This document shows positions 1 to 64,000 of a stretch of 64,000 nucleotides of DNA, in pieces; position 1 is the first letter of the stretch, and each line of letters opens with the position of its first letter. The notes under the pieces were generated by a model. It was given only the letters and a program-made list of their open reading frames with translations, was not told the origin of the DNA and did not search any database. The DNA lies in the sequence record PP355768.1; one strand, 5' to 3'. A program made the position numbers and the translations under genes.

Positions 1-1060
1 GCTGTCCGCCAGGAACAATACCAACTTGCTGATTTATCCATGCTACTTGACCCTGAAGCCCTGATGAAGTATCACGTCCTACAACATCAGAAATGTACCC
101 TTGGTCAGTTGAAAGAGAACTAATTTTTCCTTCAATAGTATCAGGCTTATCAGAAGACCCCAAACGAGCATCAATATTATTGACACGAGGAACTAACCCG
201 GTTTGTGCAGAGTTAAGTGTTGCGTCAACTATACGATAATCGTTTTCTAATCTAGTAGTACGAGCTCCAATTTTTACTGGATTGGTAAAATCAATGGCTT
301 GGTTAATAGCAAAGATTTCATTATTAGCTGCGGAAATAGCATCAGCGTTATTCACAAGCCTTGCATAAATTGAAGCTGACGTAGCTCCGGATTTAGGACC
401 AACTTCTTTACGCAGGTCGTTTACTTCAATAGTCAGAGAACCTACGTCTGAATCATTGTATGCATCCTCTAGCGCCTGAATACGCTCGTCATGTTTTACT
501 ATAGCTGACGCATTGTTGATGATTCGGTATTTCATACCAGAACCCGGAGAGTCTTGCTTCGGCTGTCCGTTAATATCTTGCCCAGGATACGCACCAATTT
601 CACGTTTAACCCAAACTATATTATCACGAACTGTTCTGTAATAGTCATCTTTACTAGAATCATAAACACCTACATCCTCTTCGAGAAAATCAAGGTCAGT
701 TCGAAGTTTTTCGGTGTCTTCTTCTAATTTAAGAATTTGTCCATCATGCTTTTCAATATTCTTTTTATTGATATAAACCTGCTCAATGGCGTCAGAAGAA
801 CCTGTAATTTCTAACGATTTTTTGATTTGGTCTACATCTACTTGAATATTTTCTACAGCAGTTCCAACGTTGTTCAAATCGTTATGTACCTGAACCACAT
901 TTTTCTGAATCTGCACAGAAGCTCTATTCAGTTCTCCATCATTTCCATAGCGGGTTGAAGCCCCATTAAGAGGCTCTGTATTTTTTATCCAGTTAATTCT
1001 CTGTTGAAAATCGTCTGGAATTCCGTCTACAAACGGAAGCGAATCTACTAGTTTGGTCAT
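1..1060 (-). CDS. wac: Fibritin/whisker (Wac), runs off window start
   Basis: Manual translation MTKLVDSLPFVDGIP...NGASTRYGNDGELNRASVQIQKN; coiled-coil; follows gp12 as in T4. Confidence 0.9.
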   Translation of the reverse strand, partial: MTKLVDSLPFVDGIPDDFQQRINWIKNTEPLNGASTRYGNDGELNRASVQIQKNVVQVHNDLNNVGTAVENIQVDVDQIKKSLEITGSSDAIEQVYINKKNIEKHDGQILKLEEDTEKLRTDLDFLEEDVGVYDSSKDDYYRTVRDNIVWVKREIGAYPGQDINGQPKQDSPGSGMKYRIINNASAIVKHDERIQALEDAYNDSDVGSLTIEVNDLRKEVGPKSGATSASIYARLVNNADAISAANNEIFAINQAIDFTNPVKIGARTTRLENDYRIVDATLNSAQTGLVPRVNNIDARLGSSDKPDTIEGKISSLSTDQGYISDVVGRDTSSGLQGQVAWINQQVGIVPGGQ

Positions 1061-1068
1061 ATTATTCC

Positions 1069-1779
1069 TTACGGTCTATTTGTACAGAATGTAAGCATGC
1101 AGTCATAAAATATAATACGACTGTCTTCTGTTGGTCTTATTTGAACAGTGGCATTTGGAGGAATGTTATTGAAGAAAAAGTTGCTAGATGCGTAAGCTTC
1201 AAATCTCCATGAATGACCATTTCGTCCGCCTTTAGTATTTTCGATGTTAAGAGTAAGTTCACCTCCCCATTGGGAACCGTTAACTATTACAACAAATCTG
1301 AAAATACGATTGTCATATCCGTCGTTGTTACGCTCAAATTTTACATTAACGTTTAGAGCTAATCTACTAGAAGCTTCCCATGGTGCATTACATGTAAACG
1401 TTGCACCTCGACTAATCCAAGATTGTCCTTCAACCCAAGTAACATTACCTACTCTGGTTCCAGCTGGCATGTAACGCCCGTCAGATTCTTGTCTTGTATA
1501 ACAATTAATATCATTATTAGTAATTGTTATGTCATTATCAAGAGTTTTTCCGTTTATTCTACGGGTTTTAAAGACTGCATCTGTTGCAGCCGCTGCCAAT
1601 GAAGCATCAGTAGTTGGAGAACCTGATAATCTGGTTAATCCATATTTATCCTTGGTGGATTTTAGCGCTTGAAGACTTTTTGGAGTAACAGCCAAATTGT
1701 TAGAAGTAGCTGAAGCCACATCTGAGTCTTTAGCAAATTTTACTATACCAAATACACTGTCAGACGCTTTTGATGCCAT
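1069..1779 (-). CDS. 12: Short tail fibre gp12, C-terminal part
   Basis: AVTPK repeats, position upstream of wac; ORF start is internal. Confidence 0.85.
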   Translation of the reverse strand: MASKASDSVFGIVKFAKDSDVASATSNNLAVTPKSLQALKSTKDKYGLTRLSGSPTTDASLAAAATDAVFKTRRINGKTLDNDITITNNDINCYTRQESDGRYMPAGTRVGNVTWVEGQSWISRGATFTCNAPWEASSRLALNVNVKFERNNDGYDNRIFRFVVIVNGSQWGGELTLNIENTKGGRNGHSWRFEAYASSNFFFNNIPPNATVQIRPTEDSRIIFYDCMLTFCTNRP

Positions 1780-2050
1780 GAAACAACACGCTTAGGAGTT
1801 ACTGCGGTAGTTTCGTCAGTTCCTGCTTGTGCTTGAGCCGCAGTAGTTAACCTAACAGTTCCATCTACGTTTTCTTGTGCTTTCACAGTTTTAAACACAT
1901 GACCGAGAGCCGCCGCGGTAATAGTTCTGTTTGCTGCTGTTAATGCTGCGGCTTCGGTATTAGTTGCGTATCGTGTTAAGCCAAGAATTGCGGTAGTTGC
2001 TTCAGGCCGAGTAATTGTGGATTTTAATGTAGCAGGAGTTACCGCAGCAT
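1780..2050 (-). CDS. 12: Short tail fibre gp12, upstream fragment (out of frame with downstream part)
   Basis: Translates to ...NAAVTPATLKSTITRPEATTAILGLTRYATNTEAAALTAANRT...AQAGTDETTAVTPKRVV. Confidence 0.8.
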
Positions 2051-2054
2051 TACC

Positions 2055-3957
2055 ATGAAAGAATTTTATATTAGCGTTGAATCTCTAGGCAATGACATTG
2101 TAGAACGTTATATCGATTCTACTGGTGAGGAACGCATGCGTCGTGTTCCGTATTCTCCTGTTATGTTTAGTCATTGCATGGAAGAAACAAAGTACAAAGA
2201 CATCTATGGCAAGTATTGCAAGAAGAATACATTCCCAACTATGAAAGATGCACGCGATTGGATGCGTCGTATGGAAGATATGGGAATGGAAGCAATGGGT
2301 ATGGATGATTTCAAACTCGCGTATATCAGTGATACTTACGGTTCAGAAATCGTCTATAATAAAAAATTCATCCGAATCGCAAACTGTGACATTGAGGTTA
2401 CTGCATCTCAATTCCCAGACCCGATGAAAGCAGAATATGAAATTGATGCTATCACTCATTACGATTCGGTTGATGATAAGTTCTACGTATTTGATTTACT
2501 GCATTCTCTTTATGGTTCTGTTTCCGAGTGGGACAAGAAACTTGCTGCTCGTGGATTTATTGACCTGGCTATCTCGATGTCTTATTATGCGAAGATGCCA
2601 TACCAAGGTGTAATGAGTCCAATTAAAACATGGGACGCAATCATCTTTAACAGTCTGAAAGAACAAGACAAAGTTATTCCGCAAAGTCGTTCTCATGTTA
2701 AACAGTCATATCCTGGTGCGTATGTTAAGGAACCAGTTCCTGCTGCATATCGTTATATCATGTCGTTTGACTTGACATCTCTGTATCCGTCAATCATCCG
2801 ACAGGTTAATATTTCACCAGAAACCATCGTTGGACAGTTTAAACTTCATCCGTTGGGTGAGTACATTAACAAGACTGCGCCGCGTCCGTCTGACGAATAT
2901 TCATGTTCACCCAATGGTTGGATGTATCGTAAAGATGTAGATGGTGTCATTCCAGTTGAAATCGCGAAGGTATTTTACCAGCGTAAAGAGTGGAAAAATA
3001 AAATGATGGGTGCCAAACGAAATCAAGAACTGATTAAAAAGGTTCTGAATGATAAGAAGTTTGGAACTATCGATAAATTCGCAGAAGTTAATGTCTATGA
3101 AGATTTCTCTGATGATATGAAAGCAGAACTGCTGACATATACCGAAGAGTGTCTTGACAAACTGATGTTTGAATGTAAACACGCTGAAATCTTGGGTAAC
3201 ACTAACCAGTTAAACCGTAAGATTCTGATCAACTCCCTTTATGGTGCATTGGGTAACATTTACTTCCGTTATTATGATTTGCGTAACGCATCAGCAATCA
3301 CCTTGTTTGGTCAAATGGCAATCCAATGGATTGAACGTAAAGTTAATGAATACCTCAACAAGGTATGCGGTACTGAAGGACATTCGTTTGTAGTAGCCGG
3401 TGATACTGACTCAATTTACGTTTGTGTTGATAAGGTTATTGAGAAAGTAGGTCTTGAGCGTTTCAAAGAAACTAACGATTTGGTCGAATTCCTGAACCAA
3501 TTTGGCAAGAAGAAAATGGAACCTTGGATTGACCAATCATATCGTGAGATGTGTGAATACATGAACAATAAAGAACATTTAATGTTCATGGACCGTGAAG
3601 CTATTTCTTGTCCTCCGTTGGGGTCAAACGGCATTGGCGGATTCTGGAAAGCGAAGAAACGATATGCTCTGAACGTGTATGATATGGAAGGTACTCGATA
3701 TGCAGAACCGCATCTGAAAATCATGGGTATGGAAACTCAGCAAAGTTCTACACCAACTGCTGTTCAGAATGCGTTGGAAGAATCTATTCGGCGTATGCTG
3801 CAGGAAGGTGAAGAATCTTTACAGCAATATTATAAGCAGTTTGAGTCTGAGTATCGTGAGCTTGACTATAAAGTAATCGCAGAGGTTAAGACCGCCAACA
3901 ACATCGGCAAGTATGATGATGGCGCAGGATATCCAGATAAAGGTACTCCATATCACA
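2055..3957 (+). CDS. 43: DNA polymerase gp43, internally deleted and 3'-truncated
   Basis: Family B motifs DIEVT, SFDLTSLYPSII, KILINSLYG, GDTDS; jump KLAARG|FIDL; ends GTPYH. Confidence 0.95.
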
Positions 3958-3960
3958 GGG

Positions 3961-4374
3961 TTAGACTATGAAGAGAAATCGTCTCTTCTTGACATGTTCG
4001 ATTTTTATTGAATTTTGTGATTCAATAGTATGTTCATATTCGTATTGGAGCACGGAATTCTTTAACGGCGCTATGCTAAGTAATTCTGCATTTAATCTTT
4101 TACGCAATTCTAAAATTTTATAAGCAATATTTGACGCATCAATGCTTAAAGATTTACCTTCAGTTTTAACAATCCTTCGTGCTTCAGTTAAAGCGTCTAG
4201 AGACGTATTTCCGTATTTCTCATACATACGTATAACTGATTTTGCAGTATTAACAATATCTTCATATGAAGATATTTCCTTTCTTAGCTTATTATTCAAT
4301 TCTTCTGCTGCATAGAGCTTTGACATGAGTATAAGCTTTTCCAATTCATGCGATGTTTCCATTATGAACTCCAT
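3961..4374 (-). CDS. Hypothetical protein (137 aa), last gene of methyltransferase operon
   Basis: ORF overlaps upstream ORF by 13 nt; no recognised motif. Confidence 0.7.
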   Translation of the reverse strand: MEFIMETSHELEKLILMSKLYAAEELNNKLRKEISSYEDIVNTAKSVIRMYEKYGNTSLDALTEARRIVKTEGKSLSIDASNIAYKILELRKRLNAELLSIAPLKNSVLQYEYEHTIESQNSIKIEHVKKRRFLFIV

Positions 4375-4724
4375 CCTGTAAATTTTTCACTATTAGAATC
4401 CCAGTGTACACTAACATCAGGAGACATATAACAACTAAAATCTCCATTATATCCGGCTAATTCAAGCGTATATCTGACAAAATATTCTAAAAGCTCTTCT
4501 GACCAATTATCGGAATACACTATAAAATGTTGAAACAGCTCATCATATTCATCAAATATGAATACACGCTGAAGCTGCTCTGCTTCAGAAACGTATAATC
4601 CAGATGCGTATTCAGTATGCATCACTAGATTATCGTCATCCTTATAGAGGAGTTTTAGCCCAAGCTCTTTTGGGCTAGTTTCATCAACTACTTCATCGTT
4701 TAAATTTAATAAAATTTTTATCAT
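4362..4724 (-). CDS. Hypothetical acidic protein (120 aa)
   Basis: ORF tightly packed behind MTase subunit (3-nt gap). Confidence 0.7.
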   Translation of the reverse strand: MIKILLNLNDEVVDETSPKELGLKLLYKDDDNLVMHTEYASGLYVSEAEQLQRVFIFDEYDELFQHFIVYSDNWSEELLEYFVRYTLELAGYNGDFSCYMSPDVSVHWDSNSEKFTGWSS

Positions 4725-4727
4725 ACT

Positions 4728-5204
4728 TTACTCGAAAAAGAAATCTAAATTTCCAGATTCGTTCATAGGTTTAACATAATCTGGCATCCACTCAGGGTAT
4801 TTTCTACCTTCTGACGTGTCTGTCTGATCAATAGTATTTGCAAACGCAAAATTATTCATAACTATGTTTCTATGCTCTGGAGTATCTCCAATAATGTTTA
4901 AAACTCGATTGCATAAAAAATCATAGTTATCTTTCATGTATTCTATTGCGAATATATCCTTTATAGCTTCAGTTGGTGTACAGTACTTAAGCTTTTGTCT
5001 TAATACGGCTTCAACTAAATTTCCATCTCCGGCAGAAGGTTCCAGGAAAGTTTTTCCTGGATAAAAATCTTCTTCTTTAAGCATGGATATCATTAAATCG
5101 CAGCAATACTTATTTGTAAAAATCTCATCAGTTTCAAGTTGTCGTTCTCTTGATATTTGTTCAGACTCTCGGTGATTATCTAATTTCATCAATAGAAACC
5201 CCAT
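4728..5204 (-). CDS. DNA methyltransferase SAM-binding subunit (motifs X/I); start probably 5189
   Basis: TDEIFT (motif X-like) and FLEPSAGDGNLV (motif I), acidic motif II FAIEYM; no NPPY motif. Confidence 0.8.
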   Translation of the reverse strand: MGFLLMKLDNHRESEQISRERQLETDEIFTNKYCCDLMISMLKEEDFYPGKTFLEPSAGDGNLVEAVLRQKLKYCTPTEAIKDIFAIEYMKDNYDFLCNRVLNIIGDTPEHRNIVMNNFAFANTIDQTDTSEGRKYPEWMPDYVKPMNESGNLDFFFE

Positions 5205-6386
5205 TTACTACGTTTTCTGCATATTCCCACTCTTCATCCGAAATGTTAAAATGTTCTTGTACCATTTCTCGAGTCCATTCTTTAGTAAAGTCTACGACAG
5301 GAGCATGCTTAATCATTCTTTTACCTGCACCACCACCTAAACCAGCGTTATAAGTACATACTAATTTTATAACAGGAAGTGAATAAAATTTTATAGCGTT
5401 TTCTGCTTCTTCGGATGAATTGAAAAATACCGTGCATTCATTTTTTGGATTTCCGACATTTATAGCAGTATTTCCGTTTACCATTCCTTTATAATAATCT
5501 GGACCCATTAAAATTTTACCGTTCGTATTTACTGATAGTTTTCTATTAAATACGATATAATTATTACTATTTTTTGTAGTTTCTAAGCGAGCATCAGTTT
5601 TGACTTTGTTTGCTATGTTTTTCGCAATAGTGTTATTCAATACTATTGATACAAAATCATCATTGTTATATGTATATTTAGCTCCAGTTTTACCATTTTC
5701 TAAAACAAACGACGGAGTTTCATTTTTTGTAAACTTAGAAATAGCAAGTTGAGTCATCATACCTGCATTAAAATACTTATCTCCGTTATTGTCATCAATA
5801 ATTGCGCGTTCTAATCTTGGTTTAAATTCTGGTTTATGCGCATTAATTCCGGCTGAATGCAGATATGATGCTGGCGTAATACATACAACATTATTAGATA
5901 CTTCCAATGCTTTCTTTATAAATTTACTATCATGCTTAAATGGAGGATTCATGATAATTGTATTAAATTTTCTCATTTTAGTTTCCAAAAAATTAAAACG
6001 AATAAAACACCCAAAATGCTCACTTATGTATTCGCACTTTTCTTTAACTTGGCTTATAAAGAAAATTGAAGTTACGTCTACACCGATTAGGTCAAGTAAT
6101 CTAATCACTTCTATTGATTCTATCACACATAAGTTATAAGCATCACACAATAGTCCATGCTTATGTATTGCTAAAATTTCGCTTTCTTCTATCAATCTTT
6201 TAGCTCCAGCGAATGTAAGCATATTGGATGTTTCGTCCGAAGCTTTTTTAGAATCACCAAAAAGACCAGTCTGAGTTCTAATATATGCATTATAATGATG
6301 TTCTGTGGCAGCTTCGTCCAAAGAAAACTTTACATTACAACGTTTCTTTTCAGATAATCCTTTACATTACAACGTTTCTTTTTCAT
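5176..6386 (-). CDS. N6-adenine DNA methyltransferase catalytic/TRD subunit (Eco57I-like); 5' end frameshifted by 32-nt duplication
   Basis: IIMNPPF motif IV, VVCITP strand, C-terminal DFTKEWT..F.IS.EE signature; ATG 6386 with SD is in frame only if the duplication is removed. Confidence 0.8.
6328..6382. repeat. 23-bp perfect direct repeat, period 32
   Basis: CTTTACATTACAACGTTTCTTTT at 6328-6350 and 6360-6382. Confidence 0.95.
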
Positions 6387-6427
6387 GCTATTCTCCTCAG
6401 TAGTTTACAGGAGCTATAGTAACACAT
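6387..6427 (-). promoter_or_regulatory. T4-type early promoter -10 and leader
   Basis: TGTGTTACTAT extended -10 then ACTACTGAGGAGAA leader/SD, same leader as at 17040 and 32445; -35 lost at junction. Confidence 0.7.
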
Positions 6428-6533
6428 TTTGGCATTATAGGTGCAGCCTTTATGTCTCTTCCTGAAACAGTATCAGTGTTAAGTGTTGCATTTCTAATGG
6501 GTATCATTTCTTTCATAATGGATAAAATAGCGC

Positions 6534-6713
6534 ATGAAAAAGATTAAGCAGTGGTTCATCAAAAACTATGATTTAAACCGTGAAGAAGTAACTAAGTATG
6601 ATTATGTTACTTTGGGTGTAGGACTAGGTGCACTACTGGCAGCATTGCATTCATCACTACTTGCTATTGCAGTGCTTCTTATTTTGGCTCACTACAGCTG
6701 GAAACGTAAGTAA
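6534..6713 (+). CDS. Small membrane protein upstream of tRNA cluster
   Basis: MKKIKQWFIKNYDL...hydrophobic C-half, manual translation. Confidence 0.6.
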   Translation: MKKIKQWFIKNYDLNREEVTKYDYVTLGVGLGALLAALHSSLLAIAVLLILAHYSWKRK

Positions 6714-6898
6714 TGTATGCACTTTTAACTTGGTCTAATTATTATCCTGCTCCTGGCTCTGACCAAATCAGAGGTGTCTACTCTACGGTAGAAGAATGCT
6801 ATGAAGCCCTCCAGGGAACGTATCAGGACTATTTTGAGATACTGAATTCCCGATTTGAAACCGTTGCTAAAGGTTCAACTGAAGCATACAAAGATTAA
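6713..6898 (+). CDS. Hypothetical protein (61 aa)
   Basis: ORF track; coupled start/stop. Confidence 0.65.
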   Translation: MYALLTWSNYYPAPGSDQIRGVYSTVEECYEALQGTYQDYFEILNSRFETVAKGSTEAYKD

Positions 6899-7265
6899 TT
6901 GTGAGGAAATTGTGATGAATATCAGAGCTGCATTTAATACTTTCTATCAAGAGAATTATAAGCTTCTTGCACATGAATATCATGATGCACAAGGCGTTCC
7001 AATTCCTAATGATTTAGTTACGCCTAAGCATGTCAAAACTGATTCTCTTGACAATGAAATCCAGCCTGGTGATTTAGTATCATACTACTGTGGCGGGTCA
7101 CTTTCTGCAGCAAGCGTTGGTATTTTGCTAGGATTTACACCTAAAGGTTATCGTGTGGTTCCGTTCCATACAAGTCCAATTCCTGAGCACCGGGTATTGC
7201 TCTCTCATATGGATTCACCACATAGGGTATTCCTGGTTAAATCAAAGAGCTCACCGATTGTGTAA
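6855..7265 (+). CDS. Hypothetical protein (tRNA-region, T4 trna.x-like)
   Basis: DSLDNEIQPGDLVSYY motif typical of T-even tRNA-region proteins. Confidence 0.65.
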   Translation: MKPLLKVQLKHTKINCEEIVMNIRAAFNTFYQENYKLLAHEYHDAQGVPIPNDLVTPKHVKTDSLDNEIQPGDLVSYYCGGSLSAASVGILLGFTPKGYRVVPFHTSPIPEHRVLLSHMDSPHRVFLVKSKSSPIV

Positions 7266-7292
7266 TATGCTTTAGGTTTTCTTTGTTATTAT
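7265..7292 (+). promoter_or_regulatory. T4 middle promoter (MotA box + -10) for tRNA cluster
   Basis: ATATGCTTTA, 12-nt spacer, TATTAT. Confidence 0.75.
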
Positions 7293-7327
7293 TAATCTAT
7301 CAACTGCTCTGATTAATTTTAGGGCAG

Positions 7328-7335
7328 TATAAATA
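7328..7335 (+). promoter_or_regulatory. T4 late promoter
   Basis: TATAAATA 13 nt upstream of first tRNA. Confidence 0.75.
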
Positions 7336-7347
7336 AAATTACCCAAT

Positions 7348-7434
7348 GGGGAGTTAGACCGTAGGGGTAGCGGGACAGACTGTAAATCTGTTGCTCAAAA
7401 GGCTCGAGTGGTTCGACTCCATTACTCCCCACCA
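7348..7434 (+). tRNA. tRNA-Tyr(GTA)
   Basis: Cloverleaf, loop CTGTAAA, long variable arm, CCA. Confidence 0.95.
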
Positions 7435-7440
7435 AATTTA

Positions 7441-7517
7441 GGGATACTAGCTCAGTTGGTTAGAGCACCGGACTTTTAATCCGGGTGTCCGAAGTTCGAG
7501 TCTTCGGTGTCCCACCA
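7441..7517 (+). tRNA. tRNA-Lys(TTT)
   Basis: Cloverleaf, loop CTTTTAA, CCA. Confidence 0.95.
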
Positions 7518-7522
7518 AATTC

Positions 7523-7607
7523 GGGTCGTTGGCTGAGAGGGTAAGCGACGGACTGTTAATCCGTGTCAGAAATGACTAGGCAGGTTCGATACCTGCACGG
7601 CCCGCCA
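7523..7607 (+). tRNA. tRNA-Asn(GTT) with long variable arm
   Basis: Loop CTGTTAA; GTCA-GAAA-TGAC variable hairpin; CCA. Confidence 0.9.
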
Positions 7608-7714
7608 AATGAAGAAGTCAGAAGACGTTCTGATAAATCGTCGGCATAGAATTCCCTGTGTACGAGTTCCCTCAACGATAACCACGTGCTTATAATTTCT
7701 TACGGCGTTGAAAG

Positions 7715-7833
7715 TTCGCTTTCAGGGATACATCTTAGAACAGAGTGCTAAACAAGATTCATCTGGTACCAAGGTGATGAGAGTCCTGTTCCCCTTTGCT
7801 TCGGCATCGTGCCAGAGTATCTCTGAAAGCGAA
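7715..7833 (+). ncRNA. Stable RNA, T4 RnaD (species 2)-like
   Basis: 17-bp terminal stem TTCGCTTTCAGGGATAC/GTATCTCTGAAAGCGAA; position between tRNAs; recalled similarity to T4 rnaD. Confidence 0.65.
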
Positions 7834-7837
7834 TTAT

Positions 7838-7914
7838 GGACCTATAGTTTAGTTGGATAAAATACTCCCCTGTCACGGGAGAGAGCGCGAGTTCGATCCT
7901 CGCTAGGTCCGCCA
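7838..7914 (+). tRNA. tRNA-Asp(GTC)
   Basis: Cloverleaf, loop CTGTCAC, CCA. Confidence 0.93.
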
Positions 7915-7929
7915 AATAAGAACGTGGCA

Positions 7930-8066
7930 GTTCTTGAAGATGAGTTTGAGTCCTGTAAGATAATGCCGAGGACGAAGCGGTTTGTTCCCACGGAATAAGC
8001 TCTATATTCGTAAGATTATATCTTTAGCGTGTTCTACATCAAGCTACTTGTTAGTACTTCAAGAAC
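7930..8066 (+). ncRNA. Stable RNA, T4 RnaC (species 1)-like
   Basis: Perfect 10-bp closing stem GTTCTTGAAG/CTTCAAGAAC; internal GAGTCCTGT..ATAATGCCG..CCACGGAA recalled from T4 rnaC. Confidence 0.65.
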
Positions 8067-8075
8067 CCGGATAAA

Positions 8076-8152
8076 TGCGGAGTAACTTCAGTTGGTAGAA
8101 TGTTGGGCTCATATCCCGACACGCGCAGGTTCGAATCCTGCCTCCGCCTCCA
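8076..8152 (+). tRNA. Initiator-type tRNA-Met(CAT)
   Basis: 1:72 mismatch, GGG/CCC in anticodon stem, CCA. Confidence 0.9.
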
Positions 8153-8157
8153 ACAAT

Positions 8158-8232
8158 TGGACTATAGACAAGCGGTTAAGTCACCGGCCTTTGACTCCGG
8201 TATCTCTGGTTCGAATCCAGATAGTCCAGCCA
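8158..8232 (+). tRNA. tRNA-Gln(TTG)
   Basis: Cloverleaf, loop CTTTGAC, CCA. Confidence 0.93.
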
Positions 8233-8234
8233 AA

Positions 8235-8327
8235 TTAATATTCATTCAACGCGTCTACAGGGGTTGAACTGATCATTCTTCTCTTAATTTCGTATGAAGT
8301 CCTCATGATGGATGGAGTGAATATTGA
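8235..8327 (+). ncRNA. Putative structured RNA between tRNA-Gln and tRNA-His
   Basis: 13-bp terminal stem TTAATATTCATTC/GAGTGAATATTGA spanning the whole spacer. Confidence 0.45.
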
Positions 8328-8328
8328 T

Positions 8329-8404
8329 GTGGCCGTAGTTCAGTTGGTAGAACTCGAGATTGTGATTCTCGTAGTCGCGGATTCAAATTCCGCCGGTCAC
8401 CCCA
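8329..8404 (+). tRNA. tRNA-His(GTG)
   Basis: Cloverleaf, loop TTGTGAT, C73, CCA; no encoded G-1. Confidence 0.9.
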
Positions 8405-8409
8405 ACAAT

Positions 8410-8495
8410 GAAGGAATGGTGGAAAAATACACGGCCCGCAAAACGCTGTGGCTGTCGCTAAGCGAATTGTGTCTATAATGGCACTTCCTTCACCA
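8410..8495 (+). pseudogene. Degenerate class II (Ser-type) tRNA-like element
   Basis: GAAGGAA/TTCCTTC-ACCA acceptor, variable hairpin TCGC-TAA-GCGA, aberrant T loop TATAAT and anticodon arm. Confidence 0.65.
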
Positions 8496-8501
8496 AATAT
8501 T

Positions 8502-8586
8502 GGAGAGTAGCGCTAGTGGTAGCAAACCGGACTTGAAATCCGGGCCATCGGAAACGGTGAGGGTTCAACTCCTTTACTCTCCGCCA
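8502..8586 (+). tRNA. tRNA-Ser(TGA)
   Basis: Loop CTTGAAA, long variable arm, GCCA. Confidence 0.93.
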
Positions 8587-8652
8587 AATTTATGAAAGTT
8601 AAACGCTGCCCATAGCAGTGGTACATCAACAATTAGATGATTAGCTTTCCAT

Positions 8653-8728
8653 GGGAGTATAGCTCATTTGGTAGAGCTCTCGACCGATAATCGAGCGGTG
8701 ACTGGTTCGAGTCCAGTTACTCCCACCA
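8653..8728 (+). tRNA. tRNA-Ile(GAT)
   Basis: Loop CCGATAA, CCA. Confidence 0.92.
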
Positions 8729-8734
8729 AATAAC

Positions 8735-8809
8735 AGGTTCTTAGTATAACGGCTATTATGCTGGGCTCCAAACCCAGTGATGAGGGTTCGATTCCTTCAG
8801 GGCCTGCCA
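8735..8809 (+). tRNA. tRNA-Trp(CCA)
   Basis: Loop CTCCAAA, GCCA. Confidence 0.92.
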
Positions 8810-8814
8810 AATTT

Positions 8815-8829
8815 GCATCCATCGTATAA
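8815..8829 (+). tRNA. tRNA-Gly 5' fragment (rest at 42941-43001)
   Basis: GCATCCA pairs with TGGATGC at 42991-42997. Confidence 0.8.
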
Positions 8830-9029
8830 ATACCTTCAATCATTGACCGAGTAATGCGAGGAAACTGACGTGATGTATCGCGATACCACTCAGTAAGCAT
8901 TGCATCAGCCAACGCATCTTTAATTGGACCTGCTAACTGATGCTTTGTTGCGTTATAGTTATCCATAATGTAGTCAGCAGTTGTATCTTTGCCACTACGT
9001 TTTTTACCAATCAAAAATAAAAGCTTCAA
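8830..9029 (-). CDS. 1: dNMP kinase gp1, N-terminal fragment
   Basis: MKLLFLIGKKRSGKDTTAD P-loop. Confidence 0.9.
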
Positions 9030-9033
9030 ATTA

Positions 9034-9636
9034 TTACCTCATAGAAGGATGCATTCCCATAACTTTCTGTTGATACTGGGATTCGCGAGTATCATTGACA
9101 GAAGGTCTACCAGTAATTATTATACCATCTTTTTCAACTTCAATGTATTTGTACTGCAAAGTTGCTACACATACCATTGCTGGGTCGGATTCTTCGGTTA
9201 AAGAATACTCAATTTCAGATAAATCACTCACCCAACCTCCGATGTAGCGGACAGTTAATACTATATCATGTTTATCGTTATCAAGAACATGCATTAAAAC
9301 TGCACCAGGAAATCCTTCACCGCCGTTATTCCATCCAGACTTGTCTCGGTCAATGTAGTTTTGACAGCTTAACATCCATTTGTACATTTGTACCCATGAA
9401 TCAAGATTTTCATCTACTAAAAATCTAACAGGAACAGCGTCAAACTCAAAAGTAGACCCAGGCAATTTAGCACGATGCATGCCTTGAGGCGAACCTACAG
9501 TATCAGTAGCAGGAATATGAATTCCAGGAACTACAGCTGTTTGAAGATTAGCTTTAAACGCTTGGGTGAGGCCCCCATCAGGGACCTCTAATATAAAGTT
9601 AGTTGTGTTAGTTTGATTAAACAGTCCAGTAGACAT
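9034..9636 (-). CDS. 3: Tail tube terminator gp3
   Basis: NQTNTTNFILEVPD; synteny 4-2-3-1. Confidence 0.9.
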   Translation of the reverse strand: MSTGLFNQTNTTNFILEVPDGGLTQAFKANLQTAVVPGIHIPATDTVGSPQGMHRAKLPGSTFEFDAVPVRFLVDENLDSWVQMYKWMLSCQNYIDRDKSGWNNGGEGFPGAVLMHVLDNDKHDIVLTVRYIGGWVSDLSEIEYSLTEESDPAMVCVATLQYKYIEVEKDGIIITGRPSVNDTRESQYQQKVMGMHPSMR

Positions 9637-10463
9637 TATGATTTCCATACAGAAGTAGCAGAGTAGCGTTTGCCTTTCGACATGAACTGCTGCAGTGGTA
9701 ACATGACTACATTCGCCCAATCAGCCGGTTTTATCTCAATTAAAGCACCCTTTATATTACCAGGAATATATGCTTTAATCATTTTGTCAGCGCCAGCAAA
9801 TCCTTTAACTTGGCTCCAGTTTATCTTTAATCTGGTCTTATTAGATATCACTGGCGTATTAGCATACTGTTTAAGAAGTTCTTCTAAAAACTGCTGACGA
9901 GCCTTTGGCGGAATGTAGTGAAGGTTTAACCCATACATCAATGTGGTTGTACCTTGCTTTCCAAGACCAAGATAAACTATCAAAGGAAATTTATCCCAGA
10001 ATGGAAGAGTGTCTTTGTGCTTAGCGTCATACATGTAAGCATATAGCTTTCCAGGTTGAGGCTTGGTTACAGAATGACCACGTATATTTTTCTTTATAGT
10101 TTCTGCAAACCATTTAGCAGATTTATTGTTTACTGCTGCGCCTTCATTACGAATTTTATCTTTGATAGAACTACGAAATGAATTTACCATCACAAGAGCA
10201 CGCTCTTGTTTGGTCATTTTGTTAGCAGGTTTTTTCTCAATTTCTGCTACTTTAATTGCCGTTTTAATTCTTGATGCATGACGAGCCATTGCTTTACTGA
10301 ACGTAGCAGGATTTATTCCTTTGCTTTCAGCAAATGATTTTGACGTCATGCCTTTTTTACGAGCAGCAGAGTATTCAACTCCTAATGCTACCCATTGATT
10401 TTCACTACGGGATTTAGCTTTAGGCGATTCTGCAGCTTCAGTGATAAATTCAAATATAGCCAT
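9636..10463 (-). CDS. 2: DNA end protector gp2
   Basis: [33 protein letters not shown]. Confidence 0.93.
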
Positions 10464-10912
10464 CAGCCTTTCCATCCTAATTTTTTAAGTGAATCTTCGG
10501 TAATTAACCTAAATTCTATACCCATTTTGTTGGCGGTAGCTTGAGCTGCTTTCCACTTATCCACGTTTACAGACCACGTGTAAACTTCATCAATGTACCG
10601 TTTCTTTGCTGAAGTTGTTAACTTTGTGGGTTTAGCTGGTGGCCGTGTTTCTTTCTTCGGTTTAACTTCAAAAAAGAACTGCTGACCATTAGAAAATTTA
10701 GCCCAGAAATCCATGAAATATCTGCGTTTCTTTCCATCTGCATTGCTGAAGTATGGAATGACTACTTCTTCGCTATTCCATTGGACTACATCTGGATGAT
10801 TGTCAAGCCAACGCATCATGTACTGTTCCCATGTAGAACGATAAGTAATCTTTCTAAAGTCGCCTTTATATTTGTGGAGATTCTGCGGCATGAATTTGCC
10901 AGAATATGCCAT
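10463..10912 (-). CDS. 4: Head completion nuclease gp4
   Basis: [21 protein letters not shown]. Confidence 0.95.
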
Positions 10913-10923
10913 AGTGGCCTCCT

Positions 10924-10949
10924 TATAAATACTGTTATTAATATTTATA
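10924..10949. promoter_or_regulatory. Divergent late promoters for gp53 (+) and gp4 (-)
   Basis: TATAAATA 10924-10931 and TATTTATA 10942-10949. Confidence 0.75.
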
Positions 10950-10961
10950 AGAGGATAAACT

Positions 10962-11305
10962 ATGCTCTTCTCATTTTTTAGTCCGATAGATTATTCTGCA
11001 AAGACCGTAAAAGGTGCTAAGGCAAAAGCTATCCCAACCGCTGACATATTTCGTAATTATCGCAAATATTTCGACACTGTAGCAGAAAACTATCTTTTAC
11101 AAACATATTACATAAGTGGAGCTCCTAGACCAGAAGAATTAGCATATATTCTTTATGGAAATAGTCAGCTGTACTGGATTCTTTTAATGTGTAATAACGT
11201 ATATGACCCGTTTAGAGATTGGATTAAAACCCAGGATGCATGCTATCAATTTGCACAACAAAAATATGCAGATGTAGGTGGAGACCAAATACTCTATCAC
11301 GTGGA
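10962..11305 (+). CDS. 53: Baseplate wedge gp53, N-terminal fragment
   Basis: MLFSFFSPIDY, GAPRPEELAYILYGNSQLYWILL. Confidence 0.9.
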
Positions 11306-11360
11306 TGACTTTGTTAAATCCGGTCTGTCTAAATTAATGAAAGAAATAAACAACTTTTAA
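11306..11360 (+). CDS. rnh: RNase H C-terminal tail
   Basis: FVKSGLSKLMKEINNF* directly upstream of dsbA as in T4. Confidence 0.65.
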
Positions 11361-11370
11361 GGTGAATATA

Positions 11371-11643
11371 ATGGCTAAGAAAGAAAAAGAGCAAGTAGTA
11401 TTTGATGAAGCAGTACACGGACAGGCTCTGCGAGATATGATTAAGGAAGCCTCAGGTAATAAGCTAAAAGCAGAAAGCTATCTTGAGCTTAACAAAGACA
11501 TTAAAGACCGCGCCAAGAAAGAGCTTGGTGTAGAAGGCAAATTATTTAATCAGCTGCTTGCCCTGTTCCATAAAGGTACACGCGATCGTTACGAAACTGA
11601 AAAGGACGAAGTGGTAGAAGCTTATGACTCTATTTTCGCTTAA
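11371..11643 (+). CDS. dsbA: dsDNA-binding protein DsbA
   Basis: IKEASGNKLKAESY, synteny rnh-dsbA-33-59-32. Confidence 0.9.
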   Translation: MAKKEKEQVVFDEAVHGQALRDMIKEASGNKLKAESYLELNKDIKDRAKKELGVEGKLFNQLLALFHKGTRDRYETEKDEVVEAYDSIFA

Positions 11644-11923
11644 AGATGAGGGGGACACATCCCCCTCCGAATCCATTAACCAGCTGCTAGATAAGCAAGC
11701 TAATGGATTTGCTATCGAATCTATGGTAACAGAACTTGGAATGGGGTATCTCGAGGCAACGACACAATGGCTAGAAGAAAATTCTATTCCTGAGGGAAAC
11801 TTCAGTAGATATATTCCACCTGCAATCATAGAAAAAATTATGTCAGAAGCGTTAGAAGAAAATATGCTTCGACCATCATTTAGTCAAACACATAAAACGA
11901 ATAGTCTGGATTTTTTATTATGA
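11624..11923 (+). CDS. 33: Late transcription coactivator gp33
   Basis: MGYLEATTQWLEENSIPE, TNSLDFLL. Confidence 0.92.
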   Translation: MTLFSLKDEGDTSPSESINQLLDKQANGFAIESMVTELGMGYLEATTQWLEENSIPEGNFSRYIPPAIIEKIMSEALEENMLRPSFSQTHKTNSLDFLL

Positions 11924-12303
11924 TTCGTCTACGCATGCCCCAAAACAATAATAGATACGTTAACGGTAAGAGCGTTTATCTTTTATATTTAATGAATATT
12001 TACTACTTTGCTAAGAAAGTTAATGTAGATAAGCTTCATGATATTTTTGAATATAATGAGAAAGTCGGAACATCTTATGTGTTCAAACTTCTTCAGTCAA
12101 ACGTTATATCTTTCGAGACATTCATCATGCTTGACTCGTTTTTAGATATAATAAATACACATGATACTGCAACGGATAACTTAGTTTGGAGTAATTACTC
12201 CACTAAATTAAAAGCTTATAAAAAACTTTTAAACGTTGACGGTGCTGAAGCTAAGAAACTCTTTATTAGCATAATCAAATCTTGTAAAGAAATTAGTATA
12301 TAA
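11920..12303 (+). CDS. 59: Helicase loader gp59 with in-frame internal deletion
   Basis: MIRLRMP..KSVYLLYLM joined to NIYYFAKK; about 90 aa shorter than T4 gp59. Confidence 0.9.
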   Translation: MIRLRMPQNNNRYVNGKSVYLLYLMNIYYFAKKVNVDKLHDIFEYNEKVGTSYVFKLLQSNVISFETFIMLDSFLDIINTHDTATDNLVWSNYSTKLKAYKKLLNVDGAEAKKLFISIIKSCKEISI

Positions 12304-12313
12304 TTAATCTATC

Positions 12314-12341
12314 GTCCAGTTGCAAGGACCCATGTTGCAAC
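12314..12341 (+). promoter_or_regulatory. Gene 32 leader H-type pseudoknot (translational autoregulation)
   Basis: GTCC/GGAC stem; loop GTTGCAA pairs with downstream TTGCAAC; A/T-rich tract before ATG. Confidence 0.7.
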
Positions 12342-12370
12342 AACAACTGTTAAATTAAAAAGGTAATCAT

Positions 12371-13057
12371 ATGTTCAAGCGTAAAAATCCTGCTCAACTT
12401 CAACAACAACTGGCTGGTCTGAAAGGTGGTTCTTCTTTCTCTAACGAAGATAAAAACGAATGGAAACTGAAGACCGATAATGCTGGTAACGGTCAAGCAG
12501 TAATTCGCTTCCTGCCTGGTAAAGCTGAATATAAGCTTCTGAAACGTAAAACTTCTTTCTGGTCTAACATCCTGGTTATTAAAGACCCGGCTAACCCAGA
12601 AAACGAAGGCAAAGTATTCAAATTCCGTTTCGGTCAGAAAATTATGGACAAAATCAACGCGATGGTTGAAGTCGATGTTGATATGGGTGAAACTCCGGTT
12701 GATGTAACTTGTGTGTATGAAGGTGCAAACTTCGTCATGAAAGTTAAGAAAGTCGGTGGTTTCCAGAACTATGATGAATGTAAATTCCTTGGTCAGTCCG
12801 AGATTGCAAACATCAATGATGAAGAAACTCAGAAATTCCTGACCGAAAATATGGCTGACCTCAGCGAAATTGTGGCTCCATCTCAGTTTAAATCGTTTGA
12901 AGTTAACGAAGCCAAATTTAAACAGATTATGGGTACAGCAGCTCTTGGTGGTGCCGCGGCCAAAGCAGCAGCCCAAGCCGATAAAATTGGTGATGACCTG
13001 GATTCCTTTGACAAAGACCTGTCTGATTTTGAATCCAAACCGACCTCTTCTCGTTAG
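12371..13057 (+). CDS. 32: ssDNA-binding protein gp32, internal deletion (Zn region) and truncated tail
   Basis: [13 protein letters not shown]|[18 protein letters not shown]. Confidence 0.93.
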
Positions 13058-14737
13058 CATAGAAATCATTCTTGCGTGCTTCAAAGAAACGGACGACAGC
13101 GTCACGAGCGTCTTTACTCAGATAAATGTTGCGTTTATAAACTTCTGACCACAGATATTCCCATGCATTTTCTTCGCGAGGATATTTGTTCTTAACAAGA
13201 TTAACGAGACTGTTGTAATGTGTTCCATTTCCATCCGAAAGGAATTGGAGATAGTACTTACAAAAGTGCTCAAAATTACTATCTTGTAGCAAGTAACTAT
13301 CCGGCATCATTTTAGTAAGATACGGACGTAAATCTGGGTCACGTAAGCCTGGAGTATGTTCAGGAGTCCAATCTTCTTCACGGGTTTGGTTCTGCAGAAA
13401 CGCCTTAAACATTACATCAGTTGGTTTCCAGTTAAGCGTTACCTGGTCACGAACACGATAATCGAATGCATAATAACCTATCAGCTTTCCATCTGGCTCG
13501 TGAAACATGATACCAGAAGCATACTGCAAAAATCCGTTAAATGAAACCGGAGGGCAATAAAACGTTGCGTCGCCTTTATCCCACACTTCCGAAAGAATGC
13601 GCTCGGTAGTTCCCTGTGCTGCTGTATCTACTCTTTTCTGATAAAGAATATCATTATAAATGACAACTGCATGGTCAGCTGTACTTATCCAGCATCTGTT
13701 GCCTTCACGAGCCATCCAGACAAACCAAGGTTCAGCATAAAACCTCATAGGTCCAGGAACAAATGTTTCCCATCTTGAAAATTCATCTGCTCTGAAACTC
13801 ATCATGTGATAATGCTTATCAGAGTGATACTGAATTGGGTTAACATTTTTAACTGCGGTAGAAATTAGTTCTGGATATTTCGTCTCAAGCTCAATATCCT
13901 GAGCGTACTCTGTTGTCTTAAAATTAGCTGATGAAAAGAATATTTCCTTTCCGTCAGTTGACATAGAAGTCCATAAATGCTCTATACGACGTTTTTCTTC
14001 ATCTGTATTACCGAATACACGTTTCCATGTATTTGTGTCTTCTTGATAAACATAGACGCCTTTAGTAGCAGAATCCACAACATTCCGTGGGTCTGTTGGG
14101 TCTAATCCTAAGGTTTTAACTTCCCCGGTAATAAGGGCAAAGATTTTGCCTCCAACGGAATCCATTTTAAAGCATACAGATTTAGGATTGCCTGTTATAT
14201 GAGATGCTTCTTTTTCGAACACCTTTTCACCAAATGTAGGGCTTAAAGGGTCAGTATCTATTGGAGCATCTTTTAATTTAACTTTACGGACAGTGTCTTT
14301 TGCAACAACATACAAATAGTCGTCATTGCAGGTAAACGCTTCAGCATATTTGGTAACGTCAGCAGGCAATGATGCATACGTTCCGAATAACTCTACTTCA
14401 AAGCCAAGCTTTAACTGGTCTCCCAATTTAGCAAATGTAACTTCGTTATCGCTGAACTTAACCTCGTTTGATGACCAGCGCACGTCAGATGATTTCCTTC
14501 CGTAAAAGATTTTATCATATCCTAAAACATAAGAAGTAGTTTTAGATTGATAAATGACTACTCGTGAAACCGGATTTCCGACACGGTCATTAAATAACTG
14601 AACGTATTGCCAATTCTGTCCTTTATCATTTGATACTTTAACCATATGTTGGAATCTTTCAAACAGATACAAAATTCCGTCTATTTCTCCGATAGCTTAT
14701 GAATTCGTAAGCTGGTGACGAACGGTGCAATTGTCAT
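13057..14737 (-). CDS. 7: Baseplate wedge gp7, N-terminal/middle, with deletion near 14690
   Basis: MTIAPFVTSLRI start at 14737; YLFERFQ...PGLRDPDL..EYLWSEVYKRNIYLS. Confidence 0.88.
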
Positions 14738-14935
14738 TGAGTAATAGGCTCCAATTTAATAGTTGTGTATTGAGGACGAAGGTCATTCTCAAATACGATA
14801 AGTGTTCCATCGCGGGCGAAGACGATATCCTGGGTAGGAGTAGAATAAAGCTCAATACTCTGGTCTTCAAACTGAAGAGGATCGGCTCCAATAGCTCCAA
14901 GGCTCCAGTAAATATTATCACCATAATAATCTACT
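14734..14935 (-). CDS. 6: Baseplate wedge gp6, C-terminal fragment
   Basis: DIVFARDGTLIVFENDLRPQYTTIKLEPITQ*. Confidence 0.85.
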
Positions 14936-14937
14936 TC

Positions 14938-15152
14938 ACCGATTTTTTGAAATTAGTACGAATAGCTTCATCAACAGAGTTATCAATGATTTCATCAATC
15001 AGTTTGATAATACCAGGAACATACTTTACTGATTGGAATTTACCAAAAAGAAAACGGTCATGCGCTTCAAACGCAGAACTACCAATGTACATTCCGCTAC
15101 GCTTAATGATATGTTCTCGGTCACTCAGAATTTTAATTTCGTTCTTAATCAT
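14938..15152 (-). CDS. 39: Topoisomerase II large subunit gp39, N-terminal fragment
   Basis: MIKNEIKILSDREHI..MYIGS..DEIIDNSVDE. Confidence 0.92.
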
Positions 15153-15182
15153 TACATTTCCTCGGTTAGTGAAGGAATTATA

Positions 15183-15551
15183 TCAACTATTGATTATAGC
15201 AAGTAATTCTTCTTTGATATACATCAATTTACCAAGAACCTCATGGCCTCCTTTAACCGCTTTATACTCTGGGTATCGTGGCCGCTGTCGTTCAAACATA
15301 GTCCATTGAGCATCACTAACGTTAGCGTATGCATATCGAGAATTTCCGTAGTACTGTTCAATCCGGTACTCGTTGTTTTCATTAAGTGAAATCCACTCTT
15401 CACAGACCTCATAATATTTCTGCATCCAAATAGTACGACCATTCACGTCATTGATTGGCCACCAAGCAAACCTGTATTTTCCAATAGCCCGCTCTACCAT
15501 TTTTAACTGTCGTTTAGCACGCCTTTGCGCAGTTGTCATTCCAATAATCAT
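15183..15551 (-). CDS. Hypothetical protein
   Basis: 122-aa ORF in early region upstream of gene 39. Confidence 0.65.
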   Translation of the reverse strand: MIIGMTTAQRRAKRQLKMVERAIGKYRFAWWPINDVNGRTIWMQKYYEVCEEWISLNENNEYRIEQYYGNSRYAYANVSDAQWTMFERQRPRYPEYKAVKGGHEVLGKLMYIKEELLAIINS

Positions 15552-15629
15552 AATATTCTCCTCTGGCCAACAAGACTATAATACCAAAACACGATGTCCA
15601 TGTAAACAACTAAATGACCCGAAGGTCAT

Positions 15630-15878
15630 TTATTCATAACGAATTGTGCTGTTCTTGAGAAAAAGCCCTGAGCACACCGTTCCGTTAACAGGTTTTCCTG
15701 TTGGCCCAATAGCCGTAAAGCCTGTGTGCTGAAAATCATCCTCTGAGCAAGAAAAGAACTTATATCCAGTGATTTTGATATCAGTAAATCCCGCGTTATC
15801 TAACACGCGAGTTGCGTTATCAGCGTCAGTGCATCCAATCATCATGAAGGCAAGCGCTGTAATTAAAATCTTTTTCAT
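15630..15878 (-). CDS. 39.1: Lipoprotein, T4 39.1-like
   Basis: GCTDADNATRVL, CSEDDFQHTGF. Confidence 0.85.
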   Translation of the reverse strand: MKKILITALAFMMIGCTDADNATRVLDNAGFTDIKITGYKFFSCSEDDFQHTGFTAIGPTGKPVNGTVCSGLFLKNSTIRYE

Positions 15879-15963
15879 TTTAATTTAACCCTATAAGTTA
15901 TATTACCTACTTTAATAACCCGGATTTCTCCGGGTTTCATGGTAATGCGTGCTTTAGTTCCCA

Positions 15964-16149
15964 TCAATAATCACCGCTCTTTAATCCATCGTAGTGAACT
16001 GCCGGTGCAGAAACTACTCGCTTCATTTGACCTTCACACTTAGGGTTAAAGCAGTTAACAGTGTAGTCACGATGAGAAATTTTACGCATAATTTCTATCT
16101 TTTTTCCACAGACTTCACACTTGTAATCATACATTGGCATTAACAGCAT
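15964..16149 (-). CDS. 39.2: FmdB-like zinc ribbon protein, T4 39.2-like
   Basis: MPMYDYKCEVC...CFNPKC. Confidence 0.85.
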   Translation of the reverse strand: MLLMPMYDYKCEVCGKKIEIMRKISHRDYTVNCFNPKCEGQMKRVVSAPAVHYDGLKSGDY

Positions 16150-16462
16150 CCTTCCATTTTTGTGTTTTGACTACGATTTGCTCATTCAGCGCACGAGTAA
16201 CCATCATGGAGATTTCATCATCTGATACATGCGCATCATCTTTATGACGATTTCTGAAATGAAGCCAAAGTGCATCTACTACACAGTTAATAACATCTGC
16301 GCACTCGCCTTCAAACTCTTCTTTCTGCCGCCATGGACGATTAATCCAATCACACATTTCTCCAGTTTCTGAAGAAAGTTGCAGCATGACATTCCCAATG
16401 CTACGATTAGGAATAGGATAAGACAGTTTTGATGCTTCAAAAATAGGAGCTAAATTTAACAT
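16127..16462 (-). CDS. MazG-like NTP pyrophosphohydrolase (putative)
   Basis: SSETGEM...EGECADV acidic helical motif. Confidence 0.6.
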   Translation of the reverse strand: MLNLAPIFEASKLSYPIPNRSIGNVMLQLSSETGEMCDWINRPWRQKEEFEGECADVINCVVDALWLHFRNRHKDDAHVSDDEISMMVTRALNEQIVVKTQKWKDAVNANV

Positions 16463-16821
16463 TGATATGCACTCTGCAGTGCTGCAATAGCAGCGATTGC
16501 TTGACCACGGTTATGAATAGAAAGATTCATAACCAAATCGGTTGGAATTACATTCGCAGAAGTTCCAACTTCAGTAAAGTATTTGAATTCGCTATCAAAA
16601 ATTACAAGGTCTTCACCGCCGACTTCATCGCATTCTGTGCCATTAGCCCACATAATTCCGGATACTCTATTATTTTGGTAGTCAACTTTAGTAACAGTAA
16701 AACTCCCGCCATTTTCATAGAGTTCAAACACAAAGTCTTCATTAACCTCATAGCGTGAAGAAAATTCTTCTTCAGCTTCATCATTGACGAATTTGTACTG
16801 TACGCCTTCTTTAAAATTCAT
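16456..16821 (-). CDS. goF: GoF/ComC-alpha-like RNA metabolism modulator
   Basis: FKEGVQYKF N-terminus, C-terminal helix, between cef and 39.2. Confidence 0.6.
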   Translation of the reverse strand: MNFKEGVQYKFVNDEAEEEFSSRYEVNEDFVFELYENGGSFTVTKVDYQNNRVSGIMWANGTECDEVGGEDLVIFDSEFKYFTEVGTSANVIPTDLVMNLSIHNRGQAIAAIAALQSAYQC

Positions 16822-17036
16822 TACACAATCTCCATGTATTCTGGGCCATCAACTGTGATTACACGAGCAAAGGTACGAACTGGGACAATATCACCATGGT
16901 TCGCGAATACATACAACCAGGTCCAATGCTCTTCTTTACCGAAGGTTTTCTCTTTCTGAACGACGATTAAGTCCGGGTTGAACAGAATGTCTTCAAAAGC
17001 TTCGGCAGTAATTTTTACGGTGTTTTCAGTTTTCAT
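16821..17036 (-). CDS. cef: Cef, modifier of suppressor tRNAs
   Basis: AFEDILFNPDLIVVQKE; preceded by early promoter GTGGTACTAT and ACTACTGAGGAGAA. Confidence 0.85.
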   Translation of the reverse strand: MKTENTVKITAEAFEDILFNPDLIVVQKEKTFGKEEHWTWLYVFANHGDIVPVRTFARVITVDGPEYMEIV

Positions 17037-17079
17037 GTTATTCTCCTCAGTAGTTGATAAGATAATAGTACCACATCCT

Positions 17080-17857
17080 TCGTCAGCTGAAAGCACAGTA
17101 TTCAATCGAACTGGCTCAGGACCTCCGCGCTGTTCACGGTATGGACGCTGATGCTGAACTGAGTTCAATCCTGGCTACTGAAATTATGCTGGAAATCAAC
17201 CGTGAAGTTGTTGACTGGATTAACTACTCCGCTCAGGTTGGTAAATCTGGTATGACCCAGACTGTTGGTTCTAAAGCCGGTGTATTCGACTTCCAAGACC
17301 CGATTGATATCCGCGGTGCTCGTTGGGCAGGTGAAAGCTTTAAAGCTCTGCTGTTCCAGATTGACAAAGAATCCGCTGAAATCGCTCGTCAGACCGGTCG
17401 CGGTGAAGGTAACTTCATTATCGCTTCCCGTAACGTAGTTAACGTACTGGCAGCTGTTGATACCAACGTATCTCCGGCAGCTCAGGGTCTGGGTCGTGGT
17501 TATAATACCGACACCACTAAAGCAGTATTTGCTGGTGTTCTGGGTGGTCGCTACCGTGTATACATCGACCAGTATGCTCGTCAGGATTACTTCACCATCG
17601 GTTATAAAGGTGCTAACGAAATGGATGCTGGTATCTACTATGCTCCGTATGTTGCACTGACCCCGCTGCGTGGTTCCGATCCGAAGAACTTCCAACCGGT
17701 CATGGGGTTCAAAACCCGTTACGGTATCGGTATTAACCCGTTCGCCGATTCTGCTGCTCAACAGCCGAAAGGTCGTATTACCTCTGGTATGCCTTCTATC
17801 GTCAACTCTGTTGGTAAGAATGCTTACTTCCGTCGTGTATGGGTTAAAGGTATCTAA
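17080..17857 (+). CDS. 23: Major capsid protein gp23, C-terminal fragment
   Basis: RQLKAQYSIELAQDLRAVHGMDADAEL, GFKTRYGIGINP. Confidence 0.97.
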
Positions 17858-17864
17858 TACCAAT

Positions 17865-17887
17865 AAGGGAGCCTTCGGGCTCCCTTT
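17865..17887 (+). terminator. Rho-independent terminator after gene 23
   Basis: AAGGGAGCC-TTCG-GGCTCCCTT. Confidence 0.85.
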
Positions 17888-17938
17888 AGTTGTTTTAATG
17901 GATATAAATAAACTTATAAATCCACAGAGGAAAGCGCA

Positions 17939-19096
17939 ATGGCTAAAATCAACGAACTTCTGCGCGAGTCAACTACAACGAGTAGCAACTTAATTGGTCG
18001 CCCTAATCTCGTTGCATTAACGCGCGCAACCACTAAATTAATCTATACTGACCTCGTTGCTACACAGCGTACTAAACAGCCTGTAGCAGCGTTATATGGC
18101 ATTAAATATCTTAACCCAAATGGTGATTTGACATTTGCAACAGGTGCAACCTATGCAGGTCAAATCGGTGCCCCGGAACGTGAGTCAATTGAAGAACTCA
18201 CTATGGCGAATAAAGATTCTTTTAATAAAGATGACATGTTTAAGTACCAGAACGTAGTCTTTAAAGTGCTTAAAGACGGGCCGTTTACTGGTACAGCTGA
18301 AACCGACGAATTTGGAATTGTATCTGAAGCAGTAGCAGCTAATAATATTCGTATGATGTCAGATGCTGCAGTCACTGAAAAATTCGAAGGACCTGATTCA
18401 GACCCAATCACCGAAGCCAGTTTTAAAATTGATAAATGGCAAACAGCTGTTAAATCGCGTAAGCTTAAAACAGATTTAACTGTAGAATTAGCTCAAGACT
18501 TAGAAGCTAACGGGTTCGATGCTCCAGAGCTTATTGATGATTTACTTGCTACTGAAATGGCAGAAGACATTAATAAAGACATCCTGCAATCATTGATTAC
18601 GGTTTCTTCTCGGTTTAAAGTAACTGGTGTATCCGATAAAGGTGTATTAGATTTAACTAAGCAGGATTCTGCTCCGGAACAAGGTCGTACTCTGTATCGT
18701 TTCATTTGTGAAATGAATTCAGCAGTTCAACGTAATACTTCTTATTCTGGCACCTACGCAGTAGCATCTACTCGTTGCGCGGCGGTACTGGCAGCTTCTG
18801 GTTGGTTAATGCAGAAGAACGATGGGACTATTCCAGAAAACGCATATGGCATTCTGAATAACGGCCTTCCACTGTACTGTGATACTAACAGTCCGATTGA
18901 TTACGTTATTGTTGGTGTTAAGGCAGAATTTGGTGGGAAGGAAACTGTAGGTTCATTATTCTATGCGCCATATACCGAAGGATTGGATGAGGACGAAGCT
19001 CGTGTGATTAATGCTGCGGATATGGATAAGATGGCAGGAAGAAGTCAGATGTCTGTTATGCTTGGTGTTAAGTTACCTAAGCTGATTGCGGACTAA
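17939..19096 (+). CDS. 24: Capsid vertex protein gp24 with in-frame deletion near C-terminus
   Basis: MAKINELLRES; late promoter TATAAATA 17903; jump GLDEDE|ARVINAAD. Confidence 0.93.
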   Translation: MAKINELLRESTTTSSNLIGRPNLVALTRATTKLIYTDLVATQRTKQPVAALYGIKYLNPNGDLTFATGATYAGQIGAPERESIEELTMANKDSFNKDDMFKYQNVVFKVLKDGPFTGTAETDEFGIVSEAVAANNIRMMSDAAVTEKFEGPDSDPITEASFKIDKWQTAVKSRKLKTDLTVELAQDLEANGFDAPELIDDLLATEMAEDINKDILQSLITVSSRFKVTGVSDKGVLDLTKQDSAPEQGRTLYRFICEMNSAVQRNTSYSGTYAVASTRCAAVLAASGWLMQKNDGTIPENAYGILNNGLPLYCDTNSPIDYVIVGVKAEFGGKETVGSLFYAPYTEGLDEDEARVINAADMDKMAGRSQMSVMLGVKLPKLIAD

Positions 19097-19356
19097 TTCA
19101 AGTTAGCTGTTCCAATAAAGCTTTCGTATAAAGCAGTATTACTAAATTGCTGTATGTAAAGCGTGTTATATGCTAATAAGTCTAATAGCACGTTTAAACG
19201 CGAACCAGCAAAATCAAAGTCCTGAAACTCTTTTTGACCGCTAAGCCAGTTAATAAGCTGATTTTTAATTTCGTCGAATGTTGCTCCAGTAAATGCGTCT
19301 GGGATAGCGTTTGCAGTACGCGTTAACTGATAATTTAAAGGTTCTTTAATAGCCAT
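19097..19356 (-). CDS. 6: Baseplate wedge gp6, N-terminal fragment
   Basis: DFDFAGSRLNVLLDLLAYNTLYIQQF. Confidence 0.9.
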
Positions 19357-19649
19357 TAGTGTATGAATACCTTTGAGCTTGATTGCGCGACAGTGTCGCC
19401 ACAAGAAATTGGATCGGCCATTTGAACAGCTTTTTTGCCTGTTACAAATACCTTGGATGTGCGAGGTTGAACAACTCCTCCATGCGTATCATGAGGGTCA
19501 ACCGTCTTGGTGTGTGGGGTAATTGAGTCGCCATCAACTAATACCGCTATTCCACCAGTGAATACTTTACTTTGTGTAGCATTTACTTCTGTCGGAGGAT
19601 ACGCACTATGCCCGGCAGTTAAGCATTTATTAAATGATAGTCCAGCCAT
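19356..19649 (-). CDS. 5.4: PAAR spike tip gp5.4
   Basis: [17 protein letters not shown]. Confidence 0.92.
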
Positions 19650-20153
19650 TTAATTCCCCGCATATACATAAGCACGAAGCTGGTCGCCCCATCTACTCCA
19701 GTTGCCTTTAACTGTTTGAGAGTAAATCTTTTGCTTTTTATGTTCTGTTATGATTGGAGCGCTAGAACCTCCGGATGAACCTCCAGACGATTCTTCTGTC
19801 ACTGTATATATTATCTCAACTGTATAGGTAAATGTCTTCTCTAGTGTTCTGGGGGCTTTCCACAAATATAAATCAGCAGTTTTTGGATTAGGTAAATCCT
19901 CCCACGCTGAAGCGGACTTTAGCTCATCGCCTTCACGGTATTTAAGCACATCGTTTCCAAAAGTAAAAACTGAGTTATAATTACCTTTATAATAGGTTTC
20001 AGACACAGAGATATCAGATACTGGTTGATAGTCGATAATATTTATTGATTTTAATGTTTCGTTGGTAGATAATTGAGCAGTAAAGTACTGCTCAACGTAT
20101 TCACCTTCTATTACTTCGCGTAACGTGGTATTAATAGGAAGTATATCAGCCAT
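19650..20153 (-). CDS. 5.1: gp5.1-like protein
   Basis: MADILPINTTLREVIEG; between 5 and 5.4. Confidence 0.85.
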   Translation of the reverse strand: MADILPINTTLREVIEGEYVEQYFTAQLSTNETLKSINIIDYQPVSDISVSETYYKGNYNSVFTFGNDVLKYREGDELKSASAWEDLPNPKTADLYLWKAPRTLEKTFTYTVEIIYTVTEESSGGSSGGSSAPIITEHKKQKIYSQTVKGNWSRWGDQLRAYVYAGN

Positions 20154-20155
20154 GA

Positions 20156-20885
20156 TTAACCTACATCAATTCGTGAACCATCAACAGTGTATTGACCTTG
20201 GGCGATTGAGCTCATAGAAGCCATTGTCTCAGTCCAAGCCCCGCCAACATTCCAATTCACAGTACCTGCTACTTGCCAAGTTAAGTTACCACCGACGGTT
20301 ACGTCGTGGTTGCCATCTACTTTAGTAGTGGCATCACCGTTGACTTGGATATCAGCATTTCCTTCAACGACTATCTTAATGTTACCCTTGACAAAAATAG
20401 TACCATCGCCTTCAATAGTTTTGGTTTCATTTCCACGTACATAAAGCGTGTTATCGCCATCAATTTGCTGTCGACGATTATACATGTTATAATAGGTCTC
20501 GTTCCCTCCAACGTTAACCTTCTTATCCCCAGAGATTAAAATATTTCCATCGCCCTGAGTCATGTCATATAAATCGGCTACAGTTTTTCTGGTACGGCGT
20601 CCATCGGGAGCTACTTCTTCGTATGAACCTGTTGGGTGAACAATACGATAGCGTTCATAGCCAGGTGTATCATCAAACTCTTGGATATGACCTGATTCTG
20701 TTTCCATTGTGTGAACATATGGATACTGACCATTATATGAAGACTCAGGTTCTTTGAAAAGAATTCTTGAATCTTCCGGAGTCCATGGGTCTTCAGGATT
20801 ACCTCCAGACTTTGGTTCTACGTAAGCAGCAGACAGGTTTTTTCCTTCTGGCTTTGGAGCAGGAACTCCATATGATTCCATATTA
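20156..20885 (-). CDS. 5: Baseplate hub/needle gp5, C-terminal fragment
   Basis: YPYVHTMETESGHIQEFDDTPG, VxG beta-helix repeats, YTVDGSRIDVG. Confidence 0.95.
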
Positions 20886-20946
20886 CCCGTTAGTTGTGTC
20901 GTTTATTATGACTGGAGGATTGCTTTAGTTTAAGGGGCTTTGGCCC

Positions 20947-21969
20947 CTATACCTTCGCATATTTGTCAAGACGTAATTTAGCCATTAAACCTTGCGATAT
21001 ATTTTGATTAATATAATCCGTTATTTCAGAAGCAGTTGCCCCCTCTTTCATAATCATATCATTTATATCTTTGCTTTTCCAAGGCGACTTATCCCAGAAA
21101 ACTACCTTTTCGCCAGCATCTACTAAACGTTTCATACGCTTAATTGTATCAGGATGACGAGGTTCATGGTCCATAATCCACGCTCGGTTATCATGGCATG
21201 GAACTTGAGCTAAATCTAAAGACCCGCCAGTGATTGCAATAGCATTATCAATGAACAATGAATCTATTGGTCCTTCCATGACGAATACGAGTTTTGACTC
21301 ATCAATAGTGTCGAGACCATAAATTTTGGTCGCGTGTTCGTGGGCTTTGATTGTGATGTATTTTTGTGGAGCATTCTTTCGTAGTGCTCGTCCTTGAAAC
21401 GACTCAATCTCTCCTTTCTTGTTGAAGATAGGAATAACCAAACGTGGTTCGTTCGTCTCATTCTTATAGGTTCCTGGATTAACGGAGTTAACAAGAGAAG
21501 GCCATTGGTTAGTAAACCATAACCTTTTCCAAGAAGTGCTTGGAATACATCTGGCAGTCACGTATTTAACTATCGGATGTTCCTTAGGAAGTCTATCTAA
21601 TCTCTCGCAGAAATTAAGTTTTTCTATTACGGGGAGTTTTGCATTAATTTTCTCAGACGGTTCTACAGCCTTTGGCTTATCAAAGACCTGCTCCTTTCTT
21701 TTCTCAAGAAGATACTCTCGATAGAGGTCAGGTTCATTATCTTTAAGATACTGTGATAGCCACTTGTTATACTCACAGTTGAAGCAATGACAACGTAATC
21801 CTTGGCCTGCATCAAAAATCCAGAATCGGGCTTTATTGATATCTTTCTGTGAGTCACCACAAATTGGGCAACGGCAGTTTAACTTGAATGTTGAAGATGT
21901 AGTAACGTGTCTAAATTTAGGTAGGTGAGATATTGCACGAATTGCATACTCGTTATCAACCCAAGACAT
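20947..21969 (-). CDS. 61: DNA primase gp61 (complete)
   Basis: CRCPICGDS zinc finger, EGPIDS toprim. Confidence 0.96.
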   Translation of the reverse strand: MSWVDNEYAIRAISHLPKFRHVTTSSTFKLNCRCPICGDSQKDINKARFWIFDAGQGLRCHCFNCEYNKWLSQYLKDNEPDLYREYLLEKRKEQVFDKPKAVEPSEKINAKLPVIEKLNFCERLDRLPKEHPIVKYVTARCIPSTSWKRLWFTNQWPSLVNSVNPGTYKNETNEPRLVIPIFNKKGEIESFQGRALRKNAPQKYITIKAHEHATKIYGLDTIDESKLVFVMEGPIDSLFIDNAIAITGGSLDLAQVPCHDNRAWIMDHEPRHPDTIKRMKRLVDAGEKVVFWDKSPWKSKDINDMIMKEGATASEITDYINQNISQGLMAKLRLDKYAKV

Positions 21970-21985
21970 AATATTTCCTCTGGCC

Positions 21986-22171
21986 TTAAACTAATAAGGC
22001 CATTTTATCACTTTTTCTTGGCAGCATCTTTATCCGCTTTCGTTTCTTTGGAAGGGTTTCGGGTCCTTTATTGACAATGTCACCGGAAGTGGTACCTGAT
22101 GCAATATTCTGTGGATTGCCGCCAGCATCACCTGCGACCATCTCAGTAACAAACTCTTTGTATGTTTTCAT
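21986..22171 (-). CDS. 61.1: gp61.1-like protein
   Basis: MKTYKEF..AGDAGGNPQNI..SGDIVNKGPE. Confidence 0.8.
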   Translation of the reverse strand: MKTYKEFVTEMVAGDAGGNPQNIASGTTSGDIVNKGPETLPKKRKRIKMLPRKSDKMALLV

Positions 22172-22186
22172 AGAGCCTCCTACTAT

Positions 22187-22408
22187 TTATTCATGCGTAA
22201 TACGTAAGCATTTATATGTAGGATACAGCGTCGGAGACATTGATTTTGGATTGTCTTTGATAAGCATAAACTGCTTGCCTGTATCTTCACACTTTTGCTT
22301 AATCACGGCTTCATCTTTACCAGTGAATGCCATCTTTTCAGTAGACATTCCACCTGAACCAGTAGATAGCGCCATTATTAAAACGTACGTAATCATCCTA
22401 AAATCCAC
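22187..22408 (-). CDS. Hypothetical protein
   Basis: 73-aa ORF between sp and 61.1. Confidence 0.55.
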   Translation of the reverse strand: MDFRMITYVLIMALSTGSGGMSTEKMAFTGKDEAVIKQKCEDTGKQFMLIKDNPKSMSPTLYPTYKCLRITHE

Positions 22409-22690
22409 TTAACGATGTTGAAGTTATCAAACTGAGCATCACAGTAAAGAACATAATTCAACTTAAGTGCTGCGCCGTCGTCTTTAAGTTCTGCTTGCAC
22501 TTCTGTCTGTTTGCTCGGGTCTACGTTTTCAACAATATGACCAACATCTGCACGAATCTGCTGAGCTACTTCAGATTCATCAGCGGTCATTGACCATTCG
22601 CACAGGTCTTTATCATAGTTGGCCATAGCAGGAACTGCAGAGCAACTTGATACTGCGAACACTAAAGCAAGTACAATCTTTTTTTTCCAC
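22393..22690 (-). CDS. sp: Spackle periplasmic lysozyme inhibitor (start lost)
   Basis: YDKDLCEWSMTAD, NYVLYCD. Confidence 0.9.
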
Positions 22691-22722
22691 CAACTGTTGA
22701 ACCTGCTTTTAAATCGGCCATA
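22690..22722 (-). CDS. 36: gp36 first codons (junction)
   Basis: MADLKAGSTVGG after late promoter (TATTTATA 22745-22752). Confidence 0.7.
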
Positions 22723-22758
22723 GTTTATCCTCTTATATATTTTCTATTTATACGAAAA

Positions 22759-22780
22759 AAGGAAGCCCGAAGGCTTCCTT
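22759..22780 (-). terminator. Terminator after gene 35
   Basis: AAGGAAGCC-TTCG-GGCTTCCTT + T run on minus strand. Confidence 0.8.
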
Positions 22781-23915
22781 AATCAGATGTTTCTCTGAAC
22801 GATTGAACTGGAATAACACCGCTCGGATCGACTTTTGAATTTGGAAGTTCCATAATCATAGTGGTTCCTCCTTCAACGCCTTTATTCATTCTTACGCCAT
22901 TCACGCCAAATTCTTGAACAACACTGTTAAGTTTTTCGCTGTGTGCGGTTTGAACAAATACAAGGTTTTTGATTTTAGAATCACCAACTACGGACGTTTT
23001 TGGATATCGTGATACCACAATAGTAAATCCATCAGCGTCTGTAGGAACAGCGGTAAATCTTTCAAATCTTAGCCATCTATCAGCTCCATTTTTTGGAATT
23101 TCTAATGATACGCTTGAAGATAATAAAGATGTACCTTTGAACCATCTCAAGTTAGCCCTAGTAGTAGAACCTGCGTCAAGAAGGCTTTTAGATGCATACA
23201 TATCACACACTAAAAACACCGAATCCCCGGGAGATAATCCATAATCAGCGATTTTGCTTATAGATTCATTTTGAACTGGATATCGCTTATATTCATATCC
23301 AGTAGAATCCGAGTACTCATTAGTGTCTTCAATGGAACGATAAGGGCAACCTGTATATCCTACATCGCCAACGTTATCATATACCGTATCTACTTTAGCT
23401 CTGGAATCTTCTTTGACTACACCGTCATTTCCGTAAAATGATTCGATTAATATACGTCCTTTTGCTGCTCCAAGCACTCCAACATAGGCAGAGTTTGGAA
23501 ATGATTTAGAAAAGTCAGAACCTGGCCAAGAAGCAGACCACTTGTTTTTAAACCATCTATCTATCAACGGACTGGATTGAAATCGTTCATGCGTCATTAT
23601 AATATACAATCCCGAAGTTAATCCATTTGCATATTCTACAAACGCTTTGTTATTAGCGTTGTTATCATCAGTGGTAACATCAAAAGTTTTAAAGTTAATA
23701 AAACTATTGCCGTTAACCTGAACGACATTAATCCCCCTCCGTAAGGAGGAGGTCATATCAAAGGCACCATTAATATTCAATTCTGGCTTATTAGGAACAG
23801 CATTAGAATGCGTAGCATAAGCTTTTAGCCAATACTTCACAGAGTTTGCCTCAGAGAGGATTCGTGTTTCCACGAAATCCTCGCCAAAGGCTGCCATTAA
23901 AATTGGATCAGCCAT
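22779..23915 (-). CDS. 35: Long tail fibre hinge gp35
   Basis: MAAFGEDFVETRILSE; follows gp34. Confidence 0.9.
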   Translation of the reverse strand: MADPILMAAFGEDFVETRILSEANSVKYWLKAYATHSNAVPNKPELNINGAFDMTSSLRRGINVVQVNGNSFINFKTFDVTTDDNNANNKAFVEYANGLTSGLYIIMTHERFQSSPLIDRWFKNKWSASWPGSDFSKSFPNSAYVGVLGAAKGRILIESFYGNDGVVKEDSRAKVDTVYDNVGDVGYTGCPYRSIEDTNEYSDSTGYEYKRYPVQNESISKIADYGLSPGDSVFLVCDMYASKSLLDAGSTTRANLRWFKGTSLLSSSVSLEIPKNGADRWLRFERFTAVPTDADGFTIVVSRYPKTSVVGDSKIKNLVFVQTAHSEKLNSVVQEFGVNGVRMNKGVEGGTTMIMELPNSKVDPSGVIPVQSFRETSD

Positions 23916-24430
23916 TAATCACCTACCCATTCAAATTTGAGAGTTTGGTTTGGACGGTCTGGCCAGATTTTAACTGGACCAAGCTTAATCCATTCCAAAA
24001 CTTCAAGGGTTTTAACCTGAGTTGATACTGAGCTTGGAGCTCCGATATCAGCTGCAGTTGGAGGAGTAGCAGACGTGAACACTCGCATCCAATCATCAAA
24101 CTTATTAAGGTTTGGATTATAAATCCTCATCCACACAGTATGCGCGAAACGCTTATCCGCAGTTTCGGTTGTCGGAGGATAAGGTGTCCAAAGCTGATAA
24201 GTATTGTTTGTAGTTACACCAACTTGAGTTAAAACACCACCAGCTGCAGTTTTTTCTTCATATCCGGTCACTACTAAAGTGCTTGGGTTAGCAGGGTCAA
24301 TCGGTGTTCTGATCGGAACCATATAACCACGAAGGCCTTTTAACTTAGTAGCGTCTTTAATTTCAACAGTCCAAGAACCTTGTCTTATTACGGTTTCATT
24401 CGTTGGCACATACCAGGATTCAGAACCCGT
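23915..24430 (-). CDS. 34: Long tail fibre proximal gp34, C-terminal fragment
   Basis: VKIWPDRPNQTLKFEWVGD*. Confidence 0.9.
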   Translation of the reverse strand, partial: TGSESWYVPTNETVIRQGSWTVEIKDATKLKGLRGYMVPIRTPIDPANPSTLVVTGYEEKTAAGGVLTQVGVTTNNTYQLWTPYPPTTETADKRFAHTVWMRIYNPNLNKFDDWMRVFTSATPPTAADIGAPSSVSTQVKTLEVLEWIKLGPVKIWPDRPNQTLKFEWVGD

Positions 24431-24431
24431 A

Positions 24432-24887
24432 ATGACGATAGCAATGAAATCGTTACTTGCTGTTATTGTTGCTCTCACGCTGACTGGTTGTCAAATGCCA
24501 CAAGGTGATATCGTCCCGGCTTCTTCTGTTGGACAGGTGCGAGCAATTGGCGGTACTGTAGGATACTATCGTGCTAGCAACCAGGTCTCTGCTGAATCGC
24601 TCGCGGTTGAGCGTCGGTTGGCGAAAGAAAAAGCTAATCCTAATCGTCAGCTATCTGCGATGGAACTCGACATGATTGAGCAGAATAAGCATGAGCTGGA
24701 AGAAATTAAGCGTCTGCGTAAAACTCAAAAAGAACGTACATGTACTGCTCAAGCGGCAGCAGTGAATGACCAGATTCGTTTAACTGATTTTGCTAACGGC
24801 GGATTGAGTTATAATGAGCATAAACAACGTATGGAGCAGTTAAAATCTCTCCAAAATCACATCTACAACAAATGCATGTCTAACTGA
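24432..24887 (+). CDS. Putative lipoprotein in imm region
   Basis: Lipobox LTGC; upstream of imm/gene 42. Confidence 0.7.
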   Translation: MTIAMKSLLAVIVALTLTGCQMPQGDIVPASSVGQVRAIGGTVGYYRASNQVSAESLAVERRLAKEKANPNRQLSAMELDMIEQNKHELEEIKRLRKTQKERTCTAQAAAVNDQIRLTDFANGGLSYNEHKQRMEQLKSLQNHIYNKCMSN

Positions 24888-24922
24888 GGAGATTAACATG
24901 GAAGCAGTATTTGGTTTAATCA

Positions 24923-25433
24923 TGGTGAAACCCCAGCTATTTGGAAAGCAATTGCATCCAAACATGGTGAGATTAATTCTAACTATGGCTGGGCAGTTTG
25001 GTCATCACAAAACTATTCACAGTTTGCTAACTGTGCAAAAGAACTTATCAGCAATCCTGATTCTCGCCGCGGAATTATGATTTATACACGACCTCAAATG
25101 CAGTATGATTTTGAGCGCGATGGCATGAGTGATTTCATGTGTACTAACAATGTTCAGTATCTGATTCGTGATAATAAAGTTCATGCTGTTGTAAACATGC
25201 GTTCTAACGATGTCGTCTTTGGATATCGTAATGACTATGCGTGGCAGCTCTATGTTCTGGAACAGTTAACCAAACTTCTGAATGCATCAGGTAAAAATTA
25301 TTCAGTTGGCGACATTATTTGGAACGTCGGGTCTTTGCACGTGTATGAGCGTCATTTCTATCTTGTAGATAACTATGCTCACACGGGTGAAACTCATATT
25401 GCAAAGAAAGATTATAAAGGTGAATGGAAATGA
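24923..25433 (+). CDS. 42: dCMP hydroxymethylase gp42, C-terminal fragment (joined to imm start at 24898)
   Basis: GEINSNYGW, DFMCTN, NMRSNDVVFG, SLHVY. Confidence 0.93.
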
Positions 25434-25845
25434 TTCAGTTTGTAATTCCAAGTTATAAGCGCGCCGGGGCAGTTACTGCCCTGACTATGTTTCCTGAAGG
25501 TTATGTTCCACATCTTGTAGTACGTGAATCAGAAAAAGAAGCATACGAAACTTGGCACGGTCATGCTGCTAAAATCGTTACTGTCCCCGATGATGTTGAT
25601 GGAATTGCAGGAACTCGTCGTCTGATTACTGAAATGTATGCAGGACAACGAATTTGGATGCTTGATGACGATACGACCATTCATCTGACTGAAATTCGTG
25701 AACGCGACGATCGCCGTGTTCCACTTGGTGTCGGCGAGGCAATGAGCCAAGAGGTATTTGATGATATGGTCAAATACGTAGAGACTGCTATGGATTGTGG
25801 TTATTATCATGGTCATGCTCGCTTGCCGATTTTCAAAATACCTCG
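25424..25845 (+). CDS. Beta-glucosyl-HMC alpha-glucosyltransferase-like (T2/T6 type), N-terminal fragment
   Basis: IQFVIPSYKRAG, IWMLDDD, CGYYHGHARLPIFKI. Confidence 0.85.
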
Positions 25846-26368
25846 GAGAGTATTCCTCCTCGAGGGATTTAAACACTTTCTTATCGTATAGATTAACACA
25901 TTCTATCCCGTGCCTGCGAGCTATATCAACAGCTACTCTCGTCCCTCCAGATACACTCCCGCATCTTTTCTCAGGCGCCCAATATAATACCTTATCTACA
26001 GGCTCAGTGCATTCTAGGCCCAATACCTGCATAGAATTCCGTGCGAATAAAGTCTGCACTATCTTCGAGCATTCATCCCAGTACGACGTAACTTCTCTCG
26101 CCTTAATGATGCTTTTGATTTTGGCTTCGTTTGATAATTCAGACCATACAACAACACCTGTACCAGGAACATGGCCACAAAAGCCAGAATAAGGAATAAT
26201 CCTACAAGAATTTGACCTATCGTATTTCGCCAACCACGCTTCATCTGAACCCGGAGCTCCACCTGAATATGAAAAATGCCCCTCTTCCGAGAGGCGTTGA
26301 CCTATTGTAGTCATTAGACTCAGAACTCTGCGTGGCGCTTCTCGTGAACCAATAAGCGCCAATCTCAT
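25845..26368 (-). CDS. SLOG/DprA-Smf-like protein (3' end at junction)
   Basis: ALIGSRE, SGGAPGSD, SGGTRVAV motifs. Confidence 0.8.
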
Positions 26369-27375
26369 TATTCTAAAACCTCATGCCATTTACTACGAAT
26401 AGTGTTTTGAATTAAAGTAGTGATTTCTTTCTTAACAGCAGAAGGATTATCAGCGAATAGCATGTCATGACCTTCACGTGCTGCTTCGTTAATGATATCT
26501 TTCATAGTCAGACCCATAACACGACCGAAATCTTTAGCAGTTACAGTACCAATATGAGACAGAACGTTACTTACACGGTTCCAGGTTACATATTCAGAAA
26601 AGATTTCCAGAACACGCTTATCATTCTCGGTGAGTTCAACCTTCGCTTTAATAGGCTTATCGGATTTAGCCTTCTCACTGAACTTAGAGTTCTTACACTT
26701 AATAGCAACACGAGTACCATTATTGAAGAACTTAGGATGAACCGGCTTAAGAACATAGCCTTCAGCTACGCCAGTTTCAGAAGAAGCCTGCGGACCGAAC
26801 ACATGTTTATTTGCGTGTTCAAGGTCAGTCGTGTTAACAAGTTCATTATAGTAATTGACAATAGATTTAAAGTCATTTACATACTGAGATAGCTCGGCAA
26901 ATGAACCTCGACCAAGAAGTGGAGCCAATTTAAGACCAAGACCAGTAGCAAACGATTCTACTACATAATCGTCCCAATAAACTTTTTCATTACCGGAATC
27001 CGACAGGATATCAAATACGTAGAAATCTTTCTCACCATAATCTACGCCTTTCTGAATACCACCGCCAGCAAATTCGCCGAAGATTTGAACAGATACTAAA
27101 TCCATGGCGTTCAGCATGTTCTGCATCTTAACGAAAGAATCCTTATATTTCTTCATGATAATATCATGACCAAAGAAACTTTCACTTTCTAAAATAGGTC
27201 CAGTACGCTTAGCCGGAACGATTTCGGTAGGAGTAATAATCACACTGAAGTTAGTGCCATGAATCTTCTCACGAGCCACCCACTCAACAGTATGCATATC
27301 AAAACCAGCACCGCGAATCTTCTCGATGAACTTACCGTTGTAATGATTCTCAAGACTAGAATATTTTGCAAACAT
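26368..27375 (-). CDS. rnlB: RNA ligase 2 (complete)
   Basis: EKIHGTNFS, FGEFAG, EGYVLK, AIKCKN. Confidence 0.96.
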   Translation of the reverse strand: MFAKYSSLENHYNGKFIEKIRGAGFDMHTVEWVAREKIHGTNFSVIITPTEIVPAKRTGPILESESFFGHDIIMKKYKDSFVKMQNMLNAMDLVSVQIFGEFAGGGIQKGVDYGEKDFYVFDILSDSGNEKVYWDDYVVESFATGLGLKLAPLLGRGSFAELSQYVNDFKSIVNYYNELVNTTDLEHANKHVFGPQASSETGVAEGYVLKPVHPKFFNNGTRVAIKCKNSKFSEKAKSDKPIKAKVELTENDKRVLEIFSEYVTWNRVSNVLSHIGTVTAKDFGRVMGLTMKDIINEAAREGHDMLFADNPSAVKKEITTLIQNTIRSKWHEVLE

Positions 27376-27385
27376 TATAATTTCC

Positions 27386-27643
27386 TTAGAATGTGATTTT
27401 CATAAAGTCAGTATCACCGTTACGCTGGGAACTGGTATAATTTGTAACAAATCCTTCATCATGCAAATAATTAAGAACACTTGTAATATGTTTCTTAACT
27501 AAACTGCTAGGATACATAATTAGCTCACGTTGACCCGCTAAAGCGGTTTTCTCAATCTGAGTTAATACTTCTTCTTTTGCTGCTGATAATTCTTCTGTGG
27601 CTACGTTAATAGCTGTATTAGCCATTCTATCGGCAAGGTTCAT
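27386..27643 (-). CDS. Hypothetical, T4 24.2-like
   Basis: Position upstream of rnlB; weak recalled similarity. Confidence 0.55.
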   Translation of the reverse strand: MNLADRMANTAINVATEELSAAKEEVLTQIEKTALAGQRELIMYPSSLVKKHITSVLNYLHDEGFVTNYTSSQRNGDTDFMKITF

Positions 27644-27689
27644 AATTTTTCTCTCAATAAATAATTTATCAGTTAGGTCAAAATGTTCA

Positions 27690-27969
27690 ACGTAAGATTA
27701 CTGCGCAGAAATACATTTATTCCGGTGAGCAATTACAGCCTGAATTACAACGCAACGAAGGAATTATCATTCCTGAGTTCTCTGAACTTGATTTAGAACC
27801 AATAAAAAATATTGATGCTCTTGCTGATATTTCTGATGTGCAATACGCAGAAAGCGATGCAATTAATAAAGAAGCCGCTGAATATGTTCATCCGTATTAT
27901 GTTAATAACGGAAGAGGACTTGAGTCCCCTCCTAAAGCAGATTCGTTTGATGACGGGTTCTTCGAATAA
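27690..27969 (+). CDS. 14: Neck protein gp14, C-terminal fragment
   Basis: [15 protein letters not shown]...SFDDGFFE*. Confidence 0.85.
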
Positions 27970-28010
27970 ATAAAATAAAGATGGGACCTTTGGGTCCCTT
28001 AGGAGAAATC

Positions 28011-28835
28011 ATGTTTGGACATTGGTATAATTCGTCCTTACGCCGATACATTGTATTGCTTGGAGATTTATTTTCTCATGTACAAATTGCTCGTTGGCGT
28101 GAAGACACTGGACTAAAATATATTAAAGTACCTATCACTTATGCTTCAAAGGAAAAGTTCCTTTCTCAACTCGGAAAATGGACTGCTGTTCAGTCTACCG
28201 AGAATAAAGCAAAGATAGAAACTGTTTTGCCAAGAATGAATTTACACTTGGTTGATATGCAATACAACGCGATGTATAAAACATCACAGTTGAATAGAAC
28301 CAAATCATATAAAACCCCTTCAAAAATTACATCTCAGTATAATCCTACTCCGATTAAGATGATTTTTGAGTTGGGGATTTATACGCGGAACCAAGATGAT
28401 ATGTATCAAATCATCGAGCAAATCGTTCCTTATTTTCAGCCGCATTTTAACACGACTATAACTGAACTTTACGACAAAGACACAAGTTTTAACCGTGATG
28501 TTAGAATTGTATTACAGTCATTTTCTCCGGATGAAGCTGTTGATGGAGATAATATCACTCGTCGTAGATTAGAATGGTCGCTGATGTTTGAAGTCAATGG
28601 ATGGTTATATCCTCCTGTTGCCGAAGTTGACGGCGAAATTAGAACCATTTATTTAGATTTCTTCGCTAACAGCAAAGAGTTAACACCAGAAGGAAATTTT
28701 GAATCTGTGGATAGCGAAGTTACTCCACGTGATGTCCAGCACGAAAATTGGGATGGTTCTAGCAAACAGACGTATTCTCACGATATTCCTATTCCGGTAA
28801 ATCCGGAGGCTCCTGGACCGAGAGGTGAAAAATGA
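28011..28835 (+). CDS. 15: Tail terminator gp15
   Basis: [32 protein letters not shown]. Confidence 0.95.
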
Positions 28836-28985
28836 GTGACTTACAATTAGATATGGCTAAATTACTAGACATCGAAGGAATTCCCGGAATAGAAGGGCAA
28901 GAAATTCCAGTTTATGAAAAATTAGAATTAGTCGAAGTTAAATCTAATCCAAATGATCGTAAACCTGACCTCGAAGACGACTATT
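28832..28985 (+). CDS. 16: Terminase small subunit gp16, N-terminal fragment
   Basis: [20 protein letters not shown]. Confidence 0.88.
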
Positions 28986-28989
28986 CTGT

Positions 28990-29214
28990 CGTTCGTAAGA
29001 ATCTGAATGTGTTGATATATTAGCGCTTGAATTAGATTCAGCATTCAGCGATGGAGTAAAAGATTCACGTAGCCCGGCCCAGTGGACAACACTAATAAAT
29101 CGTAAGGCTAAGAGCATGAAAGATTTATGTGTCAATGCTCCTAACGAAAATATATGTTTAATGTATCGTGACCAATTAATGGCTCGTTATATGTCAGGAC
29201 TATCGTCAAAATGA
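28990..29214 (+). CDS. vs: Vs (valyl-tRNA synthetase modifier)-like C-terminal fragment
   Basis: SAFSDGVKD...C..C...LMARYMSGL; T4 order vs-tk.4-tk. Confidence 0.55.
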
Positions 29215-29603
29215 AAAAAGCAGCTATTTTATTATGCTGTGCATTTTCAGTTAATGCCTGGGAAAAGCTCCCAGGCTATCCTGAACCTGTACTAGCGGCG
29301 CAGGGGACTAAAATAGAAAGCAACGGTCCATTCAAGAACAATATTGAAATAGCATTTGTGCCTAGTAGTAGAAAACTGCTAATGTCATTTTATAATTACC
29401 AAGATAAAGATGACCAAGTGATAGTTCCACATGTTGAGTATAATGCTCGCGGATGTGGAATGCAGAGCGATGGCGTTTCTATTGACGGAGTAATGCACCC
29501 TAAAGAACAAGGAGTGCTGAACCCTATCCTTAACTGTAACAATGCTATATTTTTAAGAGTATACAATAATCTTAATGAATATGCAACATATAAAATTCCA
29601 TAG
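29211..29603 (+). CDS. Hypothetical secreted protein
   Basis: Signal-peptide-like N-terminus. Confidence 0.65.
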   Translation: MKKAAILLCCAFSVNAWEKLPGYPEPVLAAQGTKIESNGPFKNNIEIAFVPSSRKLLMSFYNYQDKDDQVIVPHVEYNARGCGMQSDGVSIDGVMHPKEQGVLNPILNCNNAIFLRVYNNLNEYATYKIP

Positions 29604-29611
29604 GTGAATAA

Positions 29612-30079
29612 ATGATTACTGGATATATTAAGGGTAATATTGTAGAATTATTCATGAAGCATGAATGCGATATCGCTCATGGGTGTAATTGCTTTACTAC
29701 AATGGGTGCCGGCGTAGCAGGACAACTTGCTAAAGCATATCCTCCAATTCTCGATATTGACATCGATGAAGACCGTTATTATGACAACAATTTAGCTAAG
29801 CTTGGAACTCATACTCGAGCCATTCACAAAAAAGGCACTGCATATTGCTATAATTTGTATACTCAGTATGCCCCAGGTCCAAATGTTGATTACGGCGCAA
29901 TTTTTAATGCATTCCATGAACTAAATTCTGGTCGTATTGTTTATAATCGTCCTCTGTACATTCCAAAAATTGGAGCTGGTATTGCTGGCGGTGATTGGGA
30001 ACTAATTGAGAAATTAATCAATTTAGCAACACCTGATATTGACATTATGGTGGTAGAATATGAAGAAGCTAAAAGCTAA
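29612..30079 (+). CDS. tk.4: Macrodomain protein (T4 tk.4-like)
   Basis: IAHGCNCFTTMGAGVAGQL, PKIGAGIAGG. Confidence 0.9.
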   Translation: MITGYIKGNIVELFMKHECDIAHGCNCFTTMGAGVAGQLAKAYPPILDIDIDEDRYYDNNLAKLGTHTRAIHKKGTAYCYNLYTQYAPGPNVDYGAIFNAFHELNSGRIVYNRPLYIPKIGAGIAGGDWELIEKLINLATPDIDIMVVEYEEAKS

Positions 30080-30294
30080 ATCCGTCTTGTTAGAGGTAAA
30101 TAGATGATTACTGAAGAGCAAAAAACTAAACTGTGGCAGTTGATTGACGATTATGCAGGTGCCGAGCAAGTAGTAGCTATTAGTGCCATTTACGGAAATG
30201 GTCTACCTGAAGAATACGATGAACTCATTCGTTCTAAGAATGCTATTTCTGATTTTATGGAGACACTTTAATGGCACAGCTTTATTTCAACTAT

Positions 30295-31575
30295 CGACAC
30301 CATGACTGGCGATTTAACTGTTCCTAATTTGCATGCTTCTGGGCCGGGAACTGCATCAGTATATGTTAATGCTGGAACAGGAAATGCTCATATATGGTTT
30401 AGAACAAACACCAATGAACGCGGTGTAATCTGGGCGACGCCTAATACCACAGACTTAGGCCAGATCAATATTCGTGCAAAAACTACTGGAGGCACTTCTG
30501 CTGGTGATTACAGTTTCCGCTCTGACGGCCGATTTGATGTTCCTGTAGCAGTTAAAGTTGGTGGAGCAGCAATGCTAACCAAAGACGGGAATATTACCTC
30601 TGGTTCGATGTTTGGTGGTAACCTTAACAACTATTTGACTTCTATTAAAAACGATATCGTTGCTGGCGATAATAAGCAAGTAAGCAAGACTGGTGATACC
30701 ATGACCGGTAACTTGACTATTAACGCTAACTTAAAAGTCGAAAATCCTAGTGGAACTTTTGTTGATTTAGGTTCAGAGAACTCAGACAAGTACAGCAGAT
30801 TGACCCTTGCACGTAAAGCTGGCTCTGGTGCTGCCGTAGCAATGCTTAAAGTTACTCCTGAAGGATACGTGCAATTTGGTTATCAAACCGCAGTTGCTAA
30901 TCCGTCTCCTACCAAGTACATCCGTGTTAAACCTGATGGTCTTGATGTAGAAGGGGATTTAGTTTTTAATCAGACATATCGCGGCACCGAAGAGGCAGTT
31001 GATATTTCTGATAAGACTGTTGACCTTAATAGCCTGGTTATTAAAAGAACCGACCCAGGTACTCGTCAGCTGTATAAATGTGTATCTTCTGGTGGTGGTT
31101 CTAAGATAACAAACAAACCTACATCTGATGGTAACTTTGTTCTTGAAGTTCTGTCTTTACGCAAGGTTTCTGATACCGATTGGTCATGTAGGCAGACCTT
31201 TACTACAAAGTTCGGTAATTTAGTTACAACCGATTTAACCGCAAACGGAAACGCTAGATTAGTCGGAAGACTGAACCTTGGTTCTACTTCCGCAACCGGT
31301 GTATTACGGGCTAATGAATCTGGCGCAGTTGTTTTAGGTTCTGCTAGTGGTCAAAACATCCACATCAGAGCAGGAAGCCCAGATACTTCTTCTGGTGAAA
31401 CCCGCTTTGAGCCAAATGGAAACGTTTTAGTTGGCGGAGTTCTGACGACTTCAGGAAGCTTGCAAGTAAATGGCGAAGCCACGATGGGCAGAAGCTTGAT
31501 CGTTTCTCAAAACATAAAGAATACTAACGATAATAGTTTTATTCTGATGGGAAAAGATTCGGATTTAGGTTTCGT
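30295..31575 (+). CDS. 37: Long tail fibre distal subunit (gp37-like) internal fragment(s), joined to tk start (MAQLYFN, 30270)
   Basis: GDTMTGNL repeats, RSDGRF. Confidence 0.8.
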
Positions 31576-31579
31576 TAAA

Positions 31580-31992
31580 AAATTATGCAAAAATCTCTTC
31601 AGGTTCGTCTTGCAAATGACAAGCCTGGTACTAACATGCATCCTGATGAATTGGCTCAAGCTGGTGATATCGTGCAGTGGTTGCGTAATCAAAAAGACTA
31701 CATTGATGACGAATTCCGCGAACTGCTGACGTCTCTTGGCGGTATGAGTAATGGCGAAAAGGCAGCTAGTGCTGTGTGGAAACCATGGAAAGCTGACCAC
31801 GTCAAGATGCAGGAAACCTATATCAAAGACCTGTCTGACAAAGACCAGCTTGAAATCAAGTTTGAAATGATTGATATCCTGCACTTTGTTCTGAATATGT
31901 TTATGGCGCTTGGTCTGGATTCTGAAGAAATCTTTAAGCTGTATTATCTGAAAAATGCCGAGAATTTTGCTCGCCAAGACAGTGGTTACTGA
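31580..31992 (+). CDS. 56: dCTPase/dUTPase gp56, C-terminal fragment
   Basis: DDEFRELL, VWKPWK, FEMIDILHF, KNAENFARQ. Confidence 0.93.
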
Positions 31993-32159
31993 TGGCTAAA
32001 AGAATATCTAAGCGTCGTTTAAAAATTATCAGAAAACAAAAAGAAAGGGCCTTAGTATTGGCCCTTCGAGAAGAAATCACTCGAGAAATTGATAAAGAAA
32101 TATTAAAGGCACTTACAGCAGCTATATAAATACTCCTGTAAACTAAATAGGAGATTAAA

Positions 32160-32387
32160 ATGGCTTACGTAAACATCAAAACTTTTGACCATACAACTGC
32201 TGATGGTGAAGTTAAAGGTACAGAAGTATCTGTAGCTTTTAAGGTGTATTCTGATTCACATCGCATTGCTAACGCACAGTATCAGATTTTCCCATCTGAA
32301 AAAGCTGCTTATTCAACAGTAGTTGATGATGCTGCAACTTGGGCAACCACCAACGCGAAAATGTTTGAAGCTAGTGCAGAAGTATAA
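32160..32387 (+). CDS. soc: Small outer capsid protein Soc
   Basis: YVNIKTF, FPSEKAAYSTV; late promoter TATAAATA 32125; terminator 32393-32417. Confidence 0.92.
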   Translation: MAYVNIKTFDHTTADGEVKGTEVSVAFKVYSDSHRIANAQYQIFPSEKAAYSTVVDDAATWATTNAKMFEASAEV

Positions 32388-32465
32388 AAATTAAGGACTC
32401 CTCCGGGAGTCCTTTTATGCTATACTGGGAATAGTATATTATTCCTACTAACTGAGGAGAACAAA

Positions 32466-32657
32466 ATGATATGTTATACTAAGCCCTGGTATCAATCACC
32501 ATTAAAGAAGTCTCATTTTGATTGTTGGTACAGAGGTGTAAGAGCTGCAGCGTTATTACTAAAAGCTGCGCCTGCTTTAATTAAAGCAAATGATAAATGG
32601 TTTGAAGACAACAACATGACTGAAGGAGCTATGTGTGGCAAACGCAAAAATCTATAA
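32466..32657 (+). CDS. Hypothetical protein (63 aa)
   Basis: CTGAGGAGAA SD; early-type leader. Confidence 0.65.
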   Translation: MICYTKPWYQSPLKKSHFDCWYRGVRAAALLLKAAPALIKANDKWFEDNNMTEGAMCGKRKNL

Positions 32658-32679
32658 AGTAAGTTTACACTATATACCA

Positions 32680-33085
32680 TCCATCCAAATCCAGCATCAG
32701 TTCTGTTATATGGCGCAGAGTTAGCAACAACAATATCACCAATTAGAAATGTGCGCGGGTTAGGATATCTTGTATCACCCCAGTCTCTTCTTGGAACAAC
32801 ACAGTCAAGCATAGATGATTCAATTTTGACCGCGCCCATCATATTTGTCCAAACATCAACCACACCGTCTTCATTATCGGCCGGGTATGGAGGTGCAAAT
32901 CCAGGTTCAGATTCGTTATCTGACCATGGAGTGCTTTTACCAAATGAAACATACAACGTGTTTTGGTCCGTTCCCGGACCAATTGATTTATAAAATGTGT
33001 ACATCTTTTCAGTTCTAAACTTAGATGTAATGATAGCACGATAAATCGTGCTACGCGTTGAACTTGCTCTTGTTGAATTACTCAT
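32680..33085 (-). CDS. 8: Baseplate wedge gp8, N-terminal fragment
   Basis: IYRAIITSKFRTEKM, PRRDWGD, APYNRTD. Confidence 0.92.
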
Positions 33086-33850
33086 CAATTTTTACCTGTG
33101 TCGGATTTTCAGGATCGCGAGGATTACCTGCATCGTCTTTAAGACGTTGGTTAACTAAATCGCGATAATTAGCAAACGTTACTGCTGATTGGTCAAACGT
33201 AGGACTTAACGGTTTACGTCGTTGTCCAGGGTTTTGTCCAGCGATAACACTATTGTTATTTTCTTGATTATAGTTAGCAGGTAACGGGAAAGGTTCACCA
33301 GCTTGAGCACGTGAAGAATACCTAGGCTCATTAGTTATTGGGTCTCTTTCTATTGTATCATCTGAAGCGATAATAGCAACTCTATCAGGATAAACTGATG
33401 GCAGTCCTGCATCCCATTTATAGTTCTTGAGTTTATTTATGATAGTCTCAACATGCTTCATATTTAAGCCACTATTGATAAACATTGTCAGCAATGTTAT
33501 ACCAATGAAACCGAAACCTACCGGATGAACAAACCTTAATACATCGTCGCGGAACCGAGAAGTAGGAAGCTGAGACTTAATTTTCATAACATAGTAAGAA
33601 CGGCTGCGGTTTATATAATCAATGTTATTACTCAGCATATCCTTTCCGCGAACCCCTTGAACTATAATGCCTTCAAAGTCAGTACGCTCTGATTTAATTT
33701 CCTGGCCTTCAATGAACCGTCCTGATAAGTTATGAATAGTAATACGCCACAACAGACGACCATCCCGGTATTCTCTCTCGATATAAGTCACATTACTACG
33801 ACCGGAAGCAGTATAAATCGTACGACCAACTAAATCGTCAGAAATATTTG
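33078..33850 (-). CDS. 7: Baseplate wedge gp7, C-terminal fragment
   Basis: LRFVHPVGFGFIGITLL, RDPENPTQVKIDE*. Confidence 0.9.
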
Positions 33851-33854
33851 TGTA

Positions 33855-33957
33855 AATGGAAGAGCGAGTCTTGTTCTAAAGATTGTGATTCTTTAGGACG
33901 TTCAGCAGGTGAAGAATATGCTAACCGCATGAGGATACAACTCGATAATGAAGTTCA
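33855..33957 (+). CDS. rI: Antiholin RI-like C-terminal fragment
   Basis: CSKDCDSLGRSAGEEYANRM, directly before rI.-1. Confidence 0.5.
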
Positions 33958-34334
33958 ATGATTTTGTAAAGGACGGTAAACTTACTCCGCAAGATGAATT
34001 CATCGGTTTACTTATGGCGTCTCAGGCGTATTTTCATTCAGCGCATTTTGATACCAAATCGTATGCCAGACATAAAGCGTATGAAGTTTTCTTTAACGAG
34101 ATTCCAGATTTGATAGATGCTTTTGGTGAGCAGTGGTTAGGATTCTCAGGTAAGAGTTATACACCGGCTTTACCATCGCAGAAAGAGCTGCCAAAGGACA
34201 CCATTGAAATGCTAGACCTCATTCTGGCTAAGGCCGATGGTATCTACAAGTCAGTTCCTGCCGCCCTCCAAAGTGTTCTGGATGACATTACAGGTCTATG
34301 CTACAAGACTAAGTATTTGTTATCATTGCAGTAA
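33948..34334 (+). CDS. rI.-1: rI.-1-like ferritin/Dps-fold protein
   Basis: QAYFHSAHFDTKSYARHKAYE. Confidence 0.88.
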   Translation: MKFNDFVKDGKLTPQDEFIGLLMASQAYFHSAHFDTKSYARHKAYEVFFNEIPDLIDAFGEQWLGFSGKSYTPALPSQKELPKDTIEMLDLILAKADGIYKSVPAALQSVLDDITGLCYKTKYLLSLQ

Positions 34335-34377
34335 TACCCTCCGCCTCCTTCGGGAGGCATTTTCTTTTCAAAAAGTT

Positions 34378-34406
34378 GTTTACTTCCCTTCATTACATGA
34401 TACTAT
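34378..34406 (+). promoter_or_regulatory. T4 early promoter (after terminator 34343-34358)
   Basis: GTTTAC-17-TACTAT with upstream A tract. Confidence 0.85.
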
Positions 34407-34438
34407 AGACATATCAACAACCAAACGAGAAAAACATT

Positions 34439-34755
34439 ATGATTAAGTTAACTACCGAGCTTCAACCTGGAAAAATCTTTTATCACGTGTGTGGTGTTAA
34501 TCGCACAGAAACTAAAAGCGGCGAAATAACACGTTACATTGTTGCTTCAGGCACATATGATGTAGAACTTGGTCTTCGTGGTGTATATTCACGTAAATCT
34601 CCTTTCTTCCAAGTGATTTGTGAATATGAAAACTATGCTGGCCAAACTGAAAGTTATTCAACTGAGCGTTCTGCACATGATATGGGCGTATTCAAGCCAG
34701 GTGAAAAACGTTCGGTTCATAATCTTAATCGTGGGTTTTGGACGCGTGAAGAACT
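34439..34755 (+). CDS. Hypothetical early protein (truncated)
   Basis: ORF behind early promoter. Confidence 0.65.
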
Positions 34756-34759
34756 GCAA

Positions 34760-35286
34760 GAAGATTTATGTTTCTTTAAGAAATTAGCTTTCTCTAGGAC
34801 ATCTGACGCATAAGAGTTTCCCCTTTTGACATTCCATCCTGCATTATAACTAGCAAGAGCTTTTCGCATATTGCCGTTATGTATATTTAACCAGTATGAA
34901 AGCTCAATATATGCCCACTCCGCAGAATTCCGTCTGGATTTAAGCATTTTTCTTATTTCAGAATCACTAAGGTTTTTGCCTTCTAATTTAGCTCTGGCCT
35001 TAACCGTAGGTAAGTAATTTTGAAATACCCCATAAGAATGATGCCCCTTTCCTGCTTTTAAATTGGCTCCTGCCGAAGATTCTTTCCATGATATAGCAGC
35101 CATTATATATCCTAAGCCGTTATTATCGTATCGGTTATGCGGAGATTTTTCCTTTCCGGATTTTTGATATTGTTCACCAAAATTATATGCGTAATGCAAG
35201 TTGTCAAGTTGAACATTACTGAAAGTTGGCTCAGACCCAAAGGCCGTTGAACATAAGGCCATTAGACCGATAAGCGCTTTTTTCAT
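34760..35286 (-). CDS. vs.1: Vs.1 SLT-like lytic transglycosylase
   Basis: WKESSAG, YGVFQNY, ALASYNAGWN. Confidence 0.9.
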
Positions 35287-35293
35287 GTTTACC

Positions 35294-35590
35294 TCAATTA
35301 ATGTGTATAACTTTTGTGCTGATTTTACCTTTCAAACGTTTATCATTAACGAATGCCATACGACACTTTATGCTAGGTCCTTTTCCTGGTCTTGGAATAT
35401 CCATGGTAAATCCTAGCCACAGATTTCCATCCGTAATTTCTAACCGCATGGGTTTATACTCGATATTTTCATCAATGTCTTTTGGGTCAATTGGAAGCCA
35501 AGGCATTGCTAAAAATTCATTAATTTCTTTAAGATGATTAGGAATTTTGGAAAGAACAGAGAATACATACTCTTCATCAATTTCACGTAA
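35294..35590 (-). CDS. regB: RegB endoribonuclease, C-terminal fragment
   Basis: REIDEEYVF, RLEITDGNLWLGFT, CRMA. Confidence 0.9.
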   Translation of the reverse strand, partial: LREIDEEYVFSVLSKIPNHLKEINEFLAMPWLPIDPKDIDENIEYKPMRLEITDGNLWLGFTMDIPRPGKGPSIKCRMAFVNDKRLKGKISTKVIHIN

Positions 35591-35603
35591 CAAGATAATT
35601 ATA

Positions 35604-36053
35604 TTACTGATTATTTATAGCATTTCTCAAACGATAGAGTTGATTACAGAATTCACGCTCAGTCAAAATCGTTTCAGAAATTTTATTTTTGCCCATGCTG
35701 TGAGTGAGCGTAGCATTCCGGGTAGCAGCCAAAGCTTTTCTGAATCCTTCATTTTTACTAAGTGCATCGTATGCTCCTGTTAGTAAATTCTGATACGCTT
35801 CTGAGGCACGGTGAATAGGAACACCTTTCCAATAAAGGGTTTGTGTTGGCCACCAACGTTTCTTCTTACCTTTAAACTTAGCGGACTTTCCGACTAGTGT
35901 ACATACATGTGCTTGCATTTCAGGCGAAGAAAATTTGAGGGATTGCAAGAATCCCTCCATTGATGCACATTCTACGCCATCATAGATAAATTTATGAGGA
36001 GCGAAATTACTCAAAGCACATGATGGATATGAACTACCTGAACCAATATCCAT
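35604..36053 (-). CDS. 30.3: NADAR-family protein (T4 30.3-like)
   Basis: LSNFAPH, SMEGFLQSLKF, TLYWKG. Confidence 0.88.
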   Translation of the reverse strand: MDIGSGSSYPSCALSNFAPHKFIYDGVECASMEGFLQSLKFSSPEMQAHVCTLVGKSAKFKGKKKRWWPTQTLYWKGVPIHRASEAYQNLLTGAYDALSKNEGFRKALAATRNATLTHSMGKNKISETILTEREFCNQLYRLRNAINNQ

Positions 36054-36475
36054 TACTTTTCCTTCACGTATTTCAACCAATCAACTTTTAATGGGCTTTC
36101 TTTCTGATTATACGTAATTCCAACATGGAATGCAACTGGAGCATCAGGAATACGAATTTCTTCTTCAATGTTGAAGATTTCTACTTTCTCAAATACTCGC
36201 ATGAAATCATAGTCATATTCAATTGGATTACCCAACCAAGCCTGAATAGCATACATAACTTCATTTGAACAAGAATAGTGGTTATCTAAATAAGCATCAA
36301 ACTCTTCGTCTGTGCAATCATATGCAGGAACATCAACGCCAAAGAATTTCTTGGAAAATTCAGGAGTTACATACTTCTGTTCAGTGTGAAGTCTTTCAAG
36401 AACTGCTTCATGATTATAATCAGCATTTCCCATATACACACGATCAGCATCGTTTTCCCAAGTGGTAATTGCCAT
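36053..36475 (-). CDS. Hypothetical acidic protein
   Basis: 140-aa ORF coupled to NADAR gene. Confidence 0.65.
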   Translation of the reverse strand: MAITTWENDADRVYMGNADYNHEAVLERLHTEQKYVTPEFSKKFFGVDVPAYDCTDEEFDAYLDNHYSCSNEVMYAIQAWLGNPIEYDYDFMRVFEKVEIFNIEEEIRIPDAPVAFHVGITYNQKESPLKVDWLKYVKEK

Positions 36476-36529
36476 TGCTAAGCCTTTAGGAATAACTTGT
36501 CCAAATTTAAGTAACTCTAAAAAATCGCA

Positions 36530-37083
36530 TTGAATACACTAACTATGATGAACCAAATCAGAAAAATATGCGTCCTGTCGCTGACGATATTATGATTAAA
36601 GTCAATAATATTGCAGCATTTTTTGACGTAATTTATCCGATTGGCACGATTTATGAAAACGCTCACAACCACGCAAACCCTGCTGACTATATGGGATTTG
36701 GGGTGTGGAAGCTTTATTCACAAGGCCGTGTTACTGCTGGTTGGAATAATGATTCATCTGATCCTTATTTTTCGCGTAACAACAATAACTTAAACGAAAA
36801 CGGACAACCATCGTTAACAGCAGGTGGAACGGTTGGTGATTTGACGTTTACATTAGGAAAAGAACACATTCCTGAGTTAATGTCAAGGGACAAAGTTCTA
36901 ATTTCAGACCCTGAACATGGCAGCGTAGTTATTGGCGGATGTCAATTAGACCCAGACGCACAAGGTCCAGGTTATTCTAAATACCGTGAAGACACTGTTG
37001 CAGTAAACAATGGTGTAGTTCCAAATGACATCACTAAAATTCAGCCAACAATCACCGTTTATCGTTGGATTAGGGTAGGTTAA
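36530..37083 (+). CDS. 10: Baseplate gp10, C-terminal fragment
   Basis: YPIGTIYEN, GGCQLDPD, IQPTITVYRWIRVG*. Confidence 0.92.
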
Positions 37084-37084
37084 A

Positions 37085-37618
37085 ATGACTATTGAAACTA
37101 AAACTCGTGAAGGAGCTAAAGTTAATTCAAGATTAACTGCTTTTTCAGAATATCGTGTAGACCCGCAGAATATCGCGGTGGGAAATAAGGCTCCTATAGG
37201 GAGCCTAACCTTTGAACAAATGGATTTAGGAGTTTGGTATCCAAATACTGAAGCTGCTATTAATGATTTGATGTCATTACAGTCAGCAGAAATTGGAACT
37301 ATTATTTGTAATGACACCGGAATATCTCCACAACCAGCACAGCAAATTACACGCGCTACTTTTTCAGGCGTAGTTTCGTTAGAACCTAAAGAAGACGGCT
37401 CTGTCGGTGACCCAGTAATAATTCATATTCTTGGCTTACCAATTAGAATTGCGAATGGTGATGACTTTGCTGCAGTAGCTACCAGGTGGTATGATAAAGT
37501 AAAAGAATTAGAAGCTGTTGGAAAAGTGGTTCAACAAGTTACTCAATCACCTGCAACTCCTCAATATGTTGATATTATTCATTTAGATTATCAGAACCAT
37601 AATTTTGAAACATATAAA
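37085..37618 (+). CDS. 11: Baseplate gp11, truncated
   Basis: Follows gp10; KTREGAKVNSR. Confidence 0.85.
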
Positions 37619-37636
37619 AATATTAGGAATTCAAAA

Positions 37637-38829
<1,193 letters not shown>

Positions 38830-38830
<1 letters not shown>

Positions 38831-39553
38831 AATAAATTTTTCATCTTTAAAATTTCTTATCATTGACGCATAATCTACATCTGGATATCCAATATTATAA
38901 ACTTCTTTTCTGAAAGCCTTTCTACCTGGGCAATTTAGCCATTTCCATATATCAAAAAGCTCATCATAATAATTCCAATGCGGATACTTCCGCTGCGAGA
39001 TTTTCTGCCCTTTTGACATTTTAAGTTTGGTTTCTTTAGATACAGTGTGTCCAATTTTTGCTAAACTTAAATTTTTACGATGTGATTTTGTAAAAATTTT
39101 TATTTTCCCAGATTCACTCATTTTCTTTCTAGTTTCAAGTGAAACGAAAGATTTAGAATGCTTAATAGCTTGTACATGAGTAATAGAAAGTTTTCTACCA
39201 GAAAGAGAATCACTTATTTTATTTTTATGTAAATCGGAAAGTTTTCGTTCTTTCATAGCGTTGCTAAATTTTAATTTAGCACTTTGATATCCGTGCGAAG
39301 ATACATATCTATTGGTATTATTTCCATTGCACATTTTCCAAAACGCGAATATCATTTTATTACTATCATAAACCTTAGTCAATAACCAATGAGCAATGAA
39401 ATGCTCTCTAGCTGTTAATTTAACTAAATTTGATTTTAAATCAGTTCCTCCTAAAGATTTTGGAATAACATGATGTATTTCTGTATATCCAGATAAATCT
39501 GAGCGGGTTTTTGCCCGCTCAATAAGTTGAAAATAGATTTTTCTATAATTCAA
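38830..39553 (-). mobile_element. HNH homing endonuclease (Mob-like) with NUMOD3-type repeats, directly downstream of regA
   Basis: EIHHVIPKSLGGTD..NLVKLTAREHFIAH; HxxETKxKMS repeats. Confidence 0.88.
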
Positions 39554-39835
39554 TTAACACCCTATCGTATATTTGGATTTAAGAGTCCATTCATTCTTGC
39601 TTTTGAATGAAATAACTCTAAAATTATTCTGCATTTCATGTAGAGTTTGCCCTCTATTGATGATAAGCAATCCCCACTGTTCCAGTAATTGGGCAATAGA
39701 ATCACGGCGAGCAATGTCTTCTAAATCAATTGTTACTGGACGTCCATCAAGTTTAAGCATCTCTTTGAAGTGGACAATATAGTATCGTCCTTGTTTCTGA
39801 AGAATATGACATGATTGATAAATATATATTAATAG
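39554..39835 (-). CDS. regA: Translational repressor RegA (allele 1, N-terminus missing)
   Basis: YQSCHILQKQGRYYIVHFKEML. Confidence 0.93.
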   Translation of the reverse strand, partial: LLIYIYQSCHILQKQGRYYIVHFKEMLKLDGRPVTIDLEDIARRDSIAQLLEQWGLLIINRGQTLHEMQNNFRVISFKSKNEWTLKSKYTIGC

Positions 39836-40043
39836 CAAAGGCCTGACCAAACTTAGCATTTAAAGTAGTTCCAGTAGGGCTAGCTTTAAAAGTTTTCCAT
39901 GCACCTGCTGCGAATGGAACTGAACCATCACCTAACTCTGAATATAAATCATCAAAGTTGTTATTAATTTTAAGACCACCTTTACGGAGGTAATCACCAG
40001 ACCCATCATCTACTGATTGGCCTACTATCAAATTTTGTTTCAT
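39835..40043 (-). CDS. 10: Baseplate gp10, N-terminal fragment
   Basis: MKQNLIVGQSVDDGSGDYLRKGG. Confidence 0.9.
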
Positions 40044-40630
40044 TATTGAGATACCCCTACGGTCTGTGTAGCAATAACTTTAACTGCCAAACGTGCGTTT
40101 CCATAAGATGTTGAAGCTGTGCATATTAAATCTTTCTGCGCGTTAATAGAGTATGAAATAGAATACATCTTTTCATTTTCAGATGATTCACCGCTTCTTA
40201 ACACTGCATATTCAGTGTCAAATACTCTTCCGTTTGGCGCTGATGAAGTAATAGTCGGGTCAATCATAAGCATGACTTCAGATGATTGCCTTTTGATGGT
40301 TTGACCACCTGGATTTGCGCTGAAGCTTAATAACAATTTAACAGTAGAGTAATCATCGTTATATCCAAGCCGAATATTAATAGGAGAACTCGTTAAATTA
40401 TATGTAGCTTCTAACGGCGAATATGTGCTGCCAAACATACTTGAAATTGAATAATCCCAAACTGCAGCACCGTTAGCTTTGACTTCAACACACCACAATT
40501 CAATTCTACATCTTGGCGTGTTGATAATCAACTCTCGCGATCCATCTTTAAATGCATCTGCTACACCTTCGCCGTTTGTTGTTATTTTTATGGGTCTAGC
40601 TTTTGATGCTGAGCCATTACTATTTGGTGT
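40043..40630 (-). CDS. 9: Baseplate gp9, C-terminal fragment
   Basis: RIELWC..WDYSISSMFG; upstream of gp10. Confidence 0.85.
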   Translation of the reverse strand, partial: TPNSNGSASKARPIKITTNGEGVADAFKDGSRELIINTPRCRIELWCVEVKANGAAVWDYSISSMFGSTYSPLEATYNLTSSPINIRLGYNDDYSTVKLLLSFSANPGGQTIKRQSSEVMLMIDPTITSSAPNGRVFDTEYAVLRSGESSENEKMYSISYSINAQKDLICTASTSYGNARLAVKVIATQTVGVSQ

Positions 40631-41400
40631 TTGGGTATTCAAAGATGATATTACAGTTGACGGTGTAGCTGCTAAAATTGAAGTTGTTGAATCCGTTGAT
40701 GAAATGAAAGAGCGTATCAAGAAACGCTTTAACGTCATGGGATTAATGACTAACGGCTTAGTTCATGGGAATATTCGTTCTCTGATTATTTCCGGAGCAG
40801 CAGGTATCGGTAAGACTTACTCTTTGGATAAAGCATTACAACATGCTCATGATACTAACGCTATTGATTACAAATCAGTGAACGGTAAAATCTCAGGAAT
40901 TGGTTTATACTGCCGTCTTTGGGAATCACGTGAAGCAAATTCAGTTCTGCTCATTGATGATGTAGATGTATTCTCTGATATGGACATTCTTAACCTTCTG
41001 AAAGCTGCTTTGGATTCAGGAGAGAAACGTAAAGTATGCTGGAGTACTGCATCTTCTTTCTTGGAGGATAAAGGAATTCCTAATGAGTTTGAGTTTGAAG
41101 GTACTGTAGTCTTTATCACTAACGTTGATATTGACCGTGAATTAGAGCGCGGTTCTAAACTTGCTCCACATCTTCAAGCTCTGGTATCACGTTCGGTTTA
41201 TCTTGACCTTGGTGTTCACACTAATGAAGAGATTATGGTCCGAGTTCAAGATGTAATAATGACTACTTCTATGTTACAGAACCGTGGGTTAAGAAATTCC
41301 GAAGTTATTGAAGTTTTGGAATTTATGAAAGATAACGTAAACCGTCTGCGTAACGTATCTCTCCGTACCGCACTTTATATTGGTGATTTCGTCGCGACTG
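40630..41400 (+). CDS. nrdC.10: AAA ATPase, T4 NrdC.10-like fragment
   Basis: SGAAGIGKT Walker A, LLIDDVD Walker B, SRSVYLDLGVH. Confidence 0.9.
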
Positions 41401-41402
41401 AC

Positions 41403-41735
41403 CGTAAAATTAACGTTCGTCGTCTGTTTAACATGCTGAAGAACAACATCGGTGATTCTTCTAAGTGGCAGCTGTTCGAGTTAAACGATAACTTTACCCG
41501 TTCTTCTTTCCGTATGGAAACAAGCCAATACTTGGCGGGTATTAAAGCTCTGGGTGGTGTATATGACTTCCGAGTTGTATGTGATACCACGAATAACACT
41601 CCAGCAGTTATCGACCGCAACGAGTTTGTAGCGAGCTTCTACATCAAGCCGGCACGTTCAATTAACTATATCACTCTGAACTTCGTTGCTACGGAAACTG
41701 GCGCAGATTTTGATGAGTTAATCGGACCACAGTAA
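41403..41735 (+). CDS. 18: Tail sheath gp18, C-terminal fragment
   Basis: KINVRRLFNMLK, IKPARSINYITLNF. Confidence 0.95.
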   Translation, partial: RKINVRRLFNMLKNNIGDSSKWQLFELNDNFTRSSFRMETSQYLAGIKALGGVYDFRVVCDTTNNTPAVIDRNEFVASFYIKPARSINYITLNFVATETGADFDELIGPQ

Positions 41736-41862
41736 TATGAACCCCAGGACATTCTGGGGTCATCTAACCTTTAGATGATAAATTATATTACCGCACACTT
41801 TAATAGCCTCTACGATGATGTAGTCAATCGAGAGGCTATATAAATATCTATAGGAAACAACG

Positions 41863-42218
41863 ATGGAATTAACAGACATCACTCGTGCGTTTGAATCTGG
41901 TGACTTTGCACGTCCTAACCTGTTTGAGGTAGAAATTCCTTATCTGGGTCGTAACTTCAGTTTCAAATGTAAAGCAGCACCGATGCCGGCAGGTATCGTA
42001 GAAAAAGTTCCAGTCGGGTACATGAACCGTAAGATTAACGTCGCCGGTGACCGTACTTATGACGACTGGACTGTTACCATCTATAACGATGATAAACATG
42101 AAGTACGTAAGGCAATTATTGCTTGGCAGGCTCAGGCCCACGCCCAAGGCAATGATATCTCTGGTATGACTCCAGCTGATTACAAAAAGGTTGCTACTGT
42201 ACGCCAGTTTAGTCGTGA
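41863..42218 (+). CDS. 19: Tail tube gp19, N-terminal fragment
   Basis: FESGDFARPNLF, AGDRTYDDW; late promoter 41839-41846. Confidence 0.95.
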
Positions 42219-42343
42219 TTTGTGCACAAATTTTCAAATAATTTTAGGGAATCTGGAAGGACTTTATGGAGGGTAGAATGGATTTATACAGCTTGGTATA
42301 TAGAAATGCCCAGACGACCTCTAGAAGGCATCTGGGCTATAAA

Positions 42344-42877
42344 TTACAGTTTCTTATAATGGCGACCAACATCACCAACGTAGTGTGTCAGTTGCTTCAA
42401 ACGATTACCGAAATCTTCTGTTTTAGAACTAGTGCTTAAACCATACAGTACTGCATATAAATCAGGGGTATCACGTACGTTAACTTTAGATGCGATTGAC
42501 GGGTCAACAGATGCAACTACTTTTGCATGGAGTTTAGCAGATAATGCCGCAGCTTTTTCGTATGCAGTGTGAACATCATCCCATGCTTTATTCAGTGCTT
42601 TAACATCAGCGTCGCTAAGAACAGATGACTTTTTAGCAGCTTTAGGTTTAGCAGTGCCTGACTTTGGTTTAGTAAAAATTTCACCAGTTACAACCATTGA
42701 TTTCCATGCGTTTGTAACATCGTTGCCGCGGAATCCAAGTTCTTTCATATCACGTGCGAATTGGAATCGTGATTCATCGGAAGTATCTTTGTATGAGTAT
42801 TTTCCAGCTTCCATAGCTGATATAGCCGCAGCTTTAACATCAGAAGAAGCTTCTATTAAAAATTCTTTAAATTTCAT
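42344..42877 (-). CDS. Internal head protein-like (capsid targeting sequence)
   Basis: MKFKEFLIEA N-terminus, late promoter at 42913-42920, Lys/Ala rich. Confidence 0.65.
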   Translation of the reverse strand: MKFKEFLIEASSDVKAAAISAMEAGKYSYKDTSDESRFQFARDMKELGFRGNDVTNAWKSMVVTGEIFTKPKSGTAKPKAAKKSSVLSDADVKALNKAWDDVHTAYEKAAALSAKLHAKVVASVDPSIASKVNVRDTPDLYAVLYGLSTSSKTEDFGNRLKQLTHYVGDVGRHYKKL

Positions 42878-42940
42878 TATAATTCCCTAAGTAATAGTGT
42901 CGATTGCTATACTATTTATACTAAAAAGCCCCGTCCGAAG

Positions 42941-43001
42941 ACGGCTATTATAGGTGACTTCCACTCACTTGATAAGGGTTCGATTCCCTTTGGATGCTCC
43001 A
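42941..43001 (+). tRNA. tRNA-Gly(TCC) 3' fragment
   Basis: Loop CTTCCAC, T arm, TGGATGC-TCCA. Confidence 0.88.
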
Positions 43002-43048
43002 AATTGTGACTCGTCGAGAGACGCTCGGTTCTTTTAATAGGAACTGAT

Positions 43049-43695
43049 ATGCATTACTATCTTTATAAAATTACAAATAAAATAAATCAAAAGTTTTATA
43101 TTGGAGTTCATTCTACTTCTAAGTTGGAAGATGGATACATGGGTTCTGGTAAGAATTTAAAGCGTGCTATTAAAAAGTACGGCAAAGAAAATTTTGAAAA
43201 AGAAATTCTCGAAACTTTTGATAATGCTAAAGATATGTATGATGCGGAAAGACACCTAGTAAATGAAGAATTTATTAAAAGGCCTGATACATATAACTTA
43301 AAGCTTGGTGGTGAAGGCGGATGGGACCACATATGTAATAATGAAATCTTGTCCGAACAACGAAGAACTAATATGTCAAAAGTTGGAAAATCTTGTGCTA
43401 ATAAACCTTTATCAGATGAGCATAAGAAAAAGATTTCAAAATCAGTGAAATCCTTGGATTTACCTACATGGAAAGATAATATGGCTGGTAAGCCAAGCGG
43501 ATTTGCAGGAAAACACCATTCGGCTGAATTCAAGAAAAAGATATCCGAATTAAACTTAGCTAGAGTTAGTACAGATGAAAGAGCTTACAGAATGGAAATT
43601 TCTAAATTATATGATTTTTCTAAAAGAGGCGAATTATCTAAATATGCTAAACACATTGGTGTAAGTCACACTCAAGCAAGAAGAATTTTAAATCA
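43049..43695 (+). mobile_element. GIY-YIG homing endonuclease (SegB-like) in tRNA region
   Basis: YYLYKITNKINQKFYIGVH, YMGSG, YNLKLGGEGG, NUMOD3 HSAEFKKKIS. Confidence 0.9.
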
Positions 43696-43744
43696 CATAT
43701 ACACCTCATCAGTTAGTAATAGTATTTATATAAGTATGTGTTAC

Positions 43745-44128
43745 TTAATCCCAAAGCCATTCGCAGATGCCTTGCTCAATAGTTCTAGCACCAGCTTCGT
43801 CCCAGTTATATTCTTCGTCATACTTCAATGCGCGTTTAATTTCGGCTTTATGAAATAAACGCGGAATCGGCATAGCATAACGGGTCCAACGTAGAGTTTT
43901 CCAGAATCCATCGCGCTTTGATTTAGCAATCAGTTTCTTGGCCTCTAGCGGTCTTTCCCGATTTTCAGAAATACGCAGTTCAACATATTTCTGTTGGGTT
44001 TCTTTATCTTTCTGAGTTTTAACGTATTCGTTATAGCTTTTAATATAAGCAAATTCGTTATTATTCTGATCGTTCCATTTGGAAGATTTTACTACATGCC
44101 AGCCTTTACGGCGAATTGTTCTAGACAT
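43745..44128 (-). CDS. Hypothetical basic protein
   Basis: 127-aa ORF with SD (GAGG). Confidence 0.7.
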   Translation of the reverse strand: MSRTIRRKGWHVVKSSKWNDQNNNEFAYIKSYNEYVKTQKDKETQQKYVELRISENRERPLEAKKLIAKSKRDGFWKTLRWTRYAMPIPRLFHKAEIKRALKYDEEYNWDEAGARTIEQGICEWLWD

Positions 44129-44438
44129 TATTACCTCGTTAAGTTAAAGTACCTCAACGATAGTAAAATCCTGATTTAAAAAATTTAATATTCATGAATA
44201 GATTACCTTACATTTACATTTTGGACATTCAGGTTCTTTATTTTTAAGACGCTTGGTAGCTGTCTTTGGAGCAGTGTTGTAATCATATACATGAAGACAA
44301 CGGTAGCACATCACATATTTTTTCATATTAAACCATCAACGAAAGCAATATTACGTACAGCAAGAATCCAATTATGAGTACTAGTACTATACCACTTGCT
44401 ATGGCAAATAAGCTACTCATGTTTAATATAACACCCAT

Positions 44439-45146
44439 TCAATTTTCTCTCAATTTAAATTCGTTTATCATAGAACCATACGGCTCATCTGGATAACCAT
44501 TCTTTACAGCTAACTTATTAAATCTTCTATACCCAACTTTACCATTATTTTTCCATAGCAAATACAGCTCTTCGAAAAATTTCCAATTCTCGAGGTGTGC
44601 ACGTTTAGCTGCCTTAATTCCTGCGATATGCCGTGCCTTTACGTCACTTCTTGCTAATGCCTTAATTGTATTATTTCTTTGTTTTTCTTTTACTTCTGGA
44701 CGCTGTTGGGATAACTTAGACGCCATCCCATTACGAGCTTTTACTATAGGATTTGATAAAGTTTTCTTCATTGAAGCTGACACTTTATCTCTATGGCCAG
44801 GAGTAGCCCAAAGCTTTTTAGCATGATTAGAATTCTTTACGCGAGTACTTTTATAAACAGTTCCACCTTCACCGCCATCAGATAAATTCATACATAATGA
44901 ACCATACTTAATTTTACCAGCTTTAATGTATAATGCTTCTGCGTTAGAAGCAAGTTCATACGTACTAAAGAATTCAAGTTTTCTTACACTAATCTTATAT
45001 CGTTCAGGATACTTTTTAACATGCCGCATATAATATCCTGAACCTGAATATGAATCGTTTAATCTATTACTTCTGTGTTTTCCGAAGTAGTGTTTAACTA
45101 CTCCGGTCTTAAGATTTTCTATCTCAGTGTGATAAATGTAATTATA
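44439..45146 (-). mobile_element. GIY-YIG homing endonuclease (Seg-like)
   Basis: YNYIY..HYFGKH, YSGSG, MNLSDGGEGG. Confidence 0.85.
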
Positions 45147-45149
45147 TTT

Positions 45150-45746
45150 TTTCATAATATTGCTGAATACTGCATTGGTCATTGGGAGCTTAATGGCTTT
45201 TATTTTTATAAAGGAATGAAATCTCATGGGCTGGAACCAGATTTCCTCAAAAAGTACAAACAAGTATGGTCTGGGCACTTCCACACCATATCAAGCGCAG
45301 CAAACGTTAAGTACATCGGAACGCCTTGGACGCTTACAGCGGGTGACGAGAACGACCCACGCGGCTTCTGGGTTCAAGACACTGAATTATCAACCTTTGA
45401 TTTCGTCCCTAATGAAATCACTTGGCACAGAAAACTGATTTATCCTGTTACTGGAAAAATTGACTTTGAAGAGTTTCGTAATCTCGCAGTACGCATTATT
45501 ATCACTGCGGTCGATGAAGACCTTCCTAAGTTTGAATCAGAACTTGAAAAGGTAGTACATGAATTAAGAACTGTTTCTAAAGTTGACAACTCGGTTGAGT
45601 CTGAAGATGGTGAAGAAGTAGAAGTTAAAAGCTTATTGGATTTAATGGAAGAATATATCCAAGCACTTGAAGACCTATCCGCAGATGATATCAAAGCCTT
45701 AAAGGTTATGTCTAAACAGTTATACATTGAGGCACAAAATCAGTGA
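45150..45746 (+). CDS. 47: Recombination endonuclease gp47, C-terminal fragment
   Basis: GHWELNGF, WSGHFHT, YIGTPW. Confidence 0.93.
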   Translation, partial: FHNIAEYCIGHWELNGFYFYKGMKSHGLEPDFLKKYKQVWSGHFHTISSAANVKYIGTPWTLTAGDENDPRGFWVQDTELSTFDFVPNEITWHRKLIYPVTGKIDFEEFRNLAVRIIITAVDEDLPKFESELEKVVHELRTVSKVDNSVESEDGEEVEVKSLLDLMEEYIQALEDLSADDIKALKVMSKQLYIEAQNQ

Positions 45747-45789
45747 AGACTTTTAAACTAAACCGTGTCAAATATAAGAATATAATGTC

Positions 45790-46495
45790 AGTTGATTATG
45801 TTGGCGCTGATGGCGGTGGTGAACCTGAAGACATCGAGCGTATTCGTGAGCTCGCCCAGATTAAGCGCGAATCTCAAATGCGTTGCGTGTCTAAAACTGA
45901 CTATGAATCATTCGTTAGTTCACGCTTTGGTTCTATCGTACAAGCAGTACAGTGCTTTACCGACCAAGATAAGCCAGGGTATGCGTTTATTGCAATTAAG
46001 CCAAAATCTGGACTGCAGTTAACCGCTGTTCAAAGAGAAGACATCCAAGATTATCTTCGTCCATTCTGTCTTGCTCCCATTACCCCTTCGGTAATGAGCC
46101 CAGATTACTTATTCATTCGTCATAATATTAAAGCCTCTTATGCGCTGAATAAGTTACAAGAATCAGAACAGTGGTTACAGTCAAAAATTATAGACTCAAT
46201 TAATAGATATTACGTTGATGAAGTTGAAATGTTCAACAAAAATTTCAGTAAATCTAAGTTGTTGACTTACATTGATGACACTGACCATTCAATCATTGGT
46301 TCTTCTGTGGATATTCAGATGGTTCGTGAAATTGTCAACTATTTCACTCTTCCTAGCGCAGGTATTAAATACTATAATACTATTACTCCGCGGACGTTAC
46401 GTTCTGGTGATTTGGTCTTTACTGTTACCCCAACTGCTGAACCGTATTCAGTTAATATCGTTGGAACTGACCCAGATAAAAATGTGGAGTTGGGT
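45790..46495 (+). CDS. 6: Baseplate gp6, middle fragment (joined to gp46 start MKTFKLNRVKYKNIMSV at 45743)
   Basis: GGGEPEDIERIRE, RCVSKTDY. Confidence 0.9.
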
Positions 46496-47000
46496 CGTTA
46501 ATAGTAATGATTTTGTTTGTCAGCAAATCAATTACGGCAGTAATTCCACACATTTCAAGGTCATCTTCATTAAGTACAGAAATGACTTGGAACTTAAATC
46601 CCGGAATGAACATAGGAAATTGTTCGCTCAGTTCATCATCATTCTCAATAACTTCAAACTGCTTACCAATAAGTCCCATTCACTTTGTCCTCATAATCAA
46701 GTAATTCGTTTATAGTAGGTTCAGAGGTATTATAATCCTCTTCAGGAATAGCATCTTCCTCTGGCTCGACAGTTTCCCATCGAGCCGCATACCAGGGTTT
46801 TAGACCTTTGCTACTTTGCATGGTGTTGGTTCAGAATCATTAGCAGAATCATGTTCAATACGCCATTCAACTTCAGTGCGAGTAACCACTTTTTCATGAC
46901 GAGTAACGATATCTACTTCAGGAGGACTATAATACCAATCAGTATGATATGAACCTGAACGGGATTCTGATACCATGAAATGAACAGGAAATAGAAGAAG

Positions 47001-47270
47001 ATGTTCACGGTTTTTGGTTACGACAGCAGCATCCATAAATGTGTATTTTGTGATAATGCAAAACGACTACTCGATGTTAAGAAGCAAGAATATGCATTCA
47101 TCAATGTAATGCCAGAAAAAGGCGTATTTGATGAAGTTGTTATCAGTGATTTGCTTCGCCGTTTAGGTCGTGAATCACAGGTTGGATTAACTATGCCTCA
47201 GATTTTTGCTCCTGACGGTACACATATCGGCGGTTTTGATGAACTCCGTAAATTCAAATTCAATGCATGA
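47001..47270 (+). CDS. nrdC: Glutaredoxin/thioredoxin NrdC
   Basis: CVFC, LTMPQIF, HIGGFD. Confidence 0.93.
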   Translation: MFTVFGYDSSIHKCVFCDNAKRLLDVKKQEYAFINVMPEKGVFDEVVISDLLRRLGRESQVGLTMPQIFAPDGTHIGGFDELRKFKFNA

Positions 47271-47703
47271 TTATCGTGGAACCCTCCTTCGGGAGGGTGA
47301 TATTGTAGCCCTTTATTATGGCTATGGTGGATTAGAAACCGGCGAGATTAAACAAATCAAAAATCATCGGGCAAAGGTAGAGGTAACTTACTCTAATGGA
47401 GTTAAAGTTATGTCTAAATGGAAATACGGCGAGTGTATGGTTAAATTATGATTAACATGAGGAAGAACTATGAGTTATGATATTGGCGATTTAAAAGCTC
47501 CACGCATGGTAACTATTTCAGCAGAAGAGCTTGAACGCTTGCAAGCAATTGAAGAATTGCTGTGGGAAATTGAATGTGCGCTTCCGTCTGGTTTAGAAAG
47601 CTGGATTGATGATGAAGATTTACAGAAGCTGCGAGGTTAAAATGACTAACGCTGAATTAGTAAAAGAAATCAAGCATATCGCTGGCGTCACTGGTGGATA
47701 TTT

Positions 47704-47790
47704 GCGTCGATGTTGGAATTGGTAGACAAAGGAGACTTAAAATCTCCCGGGATTAAACCCGTACGAGTTCGAGTCTCGTTCGACGCACCA
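47704..47790 (+). tRNA. tRNA-Leu(TAA)
   Basis: Loop CTTAAAA, long variable arm, ACCA. Confidence 0.93.
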
Positions 47791-47792
47791 AA

Positions 47793-47869
47793 GCCCTTAT
47801 AGTGTAATGGATTAGCACACGATCGTTCTAAGGTCGGTAGTCCGGGTTCGAGTCCTGGTAGGGGTACCA
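47793..47869 (+). tRNA. tRNA-Arg(TCT)
   Basis: Loop GTTCTAA (G32), CCA. Confidence 0.9.
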
Positions 47870-47888
47870 AATTTATGAGGATAAAATT

Positions 47889-48425
47889 ATGAGAAATGAC
47901 ATAGATTGGAATCAAATTAAATTAGCTATTGATTCTGGATTAATAAGTCATACAAACTTTGATGTAACTACTAAGCTAATTGAAAGTGTGGCAATGCTTA
48001 AACTCCACAATATTAAAGAATTTGAAAATAAAAAATTATCTAAAAAGAAAACATTGTGGAATTTGTACTGTCGTACCGCCGCGTTAAACTTGCTAAAATT
48101 TAAAGACTGTTTTGACATAAGCAAAAATTACAATCAAGCCTTCATTTATATAATGGTTGATACTCGTCATCCAAATTTATATAAGATCGGTCGTTCTATA
48201 GAGCCCGATCAGCGAGCAGCAACCGCTAATACATTCTCACCCGGAAGAACGTATAAAATACTGTCATTTAGATATTCTCAAGAAGCTATTAAGCTGGAAA
48301 AGTATTTCCATGATAAATATAAAAATAATTTAGAAGGTGGAGAGTGGTTTTTCTTTCATGACATTCTCCCAGTTATTAAAGACCTGAATAATAACTGCAC
48401 TAGATTTAAATTGGCAGAATTACTC
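47889..48425 (+). CDS. T5orf172/GIY-YIG-like putative nuclease after tRNA-Arg (3' end at junction)
   Basis: FIYIM..LYKIGRS..R....NT.SP, LEKYFH, GEWF. Confidence 0.8.
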
Positions 48426-48644
48426 ACACATAAAATCAGCTACTTCCCAGAAGTCATTTTTAACTGCTACTTTAACCACCGGAGAAATTTCAGATGTTTT
48501 AATAGAAACAATTACATCACCTGCGACAGTTTCTACCAGACCAACGATTTTCTCGCTGCGAGCAACAAATTTACTCACCGGATGAAATTTACCGGTAGCA
48601 GCGAACATAGCTTCTTGGTCAACAATCAGTGCGATACGTTTCAT
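48420..48644 (-). CDS. Hypothetical protein
   Basis: 74-aa ORF. Confidence 0.6.
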   Translation of the reverse strand: MKRIALIVDQEAMFAATGKFHPVSKFVARSEKIVGLVETVAGDVIVSIKTSEISPVVKVAVKNDFWEVADFMCE

Positions 48645-48698
48645 TCTTTTTCCTTGTTTGTTTTGATGTAGTAATAATAACAGGTTATTCTTGTAGCA

Positions 48699-48914
48699 TT
48701 AAATCTCGAAAATCGTTCCGTTTTCCCACATTGTTGCGAACATAGGAGAAACCTTAACGAATGATTTGCTTCGCATTGCAACGTAGTCGTTATCTACTTT
48801 AGCCAATCCTGAAGCAATATCAGTAATACGACCACCTTTATTGTATGTGCGTTCTCCGTAGAAAACGATATCACCAACTTGTACTTCTCGACCTTTAGAA
48901 TCTTTCATCATATT
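48699..48914 (-). CDS. Hypothetical protein
   Basis: MKDSKGREVQVGDIVFY, SH3/KOW-like small phage protein pattern. Confidence 0.6.
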   Translation of the reverse strand, partial: NMMKDSKGREVQVGDIVFYGERTYNKGGRITDIASGLAKVDNDYVAMRSKSFVKVSPMFATMWENGTIFEI

Positions 48915-48934
48915 TCGCCTGAAAAATAATAGCT

Positions 48935-49560
48935 TCGACGTTAGTACCAGTTGAGTCAAATTCCAACCTGTAATCTTGGTTAGAATTTACCCATTGACCA
49001 CCGTTGTTTATACAGTCTTCTGCATATCCACCTTCTGCGCCTTCGCAATAAAATAAAGGAAGACCTGCAGTTCCAGCTTCGAGTAATTCCTTTCCGTTCA
49101 ATGAAATTTCAAGTGAATTAGGATTTACCCCTACGCCTGGAAGTACACCCATGTCATCCAGAGTGATTCTGCGGAGAGTAGCAAGGTTATCTACTATCAT
49201 TGACCCAGGAATCGTCTGGGATGTAGTCTGGGCTGAATCTCGTATCTGGATAGCTAACTTGTTGTATGAAGAACGATATACACCAATTCCATCTAAGAAG
49301 GTTTCGAATGTTATTACTTCCCCTTCAACACACGGAACTTTTAAACGAATGTCTTTGCCGTTTAATTCTACCAATTGACCTGCTACTGTTCCAGGAGAAC
49401 CGTAATCGGCATTGGCTTTATCCATAACGCTGGTTTCACCGTAGTATAAAATATTACCACGACGATATACGTTAAGTGAGTCTTCGTTATAGTCTACGCC
49501 ATCAAAAATGTTAAGAAAGTCAGTCTGACCCGCAGTAGCAATAATTGATTTTTTCGCTAC
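48935..49560 (-). CDS. 10: Baseplate gp10, middle fragment
   Basis: DYGSPG, NPNSLEI..NG, AGTAGLPLFYC. Confidence 0.88.
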
Positions 49561-49599
49561 AGTACTTAAGTTATAAATAGAATATAAAGAGGAGCTTAT

Positions 49600-50180
49600 A
49601 TGTCATACAACACATACAACCCAAAAACGCTTAAAGACGCTATACTTCGACGTCTAGGAGCGCCGGTAATTAATGTCGAAGTAACTGAAGACCAAATTTA
49701 TGATTGTATTCAACGAGCATTAGAGTTGTATGGTGAATACCACTTTAACGGATTGAATAAAGGCTATCAAGTTTTTTATATTGGAAAAGATGAAGCTGAC
49801 AACGCAAGATTTTTAAATGGTGTGTTTGATTTGCGTGGTCGTAATGTATTTGCTGTCACTCAAATCGTTAGAACAAATGTAGGTTCATTAACTTCAATGG
49901 ATGGTAATGCTACCTATCCGTGGTTTACTGACTTTTTAATGGGAATGGCCGGAATTAATGGCGGAATGGGGTCAAGCTGTAATAAGAGTTATGGACCAAA
50001 CGCTTTCGGTGCTGACCTGGGCTATTTTACTCAATTAATGACTTATTGGTCAATGATGCAGGATTTGCTTGCCCCACTTCCAGACTATTGGTATAACTCT
50101 GATAATGAAATGCTTAAAGTAATGGGCAACTTCATGAAGGGAGACATCATTGTTTGTGAATGCTGGACTAAATCATTTAT
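49600..50180 (+). CDS. 13: Neck protein gp13, N-terminal fragment
   Basis: [19 protein letters not shown]. Confidence 0.93.
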
Positions 50181-50274
50181 GAATACATTCTATGGAGACC
50201 AAATTATCGGTATGACACAATACAAGATGGCGTAAGCTGAGTAGCGGGATTGCAGTCTCGTTCAGATATGCTAT

Positions 50275-50351
50275 CGAGTATGGGTGATATATTAAACACA
50301 TGGATTCTGCAAAGTCCATGTGACTCGGTTCGAGGCCGGGCATACCGTCCA
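50275..50351 (+). tRNA. Atypical tRNA-Cys(GCA)-like element
   Basis: GCA in anticodon loop, U73-CCA, T arm CTCGG-TTCGAGG-CCGGG; bulged acceptor and anticodon stems, weak D arm. Confidence 0.65.
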
Positions 50352-50699
50352 ATCACTTGCCATTGAGAATTATATTATGAAATATTACGGCTTCAAAACA
50401 TCCCATTTCGGGAAAGCATATCGTACAGAAAACATTGATAGACGTCGAGCATATTACGAATCACTGCATAAAGCAGGACGTTCTCGTGCACGACAAGAAG
50501 GCCAAAAACAAGCGAAGGAAATAGAATGAATATTTTTATTGGTGTATCAAATGACGTAAATGCTATTACGGTGAAATTACAATGGAATCGTCCAACTAAT
50601 TTTGCTTTAGGATTATGTAAATCTGAACGTGATTTAATGCTTCATGCTGATTTTGCATATACTTTTGATGAACGCAAAGGTATGTGGGTCTGGGTGATT

Positions 50700-50897
50700 G
50701 TTATATTCGCGAGGAAGGAAATAAAACTCAATTCCTCTCATTTGAATAGCCTCAGCTGATAAAACATCTGCTAACGTTTGGCTATTTCTGTGATTATAAA
50801 AATTCACATAAGGATTGAGAATTTCTGTCTCATTAGTTTTATTGTATCCTCGGTAATCCTCAAGGCGAGCGAATAAACTAGAATTAAATGTAGTCAT
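50700..50897 (-). CDS. 14: Neck protein gp14, N-terminal fragment
   Basis: [21 protein letters not shown]. Confidence 0.9.
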
Positions 50898-50900
50898 CTT

Positions 50901-51113
50901 TTACCCCAACAGAATAGGACAACCTGGGTCAAGTAAATCAAGTTCCTCTCGGAGCCTCTCGATTTCTTCTTGGGCCTCTACCTTAAGTGTTTGACCATCA
51001 ACTGTAACGCCGCCGGCTAATTGTAGCCCTTGGTGTTTAAAAAGAATTTCACCCCACAGCTTTTTAGTTAATGCTGTAGCATAATCTTTTACCCAACGAT
51101 TATTATACTGAAA
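50901..51113 (-). CDS. 13: Neck protein gp13, C-terminal fragment
   Basis: [20 protein letters not shown]. Confidence 0.92.
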
Positions 51114-52222
51114 CAAGCGGTACAATCTGAAGTTAATATTGCTGCTGTGACTATTCCAGATGTCCGAGCAGAAGTTAAGAAGCAAGTTCAGCAGATGTTC
51201 CATACTCGCGGTTGGAATGATATGTCTGCTAAAGAAGAAATGTCACAGATGATGCGTAACGCTGCCCAATCATGCGCTAAAAATGCTATTGATGATATGG
51301 TTCGTCAAACTATTGATGACGCTGTTAAGCAAGCTGAAGGTCGTATTAAGATGTCTATTGAAAGAGCTAATCTCCGAATTCAAGAAATCATTGTTAACGC
51401 AATGAATAAGAATTTCGCTGATCAAATTAACGCTGCCATTGCTGCTAAATTGGCAGAACACTTCCCGGTAACTGCTAATGGATAAAATTGATTTTAGCAA
51501 ATTAAATATTCCTCGCATGGGAATTCCTGATGATATTGCCAAGCAATTAGCTAGCGTTCAACCAATGCCAGATAATTGCATCAAAGATATTCTCGATGCT
51601 TTAGATGGTAAAACATTAGTTATAACTACTAAGGCTGAAAATGGCTCGTAAACGATATATGGAAGAAGCCCAAGCAGTACAATCCGAAATTGCTATTGCT
51701 GCTATTGATGTTCCTGATGTACGAGCAGAAGTCCGTAAGCAACTCAATGAATTATTCCATTCGCGTGGTTGGAATGATACATCCGCTAAACCTGAAATGT
51801 CTCAGAAGATGCGAAACGCTGCTCAAGCCAGTGCCAAAGAAGCTATTGATGAAATGGTTCGTCAGACTATTGAAGATGCAGCTAAAGCAGCAGAAGGTCG
51901 TATTAAAATGACTATTGAAAGCGCTAATCGCAGAATTCAAGAAATCATCGTCCAAGCAATGAATAAAAACTTTGCTGACCAAATCAATGCCGCCATCGCA
52001 GCTAAACTAGAAGAACACTTTCCGGTAAAGGCAAAATGAATAAAATCGATTTCAGCAAACTAAAAGTGCCACGGCAAGCAATTCCTGAACATATCTCTAA
52101 AGAACTAATTAGCGTTCAACCTATACCAGGCGATATTATTAAAGATGCACTGGCAGCACTCCGTGAAGAAGAATCTAAATCTAAGGTGGAATAATGGCAC
52201 GCAAACGCTATATGGAAGAAGC
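51114..52222 (+). repeat. Two tandem alleles of one hypothetical gene cluster (helical protein, MDKID/MNKID protein, MARKRYMEEA start)
   Basis: 51114-51669 and 51671-52222 both start CAAGC(G/A)GTACAATC and end GGAAGAAGC. Confidence 0.88.
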
Positions 52223-52224
52223 TT

Positions 52225-52750
52225 GAATTCAAAACAGCAGGATTAGTAATAGGAACATATTCTGCGCACAGAAAAACAAAGCCAAACTACACGGAAGGCT
52301 TTTCTGATCCTACAGGTCAATATCCTAGACAGGTGGGATCAGATACTAACCCACTAGTTCAAGGCGATGAAACTGGGTATAGTGCTGTACCAAATATAAT
52401 CCAGGACAGAAACCTGGATATTGGCATTAATCCTGACGATGCTGACATAAGTGATATTCCTGAAGACCCAAATCCTGCAATTACAATAACAGATATGCTT
52501 AATAGGGATGAAGGTCTTAGATTGAAGGTCTATTGGGACACAGAAGGATATCCTACTATAGGTATTGGGCATCTTATCATGGCGCAAAAAGTACGTGATA
52601 TGTCTGTCATCAATAAAACATTATCAAATCAGGTTGGTCGTACCGTTACAGGAAATCCTGGTATCATTACAATGGACGAAGCAGTTGCACTATTTAAGAA
52701 AGACCGTGATAAAATGCTTTCTGACATTAAAACAAATTCACGGGTAGGAC
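52225..52750 (+). CDS. 5: gp5 lysozyme-domain fragment
   Basis: DEGLRLKVYWDTEGYPTIGIGHL. Confidence 0.93.
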
Positions 52751-52751
52751 C

Positions 52752-52827
52752 GCCGGTTTAGCTCAGTAGGTAGAGCAACTCACTTGTAATGAGAAGGTCG
52801 GCGGTTCGATTCCGTCAACCGGCACCA
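52752..52827 (+). tRNA. tRNA-Thr(TGT), variant 1
   Basis: Loop CTTGTAA, CCA. Confidence 0.93.
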
Positions 52828-52833
52828 AATTCT

Positions 52834-52911
52834 GGTATGTGATAGCTCAAATAGGTAGAGCGTGAGGCCCTGGCGCTGAATGGTTTGTAGGTTCGATTCC
52901 TACCCATACCA
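52834..52911 (+). pseudogene. Degenerate tRNA
   Basis: Intact D arm (GCTC/GAGC) and T arm (GTAGG-TTCGATT-CCTAC); unpaired anticodon arm; shifted acceptor GGTATG/CATACC. Confidence 0.7.
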
Positions 52912-52930
52912 AAAATTTATGAGGAAAATA

Positions 52931-53102
52931 TGAAAGTATATGTTGTAGTAGAAACTAACTGGAATTTAGAATATGGATATGACGAGTTTTCTTTACCTAG
53001 GAAAATTTTTCATACTAAGCATGAAGCTGAAGAGTATAAAGACGAACTAAAAGCAAATAACTCTTATTCCGAATATCTAGTTGAAGAATATGATGTAATG
53101 TA
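52931..53102 (+). CDS. Hypothetical protein (tRNA region)
   Basis: GAGGAAAAT SD; MKVYVVVETNWN. Confidence 0.6.
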
Positions 53103-53204
53103 AGTTTTAGGAAGAGTTGCAGCTCTCCTATTAAGACGTCGTGTTAGAAGAGAAGGTTAGCCCTTGCCGGCAAGGTTCTGAGGAGTCCTCCGGTTGTTAA
53201 TCAC

Positions 53205-54070
53205 CCTGCAAGGTGACACCTCCACATATCCATCAGCTGCTTTTTGCAACAGCGGGCTTGGAGTCAGTTTGATAAAATCTGCGCCCATATATAACCAAAC
53301 TAACTTAGTAAATTCTATTAGAGAATCTGTGCTATCAATGATAACCTTTTTGCCTCTAGAAATTATATCATTTTCGTATTCATATAAGCTAGTTTCATGA
53401 CATACATTGGTGTATCCTTTCAAGTGGAGAGCATGCAGTATAGAAACAGGACTTCCTGGAACTGTATCTACGTCAAAGACATGAGCAGTCTTAATAATGC
53501 CATAATCTTCAGAAGGACACCAACCAAACGCCTCGAATTTATTAATTAAGTCTTTGAAATCTTTGTCGAACGTACTGTATAGAGCAACAGTAAAAATTCT
53601 ATCTTGGTCTAGACGCAAAGCTCCTTTTGCATCACTTCTTGATTGAACTGCACGTGCGCAAACTAAAAGAAGGTTTTGATTCTGATAAAGTATTCACTGT
53701 AGCAATTTACAATTATTCTTATGACGAGTTTAAAGAACTGGTCAATAAATTTGAAGCACGCGGGTGGTGTCCTAATAGTAAATATGGACTTGTCAAAACA
53801 GCCCATACTTTTGATGTTTCACACATGCCAGGAAGTCCAATTAATATTTTAGGTGCTTTACACCTTAAAGGATATACCAATGCATATCATGAGACCGATC
53901 TGTTTGAATATGCAAATGATAAAATCGTTAACGGCAAAAGTATCGTCATTGACAGTGAAGACGCTTTTATAGTATTTACTCAGTTAGTATGGTCATTTAT
54001 GCAAGCTGATTTCGCCAGATTTACTCCGAGCGATTTGCTTCAAAAAGCTGCTGATGCATATAATAATAGT
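53205..54070. other. Two homologous hypothetical-protein fragments in inverted orientation (53205-53618 minus; 53650-54070 plus)
   Basis: Shared FTVA.Y, GWCP, KTAH.FDV, HLKGYTN..HET, LLQKAAD. Confidence 0.85.
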
Positions 54071-54075
54071 AACAG

Positions 54076-54504
54076 TCAATATCGTCGGATGTTAATACCC
54101 CAGCGCTTTGCTGAAGCTATTCTTAAATTTTCTTTATGCTCTTCAGTGAATTCCTTTCCTTTAGATTTATTCTTTCTTGAATTCATCTTACATGCTTCTT
54201 CGTATCCATATTTATCAACAAGACGTTCCCATGGATTTTTCCAAGTGCCAAATTTTGTTCCATCGTGGCATATGTTTTCTTTATAAGTAGCCCAATATAA
54301 ATGAAGCGGATTTGAACAGTCTCCATTATTGCAAGCATGTGCTAATACTACTTTACGTCCTGTTACCCATGTTCCAAGAAATTGTGCTAAAACGCCTCTA
54401 TGATTAGTTGAATTTCCTCCACGTTCTAAACATGGTGAGTTCAAATCTATATGAGAAGTTCTTAATTCTTTTGGCTGGGTAATGTATTCTTCTAATTTAA
54501 TCAT
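54076..54504 (-). mobile_element. His-Me finger (His-Cys-box-like) endonuclease
   Basis: PCL...VLAHACNNGDCSNPLHLYWATYKEN. Confidence 0.75.
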
Positions 54505-54564
54505 ATCATATCATTACAGAGGATTTCCCCTGAGCCCATTATACCACATCGATTTTTAAAGCAA

Positions 54565-54891
54565 TTAATATCCGCTTGGAACAAAGCGGTACACTAACTG
54601 GTCATGTTTATTTCGCATGATTTCAAATTGATTTTTAGGTCCAACTTCTAATACTAATGGAACGTTTACATCCATTAGCATCCAATCAATTTTTCCATAC
54701 CGTTCTTTAATCAAATCAGAGATTTTGCGAGCGCCATTTTTATAATAAGTGCTATCAAATATTCGAGCCATCATGTTATCAACAAATCTCGAAGCAGAGC
54801 GCCAATCATTAATACTGCTTGCAGCAGGAGCAAACTTACGCTCTAGGAACATCTCAAATTTCTCTACTACTCTTTTATCTACTTTAGACAT
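54565..54891 (-). CDS. Hypothetical protein
   Basis: 108-aa ORF with SD. Confidence 0.7.
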   Translation of the reverse strand: MSKVDKRVVEKFEMFLERKFAPAASSINDWRSASRFVDNMMARIFDSTYYKNGARKISDLIKERYGKIDWMLMDVNVPLVLEVGPKNQFEIMRNKHDQLVYRFVPSGY

Positions 54892-54942
54892 TATAAAGTC
54901 CTCATGTGTTTAACAAGTTTCTTATGACGAGATTTTATAATA

Positions 54943-55310
54943 TTAAGGATAGATAATACCTGCTTCCAGCGCAGTACGATGAACAATGTATCCATTTCTA
55001 GATTCTTGTACATCGACTTCTGGATAATCATCTAGCATTTTAGCCAGAGTATACCGATGCAGGTAATAATCGCTGTCAGGGTCGTCGAGTTTCCAATCTT
55101 TGCCCTCAACAGTCATTCGCTGGATTTCATCCATTACCCACCAACCGCACCAGATATAAGCTGTTCCGCGGAACGGTAGAGGATGAATATATGGAAGTTC
55201 TCCGTCTGGCTCAGGGGCTACTCTTTTGGTAATAGTTACATTACCGGTTGTAGTGACTGTAATCGGAGTGTAATCTTCTGCGGAAACATCAACAGAAACA
55301 CCAATCACTT
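54943..55310 (-). CDS. hoc: Hoc (highly antigenic outer capsid), C-terminal fragment
   Basis: VAPEPDGELPYIHPLP, YIWCGWWVMDEIQ. Confidence 0.93.
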
Positions 55311-55311
55311 G

Positions 55312-55670
55312 GTACTCATGATGAGTTTTAATTTCATTGGTTAATGCTTCACGACGAACATCATTAACTTGAATTTGCTGGTTAATTTCTCTGATTTGGG
55401 TTTTATTCAGTTTGTCCATATCAGCCAGGAGAGACACCTCAAGCAAGTCTTCAACGAGCTTACGTCTATTCCCAGTGGACAATCCCATGAATGGAGTATA
55501 TCCAGCAGTTCCTAGCACAACAATTTGCTTAAATGATGAGTATGACATTCCGATGAGGCTTTCAAAGTATGATTGGAAATCCTTTGAGCTTGCAGCCTCA
55601 TCAAGCTTGTTTCCGTCTCGTAAAATTTCAAAGACGTTTGGTTTCTGTCCGCGCTTTATGTAGAAACTAT
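55312..55670 (-). CDS. 46: gp46 internal fragment, allele A
   Basis: FYIKRGQKPNVFEI, FKQIVVLGTAGYTPFM. Confidence 0.92.
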
Positions 55671-55671
55671 G

Positions 55672-56030
55672 GATACTCGTGATGAGTTTTAATTTCATTA
55701 GTCAACGCTTCACGCTGAACATCATTAACCTGGATTTGCTGATTGATTTCTCTTATCTGTGTCTTGTTCAGTTTGTCCATATCAGCTAAAAGAGACACTT
55801 CAAGCAAATCTTCAACGAGTTTTCGTCTGTTGGCAGTTGATAACCCCATGAACGGAGTATATCCTGCCGTTCCTAATACGACAATCTGCTTAAACGATGT
55901 GTATGACATGCCGATGAGACTTTCAAAGTAGGATTGAAAATCCTTTGAACTTGCGGCTTCATCAAGCTTATTGCCATCTCGTAAAATCTCAAAGACATTC
56001 GGTTTTTGCCCACGTTTAATGTAGAAACTA
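55672..56030 (-). CDS. 46: gp46 internal fragment, allele B
   Basis: Same segment with synonymous differences; STANRRK vs STGNRRK. Confidence 0.92.
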
Positions 56031-56279
56031 TGACTATGTGATTGATAACATTGCTCAGCGCAGAAGCGCTGACATCGAGATGATTGATAAAGAACAAGAA
56101 AGGATGCTACCGATGGGAACTAAGTTCAAAGTGGTGGGTCATAACAAAGTTGAAAAATCTGGTTTACTTATGGACTACTTTAGTGTTACTATAGCTTAGT
56201 CAACTAGTGATTATCTAGAACTAGGGACCTAGACCCATTATACCGTCCGTAAGACGAAAGCATTTTTGAGGAAAACATA

Positions 56280-56400
56280 ATGAAATTCACTGCTGAAACC
56301 GCTAAAGTTTATACTCGTTTAATTACAACTTTAGGTTCTGCTCAACGTCGGCACAAGGAGTTCAATCTCACCCCAGAATATCTGTTTAACATCATGCAGC
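56280..56400 (+). CDS. srd: Srd, N-terminal fragment (preceded by Mod C-terminus at 56035-56200)
   Basis: TLGSAQRRHKEFNLT. Confidence 0.75.
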
Positions 56401-56745
56401 AGTAATTAAAAGTGATTTCATGTTGGTATGATAATCAAATGATTGCTGGCAATTATTGACTTCAATGACTACAAAGGTCGAGTAATGCCATTTGCCTGCA
56501 AACTCTCGGGCGATCGTTTCATCTGTTGTGAATGACGCCACCTTTCCAAAGTCAAATTGCTCTCCTTTAATAAGAGCTTCATAAAAGGCTTTAGCCTCAC
56601 GGCATGATAGACCTCTATAGAGAGTGTCTCTGTTATCAATTTGATGGCGCCTAACGATAGAGTCAAGTTTCTTATGAAATTCTTCGCCAATCTTATTGTT
56701 CATGCACTGCCACAGAATTGACTGTTCTTTGCAGTCAAAACGATT
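56400..56745 (-). CDS. modB: ModB/ModA-like ADP-ribosyltransferase fragment
   Basis: EQSILWQCM, LYRGLS, VASFTTD. Confidence 0.85.
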
Positions 56746-56749
56746 CTGA

Positions 56750-57030
56750 ACTGCACCTTCTGAACAATCTGCGTCTAAACATGCTCCCATTGGAACTGTT
56801 CCTGCAGAGTTAGCATCACCAAATTTTACCTTTTGATAATAGCTTGTTGCATGAATTTTTTGACTTCCTTCTCCAGATCCTGCAGCAAATAGCCGCTGGT
56901 CTCCAAATGCGTTATAAATGGCGTCATAGTTTTGATTTATTTTAACACCGCCAGCGTATAAAATGTCGCCCGTAGAAGCGTTACCTACTTCACCGACGTC
57001 AATAACCTGTTTACCTTCATCTACATACAT
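56750..57030 (-). CDS. 9: gp9 N-terminal fragment, allele 1
   Basis: IDVGEVGNASTGDILYAGG. Confidence 0.9.
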
Positions 57031-57059
57031 AGTAGTAACCTCTTATCAAAGTATAGTCC

Positions 57060-57110
57060 TATTTATATAAAAATGGGGAGCCTTTTTGGCTCCCCATTTT
57101 TATATAAATA
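57060..57110. repeat. Perfect 23-bp-arm palindrome with terminator hairpin and back-to-back late promoters
   Basis: TATTTATATAAAAATGGGGAGCC-TTTTT-GGCTCCCCATTTTTATATAAATA. Confidence 0.95.
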
Positions 57111-57138
57111 AGACTATACTTTGATATGAGGTTAACCT

Positions 57139-57423
57139 ATGTATACAGATAAGGGTAAAAAAATAATTGACGTCGGTGAGATTGGTAATGCTTCTACCGG
57201 CGACATTCTGTATGATGGCGGTGTGAAAATTAATGATAACTTCGACGCCATTTATAACGCCTTCGCTGATCAACGATTATTTGCAGCTGGTGGTGGAGCT
57301 TTAAACCAAAAAATCCACGCAACAAGTTATTACCAAAAGATAAAATTTGGTGATGCTAACTCGGCCGGTACAGTTCCGATGGGTTCATGCATAGATGCTG
57401 ATTGCTCAGAAGGGGCAGTTCAA
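57139..57423 (+). CDS. 9: gp9 N-terminal fragment, allele 2
   Basis: IDVGEIGNASTGDILYDGG. Confidence 0.9.
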
Positions 57424-57454
57424 GTCGCCCTTGAACAGCGTCTTGGAGTTAATC

Positions 57455-57799
57455 ATGTCTAATACTTGCATTTCTAAATCAATTAAGGTTAAACTCCTAG
57501 ACCAGTCTGAGTTGCATCGCCAGATTAAAAGCATCTTTAAAGACCATGGAATTAAAGTTGGAGATATCATTGAATTTTCAGATGGTTATTATGAAGATGA
57601 AATTGACGGAATGGCATGGAAAAGCGTCAAACTTGTAGATGCGAATAGCAACGAAGTCTATAGTTATCATACAGATAATATCACTGGAATTTTTGCGTTC
57701 TGCACCTCATACTGTATTAAAGAATCATCTAAAAATATGTATGGTAGTTACTCGGTATGCGTCGCCCTTGAACAGCGTCTTGGAGTTCGCCATGCCTAA
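57455..57799 (+). CDS. Hypothetical protein, paralog 1
   Basis: VGDIIEFSDGYY..GMAWK..GIFAFCTSYCIKES. Confidence 0.75.
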   Translation: MSNTCISKSIKVKLLDQSELHRQIKSIFKDHGIKVGDIIEFSDGYYEDEIDGMAWKSVKLVDANSNEVYSYHTDNITGIFAFCTSYCIKESSKNMYGSYSVCVALEQRLGVRHA

Positions 57800-58109
57800 A
57801 TCGTGCATTACTAAAACTATTACAGTAAAAATTCTCGATTTCGCTGATATTCATCGTGTTACAAGAGAAATTTTACGCAGTCATTGGTATGAAGTTGGCG
57901 ATATAGTAGAATTTAGTGGAGGCTATTACGACGATGACATCAATGGAATGGCTTGGACTAAAATGAGTCTTCTTCATGAAGAAACTAATTCATACATTGA
58001 GTTCACTGTAGACGATTATGAAGGCATATATGCTTTCTGTACTTCATTCTGCATCAAAGAATCTAATCATAATGTATATACTATCATCAACATATTTTTT
58101 ATTTGTTAA
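57792..58109 (+). CDS. Hypothetical protein, paralog 2 (3' end at junction)
   Basis: VGDIVEFSGGYY..GMAWT..GIYAFCTSFCIKES. Confidence 0.75.
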   Translation: MPKSCITKTITVKILDFADIHRVTREILRSHWYEVGDIVEFSGGYYDDDINGMAWTKMSLLHEETNSYIEFTVDDYEGIYAFCTSFCIKESNHNVYTIINIFFIC

Positions 58110-58400
58110 GTGAGCATTATCTGTGGGGGCTTGACCCGCTATAACAAATTTACCTGAAGCAACGGAAATGTTACCTTTAGTTTTAATATCGCCATTGCGT
58201 AGATTAAAGACGATAGTTACACCTTCAGTACCATATGAAGACCCAAATCCTAACCCATACCATGTTTGTATTTTTGCGTTAACTGTGGTATAATCAGCCC
58301 CATCTCCTGGACCTGGTATAAACTCAGCTGACCCGCCGCGAGCATTAAGGCTTAAGCCTTCTACAAAATGAACATTTTTAGCATACTCGCCACCACGAGC
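58110..58400 (-). CDS. 36: Long tail fibre gp36-like fragment
   Basis: RGGEYAKNVHF, TWYGLGF, APTDNAHLT. Confidence 0.75.
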
Positions 58401-58625
58401 TTATTCAGCGCCAGCGGCTTTTAAAAGCTTTTTAAGATTAGCAGAACCTCGGGCTGAAAAAGTTACCTTACCATCTTTTTCACCGATGCTGCCAGTCAAT
58501 TTAGAAAGTTTATCACTAGGAACTTTTTTAAAATCGGCTAATGTCCCGTCAACGGTTTTTGTAACAATCGGCAGTTCATCATCCTGTCTTTTAGCTTCTG
58601 TAATAAATTCTTGGTACGTTTTCAT
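58401..58625 (-). CDS. Internal protein (IP family) with capsid targeting sequence
   Basis: MKTYQEFITEA, 74 aa, early-promoter -10 upstream. Confidence 0.8.
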   Translation of the reverse strand: MKTYQEFITEAKRQDDELPIVTKTVDGTLADFKKVPSDKLSKLTGSIGEKDGKVTFSARGSANLKKLLKAAGAE

Positions 58626-58674
58626 GTTGCTTCCGTTTTGTTAGTTTGTTTTTGATGGAGCTATAGTATCACCA

Positions 58675-59011
58675 CTAGGACCGGTTGTAAACAACTGCCT
58701 TGATTTAGATTTTTTGCCGGATTTTTGGGGTCTTTGGATTGAGTGACAACATTTTTAAGGGTTTTAACACGAACCCACTTACGTTCAAAGCTTTCTTTAA
58801 CATTGTTAGTGTCTTTAAACTTCAAATGTTTTGCAGGAACTACAAATTTTTCTAAGCAATGAATATAATCACCATAATCAGAATGAATTTTATAACCTGC
58901 TTTACCATCATTACGATTAGCAACTTTAACGATCACACCAGTATGACCAACCCACTTGCCACCAGTAACTTCTACAGCATCGCCTACAATTGGGTTTAAT
59001 GAAATAGCCAT
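58675..59011 (-). CDS. Hypothetical early protein (KOW-like), homologous to 61500-61755
   Basis: GGKWVGH.GVIVKV.NRNDGK.GYKI; early promoter GTTTAC..TATGAT at 59040-59070. Confidence 0.7.
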
Positions 59012-59081
59012 GATATTCTCCATTTTGGTTACGAGAGGTATCATATCATGGCTTTTTAGAAGAGTAAACTACTTTGTGAAA

Positions 59082-59282
59082 TTATTTTGCCCACGGAGAC
59101 CAGGGCGGCGGGTCAGACCAGATTGAAGCTAGTTCGTCTAGAAGAGCTTCTGGGGCTTTAATACCATACTTCTGTATAATTATACGGTATTCGTCTTTGA
59201 TGTCCTTAGAAATCACTGGATGAACTTGAACCTCTTCCTGAGGCTCTTCCATCATTTCAAACAAATCCATCACATGAACCAC
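59082..59282 (-). CDS. T4 a-gt.5-like protein
   Basis: IIQKYGI, PPWSPWAK*. Confidence 0.65.
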   Translation of the reverse strand: MVHVMDLFEMMEEPQEEVQVHPVISKDIKDEYRIIIQKYGIKAPEALLDELASIWSDPPPWSPWAK

Positions 59283-59284
59283 TC

Positions 59285-59557
59285 TCTATTATAGAAAATG
59301 AAAAACTGCGCCAAATAAACATTATCAATCCTAGTGATATTGAAGCATTTCTTTCTGATATTATACGAGAAATGGAAAAGGCTCCTGACAGTGAATATGA
59401 ATCAGGTCGGTACAAATCCCAGACTACAATCGGAGAAGTTTTATGATTGAAATGAACGATTCAGTAAAATGGTTTACTGGTGTTGTTGAAGACAGACAAG
59501 ACCCGTTAAAGCAAGGAAGAGTGCGAGTACGCGTTTACGGCCTTCATCCGTTTGAAA
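59285..59557 (+). CDS. 5: gp53 C-terminus (to 59446) plus gp5 N-terminus (from 59443)
   Basis: ENEKLRQINIINP; WFTGVVEDRQDPLKQGRVRVR. Confidence 0.9.
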
Positions 59558-59599
59558 ATCCAAATGAATAGCATACCTACAATTAGCATCAGGATAGTG

Positions 59600-59850
59600 T
59601 TATACGTTCTTGGCTTCATTATAAACACCTACCAGTTCGCACCAGTGTTTACGACAAAGAGAAACGTATTTGTCTTCACCACCAAGTTCTACTACTTCAC
59701 CATCGGTAATAGCATTTCCGTTTTCGTCAATACGAGCTACCATTGTAGCCTTACGCCCACAGTGGCAAACGCCCTTGAGCTCAACAAGTTTATCGGCTAC
59801 AGAAAGAAGAGCTTTAGAACCTTCGAATAACTCGCCACGAAAATCTGAAA
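59600..59850 (-). CDS. tk: Thymidine kinase, C-terminal fragment
   Basis: [26 protein letters not shown]. Confidence 0.93.
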
Positions 59851-60114
59851 AAGCATTAGACGTAGTCTTTAAGAATAAAGATGAATCAGCGGAAACTGTA
59901 CCGCATTGTGGTATGGTAGTTGGAAGCAAAGTAGTTAAATCTCCATATGCTAATCTGCGTTGTGATGGCGTAGTACGAAAAGCATTAGATGAAGGCGATA
60001 CAGTTTTAGTAGTTGTTGAGCCATTCAAAAACACTGATGGCAATGTGTCAATGTTAGTATACGCAAACGGTGATTATCGCCTGATTTCTGCTCTTAACGT
60101 ACAAGCTGCTTGAG

Positions 60115-60405
60115 GAAACCAAAGCGTTAGTAGCACCTGTACCACCTCGGTTAACCGGAAGAGTACCTGTAGTATCGCCGAAATCTGGCTTTGAGTAACT
60201 GTCAAAAATTTGTTTCATCGAAACAAGAATACTTCCAGACGGTCCGGTGGCACCAATATCTTGGTTAGTTTCATAGATGACTACGCTTCCAGAATCCTGT
60301 CCGTTATACCCAGATGTGTTTAGTACTGTGACATAAAGGTCATTGGAGTATCGAGGAACCTTAGCGTAAAAATCAAATGAAGCATCAGCATCGGAGGCAG
60401 AATCA
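60115..60405 (-). CDS. Long tail fibre fragment
   Basis: GTLPVNRGGTGAT. Confidence 0.7.
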
Positions 60406-60406
60406 T

Positions 60407-60450
60407 GATGGAGCTATAGTATCATTCTACAGCTCCAAAGTAAACTACTT
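60407..60450 (-). promoter_or_regulatory. Early promoter with stem-loop enclosing the -10 box
   Basis: GTTTAC..TACTAT; TGGAGCTGTAG/CTATAGCTCCA inverted repeat. Confidence 0.8.
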
Positions 60451-60455
60451 TTTAA

Positions 60456-60695
60456 TTATTTTTCTAAAATTTCATTGATGTAGTAAGGACGAACCTTTGA
60501 ACCGAGATAGAAGTCATCAACAAAATCAATCAAGTTGTCAGTTTCACCGCGGATGATAGCAAGTTTAGAGAACGCTTCTCCTACCATCATCGGTTCAAAT
60601 TCTACGCCGTGAGCCTCAGCAGCTTTAAAGGCTTTATCAATGTTGTTTACGACGATTTCTAAAGTTTTCATTTTATTCTCCGTTATCTTACGCAC
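60456..60695 (-). CDS. Hypothetical protein downstream of regA allele 2
   Basis: 79-aa ORF (start probably MKTLEIVV). Confidence 0.65.
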   Translation of the reverse strand: MRKITENKMKTLEIVVNNIDKAFKAAEAHGVEFEPMMVGEAFSKLAIIRGETDNLIDFVDDFYLGSKVRPYYINEILEK

Positions 60696-60960
60696 CGATT
60701 GTGTACTTAGATTTTAAAGTCCATTCATGCTTCTGTTTGAATGTAATTACCCGGAAGTTATTCTGCATCTGGGCAAGAGTTTGACCACGATTAATACTCA
60801 GTAGACCCCAGTCAGCGAGCAGTTGTGCGATTGAGTCTCGACGAATTTCATCTTCCAAATCAATAGTAACAGGACGACCATCAAGCTTCAACATTTCTTT
60901 AAAATGGACGATATAGTAACGACCTTGTTTCTGAAGAATGTGGCAGCTTTGATATAGTAC
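60688..60960 (-). CDS. regA: RegA, allele 2 fragment
   Basis: VLYQSCHILQKQG..KYTIGA*. Confidence 0.92.
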   Translation of the reverse strand, partial: VLYQSCHILQKQGRYYIVHFKEMLKLDGRPVTIDLEDEIRRDSIAQLLADWGLLSINRGQTLAQMQNNFRVITFKQKHEWTLKSKYTIGA

Positions 60961-61042
60961 CGGAATAGTTGCTTAAACTTAGTGAGGAATTCAACGGCAG
61001 ATACGTCTGTGCAACTACATAAGGTTCGAATCCTTATTTCCG
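60961..61042 (+). ncRNA. tRNA-like RNA with T arm/acceptor-like helix but replaced D and anticodon arms
   Basis: ATAAGG-TTCGAAT-CCTTAT stacked on CGGAA/TTCCG; AGTTGC/GCAACT stem; UACG hairpin. Confidence 0.55.
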
Positions 61043-61048
61043 TCTTAT

Positions 61049-61124
61049 GCCGATTTAGCTCAGCTGGTAGAGCGCTTCACTTGTAATGAAGATGTCGCGG
61101 GTTCGACTCCTGCAATCGGCACCA
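61049..61124 (+). tRNA. tRNA-Thr(TGT), variant 2
   Basis: Loop CTTGTAA, CCA. Confidence 0.93.
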
Positions 61125-61249
61125 AATTCGAAGGGAAACTTGCGTATGCCCTCGTTGAGTCGTCAGATAGAAGAGAATGGTTCGTCCATTGCCGCTAGTC
61201 GGTTGTTCCCTGTCGCAAGCATAACCTCCTACTATTTCTCCGAATAAAG

Positions 61250-61497
61250 CAATCAATTTTGAAACTACTGATTTAAGCGGTGAAATAACTCGTCACATCG
61301 TTGGTAAATGTGCTACTAATGATGGCTGGTACATTGGTGCCGGCGGTACAAGCAACAGTGGTATTCTTGAAATCGGTACTATTGACGATGGTGCTGAAAC
61401 CATTCAATTCGTACAACGCGGTGCAGGCAACGTTGAAGCCCGAAAATTGGTCTTGCTTGACGGCTCGGGTAATACGACTCTTCCTGGCGATTTAAGA
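61250..61497 (+). CDS. Long tail fibre fragment (gp34/gp37-like)
   Basis: DGWYIGAGG..GILEIGTIDDGAETIQF. Confidence 0.75.
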
Positions 61498-61499
61498 AT

Positions 61500-61755
61500 G
61501 CAGCGACAGATTAGTGGCTGAATTAGTAGAACTCACCGATTGGGTAATAACATTGTCAAGTGAATTCACATGTACCCACTTGCGCAGATAGCTTTCACTA
61601 GATTCAACGAATTTTTTCAAGCAGTGGATGTAATCACCAAAATCTTCACGGTAAATCTTATACCCAGATTTACCGTCATTACGATTAACTACTTTAACGA
61701 TTACACCATTGTGACCAACCCACTTACCACCAATTACTTTAACGTTTTCGCCTAC
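61500..61755 (-). CDS. Hypothetical KOW-like protein fragment (homolog of 58675-59011)
   Basis: GGKWVGHNGVIVKVVNRNDGKSGYKI. Confidence 0.7.
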
Positions 61756-61759
61756 AACC

Positions 61760-62005
61760 ATACTCAGGCGAAAAGTTTGGAACCGTCAAAGGAAACCATC
61801 CTGACAGCATGACGCTTGAACGCTGGAATAATGACTTGGGATATGTAGTAGGGAATGTTATTCCTGTCAAGCAAAAGTATAACACTTTGCGTGGAAATAA
61901 TACGATTGAAGGCCTTGAACGAAAAGCGAATGAAATTGCGGCACGCATAGTTCGCTCTTCTGATTCTGTTAAGCCAACAAGTGATAAAGAAGCGGAAATA
62001 CTGGG
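61760..62005 (+). CDS. srd: Srd, middle fragment
   Basis: YSGEKF..MTLERWNNDLGYVVGNVIPVKQKYN. Confidence 0.8.
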
Positions 62006-62014
62006 TTTAGGCAG

Positions 62015-62206
62015 TTGTCAATTATAACTAATCCGCTTGAAGTTAAGCCAATGCCAAATTCTCCTAACGTTAAGGCTGAAAAAGGTTGGTATAGCGCTTC
62101 TGGTCTTGAAAGACAGTCAGGTGAAATGATTTACATGGAAAATCGACAACCTATTATTCGTTCAATGGACCAAACGGAAGAATTAAACTTAATTTTCGAG
62201 TTTTAA
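62015..62206 (+). CDS. 8: gp8 C-terminal fragment
   Basis: SGEMIYMENRQPIIRSMDQTEELNLIFEF*. Confidence 0.9.
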   Translation: MSIITNPLEVKPMPNSPNVKAEKGWYSASGLERQSGEMIYMENRQPIIRSMDQTEELNLIFEF

Positions 62207-62220
62207 TTATGGGGAGCCCC

Positions 62221-62430
62221 ACGGGCTACGATATCTGCACCTGGTGCTTTATTCTCTGTGCTAGTTCTTTTAAATTGTATTTGTTTTAAGTTTTGATCGG
62301 CCATGGCTACCTCTTAGTATGTGCCAAAATCTATTGTTACCCCGCGTGAAATAACCTGATCTAATCTAGGAGCGTATTCACCGGATGTTGCTTTATTTAC
62401 TATAACTACGCCAGCATTAGCCCTAAGTAC
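62221..62430 (-). CDS. 37: gp36 C-terminus plus gp37 N-terminus
   Basis: TIDFGTY* then MADQNLKQIQFKRT. Confidence 0.85.
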
Positions 62431-62432
62431 AG

Positions 62433-62847
62433 TTTGAAGCAGTTAAAGCTGGTGATGCTCTGACTGTTGGTGATATCGTTGTTCACGATTTCGCACAGAC
62501 CGGTCGTGCTCATCTGCAGGTTGTTGAAGATTTCACTGTAGACGCTGGTGCTACCGATGCTGCTAAACTGGACGCTGCAGTTACTGCCGCTCTGGAAGCT
62601 GGTAAAGTTGTAGAAATCGCCGAAGGTATGGCTACCTCTATTTGAAGCAGTTAAAGCTGGTGCTTCTCTGGATGTTGGTGATATCGTAGTTCATGATTTC
62701 GCACAGACTGGTCGTGCTCACCTGCAGGTTGTAACAGCCTTTACAGTTGATGCTGCTGCTACTGATGCTGCTAAACTGGATGCTGAAGTCACTAAGCGTC
62801 TGGAAGCTGGCGAAGTAGTTGAAATCGCCGAAGGTATGGCTACTTCC
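62433..62847 (+). repeat. 23: Two tandem alleles of the gp23 insertion-domain segment
   Basis: 62433-62640 and 62641-62847, both FEAVKAG...VEIAEGMATS. Confidence 0.92.
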
Positions 62848-62848
62848 T

Positions 62849-63259
62849 GATGATATTGCTCAGCCTTGGATGTCACCAGCTGGATATCGTCGTGGTCAGA
62901 TTTTAAATTGTATCAAACTGGCAATTGAACCGCGTCAGGCACATCGTGACCGCATGTACCAAGCAGGTATTAACCCAGTGACTGGTCAAGGTACAGGTGA
63001 AGGTTTCATTCTGTTCGGTGATAAGACTGCAACCACTGTTCCAACACCGTTTGACCCAACAAGATGATGTTGCTCAACCTTGGATGTCACCGGCTGGTTA
63101 TCGTCGTGGTCAGATTCTGAACTGCATTAAACTTGCGATTGAACCTCGTCAAGCACATCGTGACCGTATGTATCAAGCAGGTATTAACCCGGTAACGGGT
63201 CAAGGTACCGGTGATGGTTTCATTCTGTTTGGCGATAAGACTGCAACTACTGTTCCAAC
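62849..63259 (+). repeat. 18: Two tandem alleles of a gp18 segment
   Basis: DD(I/V)AQPWMSPAGYRRGQILN...LFGDKTATTVPT twice. Confidence 0.93.
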
Positions 63260-63664
63260 GGCAGATTTCTGGAATTTCGCTATTTACATTACGCATTTGA
63301 CTAACTTCTCGTTAAAGGTTTTAATAACTTCACGGCCATGGTCTGCACCTTTCTTACAGTCTGCAATTGTCCATGCTTCACCGTTTTGGTATTTGTGAAG
63401 AGCCCGGGTATTAATATCTTTCACAAGATTCATAATCAAATCATTAATTTCTTGTTCAGTCGTTCAGCGTGTGAGGAGTTATGAAAACCATTCTCGTTAG
63501 AATTGACATGTATTTCAATTATTGCGACAGAAATTTAACTGACCATGATTTAGAACACGGGTTTGGATTAAATCCTATTCAATTATTCTTGTTGAAAAGT
63601 GGTCAACAGATTGTTCTTAAAGAATATACCTTAGAACGAATAGATATGAGGAATGTATAATGAA

Positions 63665-63870
63665 AGAATTTGGCACAAGGACGTATTATTCGTACTCAAT
63701 TGTCATATGACCCGAAGAAACCTATTGTTATTCGTGATCAGTCGATTGACCGTAAGCTGGTTAAGCTGTGGGTTGATGGCGCTGAATGGACTAACTGGAC
63801 AGACAAGTCAATGGTTCATGCTTCATCCATTTCAACGATTTATTATATGCGTGAAACTGTCGAACGCTCA
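63665..63870 (+). CDS. 6: gp6 internal fragment
   Basis: LAQGRIIRT, VDGAEWTNWT..SMVHA, IYYMRET. Confidence 0.85.
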
Positions 63871-64000
63871 TGTGCTAAATCAAATTCTTTGTCGCTCATT
63901 GTGCTAACATCTAAATTCATGTATTTTTCAACATGCTCTTCTTCTAATGCTTTAAAAATTAATCCAAGACGAATTTCCGCGTCTTTGATAGCATTTACTT
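63870..64000 (-). CDS. vs.4: Acb2/Vs.4-like cyclic-nucleotide sponge, fragment
   Basis: KVNAIKDAEIRLGLIF matches T4 Vs.4. Confidence 0.8.

Follow-up and report, generated by a model that had tools for sequence, protein, structure and literature searches.

A damaged copy of a candidate GIY-YIG nuclease and split adenine-methylase cassette of T4-like phages in a scrambled Klebsiella phage record

Several described systems share parts with the four-gene phage cassette considered here. Type IIG/IIL restriction-modification enzymes (MmeI, DrdV, BpuSI) resemble it in holding a nuclease, a gamma-type N6-adenine methylase with an NPPY/F motif and a recognition domain in one unit, and the structural model of gene 2 matches their AdoMet-binding half. 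Their nuclease, however, is of the PD-(D/E)XK and not the GIY-YIG type, and their methylase is one intact chain, whereas the cassette encodes its cofactor half apart, in a second gene, and the half in cis is degenerate. The cassette is not a Type IIG/IIL fusion; the likeness lies in a possible working mode, not in membership. The T-even GIY-YIG homing endonucleases (Seg, I-TevI) also carry an N-terminal GIY-YIG domain, stand free between conserved genes, are patchily distributed at a conserved locus and are low in GC, but gene 1 has a methylase-like tail and a partner gene in place of a NUMOD or helix-turn-helix DNA-binding tail, and its GIY-YIG domain falls in the LEM-3-like Pfam family rather than the classical PF01541. 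The Dam methylase of T4 and Tequatrovirus occupies the same position between gp56 and gp61, and its adenine methylase chemistry would be expected of the cassette as well; Dam is a single-chain D12-class enzyme, whereas the cassette uses two genes, and none of its four proteins matched Pfam MethyltransfD12.

The cytosine-5 methylases M.AquI and M.EcoHK31I are naturally split, each being made of two polypeptides whose genes adjoin or overlap. They belong to the C5 class, are split at another point and have no nuclease. Closer in composition are the phage proteins P0026 (PHROG 11371, labelled 'unknown function') and, in gamma order, P0021 and P0155, which contain a homologous catalytic half, a recognition end and a cofactor half, but are single chains with neither a nuclease domain nor a degenerate extra half. 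An Slx1-like GIY-YIG domain fused to a COG4123 N-methylase of the NPPY type has been proposed to be restriction-modification-like (Dunin-Horkawicz et al. 2006, PMC1564403); in that bacterial fusion the methylase is N-terminal, belongs to another family and is not split. Our literature searches turned up no account of a GIY-YIG/split-methylase fusion, nor of any adenine methylase that is split in nature. The GIY-YIG gene treated in PMC12654880 comes from a Sugarlandvirus and is no relative.

The window, by which we mean the whole analysed stretch of 64,000 nucleotides, comes from GenBank record PP355768 (Klebsiella phage vB_Kpn_AM_K6, 261 kb). This record is scrambled, and the context that it gives to the cassette is not natural. 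Positions 1-2055 hold the fibritin/collar region, 2056-4007 a DNA polymerase gene that is broken and gapped, 4008-6426 the cassette segment, and from 6427 onward the tRNA cluster of other Jiaodavirus. The bounds of 4008-6426 are joints of the scrambled record and not natural gene neighbours; the true neighbours of the cassette, gp56 and primase, lie elsewhere in the window, at 31584-32081 and 20892-20989. The segment itself is 100% identical, in two aligned pieces, to Klebsiella phage K2 (PP355764). The earlier statement, made from the sequence alone, that the cassette is phage-borne was supported. Its four open reading frames are all co-directional on the minus strand (3961-6386), and the AT-richness first judged by eye was confirmed by a GC content of 0.29-0.34 across 4001-6500 vs 0.37-0.42 in the flanks. 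PP355766 and OR941409 are probably scrambled as well, and 'novel operons' or gene content taken from any of these records would be untrustworthy without reads.

Gene 1 (5176-6386, minus strand) is broken once in the window by a frame-shifting deletion through which the nuclease domain is lost. Relative to the intact 495-aa K2 allele, the net loss is 277 bp, which is not a multiple of three, and the first ~100 residues are taken away. The sequence-only reading had treated 5176-6386 as one open reading frame, but the ATG it chose is not in frame with the long frame, and without interruption the longest stretch runs to 381 aa, starting at a TTG. Its statement that no nuclease motif is evident applies to the damaged copy only; the nuclease was missed because this copy is without that domain. 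In the relatives K2, K5, PKO111, KLB8, KMI12 and AShe-2020a, intact gene 1 encodes 495 aa: the GIY-YIG nuclease domain comes first, the methylase-like core with NPPF follows, and the C-terminus is of the recognition type. The N-terminus matched Pfam PF22945 (LEM-3_GIY-YIG, E 2.7e-15), and further matches were PHROG 314 'homing endonuclease' (1e-118), PADLOC PD-T4-3 (6e-11) and PDB 9u7u (1.7e-5). Across 8 aligned relatives of 50-100% identity, the GIY-YIG-type Tyr, Tyr, Gly, Arg, His, Glu and Asn columns were invariant, and all 8 clusters from the protein search contained the domain. Beyond this nuclease domain, NCBIfam and PADLOC searches with genes 1, 3 and 4 gave nothing informative. Since intact gene 1 carries the GIY-YIG domain, the cassette reads as a nuclease-methylase fusion with a cofactor half and not as a plain heterodimeric methylase. 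Gene 1 is also broken in KpV477, and AM.K1 keeps only a 113-residue piece; together with the broken copy in the window record, this indicates that the gene is dispensable.

The catalytic motif IV, NPPF, which the sequence-only reading had reported, was found at 5938-5949 (minus strand) and does not vary among the 8 aligned relatives, whereas the separate allele of KpV477 has NPPY. The absence of an FxGxG motif from gene 1 was also borne out, in that the glycine-rich loop is missing from the window copy and all 8 relatives, and no acidic residue ends strand 2 in any of the 8 relatives. No Pfam Eco57I or N6_Mtase match rose above the gathering score; the only hit was MTS, at 17-18 bits vs a cut-off of 23. 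A predicted model places a Rossmann-like core at 5869-6216 (minus strand; K2 residues ~150-265), with the order b1-aA-b2-aB-b3-b4-aD-b5 and a motif I position without the glycine loop. The model is of low confidence overall (mean pLDDT 47.5) and only of moderate confidence in the core (pLDDT 60-79), which matched 1ne2, 1wy7 and METTL5 at E 3e-6 to 1e-4. In its usable part, a complete Rossmann-like sheet is predicted in cis, as in the whole small methylases 1ne2 and 1wy7, and a docking place for the half supplied by gene 2 is therefore not obvious. The middle region and the linker are more conserved than either end among the same 8 relatives, and the middle region, being the best-conserved part of gene 1, is thus no decaying relic. 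A PDB sequence search with this region returned the NPPF neighbourhood only. The C-terminal part (5179-5868, minus strand; K2 residues 266-495), presumably the target-recognition region, is poorly modelled; the terminal helix motif of gene 1 is common to the catalytic halves of L011, L017, P0026 and P0155.

Gene 2 (4728-5204, minus strand) encodes 158 aa from its first ATG and is annotated as 153 aa in relatives. It contains motif X, motif I, motif II and strand 3. The motif I sequence FLEPSAGDGN, noticed earlier in this gene, lies at 5019-5048 (minus strand), and both of its glycines are invariant in 59 diverse family members; all of the cofactor-binding motifs are kept under strong conservation. 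The AlphaFold model (pLDDT 87) is a three-strand half Rossmann fold resembling the N-terminal halves of CamA, M.BseCI, HsdM, MmeI and DrdV. Gene 2 can be assigned with high confidence as a predicted free-standing AdoMet-binding half-domain of the methylase family of gene 1. Profile searching returned 3279 representative clusters, and the best 150 of these were mostly stand-alone proteins of 110-250 aa; among the proteins of at least 350 aa in that set, the domain was C-terminal in 13 and N-terminal in 5. Neither a Pfam Eco57I or N6_Mtase match above the gathering score nor, in a PDB profile search with the family, a sequence-level match was obtained. Gene 2 overlaps the end of gene 1, as claimed earlier, and gene 3 overlaps gene 4; the gene 1/gene 2 overlap is 14-17 nt in relatives, which suggests translational coupling.

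Other phages carry fused and split relatives. P0026 is a single chain colinear with residues 233-486 of gene 1 (E 3e-5) followed by gene 2 (37% identity, E 5e-24), and P0021 is a single chain with the halves in reverse order. The loci L008, L009, L011 and L017 are split pairs that cover both gene orders. Catalytic and cofactor halves thus occur in four arrangements, fused or as adjacent genes and in either order, and the proposal of the sequence-only reading that genes 1 and 2 are a split N6-adenine methyltransferase is therefore well supported; by sequence comparison, they have the look of two pieces of one such enzyme. The suggested Eco57I-like character was upheld through the relatives, whose catalytic halves match Pfam Eco57I, with scores above the cut-off for the L009 partner (51.8 bits) and P0155 (61.7 bits). 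L008 and L009 are split methylases without any nuclease, and L017 has a gene 1-like core behind a different N-terminal domain, with the gene 2 partner retained. A T5orf172/GIY-YIG-like nature, guessed by eye for that N-terminal domain, was dropped after Pfam and PDB sequence searches yielded no meaningful match. For one sampled gene 2 relative, the 1.7-kb contig contained no catalytic half.

The intact cassette sits between the dCTPase gene gp56 and the primase gene gp61. It was present in 9 records, and its presence or absence varies at one fixed site that conserved genes flank. The site is empty in Mineola and in most of the Klebsiella-phage records matched, where the match spanned the flanks only, and is filled in some records by an HNH/NUMOD3 homing endonuclease and in a Tequatrovirus by dam. 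In L004, a SegE-like GIY-YIG gene lies near the locus. The gene 1-2-3 order and the gene 1/gene 2 overlap are kept at this locus in phages that are only 50-58% identical.

With a confidence somewhat short of even, we favour the reading that some T4-like phages have a mobile cassette of a restriction-modification-like or homing kind, of which the window copy is a damaged one. The gene 1 and gene 2 proteins would assemble into one enzyme, and this enzyme would methylate adenine in a sequence read by the C-terminal region of gene 1. The tethered nuclease would cut DNA that has no mark or no cassette, for example that of a co-infecting cassette-free phage or of the host, and the unit would be selfish in its behaviour, in the manner of a restriction-modification system or a homing element. 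More speculatively, the acidic gene 3 product might pair with the nuclease form or moderate it. The fusion could instead be accidental, a rather unlikely account in which a GIY-YIG homing endonuclease landed before a split orphan adenine methylase and became joined to it; the methylase would then be dam-like, possibly anti-restriction and independent of the nuclease, which would only spread the locus. The gp56-gp61 gap is a known landing place of homing endonuclease genes (PMC9960720), and GIY-YIG fusions may be accidents of the mobility of that domain (PMC1564403). The nearby SegE-like gene in L004, dam at the same locus and the nuclease-free pairs L008 and L009 point the same way. Such a join sits poorly, however, with a fusion that is stable across 50-100% identity and whose linker and core are more conserved than its ends, with the retention of the gene 2 partner in L017 under another N-terminal domain, and with the absence from gene 1 of the DNA-binding modules of typical Seg/Tev enzymes.

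The methylase module might also be catalytically dead, serving as a DNA-reading domain for the nuclease, with gene 2 as an AdoMet-binding regulator or a remnant of tandem duplication and not as a catalytic partner. The absence of the motif I glycine loop and of the strand 2 acidic residue in 8/8 relatives, the complete fold in cis in the gene 1 model and the sub-threshold MTS match agree with this; the invariant NPPF of the 8 aligned relatives, the strongly conserved cofactor motifs of gene 2, its 14-17 nt overlap with the gene 1 end and the fused single-chain relatives, which point to a joint action of both parts as one enzyme, count against it, and we hold it to be unlikely. The sequence-only reading envisaged a heterodimer, putatively an anti-restriction or anti-BREX methylase, accompanied by two accessory proteins for specificity or inhibition, and gave no part to a nuclease. 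Protection against restriction is common among phage orphan methylases, there is support for the split methylase itself, and the window allele does lack the nuclease domain. That nuclease-less state, however, represents just one damaged allele, and that in a scrambled record, the domain occurs in all 8 clusters of the protein search, genes 3 and 4 match no anti-defence or other family, and gene 4 is lineage-restricted; we take this reading to be very improbable. To the favoured mobile cassette a switch might be added, in which a reader derived from a methylase directs a GIY-YIG nuclease and the gene 2 half, acting in trans, decides between methylation (self-protection) and cutting (exclusion of cassette-free DNA). 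Such a selfish phage module would be of a kind not described so far; we think this improbable. Coupled to it, and no more probable, is the notion that the pair is a living intermediate of the duplication route to circularly permuted amino-methylases. In such an intermediate, of the same low probability, a degenerate half would be followed by the catalytic half and, last, by a separate half that works. The idea that the gene 1 middle (K2 residues 106-232) is a degenerate paralogue of gene 2 has its sole basis in the moderate-confidence gene 1 model and its fold matches; a profile-profile comparison of that region with the gene 2 family showed no similarity (probability <1%).

A GIY-YIG domain joined to a methylase reader would bring a further nuclease fold into the group of nuclease-methylase fusions and, within a virus, would connect homing endonucleases to the logic of restriction-modification. 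Two-gene and single-chain amino-methylases in both orders would provide a concrete series for the circular permutation of methylase classes. Small phage 'methylase fragments' annotated as truncated or unknown would be working subunits, and the gene 2 family runs to thousands of clusters.

A leader/ribosome-binding 14-mer lies directly upstream of gene 1 (6391-6404, minus strand). The claim that it is shared with other genes held to the extent of one more exact copy at 17041-17054, with no other exact copy in the window; in a control that allowed up to 2 mismatches, 8/100 shuffles yielded 2 or more matches, and the leader is therefore weak evidence. Genes 3 and 4 matched no anti-defence or other family in searches that included Pfam, NCBIfam and PADLOC. 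Gene 4 (3961-4374, minus strand) encodes a coiled-coil protein of 136-140 aa in relatives and is confined to Klebsiella phages; in the window it is broken once, its 3' end being lost at the segment boundary 4007/4008, and its last residues are unlike those of all relatives. Gene 3 (4362-4724, minus strand) encodes an acidic protein of 120 aa (pI 4.1), which occurs only beside a GIY-YIG-bearing gene 1 and has counterparts of 52-56% identity in other T4-like phages.

The four ORFs of the sequence-only reading are present, all on the minus strand at 3961-6386 (gene 1, 5176-6386; gene 2, 4728-5204; gene 3, 4362-4724; gene 4, 3961-4374), and both motifs were found: NPPF in the longest frame of gene 1 and FLEPSAGDGN in the next ORF. 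The frame at 5176-6386, which had been taken for a single ORF, spans a break in gene 1, where a net deletion of 277 bp shifted the frame and about the first 100 residues were lost. Gene 4 in the window has a single break too: the boundary of the segment has cut off its 3' end. Gene 1 is intact at 495 aa in phages K2 (PP355764), KLB8, KMI12, PKO111 and AShe-2020a, and also in K5 as judged from an identical DNA match; KpV477 carries one frameshift break in gene 1, and in AM.K1 gene 1 was found as a 113-residue piece only.

The intact protein of K2 opens with a GIY-YIG nuclease domain (Pfam PF22945, residues 18-105, E 2.7e-15), with further matches to PADLOC PD-T4-3 (6e-11), PDB 9u7u (1.7e-5) and PHROG 314 'homing endonuclease' (1e-118). 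The earlier statement that no nuclease was evident therefore does not hold for the intact gene; the domain was missed because the window copy of gene 1 lacks it. A word-based protein search returned just 8 clusters of gene 1 relatives (495-508 aa, 50-100% identity), and the contigs examined among them were T4-like phages. In the alignment of these 8 relatives, NPPF and the Tyr/Tyr/Gly/Arg/His/Glu/Asn columns of GIY-YIG type were invariant. The pairing had already been noticed, since the GenBank note of KLB8 reads 'GIY-YIG domain and N-6 adenine methylase signature'.

The AlphaFold model of gene 1 was poor overall (mean pLDDT 47.5). Residues ~150-265 (pLDDT 60-79) were modelled as strand-helix-strand-helix-strand ahead of the NPPF strand, and the best PDB fold matches of the model were whole small amino-methylases (1ne2, 1wy7 and METTL5; E 3e-6 to 1e-4), so that gene 1 itself seems, in the model, to form a complete Rossmann-like sheet. 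The glycine loop expected at the motif I position was absent in 8 out of 8 aligned sequences, and strand 2 ends in Ser, not in an acidic residue. The middle region is the best conserved part of the protein, and profile comparison found no relation between it and the gene 2 family.

Gene 2 gave a confident model (pLDDT 87, pTM 0.78) in which N-terminal helices (motif X) precede strand 1 and its glycine loop; strand 2, with Glu at its end, then two helices and strand 3 follow. It resembles the AdoMet-binding halves of CamA, M.BseCI, type I HsdM, MmeI, DrdV and BrxX with weak E-values (from 6e-3), though the matches are consistent. The viral models that it matches are a 415-aa protein and small proteins from other phages, cyanophage P-SSM2 among them. 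When 1.84 billion representatives were searched with a profile of this family, 3279 hits were obtained at E<=1e-3, 1157 of them at E<=1e-10. The best 150 of the 3279 were mostly 110-250 aa long, and in those of at least 350 aa the domain was C-terminal in 13 and N-terminal in 5.

Relatives with both halves in one chain, together with two-gene forms, support the earlier proposal of a split methylase. In P0026, a 410-aa protein of a phage contig (PHROG 11371), motif IV stands at the start, the middle shows homology with residues 233-486 of gene 1 (E 3e-5), and the end domain shares 37% identity with gene 2 (E 5e-24); the domain order is thus that of gene 1 followed by gene 2. Two other single-chain relatives, P0021 and P0155, have the reverse order, and both pass Pfam Eco57I. 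Two-gene forms are likewise known in both orders: the catalytic half precedes the cofactor half in L008, L011 and L017, and on the metagenome contigs L009 (4990-8577) and L010 (154-3741) a 150-aa cofactor half comes first, ahead of an Eco57I-type catalytic half of 294 aa whose sequence opens with motif IV. Immediately downstream of the L009/L010 pair stands a type I-C CRISPR-Cas block (cas3/cas5/cas8c). At L017 (1332-3035, plus strand), a 567-aa protein shares the middle region and catalytic part with gene 1 (E 5e-13), and the gene after it encodes a 200-aa cofactor half, so that a gene 2 partner is kept; the different N-terminal domain of the 567-aa protein (~165 aa) had no Pfam or PDB sequence match. 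On the metagenomic T4-like contig L011 (257-1509), a partial catalytic half and a 131-aa cofactor half directly precede a complete D12-class Dam, which indicates that two kinds of adenine methylase can coexist at one locus.

Gene 3 (120 aa, pI 4.1) had no family match. It follows gene 2 at every GIY-YIG-bearing locus (52-56% identity) and is absent from all nuclease-free split systems sampled; from this co-occurrence we guess that it is a partner or moderator of the nuclease. Gene 4 encodes a coiled-coil protein seen in Klebsiella phages only.

We tentatively prefer the reading that genes 1 and 2 form one adenine-methylating enzyme with a tethered nuclease. The two products would assemble, the C-terminal region would read the DNA sequence, the NPPF pocket and the gene 2 cofactor site would together methylate adenine, and the GIY-YIG domain would cut DNA without the mark or without the cassette. 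Such an enzyme is proposed to work like a type IIG enzyme, or like a homing endonuclease self-protected by methylation. The main difficulty is that gene 1 itself appears to supply the first half of the fold, in a form blind to the cofactor, so that the docking of gene 2 is not obvious. A weaker candidate is that a homing endonuclease became fused by chance to a split orphan methylase that works independently of it; gene 1 does have the head of homing endonucleases, but without their DNA-binding tails. It is rather improbable that the methylase module is dead and serves solely as the DNA reader of the nuclease, and the anti-restriction methylase without a nuclease that had been suggested from the window is the least probable, given the GIY-YIG domain of intact gene 1.

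Compared with known systems, the one-enzyme reading would make the cassette like the MmeI-type fusions in its way of working, but it falls outside that group: its nuclease fold is different and its methylase is not one chain. Dam occupies the same locus but belongs to a different family. Neither a GIY-YIG/split-methylase fusion nor a naturally split adenine methylase turned up in the literature searched; the closest case described is another GIY-YIG/N-methylase fusion, from Lactobacillales (PMC1564403).

The natural site of the cassette lies between primase gp61, with a small opposite-strand ORF, and dCTPase gp56; the annotation of Mineola, a cassette-free Jiaodavirus, links these flanks to T4 gp56 and gp61. 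K2 and Mineola are identical until a point some 35 nt upstream of gp56, beyond which they diverge. The cassette was present in 9 of the 156 matched Klebsiella-phage records. Most of the others cover the flanks only, so that little separates gp56 from gp61; in some, this spot is taken by a 216-aa HNH/NUMOD3 homing endonuclease (L015 1322-1972, minus strand; Klebsiella phage 15882-3-2 and others). In a Tequatrovirus the same site holds a DNA adenine methyltransferase. Homing endonuclease genes have been reported upstream of dCTPase and primase in Jiaodavirus (PMC9960720). The AT-richness noted by eye was borne out (GC 0.29-0.34 over 4001-6500 vs 0.37-0.42 in both flanks). The cassette fits a mobile, selfish element because of its patchy presence, low GC and nuclease domain. 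The 14-mer leader preceding gene 1, read earlier as matching other early genes of the window, has one further exact copy there (17041-17054, minus strand), too few to treat it as a common signal of early genes.

The window region is 100% identical to PP355768, Klebsiella phage vB_Kpn_AM_K6, a 'complete genome' of 261,044 bp vs 164-175 kb in Jiaodavirus relatives. Only 4008-6426 matches the cassette of K2 and of K5, from the same laboratory (100% identity, two pieces). To its left, a broken family B DNA polymerase gene (gp43-like; 2055-3971, plus strand) lies next to a fibritin/collar-fibre region (1-2055) that is not its natural neighbour. The polymerase segment (2056-4007) measures 1952 bp vs 2707 bp in complete phages and aligns in three pieces, with two internal gaps and the 3' end lost. 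To the right, the sequence from position 6427 on corresponds to the tRNA region of other Jiaodavirus. Further evidence of scrambling came from the natural neighbours of the cassette, a gp56 fragment (31584-32081) and the primase end (20892-20989), which lie 25 kb and 14 kb away (99.6-100% identity to K2). We concluded that the local context of the cassette in the window is artefactual and stems from scrambled assembly; a heavily rearranged real variant is less likely. Of the 14 tRNA genes in the window (7348-8809, 47704-47869, 52752-52827 and 61049-61124), 10 form a single cluster; tRNA-Thr(tgt) occurs twice, 8.3 kb apart, and may be an assembly-made duplication. Two other records of the same laboratory, PP355766 (K4; 288,685 bp) and OR941409 (AM.K1; 100,456 bp, UNVERIFIED_ORG), have lengths implausible for Jiaodavirus, and their matches to the window are fragmented; they probably share the same assembly problem.
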